Shown: piece by piece, positions 1 to 5,329 of the stretch
How the letters are laid out: each line of letters opens with the position of its first letter
How positions within the stretch are numbered: the stretch's first letter is position 1
Source: a virus
Taxonomy: Duplodnaviria; Heunggongvirae; Uroviricota; Caudoviricetes
DNA: 5,329 nucleotides
Virus record (IMG/VR): IMGVR_UViG_2529292735_000011
Strand: one strand, 5' to 3'
The notes under the pieces: generated by a model
What the model was told of the DNA's origin: nothing
The model's input: the letters and a program-made list of their open reading frames with translations, nothing else
The model's database searches: none
Position numbers and translations under genes: made by a program

Positions 1-116
1 TGAGCGGCAATATCACGCACAGCGGCGGCAATTTCACCTCAAACGGCATTACCGTGCATACGCATAAACACGGTGGCGTGAAAGGTGGCAGCGATTCGAC
101 AGGAGGCCCGCGGTGA
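1..116 (+). CDS. V: Baseplate central spike protein gpV, C-terminal fragment (5' end lies outside the window)
   Basis: Frame starting at nt 3 reads ...SGNITHSGGNFTSNGITVHTHKHGGVKGGSDSTGGPR and stops at TGA 114-116. This matches my recollection of the P2 gpV C-terminus, and it directly precedes a gpW-like ORF in P2 gene order. The stop overlaps the next start (GTGA). Confidence 0.75.
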   Translation, partial: SGNITHSGGNFTSNGITVHTHKHGGVKGGSDSTGGPR

Positions 117-463
117 CAACCCGCTACACAGGAATGAACCCGGACGGAACGGGAAACCTGAACGATATGGAGCACCTGAAACAGTCAGTCAGGGACATCC
201 TGACCACCCCGCTGGCAAGCCGGGTTATGCGACGGGAATATGGCAGCCTTGTGCCTGATTTGATTGACGAACCCATGAATAACACCACGCGTCTGCAATG
301 CATGAGTGCTGCCGTGATTGCACTGGCACGATGGGAACCCCGCATTGCCCTGGATGCCATCGACGTTGTCTGGAAAGCGGGAGGCCGCGCCGGGGTGACG
401 CTGTCGGGCACTGTCATGCAGACCATGCAGAATGTTGAATTAACCATCACGCTGAGGGAGTAA
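113..463 (+). CDS. W: Baseplate wedge protein gpW (T4 gp25-like)
   Basis: 116-aa ORF with a GTG start at 113, preceded by AGGAGG at 101-106 at good spacing. Size and sequence (TTRYTGMN...SRVMRREYGSL...) resemble P2 gpW. Position between V and J fits P2 synteny. Confidence 0.85.
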   Translation: MTTRYTGMNPDGTGNLNDMEHLKQSVRDILTTPLASRVMRREYGSLVPDLIDEPMNNTTRLQCMSAAVIALARWEPRIALDAIDVVWKAGGRAGVTLSGTVMQTMQNVELTITLRE

Positions 464-466
464 ATC

Positions 467-1362
467 ATGCCCGCCGTTGACCTTTCACAGTTACCGGAAC
501 CCGCCATCATCGCGGAGCCTGACTTTGAGGCAATTCTGGCTGACACAAAGGCCATGATGATTGCGTCCTATCCTGCCGAACAGCGTGAAGCCGTTTCCGC
601 CGCGCTGGAGCTGGAATCGGAACCCCTGAACGTTATCGCTCAACCATGTCGTTTCGTGAAATGCTGTTACGCCAGCGGGTTAACGAGGGCGCACGCGCCT
701 GCATGTTAAGCCACAGCGCCGGGACAGACCTGGACAACCTCGCGGGAAATATGAACACAAAGCGCCTGGTTATCACTCCGGCAACGGATACCACCGACGC
801 GGTGATGGAGAGCGACACCTCGCTGAGACTGCGGGCGCAGCGGGCGTATGACGGCCTGAGTGTTGCTGGCCCGTCAGGTGCATACGAGTATTTTGCCCGC
901 AGCGCCAGCGGTCTGGTGCGTGATGCGCGGGCTATCAGTCCGTCTCCGGCAAATGTGACGGTTTCCATCCTGTCCACTGAGGGCGACGGCACAGCAACGG
1001 AGGCGTTGCTTAATACCGTTCGCGCCGTTCTGAATGCAGAGGACACCCGCCCGGTGGCCGACCGCCTGACCGTACAGAGCGCCAGAATCGTGACATGGCG
1101 GCTGAATGCAAAACTGTACTTTTACCCCGGCCCGGAATCCGAACCTATTCTGGCCGCGGCAGAATCGTCATTCAGGAAGTGGCTGGCTGAACAGGGGCTT
1201 ATCGGTCAGGACGTGGCGTTGTCCGCCATTGCTGCCGCACTGCATGTGCACGGTGTGCAACGCGTGGAGATAATCGAACCCACACAGAATATGGCCATCA
1301 GCGACATACAGGCAGCGCGCTGTGAGTCATTCACCATCAGTGAAGGTGGGCGCAATGAGTAA
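467..1362 (+). pseudogene. J: Baseplate protein gpJ (T4 gp6-like), interrupted by a -1 frameshift near 641-646 (pseudogene or sequencing indel)
   Basis: ATG at 467 follows the W stop by 3 nt. The N-terminal part, 467..~643, reads MPAVDLSQLPEP...ESEPLNVIAQ and then runs to a stop at 707-709. The homology continues in the -1 frame as (T)MSFREMLLRQRVNEGARA... in the ORF 646..1362. Joined across the shift the product is about the length of P2 gpJ and is collinear with it. The stop at 1360-1362 overlaps the I start (ATGAGTAA). Confidence 0.75.
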
Positions 1363-1886
1363 TTCACTGTTACCACCATCAGCCAGCAATTTCATGCGTT
1401 GTGCCGAAGCCGTCGGAACACGCATTACAGACATTCCGGTCGACCTCAACACGCTGTGGTCGCCGGACACCTGCCCGGTGCACCTGCTGCCTTATCTCGC
1501 CTGGGCGTTTTCCGTTGACCGCTGGGATCGCAACTGGCCGGAAGAGACAAAGCGACAGGTGATTCGTGATGCATGGCTGATACACCGACACAAAGGGACC
1601 ATCAGCGCACTGCGCAGGGCCATTGAGCCGCTGGGATACCTCATTCGCGTGTCTGAGTGGTGGGAGTTCGGCGGAGAACCGGGAACATTTACCGTTGAAG
1701 TCGGCACGCTGGACAGTGGCGTGACGGAGGAAATGTATCTGGAAATGGAGCGGTTGATTGCTGATGCCCGCCCGGTCAGCCGCCACACTGACAGGGCTGA
1801 ATATCATTCAGGAGATCCCGGGGGATATTTTCGCGGCGGCAGCAACTTACGACGGTGAAGTCATTACCATTTATCCGGACGATTAA
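1355..1886 (+). pseudogene. I: Baseplate protein gpI, probable +1 frameshift near 1784-1790 (contiguous ORF reads 1355..1858; homologous C-terminus continues in another frame to 1886)
   Basis: ATG at 1355 overlaps the J stop. The translation MSNSLLPPSASNF...LLPYLAWAFSVDRWD...HKGTISALRRAIEPLGYLI...EMERLIADARPVSRH matches gpI. After ...SRH the annotated frame gives an unrelated tail and stops at 1856-1858. The frame shifted by one reads LTGLNIIQEIPGDIFAAAATYDGEVITIYPDD and stops at 1884-1886, 2 nt before the H start; this resembles my recollection of the P2 gpI C-terminus. Confidence 0.6.
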
Positions 1887-2432
1887 GCATGAGTACCACA
1901 ACACGAAAATTTAAAACCATTATCACTGATACTGGTGCCAAAAAATTAGCTCAGGCTGCCGCGCCAGATGGTAATCCTGTCCGCCTGACTCATATGGCCG
2001 TGGGCGACGGTGGCGGCACGTTGCCCACACCAGACAGTAAGCAGACCCGTCTGGTGCATGAGGTGTGGCGACATACTGTTAATCGCGTCATCCTGGACGC
2101 AACACATCAGAACCGCATTATTGCGGAGCTGGTTATTCCTCCTGAAACGGGCGGATTCTGGATCCGGGAAATTGGTGTATTTGATGAGCACGGCGATTTG
2201 ATCGCGGTGGGCAATACTGCCGAAAGTTACAAACCAACCGTTGCCGAAGGATCCGGACGTGCACAAACATTTCGCACCATTCTGACCGTATCCAGCACTG
2301 CCACCGTGGCGCTTACCGTGGATAACACCATGGTGATGGCCACAGTGGATTACGTGGATGACAAACTGAAAGAGCATGAACAGTCACGACGTCACCCGGA
2401 CGCCTCGCTGACCGCAAAAGGCTTTTGTTCAA

Positions 2433-2910
2433 CTCAGTAGCGCCACTAACAGCGTGTCTGAAACGCAGGCTGCAACGCCGAAAGCAGTAAAGGCCGCGTA
2501 TGATCTTGCTAACGGGAAATATACTGCGCAGGATGCCACCACAGCGCGAAAAGGCCTTGTCCAGCTCAGTAGCGCCACCAACAGCGATTCTGAAACGCTG
2601 GCGGCAACACCAATGGCGGTAAAGGCAGCATATGACCTTGCTAACGGGAAATATACTGCGCAGGATGCCACCACAGCGCGGAAAGGCCTTGTCCAGCTCA
2701 GTAGCGCCACCAACAGCACGTCTGAAGCACTGGCCGCAACACCGAAAGCGGTAAAGACAGCATATGACCTTGCTAACGGGAAATATACCGCTCAGGACGC
2801 TACGACAGCACAAAAAGGGATTGTCCAGCTAAGCAGCGCGACTAACAGCACATCTGAAACGCTTGCCGCGACACCGAAAGCAGTGAAAGCAGCTAATGAC
2901 AATGCGAATG
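2433..2910 (+). repeat. In-frame 132-bp tandem repeat inside H (about 3.5 copies, 44-aa unit [44 protein letters not shown])
   Basis: Unit starts at 2433, 2565, 2697 and 2829, all exactly 132 nt apart. The first three copies are near-identical at nucleotide level; the fourth diverges after about 60-80 nt. The repeat also generates the spurious antisense ORFs 2313..2813 and 2429..2719. Confidence 0.9.
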
Positions 2911-3668
2911 GTCGGGTACCTTCTGCCCGTAAGGTGAATGGTAAGGCGCTTTCAGCGGATATTACACTGACGCCGAAAGATATTGGTACGCTTAACTCAA
3001 CAACTATGTCATTCAGCGGTGGTGCTGGTTGGTTCAAATTAGCAACGGTAACCATGCCGCAGGCGAGTTCTGTTGTTTCAATTACGTTGATTGGTGGCGC
3101 GGGATTTAACGTGGAGTCACCTCAACAGGCAGGTATATCTGAACTTGTTCTTCGTGCGGGAAATGGAAATCCAAAAGGTCTTACTGGTGCGTTATGGCGA
3201 CGGACATCGGTTGGATTTACTAATTTTGCATGGGTGAATACATCCGGTGATACCTATGATGTTTATGTTGAAATAGGTAATTACGCCACAGGTGTTAATA
3301 TTCAATGGGATTATACCAGTAACGCCAGCGTAACGATTCATACTTCACCAGCATATTCTGCTAATAAGCCGGAAGGATTAACGGACGGTTCTGTTTATTC
3401 GCTGTATATTTCGCCTCATGAACTTTATCCGGTTGGCGCACCGATCCCTTGGCCATCAGATACCGTTCCGTCTGGTTATGCCCTGATGCAGGGGCAGACT
3501 TTTGACAAATCTGCATACCCGAAACTTGCAGTCGCTTATCCGTCAGGCGTGATCCCTGATATGCGTGGCTGGACTATCAAGGGCAAACCTGCCAGTGGTC
3601 GTGCCGTATTGTCTCAGGAACAGGACGGCATTAAATCGCACACCCACAGCGCCAGCGCATCCAGTACT

Positions 3669-3758
3669 GATTTGGGGACGAAAACCACATCGTCGTTTGA
3701 TTACGGTACTAAAACGACCAGTTCATTTGATTACGGCACAAAAACCACAAATAGCGCA
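3669..3758 (+). repeat. Three tandem 30-nt / 10-aa units in the H distal region ([10 protein letters not shown] / [10 protein letters not shown] / [10 protein letters not shown])
   Basis: Read directly from the translation and nucleotides. The copies differ at synonymous positions, so this is an older protein-level repeat rather than a recent duplication. Confidence 0.55.
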
Positions 3759-4036
3759 GGAGCTCATTCACACAATATACCTGTTGGTCACACTGGCGCG
3801 GGGAATGGTGTATCAGCCGGTTATAACGCTGCGTTAGGTACTGGTACCACGTCGAGCGCAGGAGGGCATGCTCACAATGTATATATCGGTGCCCATAACC
3901 ACACTATCGGCATTGGTGCTCATGCCCATTCTGTCATTATTGGTCCCCACGGACACACCATCACCGTTAATGCTACGGGGAACGCAGAAAACACCGTAAA
4001 AAACATCGCATTTAACTATATTGTGAGGCTTGCATA

Positions 4037-4615
4037 ATGACATTCAGAATGAGTGAACAATCACGGACCATAAAAATTTATAATCTACTGACCGGAACCA
4101 ATGAGTTTATTGGTGAAGGTGATGCACACATTCCACCTCATACAGGTCTGCCTGCAAACAGTACCGATATTGCCCCGCCAGATATTCCGGCTGGCTTCGT
4201 GGCCGTTTTCAACAGTGATGAGGCATCGTGGCATCTCGTTGAAGACCATCGGGGTAAAACGGTTTATGACGTGGCATCAGGGGACTCGTTATTTATTTCT
4301 GAACTCGGTCCATTACCGGAAAATGTTACCTGGTTGTCGCCGTATGGAGAGTATCAAAAGTGGAACGGCACATCCTGGGTGAAAGATGCAGAAGCAGAAA
4401 AACTGTTTCGGATAAGGGAGGCGGAAGAAACAAAAAACAGCCTGATGCAGGTAGCCAGCGAGCATATTGCGCCACTTCAGGATGCCGTAGATTTGGATAT
4501 TGCAACGGAGGAAGAGGCATCGTTACTGGCTGCATGGAAGACATACCGGGTATTGTTGAATCGTGTTAATACAGCGGTAGCAGCGGAAGTTGAGTGGCCA
4601 GTCGCCCCACAATAA
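4037..4615 (+). CDS. tfa: Tail fibre assembly chaperone (lambda Tfa-like, with a P2 gpG-like C-terminal end)
   Basis: 192-aa ORF whose ATG overlaps the H stop (TAATG), with GTGAGG upstream. The sequence [54 protein letters not shown]... is very close to my recollection of lambda Tfa. The C-terminal ...[26 protein letters not shown] resembles the conserved end of P2 gpG. It sits immediately downstream of the fibre gene, as cognate chaperones do. Confidence 0.85.
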
Positions 4616-4621
4616 AGAGAA

Positions 4622-4651
4622 AAAGCCATCGATTGAAATATAGATGGCTTT
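4622..4651. terminator. Bidirectional rho-independent terminator between the convergent tfa and acetyltransferase genes
   Basis: Perfect 9-bp inverted repeat AAAGCCATC (4622-4630) / GATGGCTTT (4643-4651) around a 12-nt loop, with a GC core GCCATC/GATGGC. On the minus strand the stem is followed by TTTTTCTCTTTATT; on the plus strand by TTTATGT. It lies in the 43-bp gap between the two stop codons (4615 and 4659). Confidence 0.6.
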
Positions 4652-4658
4652 ATGTACT

Positions 4659-5231
4659 CTATTTATACAATACAACACCGCTCTTTTTAGTTATATATGT
4701 GCAGTTCGATGGTATATCTTTATTTATAAAAGACATTGCACCTATTTTTACATTATCCCCAATTTTACGTGATAATCCAATGATGCAACAATTAGCTCCG
4801 ATATCAACGTTACTACCAATTTTTACTCTTGAACCAGGCATGTCACCATCTATCTGCCCAATGGTAGTATTCTGCCGTAACACCAGATTTTCACCAGCAT
4901 CAACAGCAAAATGAACAACAATTCCAGCATGATGGGGAATTGTTAACCCTTTTCCAATATTTGCGCCCAATCCAATTTCACAACCAAATTTGTTAATTAT
5001 TTTATTGTTTAACTTTTTGGCTGCTGTCTTATGTAATTTATTACCATTAATATACATTTCGTTAGCCAACCGCCACCAGAAAAGGAAATTCCGGTTACGC
5101 TGTTTTTTCTCTCTTAAAAGCCTCCAGATATCCATACGTTTCCGCCGAATTACTTCATATTTCCAGAAGTTTTTTAAATTAGTAGAGTTCCCAAATAAAA
5201 CAAAGTGAATTGCCATTAAGTAAGACAGCAC
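4659..5231 (-). CDS. Hexapeptide-repeat (left-handed beta-helix) O-acetyltransferase, WcaB / serine acetyltransferase (CysE) family-like; AT-rich cargo gene
   Basis: Minus-strand ORF with stop TAG at 4659-4661. The six-frame track extends it to 5264, but the best start is the GTG at 5231-5229, which lies 6 nt after a strong SD AAGGAG (5243-5238). An ATG at 5216 is an alternative. The core ...GCEIGLGANIGKGLTIPHHAGIVVHFAVDAGENLVLRQNTTIGQ...VKIGSNVDIGANCCIIG...IGDNVKIGAMSFINKDIP has the [LIV]-G-x-x-x-x hexapeptide periodicity and the I-x-H-H-x-G-I-V-V motif of the CysE/WcaB/NodL transferase family. It is visibly AT-rich with A/T-rich codons, unlike the upstream phage genes. Confidence 0.75.
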   Translation of the reverse strand: MLSYLMAIHFVLFGNSTNLKNFWKYEVIRRKRMDIWRLLREKKQRNRNFLFWWRLANEMYINGNKLHKTAAKKLNNKIINKFGCEIGLGANIGKGLTIPHHAGIVVHFAVDAGENLVLRQNTTIGQIDGDMPGSRVKIGSNVDIGANCCIIGLSRKIGDNVKIGAMSFINKDIPSNCTYITKKSGVVLYK

Positions 5232-5282
5232 GATAATCTCCTTAATTATTATTTCAGACCACACATGTTATAAGGTTAAGAG

Positions 5283-5311
5283 ATTATAAAATCCTGTTGT
5301 TTGTTATTCAA
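5283..5311 (-). promoter_or_regulatory. Candidate sigma70 promoter for the acetyltransferase gene
   Basis: On the minus strand: TTGAAT (plus-strand 5311-5306), a 17-nt spacer, then consensus TATAAT (5288-5283), about 50 nt upstream of the GTG at 5231. AT-rich DNA produces such hexamers by chance, so this is sequence-only support. Confidence 0.45.
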
Positions 5312-5329
5312 AAACAATTTTCTGAGAAG

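Follow-up and report, generated by a model that had tools for sequence, protein, structure and literature searches.

The three frame breaks in a P2-like tail module of Escherichia coli DEC14C are very probably consensus errors of the draft assembly rather than mutations of the prophage. The window, by which we mean the whole 5,329-bp stretch of DNA that was analyzed, is the entire contig AIHM01000016.1 of GCA_000250455.2, the draft assembly of this strain from 2012. A first-pass annotation, made from the sequence alone, had described a single-nucleotide frame disruption in each of the consecutive genes J, I, and H. Alignment to intact relatives showed that these disruptions are present in the deposited sequence and that the description was correct to the base. 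The relatives also provide the evidence on how the disruptions are likely to have arisen.

The contig carries a P88-like (Xuanwuvirus, Peduoviridae, P2-like) tail module, consisting of V', W, J, I, H, and G, together with a hexapeptide acetyltransferase gene (Table 1). In the open reading frame (ORF) map, the module runs V-W-J-I-H-G on a single strand with neighboring genes overlapping slightly, and co-linear annotated genes occur in E. coli A1, P88, O26:H11 11368, and seven other loci. Matches to GPW_gp25, Baseplate_J, Tail_P2_I, Phage_tail_fib, Phage_fiber_2, Collar, and Caudo_TAP were all above the Pfam cutoffs on the window ORFs. Judged by gene order, domains, and nucleotide identity to P88 (96.6%), the window is a P2-like (Peduoviridae, Xuanwuvirus) tail and baseplate module. 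The annotation of relatives and the Pfam domains bear out the earlier identification of W, J, I, H, and G as P2-like tail genes; likewise, the ORFs and domains uphold the view that W, G, and the distal part of H are intact. Escherichia phage P88 (Xuanwuvirus P88) has the same gene order and the same Pfam domains, and its DNA is 96 to 97% identical over positions 1 to 2756 of the window, whereas its distal H and G are unlike those of the window and are followed by a second, inverted fiber/assembly pair. Other Xuanwuvirus prophages, found in many E. coli, are 97 to 100% identical to the window in their DNA but have no frame breaks. The distal fiber, G, and the acetyltransferase gene of the window resemble those found beside the side tail fibers of other coliphages, and the GC content of the acetyltransferase gene is about 0.36 vs 0.55 to 0.6 in the tail genes.

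Table 1. Features of contig AIHM01000016.1, with the three one-base indels placed within the genes that they interrupt.
Feature	Position	Strand	Evidence and remarks
Baseplate spike gene V, 3' end, truncated by contig start	1..116	+	PF18946 Apex; aligns with "phage baseplate assembly protein V" of E. coli A1 and P88
W (gp25-like baseplate wedge), intact	113..463	+	PF04965 GPW_gp25, E 1.4e-13; 116-aa gene in relatives too
J (baseplate J/gp47 family)	467..1362	+	896 nt vs 897 nt in relatives (298 aa)
Indel 1, one A short	642..643	+	Alignment; AA vs AAA in every relative
I (Tail_P2_I)	1355..1886	+	532 nt vs 531 nt in relatives (176 aa); PF09684, E 8e-51, on 167-aa ORF 1355-1858
Indel 2, surplus C	1788..1788	+	Alignment; CACACT vs CACAT in relatives; outside any homopolymer
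H (tail fiber)	1889..4037	+	2149 nt vs 2148 nt in relatives (715 aa)
Indel 3, TTTT vs TTT in relatives	2423..2426	+	Alignment; inside first unit of 132-nt repeat array
132-nt tandem repeat within H, 3.7 copies, coding 44-aa tail-fiber repeats	2416..2900	+	Tandem Repeats Finder, repeat search, four PF03406 stretches
G (tail fiber assembly protein), intact	4037..4615	+	PF02413 Caudo_TAP, E 6e-39; exact protein on 581 contigs
Hexapeptide-repeat acetyltransferase, low-GC cargo gene, intact	4659..5231	-	"Serine acetyltransferase" in relatives; Hexapep matches weak, below Pfam cutoff

Each break can be placed and repaired by comparison with E. coli A1 and six loci that have an identical H protein, which are the closest intact relatives. 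In all of these J, I, and H are uninterrupted, and the window departs from them by three indels of one base each and by no others. J is split in two because one A is missing: the window reads C641-A642-A643-C644 where the relatives have CAAAC, leaving an 80-aa ORF (467-709) and a 238/219-aa ORF (646 or 703 to 1362) that holds the Baseplate_J domain. In I, an extra C at 1788 (GCCACAC(1788)TGACAGG vs GCCACATGACAGG in relatives) costs ORF 1355-1858 its final 32 codons, and the lost C terminus runs on in the frame of ORF 1758-1886. H is split by an extra T (GGCTTTT(2423-2426)GTT vs GGCTTTGTT in relatives) into a 183-aa N-terminal ORF (1889-2440, PF12571) and a 527-aa ORF (2454-4037) with four PF03406 repeats and PF07484 Collar. 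The sense of the indels differs, one being -1 and two +1. When all three were reversed, J, I, and H read through at 298, 176, and 715 aa with no further stop codon. The first-pass annotation had proposed aligning the region to closely related intact P2-like prophages and had foreseen the repairs, namely one more A around 643, one base less around 1787, and a run of three Ts from 2423. The relatives have exactly this sequence, and the repairs restored all of the ORFs.

The indels are private to this record. When an 80-nt query spanning each of them was compared with 5,426 complete E. coli genomes, exact matches numbered 0 of 1006 matching records for indel 1, 0 of 547 for indel 2, and 0 of 1331 for indel 3, and in every case the best match was identical apart from a one-base gap. 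Among about 15 billion proteins, the 80-aa J, 167-aa I, and 183-aa H fragments and the 527-aa remainder of H were confined to this contig. The repaired proteins, on the other hand, are found elsewhere in identical form, J and I on at least 1000 other contigs each and H on 34. Neither the 80-mers nor the fragments, within those two collections, revealed an inactivating mutation common to independent assemblies. Use of the 238-aa C-terminal J fragment as a query for the same frameshift elsewhere returned two metagenome contigs that were uninformative, one with a stretch of N across the site (L003) and the other beginning at window position 644 (L004). A further protein, STK56581.1, clusters with the 80-aa J fragment, but we rejected it as the same event, since its indel is a different one a few codons downstream and TMSF is kept.

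Substitutions tell us about the recent history of these genes. Across positions 1081-5329, 4,247 bases of the window align with a modern isolate, L008 (GCA_047729945.1), without a single substitution, and two insertions are the sole differences; indels aside, I, H, G, and the acetyltransferase gene have 0 nucleotide differences. To the left, in positions 1-1080, 26 sites depart from L008, which makes the window a mosaic. The best complete genome for this part is 98.5% identical, and the sole additional contig encoding an identical W protein is a more distant relative; because there is no near-identical DNA relative of 1-1080, zero amino acid changes can be claimed for the J half, but zero substitutions cannot. 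J differs from L008 by 23 nucleotides, all of them synonymous, and over J, I, and H together there were 0 amino acid changes in 1,189 codons. Such a combination has the signature of purifying selection, which would have acted right up to the present. Relaxed selection, in the form of nonsynonymous changes or substitutions accompanying the indels, was not found in J, I, H, or G relative to L008, and the alignments to relatives revealed no further marks of decay inside the window, such as deletions or insertion sequences; the remainder of the DEC14C prophage is on other contigs. Taken together, three indels unaccompanied by any substitution or amino acid change are not what neutral decay would leave, but they fit the consensus errors of an early draft.

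Base-calling or consensus error is the cause that we infer, and its likely source would be 454 pyrosequencing followed by Celera assembly. Hazen et al. 2012, the DEC collection paper, reportedly used this same 454/Celera method. The 2012 E. coli drafts of the same laboratory and sequencing center were made from 454 Titanium 3-kb paired-end libraries and assembled with Celera 6.0 (PMC3491183), and suspect frameshifts have been described in other DEC drafts (PMC5592225). Like the indel errors of early 454 drafts, those in DEC14C are one base long, are private to one draft, and split otherwise perfect genes, and two of the three are length miscalls in a homopolymer. They differ in that the affected runs are only three bases long and the third indel is not in a run, whereas all 16 of the window's homopolymers of 5 to 6 bases have the length seen in the relative. 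With errors in two 3-base runs and one outside any run, the pattern as read from the alignments is different from simple homopolymer error. Furthermore, a 454 consensus of normal depth would, as a rough estimate, be expected to contain far fewer than three errors per 5.3 kb, and a local cause must therefore be assumed. Low coverage, or reads from a second related prophage, may have aggravated matters in a short, repeat-bounded contig.

One version of assembly artifact deserves separate consideration, in which DEC14C has two related P2-like prophages whose reads were merged in a short contig to give a chimeric consensus. The contig is just 5.3 kb long and ends inside conserved phage genes, and among complete E. 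coli genomes that match at all, the number of matching places has a median of 2 and reaches 18. The mosaic structure of the window, which parts from L008 on one side of position 1080 and is identical to it on the other, also speaks for such merging. Yet these phages are normally mosaic in this way, and misassembly is not needed to explain it. In addition, two of the indels fall to the right of position 1080, where a mixture of reads ought to have introduced substitutions too but the window otherwise matches L008 exactly. We regard a chimeric consensus as possible but unlikely.

An argument can also be made for very recent, genuine pseudogenization, in which the DEC14C prophage or the sequenced laboratory stock acquired three independent frameshifts that left a dead tail module in a cryptic prophage. 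The first-pass annotation had put this reading beside assembly indel error without choosing. The evidence comes down clearly on the side of assembly error, given the private indels, the common repaired proteins, the lack of substitutions to the right of 1080, and the synonymous-only differences in J, and it gives no support to a decaying cryptic prophage. There are grounds for taking real mutation seriously: the indels do stand in the deposited sequence, they avoid the long homopolymers that are the usual place for 454 errors, and real frameshifts and deletions are known in relatives. For example, a 182-aa H fragment that ends almost at the same site as the DEC14C break is on 118 contigs of other strains. 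A guessed 80-mer with a 2-nt deletion, constructed for this fragment, had no exact full-length match among complete genomes; in O26:H11 11368, H is intact. The second example is L007 (GCA_049209255.1), a decayed P2-like prophage of the same type with an identical H protein. In L007, however, about 1.6 kb (S'-V-W-J') and capsid genes have been deleted, whereas the window has no deletions, insertion sequences, or amino acid changes. The deleted arrangement of L007 was found again in four further places.

Against genuine pseudogenization stands the excess of indels over substitutions, along with the finding that no indel is common to any other assembly. Indels in E. coli are reportedly about 1/10 as frequent as substitutions, according to mutation accumulation work by Lee et al. 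2012. At that ratio, the probability of three indels arising ahead of any substitution is about 1e-3 or less. Moreover, once J was broken, there would have been no selection favoring additional mutations. We therefore consider recent pseudogenization improbable, and it seems very improbable that the P88-like prophage of DEC14C or of the sequenced stock took three +1/-1 hits within 1.8 kb without a substitution. If such frameshifts were real, they would suggest a localized, frameshift-specific mutational process acting on tail genes; the outcome would be routine prophage inactivation, but the mutational pattern would be odd.

Finally, functional recoding, whether by programmed ribosomal frameshifting or through deliberately split genes, has practically no chance of being correct, and nothing was found in its favor: programmed frameshifting was rejected because J, I, and H are uninterrupted in all relatives examined, which match the window at the three sites apart from the indels. 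In addition, the shifts disagree in direction, and no slippery heptamer was seen on visual inspection of the aligned sequence around the sites. P2-like phages have one programmed -1 frameshift, in the E/E' tail chaperone genes, which lie outside the window.

Draft-assembly error thus remains our preferred explanation, and the frame breaks are almost certainly not a real feature of the prophage, which makes the finding an ordinary one. Its importance is chiefly a matter of data hygiene. The breaks would account for six spurious fragment proteins that are already in protein databases (EHX95791 to EHX95795). The comparison used here also offers a cheap and reusable check for telling a draft frameshift from a true pseudogene without access to reads. 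The check has four steps: the indel is repaired, the exact repaired protein is looked for elsewhere, the broken protein is looked for elsewhere, and substitutions are counted against indels. Taken at face value, the record would lead to the tail module of DEC14C being called defective and its prophage cryptic. In the true DEC14C genome, all three genes are most probably uninterrupted, with J encoding 298 aa, I 176 aa, and H 715 aa; the module would then work as it does in P2, with V as the spike, W, J, and I forming the baseplate wedge, H acting as the receptor-binding fiber, and G serving as the chaperone for H assembly.

The entire sequence of contig AIHM01000016.1 (GCA_000250455.2, Escherichia coli DEC14C) is identical to the 5,329-base window. 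The left half of the window matches Escherichia phage P88 and further Xuanwuvirus phages (Peduoviridae) at 96-97% identity, and prophages resident in several complete E. coli genomes show 97% identity across the entire window. In those complete-genome prophages, J (298 aa), I (176 aa), and H (715 aa) are each uninterrupted. In gene order, domain content, and nucleotide identity, this is a typical tail module of P88-like (P2-like) prophages. In the tail cluster, the acetyltransferase gene separates G from the gpU side, and the block made up of the fibre end, tfa, and this gene recurs at 93-94% identity in the unrelated coliphages JL22 and vB_EcoM-Ro157c2YLVW, which gives it the look of a mobile cargo cassette accompanying the receptor-binding end of the fibre.

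Features of the tail module, with the three frame breaks compared with relatives
Feature	Position	Strand	Description
V end, then W, J, I, H, G		+	P2-like tail module
J indel	642-643		AA in window, AAA in relatives; one base missing
I indel	1788		CACACT in window, CACAT in relatives; one extra C
H indel	2423-2426		TTTT in window, TTT in relatives; one extra T
132-nt tandem repeat	2416-2900		inside H; 3.7 copies; 44-aa units (PF03406)
30-nt tandem repeat	3681-3750		distal H; 2.3 copies; encodes 10-residue units
Hexapeptide acetyltransferase gene	4659-5231	-	low GC, about 0.36; "serine acetyltransferase"

The first-pass annotation had claimed that J, I, and H each carry a single-base frame disruption, and our results bear this out. 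Global alignment of the window to E. coli A1 and to six loci of other assemblies returned the same three single-base indels in both cases, with no further indels in the tail genes; the relatives' genes are uninterrupted, and their sequence agrees with the forecast position and direction of the indel at all three sites. As expected of split genes, Pfam placed Baseplate_J on the C-terminal J fragment, Tail_P2_I on the truncated I, Phage_tail_fib on the 183-aa H head, and four fibre repeats plus the Collar domain on the 527-aa H remainder. When the three indels were undone, open reading frames of 298 (J), 176 (I), and 715 aa (H) were restored, with no other stop codons. Full-length H homologues are 671, 715, 759, or 803 aa long, and these steps of exactly 44 aa suggest that repeat copy number is polymorphic among E. 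coli prophages.

The indels are private to one assembly. We searched 5,426 complete E. coli genomes with 80-nt queries, one centered on each indel. None of the records matched (1006 for J, 547 for I, and 1331 for H) contained an exact copy of the indel-bearing 80-mer, and the best matches to each query were identical at all bases apart from a one-base gap. An exact look-up among about 15 billion proteins placed the frameshifted J (80 aa), the frameshifted I (167 aa), and the two H products (183 and 527 aa) on this contig only. Repaired J and repaired I were each found on at least 1000 contigs, repaired H on 34, and G on 581; the commonest J allele in the databases is identical to the repaired J protein.

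The same annotation offered two readings of the frame breaks, a decaying cryptic prophage or errors of assembly. With indels seen in a single assembly, flanks identical to intact alleles, and repair yielding proteins known from elsewhere, assembly error is strongly supported; the reading as a cryptic prophage is not supported. A genuine and recent triple pseudogenisation of J, I, and H is improbable. It would have to accommodate the wide occurrence of the repaired proteins, and the signs of true pseudogenes that we tested were lacking: the indels are in no other assembly, and nothing points to relaxed selection. Specifically, we fetched contigs encoding the repaired H protein and aligned them to the window. 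Against an intact isolate (L008, GCA_047729945.1), positions 1081-5329 contain no substitutions in 4,247 aligned bases, two insertions being the sole differences, and I, H, G, and the acetyltransferase gene are free of nucleotide substitutions. Left of 1080, the window and that isolate have distinct alleles, with differences at 26 sites; 23 of these fall in J and all 23 are synonymous. The lack of amino-acid changes in repaired J, I, and H (0 of 1,189 codons), together with the long, synonymous-only divergence of J, shows that purifying selection has continued on these genes to the present. Furthermore, substitutions are reportedly about ten times commoner than indels in E. coli mutation accumulation (Lee et al. 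2012), so that, on this ratio, the chance of three indels preceding any substitution would be about 1e-3 or less. Once J was broken, the second and third indels would have brought no selective gain. The uninterrupted J, I, and H of all relatives examined rule out both programmed frameshifting and split genes.

The allele boundary at about 1080 is sharp, and could reflect either ordinary phage recombination or an assembly join of two prophage copies. At positions 112 and 747, the window is unlike every relative examined.

Frame loss and decay do occur among related loci. One locus encoding the same H protein (GCA_049209255.1) has decayed by deletion of about 1.6 kb (S'-V-W-J') and of capsid genes, whereas no such deletion is present in the window; its decayed region lies at 6231-9162 with host genes close by, and there are four similar places besides. 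A 182-aa N-terminal H fragment (P0003), ending in LTAKLCSTQ and a stop, is encoded on 118 contigs, one of them a 5.3-Mb chromosome, of E. coli DEC8E and other strains. Its break corresponds to about 2414-2440 of the window, nearly the same spot as the H indel, but implies another kind of change, with a net effect of -2 nt. Being common to independent assemblies, it appears to be a real frameshift of H that runs through a lineage. In another assembly, an 80-aa J fragment (P0017, STK56581.1) arises from another single-base indel, which lies a few codons beyond the J indel, at about 650-660 of the window. The accession style suggests an NCTC long-read project, so this frameshift may be another assembly error.

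As for the source of the probable assembly error, two of the three indels are miscalled lengths of three-base runs, the classic type of pyrosequencing error; as a caveat, none of the window's 16 runs of 5-6 bases is miscalled, and one indel lies outside any run. The DEC collection drafts were made in 2011-2012, and the paper on them, Hazen et al. 2012, reportedly used the same 454 Titanium/Celera method as a related paper. E. coli drafts from the same laboratory, sequencing center, and year were produced from 454 Titanium 3-kb paired-end libraries with Celera 6.0 assembly (PMC3491183). In addition, another group suspected sequencing or assembly errors behind cas3 and cse1 frameshifts in DEC9A, DEC9E, and DEC10D (PMC5592225). 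By our rough estimate, rather than a measured rate, three errors in 5.3 kb exceed the expectation for a normal-depth consensus. The contig is short, its ends lie inside conserved phage genes, and several related prophages are usual in an E. coli genome (median of 2 matching places per genome); low local coverage, or admixed reads of a second prophage, could thus plausibly have aggravated the problem. The H indel falls in the first unit of the 132-nt tandem repeat, an array that is hard for reads of about 400 nt, our estimate of 454 Titanium read length. Overall, the frame breaks are of no biological novelty.

Follow-up and report, generated by a model that had tools for sequence, protein, structure and literature searches.

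The question raised by this locus is why the gene for baseplate protein J appears in two reading frames, and whether the break belongs to the DNA of the strain or to its sequence record. The window analysed here, 5,329 bp in length, is the complete contig AIHM01000016.1 of the draft WGS assembly of Escherichia coli DEC14C (GCA_000250455.2, 2012), and the protein record EHX95791.1 carries the strain name [Escherichia coli DEC14C]. A table in PMC5592225 gives the DEC drafts with adjoining accession prefixes and with Hazen et al. 2012 as their origin.

Gene content of the contig

The window is the tail/baseplate module (the end of V, followed by W, J, I, H, G and an acetyltransferase gene) of a P2-like prophage of the P88/Xuanwuvirus type in the Peduoviridae. 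The gene order V-W-J-I-H-G is the same as that in annotated relatives, and the features are listed in Table 1.

Table 1. Features of the 5,329-bp contig AIHM01000016.1.
Feature	Position	Strand	Evidence
V, 3' end	1-116		
W, gpW/gp25-like baseplate wedge gene, intact, 116 aa	113..463	+	ORF; GPW/gp25 annotation in relatives; Pfam PF04965
J, whole gene as deposited, frame-broken	467-1362	+	
J, conserved N-terminal part, codons 1-59 (M...IAQ), original frame	467..643	+	Residues match 1-59 of the unbroken J of relatives
Lesion, one-base deletion, A2 against A3 in all relatives (CAAACC to CAACC)	642..643	+	Alignments
Out-of-frame tail of the 80-aa ORF (PCRFVKCCYASGLTRAHAPAC, then TAA 707-709)	644..709	+	Direct reading; ORF list
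Rest of J, T60 to E298 and stop, -1 frame	643..1362	+	Pfam Baseplate_J, 70.5 bits; collinearity with PA0618
I, gpI-like tail protein gene, broken by an extra C at 1788	1355..1886	+	Alignments; 167-aa truncated product
H, gpH-like tail fibre gene, broken by an extra T in the run 2420-2423	1889..4037	+	Alignments; 183-aa N-terminal product
G, gpG/Tfa-like tail fibre assembly gene, intact, 192 aa	4037..4615	+	ORF list
Acetyltransferase-like cargo gene, intact, 190 aa, low-GC stretch	4659..5231	-	ORF; annotated as serine acetyltransferase in relatives

The N-terminal third of H includes a 132-bp tandem repeat (3.7 copies, 84% matches, window 2416-2900) that codes for repeated units of 44 aa, and the extra T at 2423 falls right where this array begins. 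The C-terminal part of H (positions 3681-3750 and 3850-3990) contains a 30-bp repeat coding for 10-residue units, followed by several His-x-His motifs, which we take to resemble the metal-binding motifs of phage fibre tips.

An identical 192-aa G protein appears in 585 blocks of the collection. Wholly within the 3' part of G, a full-length match to the Rfam family IS009 (RF02111) was found at 4380-4578 (+), scoring 192 bits where the gathering score is 117; IS009 may be an sRNA candidate whose family was built from prophage tfa sequence.

At 4620-5329 the GC content falls to 0.36-0.41, from 0.54-0.62 upstream. The reverse-strand acetyltransferase-like gene in this region occupies the interval from G to the tail gene U of the relatives, in which it is annotated as encoding a serine acetyltransferase or an LbetaH-domain protein, and it resembles a cargo ('moron') gene.

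A single-base deletion splits the J reading frame

Positions 638-648 of the window read GCT CAA CCA TG, as compared with GCT CAA ACC ATG in relatives. The ORF that begins at ATG 467 passes through GCT 638-640 and CAA 641-643; beyond these codons it is out of frame, and it ends at TAA 707-709 (80 aa, 467..709), while the J-like continuation lies in the -1 frame, running from ACC 643-645 and ATG 646-648 to 1362 (238-aa ORF, 646..1362). Direct reading and the ORF list agree on this point with the first-pass annotation of the contig, which had followed the upstream frame through CAA 641-643 and unrelated sequence to the stop at 707-709, and had resumed J at the ACC/ATG of 643-648 in the -1 frame. 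That annotation attributed the break to one nucleotide missing from the caacc stretch, and the relatives indeed read CAAACC, with one gap in the alignment. When the window was aligned with both E. coli C11 and phage P88, the only gap at the site separates CTCAAACC in the relatives from CTC-AACC in the window. Likewise, each full-length match to window 440-1400 among those listed (30 E. coli rows and 13 of 13 phage records) spans 962 bases, as compared with 961 in the query.

As one A is absent from the CAAACC run, the J ORF is split into 59 and 239 codons, and the deposited J is not the single uninterrupted ORF of ~298 codons, its frame being broken after codon 59. The conserved N-terminal 59 codons are followed by 21 out-of-frame codons and the downstream ORF encodes 238 aa, so the earlier estimate of fragments of about 60 and 238 aa was right. 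The gene caller set the start of downstream J at ATG 703, which leaves 219 aa; since this ATG overlaps the upstream stop (ATGTTAA), the region is called as an 80-aa and a 219-aa gene. When one A is put back, a 298-aa ORF is obtained, whose product matches the J protein of the nearest relative (L006, see below) at 100% identity. The arrangement is thus not a chance pattern.

J is a member of the baseplate J/gp47 family

The Pfam family PF04865 (Baseplate_J) was matched by the repaired J with 69.8 bits and by the 238-aa fragment with 70.5 bits, against a cut-off of 21.1, which places both in the family. The 219-aa product is listed under PF26776, PF26078 and PF26079, and no Pfam match was found for the 80-aa product. 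Residues 4-297 of the repaired J are collinear with residues 3-294 of PA0618 (PDB 6u5b, E 7e-75), and the alignment is ungapped at the junction (ELESEPLNVIAQTMSFREMLLRQRVNE in J, EVESDPVLKLLQLAAYRELLLRARIND in PA0618). The gene is a typical representative of the baseplate J/gp47 family (P2 gpJ type), the ORF of which is interrupted by a one-base gap in this record. The naming of the split gene as baseplate J in the first-pass annotation is supported by the same collinearity, and the check it put forward, an alignment of both frames with J homologues, gave one gap only, the repaired J being continuous against the relatives and PA0618.

An uninterrupted J of 298 aa was present in each intact relative inspected. 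At the DNA level, the J region shares 97.6-98.1% identity with genes annotated as 'baseplate assembly protein' in ~1,000 complete E. coli genomes; for 13 phage records, most of them from Peduoviridae of the P88/Xuanwuvirus type, the range is 95.9-97.7%. In the phage collection, one location accounts for 80% or more of J in 487 of 549 records, and each row among the matches listed is one tblastn piece; phages bearing J include Escherichia phage Wphi (a P2 relative), phiCTX, and phages of Burkholderia, Vibrio and Microcystis.

Distribution of the J deletion

A 75-base query across the site failed to find the deletion in any of ~1,006 records of complete E. coli genomes, where the best match was 75/76 and gapped. 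A 19-mer across the deletion had no match in species-representative genomes, and its single matches in a metagenome collection and in a viral collection have unrelated flanks and were dismissed as chance. The gene-position index gave no true match to the deletion, nor did the collections of viral, metagenome and species-representative genomes. The 80-aa product occurs in one contig only, the window's own, in an index of 153 billion genes. A search for sibling genomes sharing its rare W variant yielded only a diverged metagenome scaffold, with J and I intact.

The presence of the 219-aa product in 10 other contigs hinted at a recurrent or inherited frameshift. This candidate was rejected, as the breaks in those contigs lie elsewhere and CAACC is found in none; the J genes there are frameshifted at other positions, run into an N-gap or a contig end, or carry a large deletion. 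The window-equivalent positions of other J breaks include a change from G5 to G4 near 690, loss of a C near 697 and gain of a C near 672. The G5-to-G4 loss is common to three of the assemblies (L020, L024 and L026), an identical C insertion is present in SRR9432728 and SRR9432729, and a C deletion is present in SRR6148342. STK56581.1, the second member of the 80-aa cluster, does not carry the same lesion either, as its C loss is 10-12 bases further downstream and its frame shifts after TMSF, not after AQ. As genuine J frameshifts occur at other positions in other assemblies, and two of these recur in at least two runs, natural inactivation of J is not rare.

Independent disruptions of J at window-equivalent positions 650-700 were noted in L018, L020, L021, L023, L024 and L026, in which they lead to the same 219-aa downstream call.

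Two further indels in I and H

Against E. coli A1, the best complete genome (97.1% identity over the whole window), the alignment has exactly three gap columns, which correspond to the deletion in J and to one insertion each in I and H. In gene I, a C is inserted at 1788, changing CCACA-TGAC to CCACACTGAC, and in gene H a T is inserted at 2423 (run 2420-2423), changing GGCTTTG to GGCTTTTG. Three single-base indels thus fall within 1.8 kb, each breaking one of the consecutive tail genes J, I and H. Their contexts are A3 in J, T3 in H and a non-run position in I. Both the truncated I product (167 aa) and the truncated N-terminal product of H (183 aa) are on record in this contig only. Removal of the extra C gives a 176-aa I, and removal of the extra T a 715-aa H, each identical to its counterpart in L006.

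Comparison with the nearest relative

The nearest relative, L006 (GCA_017735875.1), was reached through the intact G protein and is 99.4% identical to the window. The two differ by 28 substitutions, all within 80-1080, together with the three indels, and over the 4,249 bases of 1081-5329 there are two indels and no substitution. After the three-base repair all ORFs are intact, and I, H and G are identical in nucleotide sequence to those of L006. None of the 16 runs of at least 5 bases in the window differs from L006.

Within J there are 24 nucleotide differences from L006, every one of them synonymous (24 of 24), which indicates that purifying selection acted on the J frame both before and after the break point. 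The window was further assessed for pseudogene decay. No sign of relaxed constraint was found, as there is no nonsynonymous change in J and no substitution in 1081-5329 relative to L006, and no sign of inheritance was found, as none of the three lesions is present in related genomes.

The 24 synonymous differences cluster at 595-1080 of the window (L006:6560-7046), and the next 4.25 kb are base-identical save for the indels. The cluster resembles the patch left by ordinary recombination between co-circulating J alleles.

Origin of the indels

Two explanations would make the split J functional. In one, programmed -1 ribosomal frameshifting or transcriptional slippage rebuilds full-length J from the two frames, and a -1 shift exactly at CAA/ACC would indeed recreate the ancestral ...IAQTMSF.... 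However, no X XXY YYZ heptamer is present in any frame at 561-720, where the longest run is C4; the predicted fold of 644-730 (87 nt) has -28 kcal/mol, as compared with a shuffle mean of -27.7 (z -0.08); and an Rfam scan placed no element at the J site. The site differs from the in-frame version by the loss of a base and shows no recoding signal, J is in one frame in each intact relative inspected, and the two-frame CAACC arrangement occurs in none. Lacking a slippery heptamer, a long run, structure or conservation across ~1,006 E. coli records and the phage matches listed, recoding at J was rejected, and its probability is regarded as negligible. In the other, a small upstream ORF and a shorter J starting at Met 646 or Met 703 form a genuine two-gene architecture, which was the arrangement that the first-pass annotation had named as capable of overturning its reading. 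Both ATG codons exist and ATG 703 overlaps the upstream stop, but both are ordinary internal Met codons of a single ORF in all relatives, no AGGAGG-like ribosome-binding sequence precedes 646, the break interrupts conserved sequence for which the alignment with the single-chain PA0618 is ungapped, and other split J genes break at different positions. Given that the 487 of 549 phage records hold J at one place and that the listed rows are single pieces, a conserved upstream ORF with an internally initiated J was not found in the relatives inspected or in the phage matches listed. A conserved split J gene was rejected on the grounds of single-ORF relatives, the single chain of PA0618 and single-piece phage matches, and it too is considered hardly conceivable.

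The remaining explanations concern a genuine loss of function and an error in the record. In the latter, which is rated as likely, the one-base indels in J, I and H are errors of draft sequencing or assembly and not DNA of the strain. The deposited J would have dropped one A of the A3 run, with a frame shift after codon 59, the indels in J, I (1788) and H (2423) would have arisen in the draft sequence or its assembly, and the prophage in the cell would encode intact J, I and H. This rating follows from the confinement of the lesions to one short contig of a 2012 draft, their indel-only pattern, the frameshifts in other DEC drafts and the gaps in L020; the lesions are also perfectly repairable, as expected of an artefact. 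In E. coli in general the indel rate is lower than the substitution rate, and even in mismatch-repair-deficient mutation-accumulation lines indels make up ~14-19% of events (PMC11973482). By our own arithmetic on Table 1 of that paper, the chance of three out of three events being indels is at most ~0.007. As natural mutation consists mostly of substitutions, three indels without a substitution are improbable as genuine decay. Unexplained frameshifts in cas genes have been described in three other DEC drafts, where the authors regard sequencing or assembly error as possible (PMC5592225). A draft contig carrying the same prophage type, L020 from E. coli P0304777.12 (GCA_000358225.2, AQAI01000034.1, 1-7096), has ~20 one-base gaps in 7.1 kb, and the Logan assemblies L018 and L021, also of this type, have as few as 2. 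L020 further contains many fused or truncated phage genes and is recorded in 3 samples, and it represents either a very error-prone draft or a heavily decayed prophage. Classic pyrosequencing errors concentrate in long homopolymers, and a counterpoint to a technical cause is that the three indel sites are not long homopolymers. If instead the deletion is real, the DEC14C prophage would have become defective very recently, with J, I and H as frameshifted pseudogenes and no building of baseplate or tail. The lesions are, after all, present in the sequence as deposited, J is broken in other assemblies, some of the breaks being common to related samples (SRR9432728/SRR9432729; L020/L024/L026), a clearly decayed prophage remnant (L019) exists, and defective P2-like prophages are common in E. 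coli. However, slippage hot spots need longer runs than A3 or T3, none of the three lesions has been inherited by another genome, and three independent indels are set against zero substitutions in 4.25 kb relative to L006, with every J change synonymous. Neutral decay is expected to be rich in substitutions, which is the opposite of the pattern observed (PMC11973482). A real inactivation is accordingly viewed as unlikely, though it retains some weight. That all three indels are real, with J, I and H of an otherwise pristine prophage lost by an indel-only burst or by selection to disarm the tail module, without substitutions, is judged highly improbable.

If the lesions were real, they would add one more defective P2-like prophage and nothing beyond. 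Under the technical origin favoured here, EHX95791.1, EHX95792.1 and EHX95794.1 are probably artefact fragments that pollute protein databases. It would be wrong to see in the split J, I and H of AIHM01000016.1 a recoding site, a family of truncated proteins or a novel gene architecture, and nothing suggests any new biology at the J break.

Comparison with known systems

P2-like phages use a programmed -1 frameshift in the tail chaperone genes E/E', with a slippery sequence that is conserved across the group. The J break resembles it in belonging to the same phage group and in the -1 relation between the frames. However, E/E', which lies outside the window, has a conserved slippery site, whereas the J site has neither a slippery sequence nor conservation.

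The drafts of DEC9A (cas3, cse1), DEC9E (cas3) and DEC10D (cas3) derive from the same collection and sequencing project as the contig studied here and carry isolated frameshifts in conserved genes (PMC5592225), though these are other genes in other strains and hold no evidence on the J site itself.

PA0618 (Tri1a), the J-type baseplate protein of an R-type pyocin (PDB 6u5b/6u5k), is collinear with the repaired J; as a distant Pseudomonas homologue, it serves solely to place the break inside a continuous folded chain. The closest counterpart is the P88-type J of Xuanwuvirus (phage P88 YP_009113080.1, E. coli WP_001111955.1), to which the window is 97.6-98.1% identical in DNA across J and the adjoining sequence and whose V-W-J-I-H-G order it shares. 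The window differs from it by the loss of one A from the CAAACC run and by the resulting split ORF, which no relative has, and with that base restored the J protein shows 99.3% identity to its counterpart in Xuanwuvirus P884B11.

Follow-up and report, generated by a model that had tools for sequence, protein, structure and literature searches.

Tail-fibre module of the window and the break in gene H

The window analysed here, a stretch of 5,329 bp, is the whole of contig AIHM01000016.1 in the draft assembly GCA_000250455.2 of E. coli DEC14C (2012). From its sequence it reads as the tail-fibre end of a P2-like prophage, in which a V-W-J-I-H module is followed by a tail-fibre assembly gene, and its gene order is the same as that of the V-W-J-I-H-G tail module of phage P2. 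The features of the window are as follows.

1-116, plus strand: 3' end of gene V (baseplate spike), within which the contig begins; PF18946 Apex, and annotated in relatives as 'phage baseplate assembly protein V'
113-463, plus strand: gene W, intact, a GPW/gp25 baseplate protein of 116 aa; PF04965, and GPW/gp25 in the annotation of relatives
467-1362, plus strand: gene J, baseplate J/gp47, with an A missing at 641 (CTCAAACC to CTCAACC) according to alignments
1355-1886, plus strand: gene I, P2 tail protein I, with an extra C at 1788 (CCACATGAC to CCACACTGAC) according to alignments
1889-4037, plus strand: gene H, P2-type tail fibre, 715 codons after removal of one T; Pfam and exact protein match
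2416-2900, plus strand: tandem array of a 132-bp (44-codon) fibre repeat, 3.7 copies; Tandem Repeats Finder and four PF03406 matches
2423-2426, plus strand: TTTT run, with one base more than relatives; sequence, alignments and allele surveys
2438-2440, plus strand: out-of-frame TAG stop, lying within the CTC AGT AGC (L-S-S) codons of the repeat unit
2454-4037, plus strand: C-terminal H ORF left by the frameshift, 527 aa with a GTG start, called mechanically
4037-4615, plus strand: tail-fibre assembly gene (G/tfa type), intact; PF02413, E=5.8e-39, with the exact protein on 581 contigs
4659-5231, minus strand: hexapeptide-type (serine) acetyltransferase gene, annotated in relatives as serine acetyltransferase; GC 0.36

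The acetyltransferase gene, with its low GC content, has the look of cargo. It matches Hexapep weakly, with 24 bits where the cut-off is 27, and many related prophages have such a gene in the same position, between the fibre-assembly gene and gpU. Some relatives have a macro-domain gene between H and the fibre-assembly gene, for example at 4245-5147 of the locus from O157:H7 strain 493/89 (L128) and in matches H5 and H6; this gene is absent from the window.

As deposited, the H ORF spans 1889-2440 and encodes 183 aa. In the frame of the ATG at 1889, positions 2414 to 2440 read GCA AAA GGC TTT TGT TCA ACT CAG TAG, or A-K-G-F-C-S-T-Q-stop, which is the reading given in an earlier note made from the sequence alone. 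The extra T reported there is confirmed by sequence reading and alignment: the window has TTTT at 2423-2426 and relatives have TTT. H is out of frame past codon 179 and ends at the TAG of 2438-2440, and deletion of one T from the run gives a single open frame of 715 codons that ends at 4037. No Shine-Dalgarno-like sequence was found in the 13 bases between this stop and the GTG at 2454 (CGCCACTAACAGC). The earlier note had also observed that the next frame continues like the downstream repeat copies, and copies of 'aaaggccttgtccagctcagtagc' are indeed present at 2551 and 2683; the recombination-prone tandem repeat that it described beside the indel is the array of 132-bp units at 2416-2900. 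Its placement of the indel at a domain junction needs adjustment. By Pfam, the indel is not on the exact boundary: at codons 179/180, it falls about 26 codons past the N-domain and 6-7 codons into the first PF03406 repeat unit.

Repaired H has the domain composition of an ordinary P2-type fibre. It comprises a PF12571 N-domain at residues 6-153 (E=6.7e-54), four PF03406 repeats of which the first starts at residue 173 (E=6.6e-79), and a PF07484 collar at residues 516-563 (E=2.5e-11), after which there is a His-rich C-terminal part. These elements lie on one polypeptide in the repaired protein and are divided over two ORFs as deposited. Bacteriophage P2 gpH likewise has a PF12571 N-domain, PF03406 repeats and a PF07484 collar, and is likewise followed by a PF02413 assembly protein; unlike P2 gpH, the deposited H of the window carries a frameshift. 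At the nucleotide level, P2 is about 80% identical over H query bases 229-1020 (window 2117-2908), whereas the C-terminal, receptor-binding half is not of P2 origin. Among phages, this half is best matched by the side tail fibre of Escherichia phage JL22, with 93% over H bases 1106-2149 (window 2994-4037), a match that appears to illustrate mosaic exchange of receptor-binding ends.

Repetitive sequence is found at two places in H. In its C-terminal part (window 3655-3990), a 30-bp tandem unit present in 2.3 copies is followed by repeated His-x-His motifs. The number of 132-bp units varies among H alleles, with the allele of a second DEC14C contig (L117) having one unit fewer than that of strain 493/89. 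Many 'partial' H proteins in the databases stop in this array because draft contigs break there.

Occurrence of the alleles and comparison with intact relatives

Alignment of the window with an intact relative, E. coli A1, revealed exactly three indels over its whole length: in J, AAA has become AA at 641; in I, a C has been added at 1788; and in H, TTT has become TTTT at 2423. The two other frameshifts that the earlier note had placed near the one in H are thus the indels in J and I. The C inserted at 1788 is not in a homopolymer. A broken J homologue is known from another E. coli assembly, in which an 80-aa J fragment (P0032, STK56581.1), present on one contig only, results from a different 1-bp change about 10 bp downstream of the J lesion of the window and ends at the same out-of-frame stop.

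The length of the T run was surveyed in several collections. We searched 5,426 complete E. coli genomes with a 101-base query (window 2375-2475) centred on the run. The junction was present in 1,372 of these genomes, 311 of them with at least 99% identity over the 101 bases, and no genome of the 5,426 gave a 100% match to the TTTT query. The best matches had 99.0% identity and a subject length of 100 bases, which implies TTT. A pattern accepting either TTT or TTT plus any base matched 109 contigs in IMG/VR, all with TTT, and had no match among the GTDB species representatives; the TTTT pattern was unmatched in metagenome contigs. Beyond the window contig, the TTTT allele was thus absent from the complete E. 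coli genomes, IMG/VR, the GTDB representatives and the metagenome contigs. The earlier note had also raised the possibility that H is normally encoded as two separate genes at this point. This arrangement is ruled out, as intact relatives have a single H ORF that is annotated as one continuous gene.

The truncated products are equally restricted. In a search of about 15 billion proteins, the 183-aa H product, the 167-aa I product and the 80-aa N-terminal product of J were each found on one contig, and the 527-aa C-terminal piece of H was likewise on one contig only. The 183-aa product is an exact match to EHX95794.1, 'H protein [Escherichia coli DEC14C]'. The repaired proteins are widespread: the 715-aa H is identical to a protein (P0033) on 34 other contigs, and exact copies of the repaired J (298 aa) and of the repaired I (176 aa) occur on at least 1,000 contigs each.

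Comparison with related prophages that have an intact H, which the earlier note had proposed, gave a consistent result. Nine loci encoding intact H were fetched, of which eight aligned cleanly over the full window; the ninth (L010) was not comparable over the first ~1 kb. Against all eight, the window has the same three indels. The two relatives L011 and L014 have no substitutions relative to window 1081-5329 (4,249 bases), and the only differences in this interval are two 1-bp insertions. All 26 substitutions that separate the window from these two loci are confined to positions 1-1080.

A second DEC14C prophage and a deletion in the O111:H8 lineage

E. coli DEC14C has a second P2-like prophage contig, the 11,942-bp IMGVR_UViG_2529292735_000009 (L117), and this contig is damaged in a similar way. 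When it is compared with the prophage of O157:H7 strain 493/89, which is intact, nine 1-bp indels are seen spread along its 11.9 kb, three of them within ~210 bp of its H gene. One is an A5 run where others have A4, located 8 bp upstream of the T run, and there are more frame breaks in H; the truncated H product (EHX96978.1, by exact protein match) was found on one contig only. The density of indels is about 1 per 1.3 kb in this contig and about 1 per 1.8 kb in the window. Four of its nine indels are not in homopolymers, and over both contigs five of 12 are not homopolymer length changes. The damage in the window and in the second contig is thus not a pure pattern of homopolymer miscalls.

The two contigs are also related in their sequence, the window being a short contig bordered by stretches that it shares with the second prophage. 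Both begin at the same base inside gene V, with the end of the second contig corresponding to window position 1. Over window 1-1100, the window has the base of the second contig at 18 of the 26 differences from L011, interleaved with sites of the L011 type, and three positions (112, 326 and 747) match none of ~125 related loci. An exact counterpart of this segment was not found in complete genomes, where the best identity was 98.5%. The segment is a patchwork of the two DEC14C prophage copies, as would be expected if reads from paralogous copies could not readily be told apart. The patchwork could be either a mixed consensus or the result of gene conversion between two resident prophages; evidently, the two copies were difficult to separate in the assembly.

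A frameshift at nearly the same place exists in another lineage. A 182-aa protein ending in TAKLCSTQ, which clusters with the 183-aa product of the window, is encoded on at least 118 contigs. Its allele, found in O111:H8, reads AAAACTTTG in place of the intact AAAAGGCTTTG, a 2-bp deletion of GG located 3 bp upstream of the T run (6526-6536 in L004, with the same deletion in L005-L008 and L127, which is CP077465.1; the site matches window 2417-2426). The deletion leads to the same shifted frame and the same TAG stop as the TTTT allele. The complete genome of O111:H8 strain 8E carries it, as do independent NCBI and Logan assemblies, and it is the sole lesion in H, with the rest of the prophage intact. 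In this lineage, PGAP marks the C-terminal part of H as a pseudogene, and gene callers begin the C-terminal piece at varying, distant positions. To judge from these sequences, the GG deletion is a real frameshift, and the fibre can genuinely be lost at this spot.

The H pseudogene of strain 8E (DEC8E) thus resembles the window in spot, frame, stop and a short N-terminal product, here of 182 aa, and differs from it in distribution: the strain 8E allele recurs on more than 100 independent contigs besides being in a complete genome, and TTTT is found on one contig only. A lesion that is repeated in independent assemblies of a lineage, as a pseudogene's is expected to be, is seen for the GG deletion and not for TTTT. 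The reality of the deletion does not carry over to the TTTT allele, and the agreement in position is inflated because the 182-aa protein was found only through the clustering of products of similar length. We considered whether TTTT, the GG deletion and the A5 run, three indels within ~10 bp, define a mutational hot spot. They were not counted as evidence, because the A5 run was found only via an adjoining search pattern and is one of nine indels on the second contig.

Origin of the extra T

In our view, the extra T very likely arose as an artefact of sequencing or assembly in the DEC14C draft. This reading follows from four observations: the alleles are private to one assembly, their repair is exact, no substitutions accompany them, and damage of the same kind recurs in the second contig. 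The T would have been added by a base-calling or consensus error during draft assembly, perhaps because the reads that went into the consensus of this repeated region were error-prone or mixed; low depth is another possible cause. Over- and under-called short homopolymers, together with stray single-base insertions, are typical of drafts from the pyrosequencing era. The DEC genome project reportedly used 454 and/or Illumina sequencing, which does not enter into the argument here. Indel errors in draft assemblies, which affect above all sequences repeated within a genome, are likewise private, occur mostly in short homopolymers or as duplications of a neighbouring base, and come without substitutions; as here, they are distributed over several genes and two contigs, and the repaired products are common proteins. 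Unlike typical homopolymer errors, five of the 12 DEC14C indels are of other kinds. The gene itself is most likely an intact P2-type H of 715 codons with TTT at this site. The judgement of the earlier note that decay or sequencing error was the more parsimonious explanation is borne out and, given the private alleles and exact repairs, can be narrowed to sequencing or assembly error.

The only serious rival is genuine decay, in which the T insertion would be a private mutation in a decaying DEC14C prophage that had acquired one inactivating 1-bp indel in each of H, I and J. Decay of prophage tail genes is known, indels also arise slightly more readily in vivo in short runs such as A4-G2-C-T3, and a genuine frameshift, the GG deletion, has become fixed at nearly the same site in the lineage of O111:H8 strain 8E. 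We nevertheless regard decay as improbable, since the divergence from the closest relatives takes the form of two insertions and no substitutions in 4.25 kb. In mutation-accumulation studies, E. coli acquires spontaneous indels at roughly one-tenth of the rate of substitutions, and the chance that both of the first two changes would be indels is therefore ~0.01. A phage can be inactivated without a hit in each of three neighbouring genes, no allele of the window is shared with any other genome, and the second contig would require nine further independent frameshifts. The large deletions and IS insertions that are usual in decayed prophages are absent from the two contigs. A related proposal goes further, and we give it still less weight than simple decay: TTTT would be real in DEC14C and, together with the GG deletion, would mark A4-G2-C-T3 as a recurrent site at which resident P2-like prophages lose the receptor-binding half of the fibre and keep the baseplate-attached N-domain, with full-length fibre perhaps persisting at a low level through +1 slippage on UUU_U.

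Readings in which the run has a regulatory role seem to us highly improbable. The earlier note had suggested that a homopolymer slip could in principle switch expression of the receptor-binding part of the fibre, with the run acting as a phase-variable contingency tract in which slips between three and four bases turn that part on or off. As at known contingency loci, a surface-recognition protein goes in or out of frame when a homopolymer gains or loses one base, and the indel is located close to where the variable part of the fibre begins. However, the suggestion is unsupported: the run has only 3-4 T, far too short for such a tract, and all other sequences have only TTT. Known contingency tracts are usually of 7 or more bases. 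The run showed no variation in length among the ~1,370 complete genomes with the junction, the 109 viral contigs or the metagenomes, and the contig also has unrelated frameshifts in J and I. Translation around the break, either through +1 slippage of tRNA-Phe on UUU_U at the ribosome (UUU UGU read as UUU-skip-GUU) or by deliberate expression of H as two polypeptides, has an equally slight chance of being correct. From the sequence, UUUU would permit perfect re-pairing of tRNA-Phe and would restore exactly K-G-F-V-Q-L, and there is an AAGG immediately upstream. Yet a programmed site, such as the prfB/RF2 type of +1 frameshift, would be conserved in homologues, and every relative examined has TTT and a continuous ORF. 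Judged by eye, the UGU that follows is not a stop or a notably slow codon, and the AAGG, one base upstream, is simply part of the K-G codons, which intact alleles have as well. As for two polypeptides, the GTG at 2454 is not preceded by a Shine-Dalgarno-like sequence, and in the GG-deletion lineage the C-terminal piece starts at varying positions and is a PGAP pseudogene.

Considered as biology, then, the frameshift in H is almost certainly not a real feature. Even a real insertion would only add another private pseudogene to a prophage; such pseudogenes are common and hold little general interest. The probable artefact serves chiefly as a warning. The database entries EHX95794.1 (the 183-aa 'H protein') and EHX95795.1 (the 527-aa 'phage tail fiber repeat family protein') are most likely the two halves of one ordinary gene, and the same caution applies to the split J and I entries of DEC14C. 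The H, J and I fragments of this strain should not be taken as pseudogenes, split genes or switches.

Follow-up and report, generated by a model that had tools for sequence, protein, structure and literature searches.

The 132-bp tandem repeat in tail-fibre gene H of the analysed DNA (the window, meaning the whole stretch of 5,329 bp) is an ordinary, already catalogued tail-fibre module that needs no special explanation. Taken jointly, our results made it very probable that the repeat is a standard PF03406 block, that its 3.5-unit state is an old allele shared by many prophages, that this fibre family gains and loses whole units, and that the H gene carrying the array is frameshifted in this contig. 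The significance of these results lies mostly in the correct annotation of the repeat and of the frameshifted H, J, and I genes.

Genetic Context of the Repeat

The 5,329-bp window corresponded to the entire contig AIHM01000016.1 of the draft assembly GCA_000250455.2 of Escherichia coli DEC14C. On it lay the tail-baseplate module of a P2-like prophage (P88/Xuanwuvirus type), with the following features:

Upstream of W (113-463): 3' end of V, the first gene in the order
113-463: W (PF04965), in the gene order W-J-I-H-tfa
467-1362: J (Baseplate_J)
1355-1858: I (Tail_P2_I)
1889-4037, plus strand: tail-fibre gene H as a whole (PF12571, four copies of PF03406, Collar PF07484)
1889-2440, plus strand: 5' ORF of H, with the N-terminal baseplate-attachment domain (PF12571, Phage_tail_fib, E = 4e-55) and a premature TAG at 2438-2440
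2427-4037, plus strand: remainder of H in the +1 frame, with the array, the Collar domain (PF07484), and a distal part rich in His-x-His and 10-residue repeats
4037-4615, plus strand: tail-fibre assembly (chaperone) gene (PF02413, Caudo_TAP, E = 6e-39)
4659-5264, minus strand: hexapeptide-repeat acetyltransferase gene of low GC content (36-41%)

The nearest relative among complete genomes was E. coli A1 (L001), which was 97.1% identical over the whole window and had the same gene order. In this genome, H was annotated as a single 715-aa 'phage tail protein', and the counterpart of the gene at 4037-4615 was annotated as 'tail fiber assembly protein'. The PF12571 N-terminus of H and its placement behind the baseplate genes W, J, and I agreed with a P2 gpH-type fibre. 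Together with the four PF03406 stretches, the Collar domain, the neighbouring tail-fibre assembly gene, and the order W-J-I-H-tfa, they confirmed that the repeat is a block within a tail fibre of this type, as the preliminary description had proposed.

Two further observations were made around the array-bearing gene. Distally, H contained another short tandem repeat at 3681-3750 (30-bp period, 2.3 copies, a 10-residue motif), and His-x-His segments were repeated at 3744-3890, where a direct repeat of 45 nt was located at 3744 and at 3846; such short repeats and His-x-His segments are typical of fibre tips. The acetyltransferase gene at 4659-5264 was located between the tail-fibre assembly gene and tail genes, and in the A1 prophage it is a 'serine acetyltransferase' by annotation. 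The gene resembles prophage cargo (a moron), and modification of surface polysaccharide is possibly its role.

Organization of the Tandem Array

Tandem Repeats Finder reported an array with a 132-bp period and 3.7 copies at 2416-2900 (84% matches, score 646), and a separate repeat search of the window revealed three in-register copies at 132-bp spacing. The period equals 44 codons (132 = 3 x 44). In the Pfam analysis, the array was matched by four PF03406 (Phage_fiber_2) stretches with 244.4 bits against a cut-off of 22, which is well above chance. In codon register, the array extended over about 2417-2915 and was made up of three complete units of 44 aa followed by a partial one:

2417-2549, plus strand: unit 1 (U1), beginning KGF, 133 nt long because of an extra T
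2423-2426, plus strand: T4 run with one extra T in the third codon of U1, giving a +1 frameshift
2550-2681, plus strand: unit 2 (U2), 44 aa
2682-2813, plus strand: unit 3 (U3), 44 aa
2814-2915, plus strand: partial unit 4 (U4), 34 aa, covered by the fourth PF03406 stretch

Tandem units of about 40-44 residues inside a tail-fibre protein, with a PF02413 chaperone gene next to it, are what is expected of the PF03406 repeat. Within U4, likeness to the other units was lost after about 81 nt, where the variable C-terminal part starts.

The preliminary description had placed about 3.5 head-to-tail copies of a 44-aa (132-bp) unit at 2433-2910. The repeat itself was borne out by Tandem Repeats Finder, by the in-register copies, and by the four PF03406 stretches, and the coordinates were roughly correct in comparison with the codon-register array at 2417-2915. 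The very high nucleotide identity attributed to the first three copies was overstated, since the full units were only 83-87% identical. The DNA identity was 87.1% between U1 and U2, 82.6% between U1 and U3, and 86.4% between U2 and U3, corresponding to differences at 17-23 of 132 nt (13-17% of positions). The longest exact repeat within the array was 44 nt. At the protein level, 38-40 of the 44 residues were identical between full units.

Two repetitive ORFs on the minus strand, at 2313-2813 (166 aa) and 2429-2719 (96 aa), spanned the array. These long antisense ORFs occur because a stop-free antisense frame is repeated; nothing supports their being coding, and they were rejected as a by-product of the repeat.

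Frameshift in H and Indels in J and I

The frameshift of H was overlooked in the preliminary description, and it is the most useful correction to it. In the alignment to E. coli A1 (L001), the T4 site was GGCTTTTGTT in the window versus GGCTTTGTT in the relative. The T-run at 2423-2426 was TTT in all relatives examined and TTTT only in the window. The H ORF from 1889 stops at the TAG at 2438-2440 to give a 183-aa product, and the array and the rest of the gene are in the +1 frame. H was thus split into ORFs at 1889-2440 and 2454-4037, and the single continuous ORF expected of a P2 gpH-type gene was not found. No Shine-Dalgarno-like sequence was found upstream of the GTG at 2454. The 183-aa product (EHX95794.1, 'H protein [E. 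coli DEC14C]') was recorded for this contig only, among all assemblies indexed. When one T was removed, H conceptually encoded 715 aa, and 697 of the 715 residues matched the intact proteins of the IMG/VR loci L011 and L012. Because the one-base insertion at the start of U1 breaks the frame, H in the contig as written is a pseudogene.

The comparison of the window with L001 revealed exactly three indels in the whole window, each of a single base. In addition to the extra T in H, J was altered from AAA to AA at about 641 (637-648), and I contained an extra C at about 1788 (1783-1795); both were private to the window in comparison with L001. These frameshifts hit three essential tail genes, J, I, and H, within 1.8 kb. 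All 40 of the 40 complete-genome relatives listed were two bases shorter than the window across 1300-3000, which agrees with the extra bases in I and H seen against L001. Draft-sequencing error and real prophage decay were about equally likely as the origin of the three indels. Since either the prophage is defective or the draft sequence is wrong, the DEC14C fibre should not be treated as intact.

A second, independent lesion of H was observed in other prophages (L086-L089, locus coordinates 4001-4549) as a deletion of GG at the position corresponding to window 2420-2421, which lies two bases upstream of the T-run position of the window and reads into the same out-of-frame TAG. The 182-aa product of this lineage (P0123) was found on 118 contigs, the longest of 5.3 Mb, and the lineage is widespread. 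J and I were intact in this lineage, so its H pseudogene is real and common. The nearness of the GG deletion to the T4 run arises partly because one cluster groups products of similar length.

We also considered whether the output of full-length fibre is regulated at the T4 site by a programmed or phase-variable frameshift. The UUU_U sequence would let tRNA-Phe re-pair in the +1 frame, and the GG deletion of the widespread P0123 lineage (118 contigs) arose nearby and independently. However, the extra T was present on a single contig among all assemblies indexed, the intact relatives all had T3 and one continuous ORF, and ordinary phase variation would need a run longer than 4 nt. Unrelated private indels in J and I lie on the same contig, and the proximity of the P0123 lesion is partly a search effect, since this lineage was found through a cluster of length-similar products. 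A regulated frameshift at the T4 site is therefore extremely improbable. Programmed frameshifting at UUU_U was rejected, as the allele is unique to the contig and neither the slippery site nor the split frame is conserved among homologues.

Copy Number among Homologues and Its Change

The preliminary description had proposed counting the units in H/Stf homologues. We collected an IMG/VR sample using only the non-repeat N-terminal domain as bait, and for counting we constructed an HMM from 65 distinct units. Of the 60 complete ORFs, 7 had one motif start, 15 had two, 26 had three, 10 had four, 1 had seven, and 1 had eight, and the 120 best protein matches contained 3-6 motif starts; both samples are skewed to close relatives, and many of their members come from drafts in which the copy number may be wrong. 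With 1-8 motif starts observed, 3.5 copies are not uniform across the family. The value of four motif starts in the window is common and within this range. Canonical P2 (NC_001895, gpH of 669 aa) had two motif starts, equivalent to 1.5 units. The statement that P2 gpH carries fewer copies was thus right for NC_001895; the P2-labelled record NC_070905 has 3.5 units.

For distant genera, we used a sample of one genome per species, including Xenorhabdus, Photorhabdus, Symbiopectobacterium, Pectobacterium, Yersinia, and others. Exactly one unit was found at the same position in 51 of the 57 complete homologues, and none was found in the other 6. These counts were unchanged at relaxed HMM thresholds. 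Because the distant genera have no or one unit and canonical P2 has only two motif starts, the comparison indicates that multi-unit arrays are a derived, polymorphic trait of Escherichia-type fibres.

The IMG/VR fibres were then grouped by their post-array region at an identity of at least 90%. The unit count varied in 7 of the 15 multi-member C-terminal clusters, mostly in exact 44-aa steps, and fibre lengths within clusters were 656/700/744, 671/715, 666/798, 775/951, and 678/722 aa. The 671/715-aa group is the window's own fibre type. For this type, a single recent event could be reconstructed, and it was a contraction. The locus L006 carried the window array minus exactly 132 bp and thus had one unit fewer. 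Its U1 was a hybrid that matched window U1 over nt 1-86 and window U2 over nt 87-132, and the units after it were identical to window U3 and U4, with unit 2 of L006 equal to window U3. These junction data indicate that recombination or slippage between U1 and U2 removed precisely 132 bp from a window-like array and so gave rise to L006. The direction of the event follows from parsimony: because U2 is 13% diverged from its neighbours, a deletion in L006 is favoured over an insertion in the window lineage. U2 of phage 503458 was likewise a mosaic, composed of U3-like and U1-like segments.

Two fibres had the opposite appearance. L031 (8 motif starts) contained three consecutive 132-bp units that were 100% identical, and L023 (7 motif starts by HMM) contained one 100%-identical unit pair. 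The C-terminal types of both also exist with 4 motif starts. The identical units are either genuinely recent expansions or draft-assembly artefacts. The hybrid junction of L006 and the 44-aa steps within clusters supported, at the family level, the earlier suggestion that copy number changes by unequal recombination. Homologous recombination or slippage between units thus adds or removes whole 132-bp units in frame within the family. The survey, with its reconstructed junction, documents the gain and loss of whole units among otherwise equal fibres.

Age of the Array and Reliability of Its Copy Number

The expansion had been described as recent, and this did not hold. Between unit pairs, 8-14 codon differences were synonymous versus 4-6 non-synonymous, and such mostly synonymous differences indicate long divergence with purifying selection on the protein. 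Some window units were nearer to units of other phages than to their own neighbours. Window U2 was 94% identical to U3 of NC_070905 versus 87% to window U1 and 86% to window U3. Window U1 shared 97% identity with U1 of phage 503458, and window U3 shared 90% identity with U2 of the same phage. At an identity of at least 99%, the array also recurred in 27 complete genome records of E. coli whose hosts were unrelated, and the array of strain A1 (host echidna) was 99.8% identical to that of the window. L011 and L012 differed from the window by 0-1 nt per unit, and U2-U4 of the window were identical to those of E. coli A1 and of L011/L012. In the 40 close relatives listed, the array length was in every case the same as in the window, extra bases aside, and the 3.5-unit organization was also present in NC_070905, a second P2 record. 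Neither hallmark of a recent tandem expansion was observed: the units were 83-87% identical, as compared with 100% in L031 and L023, and the closest relatives did not carry fewer copies. The sequence evidence indicates that the 3.5-unit state is an old, widely shared allele.

A recent, lineage-specific expansion in the DEC14C prophage, from a P2-like 1.5 units to 3.5 units, would fit some of the wider comparisons. Canonical P2 has only two motif starts, distant genera have none or one, multi-unit arrays are a derived state when the family is viewed as a whole, and real cases of expansion exist elsewhere, namely the three identical units of L031 and the identical pair of L023. It is nevertheless highly unlikely, because the window units differ from one another at 17-23 of 132 nt and are closer to units of other phages than to each other, because the same array recurs in the 27 complete records, and because 3.5 units occur in NC_070905 and in a lambda-type Stf gene as well.

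We considered it just as unlikely that the copy number is an assembly artefact, with the array collapsed or expanded in the draft, although the preliminary description had raised this concern. The window is a short draft contig of 5,329 bp with three suspicious single-base indels, and short-read contigs often stop at the first unit. Since the units differ at 13-17% of positions, reads of at least 100 nt resolve them. A collapse of the array is unlikely, as no exact repeat within it exceeds 44 nt and as independent complete genomes carry the same array: U2-U4 are as in E. coli A1 and L011/L012, and the 40 complete genomes listed share its length. The copy number was thus reproduced in independent complete genomes, and an old shared allele of 3.5 units is preferred over both alternatives.

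The premature ends of short-read contigs were observed in the cluster of the N-terminal product (1889-2437), which had 411 members. Ten of the 15 members listed were 'partial' with 171-200 aa, and the two partial members that were inspected ended 20-24 residues into U1. A matching cluster of C-terminal pieces begins just past the array. The array is therefore a contig break point that is left unassembled in many short-read E. coli assemblies, most plausibly because unit DNA sits in several prophages per genome.

Repeat DNA as a Probable Site of Module Exchange

The 60 complete fibres, most of which had N-terminal domains of at least 96% identity, fell into 28 distinct C-terminal clusters. These clusters all diverged inside the last partial unit, just past ...AVK. 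Unit DNA was present in 2,293 of 5,426 E. coli genomes, with a median of 2 and a maximum of 14 sites per genome, and the array DNA matched lambda-type Stf genes at 85-88% identity. Strain N58 (L169, 2097-5204, NZ_CM165884.1) contained a lambda-type side-tail-fibre gene of 1,035 aa downstream of gpJ and lom. Its 3.5-unit array (aa 466-631) and exit sequence, AVKAAN.NANGR, were the same as in the window, at about 86% DNA identity, so that P2-like and lambdoid fibres share the array and the beginning of the distal module. The unit DNA, conserved in unrelated fibre genes, probably also provides a patch of homology through which distal receptor-binding modules are swapped.

These observations raise the possibility that the unit DNA is chiefly a recombination adaptor and that copy-number change is a by-product, a reading that complements the main explanation and that we regard as possible but somewhat short of an even chance. 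It is consistent with the 28 C-terminal clusters on nearly the same N-termini, all of which split within the last partial unit, with the spread of array DNA through lambda-type Stf genes and E. coli genomes, and with the shared array and exit sequence of the N58 gene. In addition, fibre segments are known to be exchanged horizontally between P2, Mu, P1, and lambda, as Haggard-Ljungquist and colleagues are said to have reported in 1992. However, one unit would suffice for this purpose, and distant genera have just one; the retention of 2-8 units with a protein under purifying selection is left unexplained. The standard PF03406 block with whole-unit turnover was kept as the main explanation, with exchange of distal modules beside it.

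Fibre Architecture and Length

The array joins a conserved N-terminal baseplate-attachment domain to an exchangeable distal part for receptor binding. With each unit gained or lost, the trimeric fibre presumably becomes one module longer or shorter, and we infer that every unit adds a fixed length to it. An AF2 monomer model of the array (195 aa, 25-sequence alignment) had a mean pLDDT of 43.4 and a pTM of 0.26; it was uninterpretable because the chain folds as a trimer. A PDB sequence search yielded only Mu gpS (5YVQ, 9KI1, 8JU3) with a single motif, and the PF03406 motif aligned to Mu gpS residues 91-155. The paper on the Mu cryo-EM structure does not describe the motif region (PMC11915804).

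The regression of fibre length on unit number had a slope of 20 aa per unit instead of 44 (r = 0.36, n = 39). The idea of a constant total fibre length maintained as units vary was rejected, because the signal was too weak and was confounded by phylogeny and C-terminal type. It is conceivable, although we think it rather unlikely, that the unit number tunes the reach of the fibre to the thickness of the O-antigen or capsule and that unit DNA splices receptor-binding modules between unrelated phages. If this were true, the frequent gain and loss of whole units (1-8 units with the same receptor-binding end) would be an evolvable length device in P2-like and lambda-type fibres. Engineers of P2-type or tailocin fibres could use unit gain and loss to test shaft length against adsorption.

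Comparison with Known Systems

The PF03406 'phage tail fibre repeat' was first noted in lambda Stf and occurs in K-12 StfR, P2 gpH, and Mu gpS. The window resembles this family in its four tandem matches, its 44-aa period, and its location in a tail-fibre protein whose gene precedes that of a Tfa chaperone, and it has nothing distinctive, with 4 motif starts inside the observed range of 1-8. The side tail fibres of prophages have been described as sharing a conserved domain, Pf2, about whose structure and function little was known (PMC3368898), and PF03406 is established as a repeat, although its structure is poorly characterised (PMC3368898, PMC8078820). A literature search for copy-number variation of the PF03406 repeat returned nothing specific.

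The window fibre shares with P2 gpH (NC_001895) and with P88/Xuanwuvirus fibres the PF12571 domain, the same position of a 17-residue lead-in, and the order W-J-I-H-G(tfa). In contrast, canonical P2 has 1.5 units and another distal part, whereas the window has 3.5 units, its gene is frameshifted, and its Collar/His-x-His distal part is shared with lambda-type Stf genes.

Modular repeats of this kind are known from other surface structures. The adenovirus fibre shaft is built of 15-residue pseudo-repeats whose number sets the length of the shaft. As in the window, a modular in-frame repeat lies between attachment and receptor-binding domains, and its number varies among related viruses. However, the sequence is unrelated to that of PF03406, presumably the fold is too, and for PF03406 a relation between unit number and fibre length is putative. 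In bacterial surface proteins, the copy number of tandem repeats varies through recombination or slippage between long in-frame repeats. The likeness consists in the in-frame gain or loss of whole units, in the hybrid junction of L006, and in the 100%-identical neighbours found where an expansion would be recent (L031). The units of the window differ in being 13-17% diverged, and their turnover should therefore be much slower than in near-identical arrays.

Follow-up and report, generated by a model that had tools for sequence, protein, structure and literature searches.

A P2-type tail fibre with a gp37/Stf-type distal part and its Tfa chaperone in a P88-type prophage of Escherichia coli

The tail-fibre protein gp37 of phage T4 has been described in terms of its domain limits, its seven iron sites and its receptor-binding tip (PMC6957217), and the lambda Stf/Tfa pair has been compared with gp37 and with the Tfa of Mu (PMC7291167). 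In lambda, stf (orf-401/orf-314) is followed by tfa (orf-194), and in T4 the chaperone gp38 is likewise encoded directly downstream of the fibre gene. The P2-like phages P2 (gpH/gpG) and P88 (Xuanwuvirus; H/G) have the same order of H followed by a chaperone gene. Two P1-like phages of the genus Punavirus, JL22 and vB_EcoM-Ro157c2YLVW (Ro157), carry a block of genes for Stf, Tfa and an acetyltransferase, joined to a fibre base of the P1 S type and beside the cin invertase system, and the Citrobacter phage phiNP has a fibre-tfa-sat arrangement with the same order and orientation. Finally, a synthetic chimera has been constructed in which residues 1-393 of lambda STF are joined to residues 251-669 of P2 H (Brodel et al. 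2024; PMC11338833).

We analyzed a stretch of 5,329 nucleotides (hereafter the window) that carries elements of several of these systems. The window corresponds to the late genes V-W-J-I-H-tfa of an E. coli prophage of the P88 type (P2-like, Peduoviridae). The baseplate genes around H are of P2 type (PF12571, GPW_gp25, Baseplate_J and Tail_P2_I in Pfam), the W-J-I baseplate genes being shared with P2 and P88. An enterobacterial host such as Escherichia or Shigella had been suggested in the first-pass annotation, and Escherichia is borne out by the genome matches and by the record of the source product. The GC content drops from 0.56 in the backbone to 0.45-0.50 in the segment discussed below, and to 0.35 in the acetyltransferase gene that follows it. 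Our preferred reading is that the ~2.5 kb from nt ~2900 to past the window end is a mobile host-range cassette that has replaced the original segment; we put the probability of this reading at roughly 0.9, a joint figure that covers the P88-type prophage, the chimeric H and the swapped cassette together. The features of H, all on the plus strand, are as follows.

1889..4037, +, tail-fibre gene H, 715 aa after removal of the extra T at 2423
1889..2398, +, N-terminal domain of P2 type for baseplate attachment, residues 1-170 (PF12571, E=4.4e-55)
2416..2900, +, tandem repeat of 132 nt in 3.7 copies (TRF), encoding four Phage_fiber_2 repeats (PF03406)
2423..2423, +, one additional T (TTT to TTTT), causing the frameshift in H, absent from 1116 complete genomes
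2900..2912, +, left mosaic junction, directly 3' of the last ATPKAVK (residues 334-341, AANDNANG)
2913..3419, +, shaft/knob module, residues 342-510, without counterpart in lambda, T4 or P2; GC 0.446
3420..3635, +, Collar domain corresponding to T4 gp37 D10, residues 511-582 (PF07484, E=1.8e-11; alignment with 2XGF; limits from PMC6957217)
3636..3773, +, ascending needle stem strands, with HxH at 3639 and 3765, plus a 30-nt repeat in 2.3 copies
3774..3851, +, tip subdomain, residues 629-654, aligning with T4 gp37 932-959
3852..4034, +, descending stem strands and conserved C-terminus, with HxH at 3867, 3894, 3921 and 3948

In the contig, H is split by the extra T into two ORFs (1889-2440 and 2454-4037), which had been overlooked in the first-pass annotation; the peptides quoted there were found on the plus strand, in the ORF 2454-4037 and in the next one, 4037-4615, which ends ...EWPVAPQ. 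An intact 715-aa orthologue, 97.5% identical, is present in E. coli A1. The extra T is missing from every one of the 1116 complete E. coli genomes containing this stretch, and the best matches differ by that base alone. A programmed frameshift at the T-run was therefore rejected, H being a single ORF in those genomes.

At the protein level, H shares 93.6% identity with P88 H in residues 1-298, and its residues 7-254 show 72% identity to residues 4-251 of P2 H. Beyond H residue 254 (nt 2887), neither protein nor DNA similarity to the distal receptor-binding region of P2 H (residues 252-669) was detected. The remainder resembles other fibres: residues 342-715 are 92.6% identical to JL22 Stf, residues 513-715 are 66% identical to the C-terminus of lambda Stf, and residues 501-715 are 63% identical to T4 gp37. 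The N-terminal tail-attachment part of lambda-type fibres has no match in H, in which only the 54-residue repeat motif (residues 342-394 of orf-401) is recognized. The shaft module is 86% identical to that of JL22 Stf and 35-56% identical to numerous fibres of the T-even gp37 and Felix-O1-like kinds, and it matches phrog_3299, phrog_21552 and phrog_6722. H is a chimera, with a P2-type anchor and four Phage_fiber_2 repeats in residues 1-341 (PF03406 matches 4 stretches in Pfam, E=1.8e-68) and a gp37/Stf-type distal fibre in residues 342-715, the latter consisting of the shaft module, then the collar, then an HxH needle that bears a small tip. Compared with P2 and P88, the distal two-thirds of their H (ending ...YINGTWYNVAQV), the gpG/U-type N-domain of their chaperone, and the invertible segment and invertase of P88 are all absent from the window.

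The same boundary is seen in the DNA. P88 matches nt 1-2756 at 96.6% identity, the match extending through the repeats to ~2898-2912, whereas the JL22 match covers 2981-5223 at 92.6% and comprises the shaft, the needle, tfa and the convergent acetyltransferase gene. JL22 similarity starts at residue 342 in the protein and at nt 2981 in the DNA. Lambda stf/tfa match at 3428-3774 (84.6%) and 3912-4599 (88.7%), T4 matches at 3425-3712 and 3893-4040 (69-73%), and a nucleotide comparison over the window gave no match to P2 past nt 2887. The start that the first-pass annotation had given to its module, 2900, coincides with the left junction at 2900-2912, and the proposed horizontal exchange of fibre tip and chaperone agrees with the passage from P88/P2-like to JL22/lambda-like DNA at ~2900. 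Its placing of the tip on a P2-type N-terminus and baseplate holds as well (PF12571; 96.6% nt identity to P88), and the distal part of H and Tfa are not collinear with P2 H and G over their whole length, P2 similarity stopping as described above.

Directly upstream of the junction, the 132-nt fibre repeat appears to be the shared recombination hinge. Its Phage_fiber_2 motif is common to P2 H, P88 H, lambda orf-401, P1-like Stf and mEp332 Stf, and the identical repeat-to-shaft junction also occurs in the lambdoid phage phi458 and in two phages of ~108 kb. The exchange most likely took place by homologous recombination in this repeat, which is shared by P2-, P1-, Mu- and lambda-type fibres. The engineered lambda STF-P2 H chimera has its fusion point at this very position, 8-9 residues past ATPKAVK, but joins the parts the other way round, with a P2 tip on a lambda base; this indicates that the hinge tolerates module swaps. 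P88 appears to hold its invertible fibre segment and invertase at the corresponding position; nevertheless, the idea that the junction is a former invertase crossover site was rejected because the alternative fibre end of P88 is only 248 aa long, which by arithmetic only puts that segment well past the junction in the downstream direction. On the other side, the exchanged segment passes 4615 and reaches at least 5223. The P88-type backbone of E. coli A1 picks up again at window-equivalent 5382; the right-hand junction lies beyond the window, and homology that would explain it was looked for without success.

The distal part of H had been assigned to the gp37/Stf kind on account of its His-rich HxH repeats, an assignment that is confirmed; all six motifs align with those of T4 and lambda. 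The motifs lie at residues 584, 626, 660, 669, 678 and 687 (nt 3639, 3765, 3867, 3894, 3921 and 3948), within the last 132 residues, compared to a mean of 0.6 and a maximum of 5 in 5000 shuffles of H; a motif count gave zero for each of P2 H, P88 H and Mu S. The T4 gp37 needle structure 2XGF (chain residues 18-242) is matched by the distal 214 residues of H (phmmer E=8e-79), and the last 14 residues are the same in H, lambda Stf and T4 gp37. The D10 collar, the D11 stem and the tip of T4 are aligned throughout, with HxH on both the ascending and the descending strands, whereas T4 has seven iron sites (7 HxH in the crystallized part) against six HxH in H. The analogy with T4 gp37 suggests a trimeric fibre in which each of the six HxH motifs would bind a single metal ion on the axis of the needle.

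With lambda Stf, H shares the collar, the HxH needle, the identical C-terminus and the stf-tfa gene order, and the nucleotide identity is 85-89% over 3428-3774 and 3912-4599. It differs in its P2-type N-terminus, which stands in place of the lambda tail-attachment part, and in its tip: lambda Stf has ~43 extra residues, 8 HxH motifs and a quite different tip subdomain. The term lambda-type tip used in the first-pass annotation is imprecise: the tip subdomain at 3774-3851 is exactly where lambda similarity breaks, residues 342-510 have no lambda counterpart, and P1-like and other lambdoid phages stand closer than lambda itself. DNA similarity to both lambda and T4 is interrupted at the tip (3775-3911). 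The tip subdomain is near-identical in A1, JL22 and Ro157, and diverges from both lambda and T4; it shares few residues with the mapped LPS/OmpC contacts of T4, which are mostly not conserved in H. We predict that residues ~629-654 form the distal, receptor-contacting pole, the receptor probably being an outer-membrane porin and/or the LPS core. A further difference from T4 is the context of H, a temperate phage with a P2-type fibre base.

Downstream of H lies the chaperone gene.

4037..4615, +, tfa, tail-fibre assembly chaperone, 192 aa (PF02413, E=5.8e-39)
4415..4612, +, conserved C-terminal Tfa domain, residues 127-192 (42% identity to P2 G and Mu U; 5YVQ chain B, E=3.6e-8)

The PF02413 score is 133.7 bits, compared to a cut-off of 22.1, and PF28596 (Caudo_TAP_N) is on record for the Tfa product. 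The start of tfa overlaps the stop of H (TAATG), and Tfa is likely to be translationally coupled to H and to have been transferred together with the tip. It is 87% identical to lambda Tfa over its full length (191 aa), 91% to mEp332 Tfa, 93% to JL22 Tfa and 28.6% to the homologous T4 gp38 (E=1e-16). The two parts of the protein behave differently: residues 1-126 are 93% identical to lambda Tfa and 13-14% to P2 G and Mu U, whereas residues 127-192, to which the resemblance to P2 G and Mu U is confined, are 76% identical to lambda and 42% to those two proteins, with 76-92% for lambdoid and P1-like Tfa in a sliding comparison. On these alignments, the 42% match to gpG corresponds to the C-terminal domain common to the whole Tfa family (PF02413; 5YVQ, Mu Tfa). 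The fibre-specific N-terminal domain may bind the needle, and the family-wide C-terminal domain may start trimerization from the C-terminus. An Rfam match to IS009 is present inside tfa; a real sRNA is unlikely, as the substitutions in that stretch fall preferentially at third codon positions.

The first-pass annotation had described Tfa as lambda-like with a P2 gpG-like end, of which the former stands and the latter is not supported. A lambda/P2 hybrid with a gpG-derived end could be argued from the last seven residues, EWPVAPQ, of which 5/7 are shared with P2 gpG (EWPEMPQ) against 4/7 with lambda, and from the fact that both Tfa and gpG terminate right after PQ. Yet a nucleotide comparison revealed no similarity to P2 G anywhere in tfa, whereas lambda similarity runs to 4599, 16 nt short of the stop, and other chaperones match the end better: the Tfa of the lambdoid phage mEp332 ends EWPVAPIG (6/7 of the last residues, 9/15 of the last 15), those of JL22 and Ro157 match 7/7, and that of Hafnia phage yong2 likewise ends ...EWPTPPQ. 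Together with the sliding identities, these observations led us to reject a P2 origin of the end, and we regard the hybrid as highly improbable. It is also very unlikely that the distal fibre was taken directly from a T-even phage instead of the temperate lambdoid/P1-like pool. The shaft module has homologues in many T-even gp37 and none in lambda Stf, and the tip is of T4-like length (26 vs 28 residues) where lambda has its insertion; however, nucleotide identity is 85-93% with lambdoid and P1-like phages against 69-73% with T4, the shaft module is 80-86% identical to temperate phages against 35-54% to T-even proteins, and the chaperone is of lambda Tfa type rather than gp38.

The window makes up one whole 5.3-kb contig in a draft assembly, its junction adjoins a tandem repeat found in many prophages, and the contig has three private indels, all of which might point to a mis-join across the 132-nt fibre repeats common to several prophages. 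The chance of such an artefact is negligible and it is ruled out by complete genomes: four of them align across 100% of the window, end to end, at 96.8-97.1% identity, 208 complete E. coli genomes hold at least 80% of it at one place, and the joined H gene is annotated intact in A1. The indels raise a different question, namely whether the module is a dead remnant in a decaying prophage that makes no fibre in the source strain. J, I and H, three adjoining essential tail genes, each carry an independent, private 1-bp frameshift (AAA to AA at 641; at 1788, where relatives read CACATGA; TTT to TTTT at 2423), none of which was found in 547-1116 other genomes; the one at 1788 is outside any homopolymer, and tfa and the acetyltransferase gene, potentially useful to a lysogen, are intact. 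On the other hand, two of the three are homopolymer-length changes typical of early-draft sequencing error, larger deletions and IS insertions are absent from the window, and substitution divergence from intact relatives is just ~3%. The frameshifts may mean a non-functional module in the source strain or errors in the draft sequence, and decay is in our view a serious possibility with less than even odds. In any case, the swap itself is real, and an ordinary case of phages trading host-recognition parts.

The cassette is larger than the first-pass annotation had stated. Its end at 4615 is the stop of tfa, but the block continues to at least 5223 with a further gene; the view that tip and chaperone form an exchangeable cassette is sustained by JL22, which carries the block at 92.6% nt identity. 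The additional features are listed below.

4622..4651, strand not assigned, 9-bp hairpin, AAAGCCATC-12 nt-GATGGCTTT, in the interval separating tfa from the convergent acetyltransferase gene
4659..5231, -, hexapeptide-repeat acetyltransferase gene of CysE/WcaB type, GC 0.35 (Hexapep weak in Pfam; PDB E=7e-14)
5283..5311, -, promoter-like site TTGAAT-17-TATAAT, 5' of the acetyltransferase gene (consensus scan only)

The acetyltransferase gene matches serine acetyltransferases in the PDB, whereas its scores miss the NCBIfam family cut-offs (EpsC, 74 vs 150 bits; CysE, 63 vs 211; WcaB, 55 vs 196), so that the sequence supports the hexapeptide-repeat fold class only. The hairpin has fold z-scores of -4.3 (plus strand) and -3.9 (minus strand), with a U-run after it on the minus strand, and the promoter-like stretch has 26% GC. 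Homology to NeaT was rejected, NeaT being a PF01757 membrane acyltransferase; the two share only a moron position between G and FI, opposite orientation and low GC. The tip type was found in 530 of 5426 complete E. coli genomes, and in 528 of the 530 the acetyltransferase gene is linked to tfa of this type. The gene also falls inside the block of JL22, which together with Ro157 is the nearest relative in the phage collection, although in the window this block sits on a P88/P2-type base and lacks an invertase. In phiNP, whose fibre also has 6 HxH, the tip, Tfa and acetyltransferase are 77%, 56% and 44% identical to those of the window, on a short fibre (282 aa) in another phage backbone and with Citrobacter as host.

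In summary, this locus is a clean natural case of tail-fibre module exchange, with junctions mapped within a few residues, of a tip type that is widespread among E. coli prophages. The mosaic leaves the understanding of fibre evolution unchanged. Its natural break point is also the fusion point of the engineered chimera, which makes it useful for retargeting phages or phage-derived particles. The only lead to something new is the tight linkage of the uncharacterized acetyltransferase to the tip and chaperone pair. As a speculative possibility, to which we give rather low odds, the exchangeable unit might consist of three genes (tip, chaperone and convergent low-GC acetyltransferase) that move together among P2-like, P1-like and other temperate phages, the acetyltransferase expressed from the prophage modifying the surface polysaccharide or LPS that the tip recognizes. 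If true, such a three-gene unit would couple host range with self-exclusion.

The first-pass annotation placed a lambda-type fibre module on a P2 baseplate, and this central interpretation is right. The window is AIHM01000016.1, a complete contig (5329 bases) of the draft NCBI assembly GCA_000250455.2, whose accession block we take to belong to a diarrhoeagenic E. coli draft-genome collection. It carries the following elements.

Features of the window (positions in nt).
start of window, + strand: V, 3' end only
113-463, + strand: W
467-1363, + strand: J
1356-1886, + strand: I
1889-4037, + strand: H, tail fibre
4037-4615, + strand: tfa, fibre assembly chaperone
4622-4651: 9-bp hairpin between tfa and the acetyltransferase gene (z about -4)
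4659-5231, - strand: acetyltransferase gene, low GC
5311-5283, - strand: candidate promoter-like site

In Pfam, the baseplate genes match GPW_gp25, Baseplate_J and Tail_P2_I; H matches Phage_tail_fib (E=4.4e-55), Phage_fiber_2 (four repeats) and Collar; and Tfa matches Caudo_TAP (E=5.8e-39). The top complete-genome relative, E. coli A1, is 97.1% identical across the entire window; its copy lies within a P2-family prophage adjoining ihfA-pheT, and its H is a single intact gene (715 aa). The mosaic arrangement is not an assembly artefact, since 100% of the window aligned in 4 complete genomes and at least 80% aligned at one place in 208. This tip/backbone combination is common among the E. coli sequenced so far; in the phage collection searched, none of the deposited records reaches 80% coverage of the window.

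At the DNA level, P88 (Xuanwuvirus, Peduoviridae) is 96.6% identical over nt 1-2756, its match reaching ~2898-2912 via the repeats of H, and P2 matches at ~71% from 1454 up to 2887, likewise via the repeats; no P2-like DNA was found beyond 2887. The P1-like phage JL22 is 92.6% identical over nt 2981-5223, lambda 84.6% at 3428-3774 and 88.7% at 3912-4599, and T4 69-73% at 3425-3712 and 3893-4040. The proteins follow the same division: H residues 1-298 are 93.6% identical to P88 H, 342-715 are 92.6% identical to JL22 Stf 631-1006, and 502-715 are 94% identical to the fibre of Ro157c2YLVW, another P1-like phage, with lambda Stf at 66% (513-715) and T4 gp37 at 63% (501-715). GC content is 0.56 in the P88/P2-type backbone, falls to 0.45-0.50 across distal H and tfa, and is lowest in the acetyltransferase gene, at 0.35. 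Rather than being collinear with P2 H and G, distal H and Tfa thus belong to a DNA and protein mosaic.

The left junction lies immediately past the fourth copy of the H repeat motif ...[21 protein letters not shown], which is encoded by a 132-nt tandem unit (3.7 copies, 2416-2900). The motif is common to P2 H, P88 H, lambda orf-401, P1-like Stf and mEp332 Stf, the fibres sharing it part ways 8-9 residues downstream in each case, and the repeat-to-shaft junction recurs in lambdoid phi458 and two ~108-kb phages (80-83% identity). Because of this common motif, constant register and recurring junction, homologous recombination inside the fibre repeat would be the likely route of exchange. The engineered fusion of lambda STF 1-393 to P2 H 251-669 by Brodel et al. 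has its joining point in the same register as the natural junction (PMC11338833). Two antisense ORFs over the repeats, of 166 and 96 aa at 2313-2813 (-) and 2429-2719 (-), are generated by the repeats and are without support as genes.

On the right side, JL22 similarity stops at 5223, and in A1 the P88-type backbone restarts at window-equivalent 5382, past the window end. P88 fills the corresponding interval with its distal H and G, an alternative pair of fibre and chaperone genes lying inverted, and a DNA invertase; the window lacks all of them. The prophage lineage swapped a switchable host range for one fixed tip plus an acetyltransferase. In the closest phage backbones, those of P88 (7765-11920) and phage 503458, the invertible segment (alternative fibre end and chaperone) and a DNA invertase lie within the replaced interval, which corresponds to window 2900-end.

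Tfa was described by the first-pass annotation as lambda-like with a P2 gpG-like end. The first part holds: over 191/192 residues Tfa shares 87% identity with its lambda counterpart, and it is 91% identical to that of lambdoid mEp332, 93-94% to those of P1-like phages and 28.6% to T4 gp38; lambda DNA similarity extends into tfa until 16 nt short of the stop. P2 G and Mu U resemble Tfa only within residues 127-192 (42%), with which the Mu Tfa structure 5YVQ also aligns. Tfa proteins combine an N-terminal domain specific to the fibre with a C-terminal domain that is conserved (PMC7291167). North et al. (2019) reportedly found the same division. Because the C-terminal domain is conserved and the likeness lies only in 127-192, the gpG resemblance reflects conservation across the whole family. 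A P2-derived end is not supported: sliding identity found no stretch of Tfa closer to gpG, the final seven residues agree with mEp332 at 6/7, gpG at 5/7 and lambda at 4/7, a Hafnia phage Tfa likewise terminates in ...PPQ, and DNA comparison found no P2 G similarity in tfa. Rfam reported RF02111 (IS009) at 4380-4578 (+), with 192 bits against a gathering score of 117, a match that lies wholly in coding DNA of tfa (codons ~115-181). Substitutions under this match favour the third codon position (19/32 vs lambda, 16/26 vs mEp332), so RF02111 probably represents a remnant of tfa coding sequence rather than a structured RNA.

The peptides quoted earlier were found as written in the ORFs, including the Tfa end ...EWPVAPQ, and the distal histidines of H are indeed of the gp37/lambda-fibre kind. 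Six HxH motifs (residues 584, 626, 660, 669, 678 and 687) all fall in the final 132 residues; shuffled H averaged 0.6 and did not reach 6 in 5000 trials. Lambda orf-314 has 8 and the T4 gp37 needle 7, with zero in P2 H, P88 H and Mu S. The final 14 residues are the same as in lambda Stf and T4 gp37, and the entire collar and needle match the T4 crystal structure 2XGF (E=8e-79). T4 domain limits (PMC6957217) were placed on H by alignment.

Modules of distal H.
residues 342-510 (nt 2913-3419): shaft module
residues 511-582: collar
residues 583-628: ascending stem strands
residues 629-654 (nt 3774-3851): tip subdomain
residues 655-715: descending stem strands and C-terminus

Many T-even gp37 proteins and fibres of Felix-O1-like phages contain homologues of the shaft module (35-56% identity); no counterpart was found in lambda, T4 or P2. 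In T4, the needle histidines hold seven iron atoms, compared with six HxH motifs in H, and the tip subdomain bears the LPS and OmpC contact residues (PMC6957217). The H tip is T4-like in length (26 residues vs 28), whereas lambda Stf has ~43 residues more; in sequence the H tip is unlike either, and a gap in lambda and T4 DNA similarity (3775-3911) coincides with it. Given this difference and this gap, the label lambda-type is apt for the scaffold of distal H and not for the predicted receptor-contacting surface, and the receptor is not deducible from lambda or T4. A1 and the window differ by 143 mismatches, of which 57 lie in the shaft module and collar start (3001-3600), together with a small cluster of indels (3409-3423), and only 2 lie in the needle (3601-4000); this uneven divergence suggests more recombination between modules within the distal fibre.

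The exchangeable block first delimited at 2900-4615 is real, but it extends through the acetyltransferase gene, as the JL22 match to 5223 indicates. The gene, convergent to tfa, is predicted to encode a hexapeptide-repeat acetyltransferase resembling CysE, WcaB and EpsC, under every curated cut-off. It falls within the block common to JL22 and Ro157c2YLVW and is present in 530 complete E. coli genomes, 528 of which have it joined to this tfa; 66 copies are plasmid-borne. Distant homologues occupy the same place in two other phages: Citrobacter phage phiNP has the same order of tip, tfa and acetyltransferase (77, 56 and 44% identity), and in Hafnia phage yong2 the homologue is convergent to a tfa serving a fibre that lacks HxH motifs. 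The enzyme could modify a surface polysaccharide tied to the fibre's receptor, or the gene could be an unrelated moron at a favoured site. It occupies 'moron position 2' of P2-like phages (G/FI interval), where CFT073 carries neaT, which encodes an unrelated membrane acyltransferase (PMC3573123). The hairpin and candidate promoter are compatible with independent expression and are not evidence of function.

Comparison with A1 revealed that three adjacent tail genes are each disrupted by their own 1-bp indel.

Indels relative to A1.
641: -A (AAA to AA), in J
1788: +C, in I
2423: +T (TTT to TTTT), in H

Each indel is private to this contig: of the complete E. coli genomes that carry the 81-nt stretch in question, 0/1004 (641), 0/547 (1788) and 0/1116 (2423) are identical to the window there, and the best matches differ solely by the indel. 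Sequencing error is more likely than genuine decay of the prophage, because two indels are homopolymer changes and the assembly is an early draft.

That P2, P1, Mu, lambda and T-even phages trade their fibre tips and chaperones horizontally has stood in textbooks since the early 1990s; Montag et al. (1989), Haggard-Ljungquist et al. (1992) and Hendrix and Duda (1992) are said to be sources on this horizontal exchange. The mosaic in the window is a further case of it, rather than a new principle.

Follow-up and report, generated by a model that had tools for sequence, protein, structure and literature searches.

In phage P2, the gene fun(Z) follows directly after G and is convergent with it, and it is a non-essential lysogenic-conversion gene; according to the P2 record, its cloned form blocks the growth of T5. 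The interval between G and FI has been called 'moron position 2' of P2-like phages (Wiles et al. 2013, PMC3573123). NeaT is encoded by a lone, AT-rich (~30% GC) acyltransferase gene that follows G in a P2-like prophage; it runs against the direction of the neighbouring tail genes, and the region upstream of it drives its expression; its authors read it as an envelope-modifying moron and showed effects on virulence and aggregation experimentally (PMC3573123). Prophage CUS-3 encodes NeuO, a soluble, acetyl-CoA-dependent O-acetyltransferase of the left-handed beta-helix (LbH) class that acetylates the polysialic acid polysaccharide on the surface of the E. coli host cell (PMC3046976).

Here, we analysed a window of 5,329 nt (the whole stretch of DNA considered) from a P2-like E. 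coli prophage in which a gene encoding a 190-aa LbH acetyltransferase follows G. The acetyltransferase gene resembles that of NeaT in being a lone AT-rich acyltransferase gene after G, and in its orientation opposite to the flanking tail genes. However, the two are not homologous: NeaT belongs to the membrane acyltransferase-3 proteins (PF01757), and a soluble hexapeptide/LbH enzyme is predicted here; the acyltransferase-3 domain was not among the Pfam matches of the 190-aa protein. NeaT is also rare in E. coli, whereas the gene studied here was found in 525 of 5,426 complete E. coli genomes (~10%) and is common in O26, O111, and O157 pathotypes. With Fun(Z) (528 aa), the gene shares its place directly after G and its convergent orientation, and no similarity between the two proteins was detected (best BLASTP E = 14). 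NeuO corresponds to the proposed product in kind, as a prophage-encoded soluble O-acetyltransferase, but represents another LbH branch: with the NeuD-family model TIGR03570, the acetyltransferase here scores 29.9 bits vs a cut-off of 160.8.

Gene structure and composition

The base composition changes abruptly after the stop codon of G, as had been noted from the sequence, with a GC content of 53.2% over positions 1-4615 vs 33.5% over 4616-5329. In 200-nt windows, the GC fraction ranged from 0.42 to 0.64 up to position 4600 and from 0.315 to 0.38 from 4601 on, and the acetyltransferase gene itself has a GC content of 34.7% (GC3 30.9%). The sole long ORF past G is convergent with it and spans 4659-5264 on the minus strand (201 aa), whereas the RefSeq form has 190 aa and starts with GTG at 5231. 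We dropped the start at 5264 in favour of GTG 5231 because the latter is the annotated start and is preceded by an AAGGAG site, which is kept in the L004 and L005 lineages. Consequently, the statement that the window ends 65 bp upstream of the gene applies to the 201-aa ORF, and the distance for the 190-aa start is 98 nt. Two plus-strand antisense ORFs (4594-4914 and 4990-5208) were taken as spurious, since the minus-strand frame has strong homology and a low dN/dS. Coordinates are collected in Table 1.

Table 1 Features of the acetyltransferase locus (positions refer to the window)
Feature	Position	Strand	Basis or remark
G (tail-fibre assembly chaperone, tfa)	4037-4615	+	Pfam Caudo_TAP, E = 5.8e-39; matching genomes label it tail fiber assembly protein
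190-aa LbH (hexapeptide) acetyltransferase, CysE/WcaB-like, PHROG 2154	4659-5231	-	RefSeq CDS limits
Putative Shine-Dalgarno site AAGGAG	5238-5243	-	6 nt before GTG; read from sequence
Candidate sigma-70-like promoter: TTGAAT (5311-5306), 17-nt spacer, TATAAT (5288-5283)	5283-5311	-	10/12 consensus matches
Putative terminator hairpin between both convergent stop codons	4623-4651	-	9 bp; U-tract after it
Mobile block: H C-terminal fibre tip + G/tfa + acetyltransferase	2981-5223	.	blastn

The promoter, ribosome-binding site, and terminator that the original prediction attributed to the gene were all present as putative signals. On motif score alone, the candidate promoter is no better than chance, as promoter-like sites in the AT-rich insert are not rarer than expected at random (5 seen vs 3.9 expected). 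However, the site is identical base for base in L005, a lineage integrating at serS, where the coding sequence is ~78% identical. The terminator hairpin has a predicted folding energy of -14.9 kcal/mol (z -4.86; none of 200 shuffled sequences was as stable) and is followed on the minus strand by UUUUUCUCUUU (4622-4612). A consensus terminator scan that accepts loops of 3-8 nt did not detect it, probably because its larger loop region lies outside this range. The sole Rfam match falls inside G, and none marks a structured RNA in the insert. Phase variation of NeuO depends on 5' heptanucleotide repeats, whereas Tandem Repeats Finder reported no tandem repeat in 4616-5329 and hence no phase-variable repeats here.

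Position in the prophage

The gene had been assigned to the P2 G/FI (Z/fun) position. Its convergence with G agrees with this assignment, and in the P2 reference layout fun(Z), likewise after G and convergent, occupies the equivalent place. The far neighbour, by contrast, is FI in P2 and U here, because the FI-FII-E-T-U tail block of the host prophage lineage is inverted, a layout that recurs in hundreds of genomes; the acetyltransferase gene thus sits between G and U. In canonical P2-like phages, homologues with 64-65% identity occupy precisely the G-FI interval. The first gene past 5329 is U, which lies upstream of the acetyltransferase start at a distance of 157 nt, so the partner genes suspected there are absent. 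We also considered that the prophage might be rearranged or defective, given the inverted FI-U block and a D gene annotated as short. This reading was rejected because the inversion is common to several lineages, some with a full 381-aa D; in L001, the D ORF is unbroken and has 411 aa.

The moron layout proposed for the locus was borne out: the AT-rich gene (34.7% vs 53.2% GC) runs convergently in a P2-like prophage, has a putative promoter and terminator of its own, and is absent from the syntenic relatives L101 and L102. The slot is variable, and related prophages have there either an invertible fibre cassette that includes a recombinase or a tfa remnant alone. It is located between prophage tail genes and is not a host CysE or WcaB gene. 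On the other hand, the idea that the slot after G is a hotspot for defence genes found no documentation. Rousset et al. examined the tin/old locus as their hotspot, the P2/P4 hotspot papers do not mention an acetyltransferase, and a PADLOC search with the protein returned no family at E ≤ 1.

Enzyme family and active site

The protein belongs to the left-handed beta-helix (hexapeptide) acyltransferase superfamily, and profile and structure searches agree on this class, in line with the CysE/WcaB-like hexapeptide acetyltransferase originally predicted. It matches PHROG 2154 with E = 9.5e-87, and a Pfam scan gave Hexapep families only, namely Hexapep (E = 3.8e-5; 23.6 bits, slightly below the gathering score of 27) and Hexapep_2 (E = 0.0033); most homologues have a precomputed match to PF00132. 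Among PDB entries, 31 LbH enzymes matched at E ≤ 1e-3, the best being CysE 6wye (E = 7e-14), and the top Foldseek matches were all LbH serine acetyltransferases. The AlphaFold model is weak over the beta-helix (pLDDT 50-65), too weak for active-site analysis, while the N-terminal segment is modelled as helices with a pLDDT of ~90. We noticed no long hydrophobic stretch in the 190-aa translation, which is modelled as short N-terminal helices followed by the beta-helix region.

The protein shares with CysE, WcaB, and EpsC the fold class, the catalytic His, an acidic dyad partner, and helices before the beta-helix. H100 corresponds in the alignment to the His of the 'DH' motif in CysE, and at least 90% of 40 homologues retain it; catalytic and structural residues are conserved across these homologues. 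The acidic position of the CysE dyad, which we take to be Asp143 in CysE numbering, is Glu in the acetyltransferase, so acidity is kept. The basic N-terminal segment FLFWWRLANEMY, first regarded as unusual for the family, turned out to be a conserved hallmark of it, with W52, W53, R54, and A56 nearly invariant. Overall, the N-terminal ~80 residues form family-specific helices that differ from the CysE N-domain.

These similarities raise the question of whether the gene encodes a genuine serine O-acetyltransferase, acting as an auxiliary metabolic gene that would raise the synthesis of O-acetylserine and cysteine. The closest solved structures by both sequence and fold are all CysE, the characterised proteins nearest to it in sequence are true serine acetyltransferases, and RefSeq and several phage records use this name. 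However, no curated family cut-off was reached by the protein, the misses for CysE, WcaB, and EpsC being two- to ten-fold. The best NCBIfam matches (EpsC, CysE, and WcaB) all fell below cut-off, with 62.6 bits vs 210.65 for cysE TIGR01172, 39.7 vs 397 for PRK11132, 53.2-54.3 vs 194.65-196 for the WcaB models, and 74.1 vs 150 for EpsC. Alignments to CysE structures begin only at query residues 54-68 and the match spans residues 54-180; Pfam reported no SATase N-terminal domain. Serine-binding residues of CysE are not conserved either, as 'ltiPHh' replaces 'lmlDHa' (Asp157 to Pro) and 'gsR-v' replaces 'gdRHp' (His193 absent or replaced). Moreover, the neighbours of homologues are tail fibres and LPS genes, and genes of the cysteine regulon were never seen among them. 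We therefore rejected a genuine CysE on the basis of the cut-offs, the absent N-domain, and the absent serine-binding residues, and consider this metabolic role highly improbable. Membership in the WcaB, EpsC, NeuD, and LacA/Maa families was likewise ruled out by the cut-offs. We found no paper in which any member of this acetyltransferase family was tested biochemically, and the report on phage JL22 calls the presence of the acetyltransferase unexplained (PMC9603915).

Linkage to tail-fibre modules and selection

The fibre tip encoded by the 3' part of H, G, and the acetyltransferase gene form a block that recurs in other phages. It matches Escherichia phage JL22 in one blastn match of ungapped scale (2,243 nt, 92.6% identity) and Ro157c2YLVW likewise in one match (1,798 nt, 93.6% identity), and both matches stop 8 nt before the acetyltransferase start codon. 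In these two P1-like phage-plasmids, the block is part of the cin-invertible C segment. Among 80 IMG/VR loci, 68 have a convergent tfa ~20-100 nt from the acetyltransferase stop codon. This tail-to-tail arrangement is found in independent backgrounds, including G/acetyltransferase/U, the canonical P2 order G/acetyltransferase/FI, and the P1-like C segment, and also in phiNP, Hafnia yong2, 613R2, and L178; in L005, the acetyltransferase is still accompanied by an 87-aa remnant of an old tfa. Two acetyltransferase clades that are only 38% identical occupy the same slot, next to fibre tips and chaperones that are 76% identical. CUS-3, by comparison, is P22-like, and linkage of its NeuO gene to a fibre module of the Tfa type is not known.

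Strict co-variation of acetyltransferase alleles with fibre-tip alleles was not found. L100 combines a fibre tip of 76% identity with an acetyltransferase of 38% identity, and in L174 and L186, which share their flanks, the alleles show 64% and 47% identity to the window gene. In addition, many homologues have no nearby fibre gene, such as those on the EPEC EAF plasmid after bfp/per, in single-gene islands of Pantoea, Erwinia, and Proteus, and at a prophage end beside copA. The adjacency to tfa could in part reflect a permissive insertion site at an operon end, together with hitch-hiking in fibre-module exchange.

Another reading would make the gene a functionless hitch-hiker, AT-rich foreign DNA at a permissive operon end copied through recombination of tail-fibre modules. 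The variable slot, with its invertible fibre cassette or tfa remnant in relatives, would fit such a view, as would three single-base indels that shift the reading frames of J, I, and H in the window's prophage. Nevertheless, the gene is under purifying selection: dN/dS was 0.06-0.21 between P2-like, P1-like, and serS-lineage alleles, and no indels occurred in 190 codons across divergences up to dS >1.5. The residue conservation across the 40 homologues and the independent recruitment of distinct clades to the same position also argue against a functionless passenger, which we regard as scarcely credible.

Genomic context of homologues

Several homologues have neighbourhoods that point to LPS. 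In the waa locus of Leminorella, a homologue with ~48-49% identity follows RfaP, WaaB, RfaI, and RfaY and is itself followed by RfaL on the opposite strand, and these neighbours all scored above NCBIfam cut-offs. The Halopseudomonas homologue adjoins HldE, MsbA, and a weakly Kdo-kinase-like gene. Phage-borne homologues are paired with a GT25 'LPS biosynthesis' gene (Xenorhabdus), a GT9 heptosyltransferase-family gene (Morganella), and YibB/HtrL. A contig-wide search returned mostly distant LbH proteins among the matches listed; the neighbourhoods of the 14 closest loci among them were read by ORF and family search, and no phage genes were detected near them by tblastn with proteins of P2 and P1. 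In phage phiNP, a homologue with 44-45% identity adjoins tfa, and the phiNP fibre shares 77% identity across 202 aa with the tip of H in the window. The receptor of phiNP has been shown experimentally to be GlcII of the LPS outer core (PMC6456863).

The original prediction named O-antigen or capsule as possible targets, which is plausible in kind, but the context points rather to the LPS core. In this alternative, the enzyme would be a surface-glycan O-acetyltransferase acting on the O-antigen unit, colanic acid, capsule, or ECA instead of the core, mainly to the benefit of the host through immune evasion, aggregation, or serotype change, as for NeuO (PMC3046976) and NeaT (PMC3573123). EpsC and WcaB are among the best family-level similarities, and O26, O111, and O157 pathotypes commonly carry the gene. 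A Pseudomonas homologue, judged from N-terminal sequences, is presumably located beside WbpB/D/E-like O-antigen genes, and a Halopseudomonas homologue close to PseI would fit as well. Against such targets, the GT25, GT9, and YibB/HtrL partners in phages include none of Wzx/Wzy or capsule type, the clearest chromosomal context is the waa core locus, the polysaccharide-acetyltransferase models remained far below cut-off, and the tight linkage to Tfa fibres would be left unexplained. We consider this alternative unlikely. To our knowledge, E. coli core types have not been described as O-acetylated.

Less probable still, the protein might act inside the cell as an effector on something other than a glycan, such as a small molecule, an antibiotic, a metabolite, or a component of an incoming phage, which would make it an exclusion or defence factor or a xenobiotic acetyltransferase. 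The LbH superfamily includes xenobiotic acetyltransferases, the gene occupies a variable cargo position of P2-like phages, and cargo neighbours in related elements include hicAB, Abi, an hxs system, and a methyltransferase. However, the weak matches to the maltose/galactoside acetyltransferase branch span the generic beta-helix only, neither PADLOC nor the hotspot papers gave any lead, and the waa-locus context and glycosyltransferase partners would have no explanation.

Proposed function

The reading we prefer, to which we give roughly an even chance, is that the gene encodes a lysogenic-conversion LPS O-acetyltransferase, carried as a prophage moron, that modifies the receptor of Tfa-dependent fibres. 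The moron would be self-contained, with its own putative promoter, ribosome-binding site, and terminator, and its product is predicted to be a soluble, cytoplasmic, acetyl-CoA-dependent O-acetyltransferase of the LbH superfamily. The likeliest target would be the LPS outer core, with an O-unit or another lipid-linked glycan less likely. Acetylation might then alter the surface structure bound by Tfa-dependent tail fibres of the matching type, so that the lysogen would have a changed surface chemistry and be masked against superinfecting phages whose fibres are the same or similar. We infer the substrate, expression of the gene in the lysogenic state, and an influence on how phages adsorb.

The same logic is known from temperate phages whose enzymes, namely Oac of Sf6, Oac of phiV10, and GtrC of BTP1, acetylate the receptor glycan, leading to seroconversion and a block of superinfection. 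Oac and GtrC, however, are integral-membrane acyltransferase-3 proteins that act at the periplasmic face on O-antigen, whereas the enzyme here is a predicted cytoplasmic LbH protein with associations of the LPS-core type.

The acetyltransferase gene spreads together with fibre tip and chaperone by recombination among P2-like, P1-like, and other myoviruses. A more tentative step, which we hold to be possible although the balance leans against it, is that fibre tip, Tfa chaperone, and LPS-core O-acetyltransferase constitute one exchangeable 'bind-and-mask' cassette. A myovirus swapping its receptor specificity would then gain the receptor-editing enzyme in the same recombination event.

Implications

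The annotation of the acetyltransferase as a cysteine-biosynthesis enzyme is almost certainly wrong. Its gene is present in about one tenth of sequenced E. coli strains, including O26, O111, and O157, and moves between P2-like prophages and P1-like phage-plasmids. If the LPS core is acetylated, this would represent a new prophage-mediated mechanism of phage resistance with a bearing on phage-therapy host range and LPS-based typing, an enzyme class would be named for LPS-core O-acetylation, and receptor binding and receptor masking would be heritable as one module. If the cassette reading is true, the first cytoplasmic LPS-core O-acetyltransferases to be identified would be those of PHROG 2154 and its relatives in waa loci, which would also provide candidates for the O-acetylation of the Pseudomonas core, which has had no assigned enzyme so far (PMC8005017).

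Tail module and anatomy of the acetyltransferase gene

The window contains the tail module of a P2-like prophage, whose features are listed in the table. Its GC content drops from 53.2% before the G stop to 33.5% directly after it, and the DNA 3' of this stop holds a single substantial ORF, convergent with G and annotated in its 190-aa form by RefSeq in near-identical genomes. The ribosome-binding site ahead of the GTG backs the same start. The original prediction of an abrupt compositional change followed by a convergent acetyltransferase gene with its own Shine-Dalgarno sequence and terminator was thus confirmed. The putative promoter was also recovered as a site. Promoter-like sites are about as frequent in this AT-rich DNA as expected (5 found, 3.9 expected), so that the match alone is not above chance, yet the 5' region, both hexamers and the ribosome-binding site included, is nearly base-for-base identical in another prophage lineage, although the coding sequences match at only ~78%.

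Features of the window
Feature	Position (nt)	Strand	Remarks
W	113-463		
J	467-1362		split by indel into 467-709 and 646-1362
I	1322-1858		end altered by indel
H	1889-4037		P2-type fibre N-terminus, fibre repeats, collar domain; split by indel into 1889-2440 and 2454-4037
Indels	641, 1788, 2423		one A lost from an A-run in J; extra C in I; extra T in a T-run in H
Tandem repeat in H	2416-2900		132-bp unit, 3.7 copies, 84% matches; encodes Phage_fiber_2 repeats
G (tfa)	4037-4615		Caudo_TAP tail-fibre chaperone
Rfam IS009 (RF02111)	4380-4578	+	full-length match, 192 bits (gathering score 117)
Hairpin	4623-4651		9 bp; U-run next on minus strand; -14.9 kcal/mol, z -4.9
Acetyltransferase	4659-5231	-	190 aa
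Ribosome-binding site	6 nt before GTG at 5231		AAGGAG
Promoter-like site	5311-5283		TTGAAT-17-TATAAT
Block shared with JL22	2981-5223		
Block shared with Ro157c2YLVW	3426-5223		

The best identity of the whole window to any complete genome is 97.1% (strain A1), and the three single-base indels relative to that genome mean either that the prophage is decaying, with its acetyltransferase gene still intact, or that homopolymer-type errors arose in sequencing. The copy number of the repeat in H varies among relatives, and part of this region is missing from the O26:H11 11368 prophage. The IS009 match lies wholly inside the 3' part of the G ORF; this candidate sRNA family may be just a model of conserved tfa coding sequence from cryptic prophages.

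Position of the gene in P2-like prophages

In O26:H11 11368 and strain A1, the prophage adjoins ihfA and reads ...V, W, J, I, H, G, followed on the opposite strand by the acetyltransferase gene, U, T, E, FII and FI, and then by D, cargo, ogr and hok. Since P2 has G, fun(Z) on the opposite strand and then FI...D and ogr, the FI-U block of this lineage is inverted relative to P2, leaving the acetyltransferase gene flanked by G and U and starting 157 nt after the latter. The inversion is not damage, as the arrangement of G, acetyltransferase and U recurs in 495 genomes, a serS-integrating lineage has the same layout with a full-length D, and the 11368 prophage has an intact 411-aa D ORF. The proposed G/FI (Z/fun) cargo position therefore holds in part: the gene is G-adjacent and convergent, and homologues sharing 64-65% identity with the window protein fill the true slot between G and FI in canonical P2-like phages, but its neighbour here is U. 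No partner gene, of the kind suspected beyond 5329, lies between it and U.

Comparison of the interval after G across related prophages, as originally suggested, revealed a variable slot in otherwise syntenic prophages. In one of them the slot is filled by another acetyltransferase, of just 38% identity, in one by an invertible fibre cassette of the Mu/P1 style, recombinase included, and in one by no more than a tfa remnant. In strain 1447 (L101 3511-5978) the G-U slot contains another tfa and a recombinase together with part of an alternative fibre tip, a cassette indicating that this P2-like lineage is able to switch fibres by inversion. A second variable cargo site of this lineage lies between D and ogr, with the His-Xaa-Ser system hxsDBCA in O26:H11 (L001 28000-31397) and a DUF2971 gene in strain A1 (L004 28362-29147), while the tin/old position encodes ParM and a partition protein. 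For this lineage RefSeq gives D a length of 264-266 aa and has a 'partial hypothetical' pseudogene covering the 5' end of the gene. As the DNA (L001 26600-27835) is an uninterrupted 411-aa ORF, this is probably a start-site mis-annotation and not a truncation.

Linkage to the tail-fibre chaperone gene

The tail-fibre chaperone gene is the constant feature of acetyltransferase contexts. Among 80 IMG/VR loci, which are highly redundant (43 near-identical), a convergent tfa was seen at 68, its nearest end ~20-100 nt away from the stop of the acetyltransferase gene. Of the other 12, four end within ~270 nt of this stop, too near to reveal tfa, and five more belong to a class with fibre and chaperone just upstream in the same direction (three read in detail). 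Even so, sequence-distinct contexts number at least nine by our count, and the acetyltransferases in them range from 36% to 100% identity. The tail-to-tail arrangement was also found in Citrobacter phage phiNP, Hafnia phage yong2 and Escherichia phage 613R2.

The P1-like phages JL22 and Ro157c2YLVW share with the window a contiguous block (92.6-93.6% identical) of fibre tip, tfa and acetyltransferase gene, which stops 8 nt short of the acetyltransferase start and lies inside their cin-invertible C segment. In the serS lineage, the acetyltransferase gene retains an 87-aa remnant of a former tfa. From the resident G towards the acetyltransferase gene, there is first a gene for a 222-aa class-I methyltransferase, a second cargo gene of the slot, and then this remnant (L005 8617-9605). 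Allele pairing is loose: fibre tips and chaperones 76% identical accompany acetyltransferases only 38% identical, and identical flanks with different acetyltransferase alleles were also seen.

Protein family and selection

The HMM and structure searches proposed earlier were run, and the protein is a CysE-like left-handed beta-helix acetyltransferase outside the CysE, WcaB, EpsC and NeuD families. Pfam hexapeptide repeats scored slightly below threshold. NCBIfam ranked EpsC, CysE and WcaB highest, at 74, 63 and 53 bits, far under their cut-offs of 150, 211 and 195; these families were rejected, and NeuD was likewise ruled out. The protein falls in PHROG 2154 (E=9.5e-87), which has no assigned function. 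Among solved structures, only CysE serine acetyltransferases came out as nearest, both in sequence (6wye, E=7e-14) and in fold (Foldseek), and the match is confined to residues 54-180. A genuine serine acetyltransferase is nevertheless improbable, given the missed CysE cut-off, the replacement of the 'DH' aspartate by proline and the missing 'RH' histidine; the catalytic histidine is retained. An alignment of 40 homologues conserved this residue (H100), the QN, G and N helix-turn positions and the N-terminal motif FLFWWRLANEMY. The AlphaFold model has five confident helices in the first ~80 residues (pLDDT about 90) and a poor beta-helix (50-65). The basic N-terminus, originally considered unusual, is thus a family hallmark.

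The gene is functional and common. Of 5426 complete E. coli genomes, 525 carry it together with the end of G; the copy in O26:H11 11368 is 99.9% identical. All alleles compared (window, 11368, A1, the two P1-like phages and the serS-integrating prophage) have exactly 190 codons, and dN/dS is 0.06-0.21 even at dS >1.5, which makes a functionless hitch-hiker very improbable. A non-glycan intracellular target or a defence role is quite unlikely; PADLOC gave no match for the acetyltransferase.

Proposed substrate and function

Homologues lie beside lipopolysaccharide (LPS) genes. In Leminorella grimontii, a homologue about 48-49% identical sits within the waa core locus, in the order RfaP, LPS 1,6-galactosyltransferase, LPS 3-alpha-galactosyltransferase, RfaY, acetyltransferase and, on the opposite strand, RfaL, all neighbours scoring above curated cut-offs. 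A Halopseudomonas homologue adjoins HldE, MsbA and a gene weakly resembling a Kdo kinase. In Halopseudomonas oceani, two genes for CysE-like beta-helix acetyltransferases lie ~850 bp apart (L014 10004-10543 and 11389-12042), flanked by the HldE-MsbA core genes on one side and a gene for pseudaminic-acid synthase on the other. Both are candidate enzymes for O-acetylating the LPS core or O-antigen of pseudomonads, a step to which no enzyme is reported to have been assigned. Other phages combine the acetyltransferase with LPS-type partners, again alongside fibre genes: GT25 'LPS biosynthesis' in a Xenorhabdus prophage (123 bits), a GT9 heptosyltransferase family member in a Morganella prophage (32.6 bits, gathering score 22) and YibB/HtrL in an IMG/VR phage (above the NCBIfam cut-off). 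The phiNP homologue is 44-45% identical, and the phiNP fibre is 77% identical to the window H tip over 202 aa; by experiment, the phiNP receptor is the LPS outer-core GlcII (PMC6456863). A hicA-hicB toxin-antitoxin pair directly precedes the acetyltransferase gene, in the same orientation, in phiNP (L106 643-1835) and a Morganella prophage (L192 4068-5436). The gap after hicB is only 24 nt in phiNP, so the three genes may share one transcript there.

We give about an even chance to a lysogenic-conversion enzyme that would O-acetylate LPS, most likely its outer core, and so alter the receptor for Tfa-type fibres, its gene travelling with the fibre module; the substrate and phenotype steps rest on genomic context. 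Against this stand the lack of strict co-variation between acetyltransferase and fibre alleles, and the occurrence of homologues away from fibres, some on the EPEC EAF plasmid, others within single-gene islands. In addition, we know of no report of O-acetylation in E. coli cores, which counts against the LPS-core target. Another glycan as target, with the benefit on the host side, is unlikely. The plasmid homologue (L097-L099, about 7001-7594; 50% identical; plasmid type judged from gene content) lies downstream of bfp-like type IV pilus and per-like regulator genes, among IS66 and IS21 elements and fragments of T3SS effectors, with no phage genes nearby.

As for known systems, neaT in the P2-like prophage of CFT073 offers a close precedent for this layout: a moron, rich in AT and convergent, that follows G and encodes an acyltransferase, albeit a membrane protein of the acyltransferase-3 family, which is unrelated to the present one (PMC3573123). 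NeuO of CUS-3 is a prophage-borne beta-helix O-acetyltransferase, but from another branch (PMC3046976). The JL22 paper states the reason for the acetyltransferase's presence as unknown (PMC9603915), the phiNP paper merely lists the homologue as a 'fitness' gene, and we found no functional study of the family in the literature. Given these precedents, the gene is classed as a phage surface-modification moron, a kind already known; a fibre-linked LPS-core O-acetyltransferase cassette is a further, newer reading that we put forward tentatively.

Follow-up and report, generated by a model that had tools for sequence, protein, structure and literature searches.

Control region of a cargo acetyltransferase gene in a P2-like prophage: a candidate promoter, a start codon placed by comparison and flanking terminator-like hairpins

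The window analysed here is a stretch of 5,329 nucleotides of DNA from a virus of the class Caudoviricetes (IMG/VR record IMGVR_UViG_2529292735_000011). It carries tail genes on the plus strand and, convergent with the last of them, a single cargo gene on the minus strand. The genes and the module discussed below are the following, position 1 being the first letter of the window.

W, J, I, H (tail fibre) and G/tfa (tail-fibre assembly), plus strand: P2-type tail genes
4037-4615, plus strand: tail-fibre assembly gene G/tfa
2981..4615, plus strand: C-terminal (tip) region of the fibre and the tail-fibre assembly gene; both are part of a single recombining module that also contains the cargo gene and moves as a unit
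4659..5231, minus strand: cargo gene for a 190-aa acetyltransferase (PHROG 2154), convergent with G/tfa

E. coli O26:H11 11368 carries a P2-like prophage with which the final 1.9 kb of the window are 99.7% identical. In this prophage, and in 496 complete E. coli genomes overall, the cargo gene follows the stop codon of gpU at a distance of 157 bp and on the same strand. Ahead of it, the related genomes harbor the co-oriented late tail operon in the gene order FI-FII-E-E'-T-U. This FI-U block is inverted with respect to P2, where all genes from V to D read in one direction. While the gpU-cargo junction is present in 496 E. coli genomes, about 850 carry a close gpU homologue without it. The terminal 15 bases of the window represent the 3' arm of a junction-specific hairpin, which argues that the window shares the gpU-cargo arrangement.

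In a related complete prophage (NC_013361.1, 2,398,384-2,405,960), the entire FI-FII-E-E'-T-U block is inverted with respect to P2 and D and ogr have the P2 orientation, so that D is parted from the pF operon, to which it belongs in P2. The similarity to other gpU genes stops there 6 nt past the gpU stop codon. The same prophage contains a second cargo block, a His-Xaa-Ser radical-SAM cluster hxsDBCA between D and ogr (locus positions 36125-39522), as well as a hok/gef toxin gene after ogr.

Within the window, the tail-fibre gene H (plus strand) reads GGCTTTTG at 2423-2426, compared with GGCTTTG in O26:H11 11368. The additional T results in two ORFs (1889-2440 and 2454-4037) instead of a single protein of 711 aa, and the split H is either a pseudogene or the product of a homopolymer sequencing error. 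Between 2454 and 2850 (plus strand), the tail-fibre protein comprises three to four near-identical repeats of 44 aa (~132 nt; Phage_fiber_2, four stretches), which also produce long antisense ORFs in the ORF list. A match to the Rfam family IS009 (RF02111) at 4380-4578 on the plus strand, with 192 bits against a gathering score of 117, lies wholly within the tail-fibre assembly CDS; this “sRNA” family may just be a conserved tfa coding segment.

The GC content amounts to 33-37% over 4650-5250 and to 45-62% across the tail genes. By this low GC content and by its slot and orientation, which are those of fun(Z) in P2, the acetyltransferase gene is a horizontally acquired cargo gene; the earlier note on this DNA had likewise regarded it as cargo. 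A moron (Hendrix, Juhala) is an additional gene that is equipped with a promoter and a terminator of its own and has been inserted between conserved genes of a phage. In the present case, the composition of the gene is unlike that of the surrounding phage genes, and the relatives have either no such junction, as in the gpU-bearing genomes counted above, or another gene in its place, as with fun(Z) in P2.

Altogether, the gene was found in about 10% of the complete E. coli genomes (530/5426), including the O157:H7, O26 and O111 EHEC lineages. It evolves with a dN/dS of 0.08-0.20, and this range includes copies in decayed prophages (an O157 remnant and a yfhH remnant) in which the late genes are deleted, disrupted by IS elements or frameshifted and the late programme is no longer possible. 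Since purifying selection persists in these remnants, an expression of benefit to the host cell can be argued for. A role in lysogenic conversion is suggested by analogy only, and the alternative of a defence cargo found no support in a search that returned 0 PADLOC families at E <= 0.01.

Outside phages, among 80 species-level loci, members of the family occur as orphan single genes between unrelated housekeeping genes, with neighbours such as an MCP and a TonB receptor, MFS transporters, EF-G and isocitrate dehydrogenase. A member located beside NeuB-type sugar synthases is found in Pseudomonas and Halopseudomonas.

The control region upstream of the cargo gene and the sequences that flank the transcription unit contain the following features, all on the minus strand.

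5315..5329: 3' arm of a long, imperfectly paired hairpin that separates the stop codon of gpU from the cargo promoter; its remainder is located past the window end (window-equivalent 5330-5372)
5310..5314: U5 run directly past this hairpin, running into the -35 hexamer, whose first two bases it includes (TTTTTGAAT)
5306..5311: -35-like hexamer TTGAAT, 4/6 matches to TTGACA
5283..5288: -10 hexamer TATAAT, 6/6 matches, with 17-nt spacing from the -35 hexamer
5276..5277: A residues 6-7 nt past the -10 hexamer, predicted from the sequence as the start of transcription, which would give a leader of ~45 nt
5238..5244: Shine-Dalgarno sequence UAAGGAG (AAGGAG at 5243-5238), 6 nt ahead of the GTG
5229..5231: start codon GTG, in frame with the GTG at 5264 of the ORF track
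4611..4651: terminator-like hairpin (4651-4622) and U-rich tail between the convergent cargo and tfa/G genes

Re-reading of the minus strand confirmed every motif coordinate given in the earlier note. In a promoter scan, TTGAAT-17-TATAAT reached 10/12 matches; two further sites in the window score as high, both of them on the plus strand. Promoter-like sites are not enriched window-wide, with 6 found and 6.5 +/- 2.7 in shuffled sequences, and a match of at least 10/12 within the 156-nt spacer upstream of the gene arose in 5.1% of 5000 dinucleotide shuffles. By itself, the promoter motif thus exceeds chance only weakly in this AT-rich DNA. The hexamer AAGGAG has a single occurrence in the whole window, both strands considered, and the combination of Shine-Dalgarno sequence and start codon is well supported by comparison with related copies. 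The leader is without a significant fold (z = 0.26) and without a match to an Rfam family. The activator site of P2 late promoters for Ogr/Delta, TGT-N12-ACA at about -55, is absent across the 12.8-kb locus. As it is missing even ahead of FI, which must have a late promoter, this simple pattern is uninformative here.

The comparison among prophages speaks partly for and partly against the promoter. In its favour, between O26-type and O157-type prophages only 1 of the 156 spacer bases differs, and this change is sited between the -35 and -10 hexamers; the flanking genes of the same pair show 16/489 (gpU) and 16/573 (acetyltransferase) differences. One spacer difference or none would be expected with P ~3e-7 at the synonymous divergence of ~0.11 and with P = 0.05 at the overall coding rate, and mosaic recombination could also explain this low divergence. 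Also in its favour, the copy in the P1-like phage JL22 is preceded by unrelated DNA with a TTGACA-18-TAAAAT site of its own (11/12; P = 0.02 in shuffles). Evidence against the promoter comes from the copies in a different myovirus prophage, located at yfhH. Their homology begins at window position 5315 and takes in the promoter region, but TTAAAT and TACACT stand in place of the two hexamers, and the stretch from the -10 hexamer to the Shine-Dalgarno sequence is heavily substituted. Over the 84 nt upstream of the gene these copies are 78.6% identical, compared with 94.1% for the coding region, an upstream divergence of about the synonymous rate. Since the hexamers are changed and the upstream divergence is close to the synonymous rate, no constraint on the hexamers is visible across contexts.

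A shifted TTTACA-18-TAATAT site (9/12) exists in one of the two yfhH copies. Also against the promoter, the more distant homologues do not share a promoter-like site consistently, and phage phiNP carries the gene 25 nt behind hicAB, the two probably being transcribed together. In favour of it, related genes elsewhere stand singly as orphans, each with an upstream spacer of its own, and are found on virulence plasmids, at prophage ends, beside integrases and between unrelated housekeeping genes. The literature yielded no published transcript or protein data, transcript mapping or functional study of this gene. Taken as a sequence motif, TTGAAT-17-TATAAT is a plausible candidate for a sigma-70 promoter.

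Both ends of the unit show potential for termination. The built-in terminator scan missed the two hairpins because of a loop of more than 8 nt and an imperfect stem, and folding was used instead. The hairpin previously claimed downstream of the gene is present, with the arms AAAGCCAUC...GAUGGCUUU at 4651-4622 and a U-run behind them. Its 71-nt segment folds at -18.1 kcal/mol (z = -3.0), and five lineages retain it, differing only within the loop and the inner stem. The cargo gene is hence predicted in silico to possess its own conserved terminator directly downstream. The upstream hairpin is long, imperfect and AU-rich at its base. Its full length, seen at 6756-6813 on the minus strand of a related-genome locus, has a folding energy of -20.5 kcal/mol (z = -4.07) that none of 200 shuffles reached, and the final bases of the window match it exactly. 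Together with the U5 run, it is probably the terminator of the inverted FI-U tail operon, arranged back to back with the cargo promoter.

The claim that the gene is expressed independently of the late operon has to be divided accordingly. It holds for the convergent V-G operon, but it is not self-evident for the co-oriented FI-U operon located 157 bp upstream. As the gene follows this operon on the same strand at such a short distance from gpU, read-through from FI-FII-E-T-U is possible; as the two are parted by a hairpin and a U5 run, independence is likely, although not guaranteed.

The main rival explanation, which we regard as unlikely, sets expression from the upstream tail operon against autonomous expression. 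According to it, the promoter match is fortuitous or silent, and the enzyme is made mainly as the product of the last gene of FI-FII-E-T-U by read-through in the lytic cycle. Silencing by H-NS, which commonly acts on AT-rich foreign DNA in E. coli, would be one way to a silent promoter. The co-orientation with gpU, the local chance probability of ~0.05 for a site in a window where such sites are as common as in shuffles, and the yfhH lineage with its degraded hexamers and still intact ORF all fit this explanation, as does the P1-like C-segment, in which one orientation places the gene behind expressed fibre genes. However, a transcript from gpU would have to pass the -20.5 kcal/mol hairpin and the U5 run, and purifying selection on the ORF continues in prophage remnants with deleted or frameshifted late genes. 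A strong Shine-Dalgarno sequence on a separate leader is typical of an independent unit, and many genomes carry the gene as an orphan. In addition, an analogous cargo gene at the same site, neaT of a P2-like prophage in strain CFT073 (“moron position 2” between G and FI), gave a transcript in broth from a clone that included 211 bp of the DNA upstream of it, described as the promoter region (PMC3573123).

The product of the cargo gene belongs to PHROG 2154, a family of “unknown function”. The Pfam model Hexapep scores 23.6 bits, just below its cutoff of 27. The best PDB matches are serine acetyltransferases (E = 7e-14), with which the catalytic His and the acidic residue align, and these findings place the protein in the hexapeptide-repeat (left-handed beta-helix) acyltransferase superfamily. 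In the predicted structure, the helical N-domain is confident and the beta-helix has a pLDDT of about 50-60. All fold matches obtained by Foldseek are serine acetyltransferases, with a TM of up to 0.70 and an E of only about 1e-3. Owing to the low confidence of the beta-helix and to these E values, the structure model adds little beyond the sequence matches.

Scores against NCBIfam models, given with their curated cutoffs, were 74.1/150 bits for EpsC, 62.6/210.65 for cysE (TIGR01172), 54.3/196 for WcaB and 39.7/397 for the long-form CysE (PRK11132). By sequence, the protein falls within the CysE/EpsC/WcaB branch, yet it lies far below every curated cutoff. An assignment as an equivalog of CysE was rejected by these scores, and likewise an assignment as an equivalog of WcaB or EpsC.

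The idea that the gene encodes a genuine serine O-acetyltransferase of the CysE type, which would rewire the cysteine and sulfur metabolism of the host rather than modify a glycan, has to be weighed here. Every best sequence or structure match is a CysE enzyme, the databases use the name “serine acetyltransferase”, and the orphan distribution next to unrelated genes fits a small-molecule substrate. Nevertheless, we consider this improbable, given the large distance to both CysE cutoffs and the length of 190 aa compared with about 273 aa, with a much shorter N-domain. CysE binds CysK via its C-terminal tail, and the C-terminus ...VVLYK of the cargo protein is unlike this tail. The Arg-His pair that we take to bind the substrate carboxylate in CysE structures aligns with Ser-Arg, at a position that is variable in the family. 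Moreover, the top NCBIfam matches include the polysaccharide enzymes EpsC and WcaB. The shorter length, the different C-terminus and the missing conservation of the presumed carboxylate-binding residues favour an acceptor other than serine, and we infer a glycan or another non-serine molecule.

The length of 190 aa presupposes translation from the GTG at 5231. The earlier note had considered the start at 5264 in the ORF track an over-extension, and RefSeq, the family alignment, the JL22 copy and codon changes among relatives agree on this. RefSeq annotates a 573-nt CDS from the equivalent of GTG 5231 in every record inspected, so that the corrected start already is the RefSeq annotation, and the identical 190-aa product is found on 537 contigs. 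Among 24 family members aligned to the window protein (45-97% identity), most start at the residue equivalent to 5231 (M-x-x-Y-L); a few have short N-terminal extensions, none of them resembling the 11 codons from 5264. Phage JL22 has an ATG at the position equivalent to 5231, and its DNA homology ends at window position 5223, just within the gene. A block of 23 nt, TAATAATTAAGGAGATTATCGTG, is identical in the P2-like and the yfhH lineages despite the 78.6% identity of the whole upstream region. By comparison, GTG 5231 is thus strongly supported as the true start.

Translation from GTG 5264 (201 aa), the first start codon following an in-frame stop and an ATG in TB06051, or from ATG 5216 is very improbable and was rejected by comparison: the codon at 5264 has no Shine-Dalgarno sequence ahead, lies only ~12 nt downstream of the predicted transcript start, is ATA in strain OkiPb01700 and opens an extension that has no counterpart in the 24 homologues and is not reached by the JL22 homology, whereas ATG 5216 is located 21 nt from the Shine-Dalgarno sequence and is ATA in three lineages. 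For the JL22 gene deposited as “sacF” (locus positions 4100-4576), the start given is an internal ATG, leading to 158 aa. The ATG aligned with GTG 5231 of the window yields the full protein of 190 aa, and the deposited sacF start is probably too far downstream.

Taken together, positions 5229-5311 are best read as the 5' control region of an autonomously expressed moron that consists of one gene and is carried by a P2-like E. coli prophage, and we assign this a probability of roughly 0.6. Promoter activity, transcription start, terminator efficiency and substrate enter it as what we infer from the features described above. A sigma-70-type promoter (TTGAAT, 17 nt, TATAAT) would start transcription near 5276-5277 and give rise to a leader of ~45 nt bearing the strong Shine-Dalgarno sequence UAAGGAG. 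Translation would begin at GTG 5231, not at 5264, and produce a cytoplasmic acetyl-CoA-dependent acetyltransferase of 190 aa with the serine-acetyltransferase fold. The hairpin and U-run at 4651-4611 would end the transcript and also part the cargo gene from the convergent tail-fibre operon, and the strong hairpin with the U5 run abutting the -35 hexamer would probably terminate the co-oriented late tail operon FI...U. In the lysogen, most of the expression would come from the gene's own promoter, and some read-through may occur late in infection. The enzyme would most likely O-acetylate a glycan of the cell envelope or a precursor of it, as a case of lysogenic conversion, and not serine. As a probable self-contained unit with a defined start, the gene should be easy to clone, to delete and to assay. 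If the enzyme modifies the cell envelope, important pathogens could be altered in their susceptibility to phages, their serology or their interaction with the host.

Beyond its expression, the gene is of interest for its company. The window segment 2981-5223 extends over the fibre tip, tfa, the terminator and the acetyltransferase and matches the invertible C-segment of the P1-like phage JL22 at 92.6% identity, and the segment 3428-5315 is 87% identical to the different myovirus prophage at yfhH. The convergent tfa-acetyltransferase layout, at 36-44% protein identity, was also found in Hafnia phage yong2, E. coli phage 613R2 and Citrobacter phage phiNP. A universal link to tfa across the family was rejected, since tfa lies directly downstream in only 6/80 species-level loci; the link holds for the phage-borne copies. 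This co-inheritance suggests a possible functional tie of the acetyltransferase to receptor recognition. The authors of the JL22 study noted the gene and stated that the reason for its presence was unknown. We tentatively propose, as a possibility of rather low probability, that the acetyltransferase is coupled to the linked fibre tip and acetylates the surface glycan (LPS core, O-unit or ECA) recognised by this tip. If so, a phage gaining the cassette, whether P2-like, P1-like with its C-segment or another, would at the same time gain a matching superinfection exclusion for its lysogen, and PHROG 2154 would be a family of receptor-masking enzymes co-inherited with receptor-binding proteins. 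Only the linkage to the fibre module and the substrate are of some wider interest; the regulation follows the known moron pattern.

Among known systems, fun(Z) of P2 is the closest in arrangement. It occupies the same slot between G and FI, is encoded on the minus strand, convergent with G, has an annotated terminator in between, and is described in the P2 annotation as a non-essential lysogenic-conversion gene. In contrast, its product of about 528 aa, which blocks T5, is unrelated to the 190-aa acetyltransferase. The upstream neighbour differs as well, being the divergent pF promoter in P2 and the 3' end of the inverted FI-U block here. neaT resembles the cargo gene as a single AT-rich gene for an acyl- or acetyltransferase, oriented opposite to the tail genes and with a “nomadic” phyletic distribution (PMC3573123), a term that also describes the distribution of the present family outside phages. 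However, NeaT is a membrane protein of the acyltransferase_3 family (PF01757), whereas the cargo protein is a soluble left-handed beta-helix enzyme, and there is no sequence relationship between them.

With CysE, WcaB and EpsC, the cargo protein shares a helical N-domain followed by a left-handed beta-helix, aligned catalytic His and acidic residues and a TM of about 0.69; it differs by its shorter N-domain and by scores below all cutoffs. A further hexapeptide-repeat enzyme of prophage origin is NeuO of CUS-3, a polysialic-acid O-acetyltransferase encoded beside the tailspike gene which modifies the surface glycan of the lysogen. NeuO belongs to another branch of the hexapeptide family, is phase-variable via heptanucleotide repeats and resides in a P22-like podovirus. 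The moron concept itself is matched by the atypical composition, the flanking terminator, the promoter-like element and the absence from most related prophages. It differs in that the cargo gene moves linked to the fibre-tip and tfa genes and not alone, and in that the promoter is here a candidate predicted from sequence. The locus is thus an ordinary moron layout at a known P2 cargo site and not a new kind of element.
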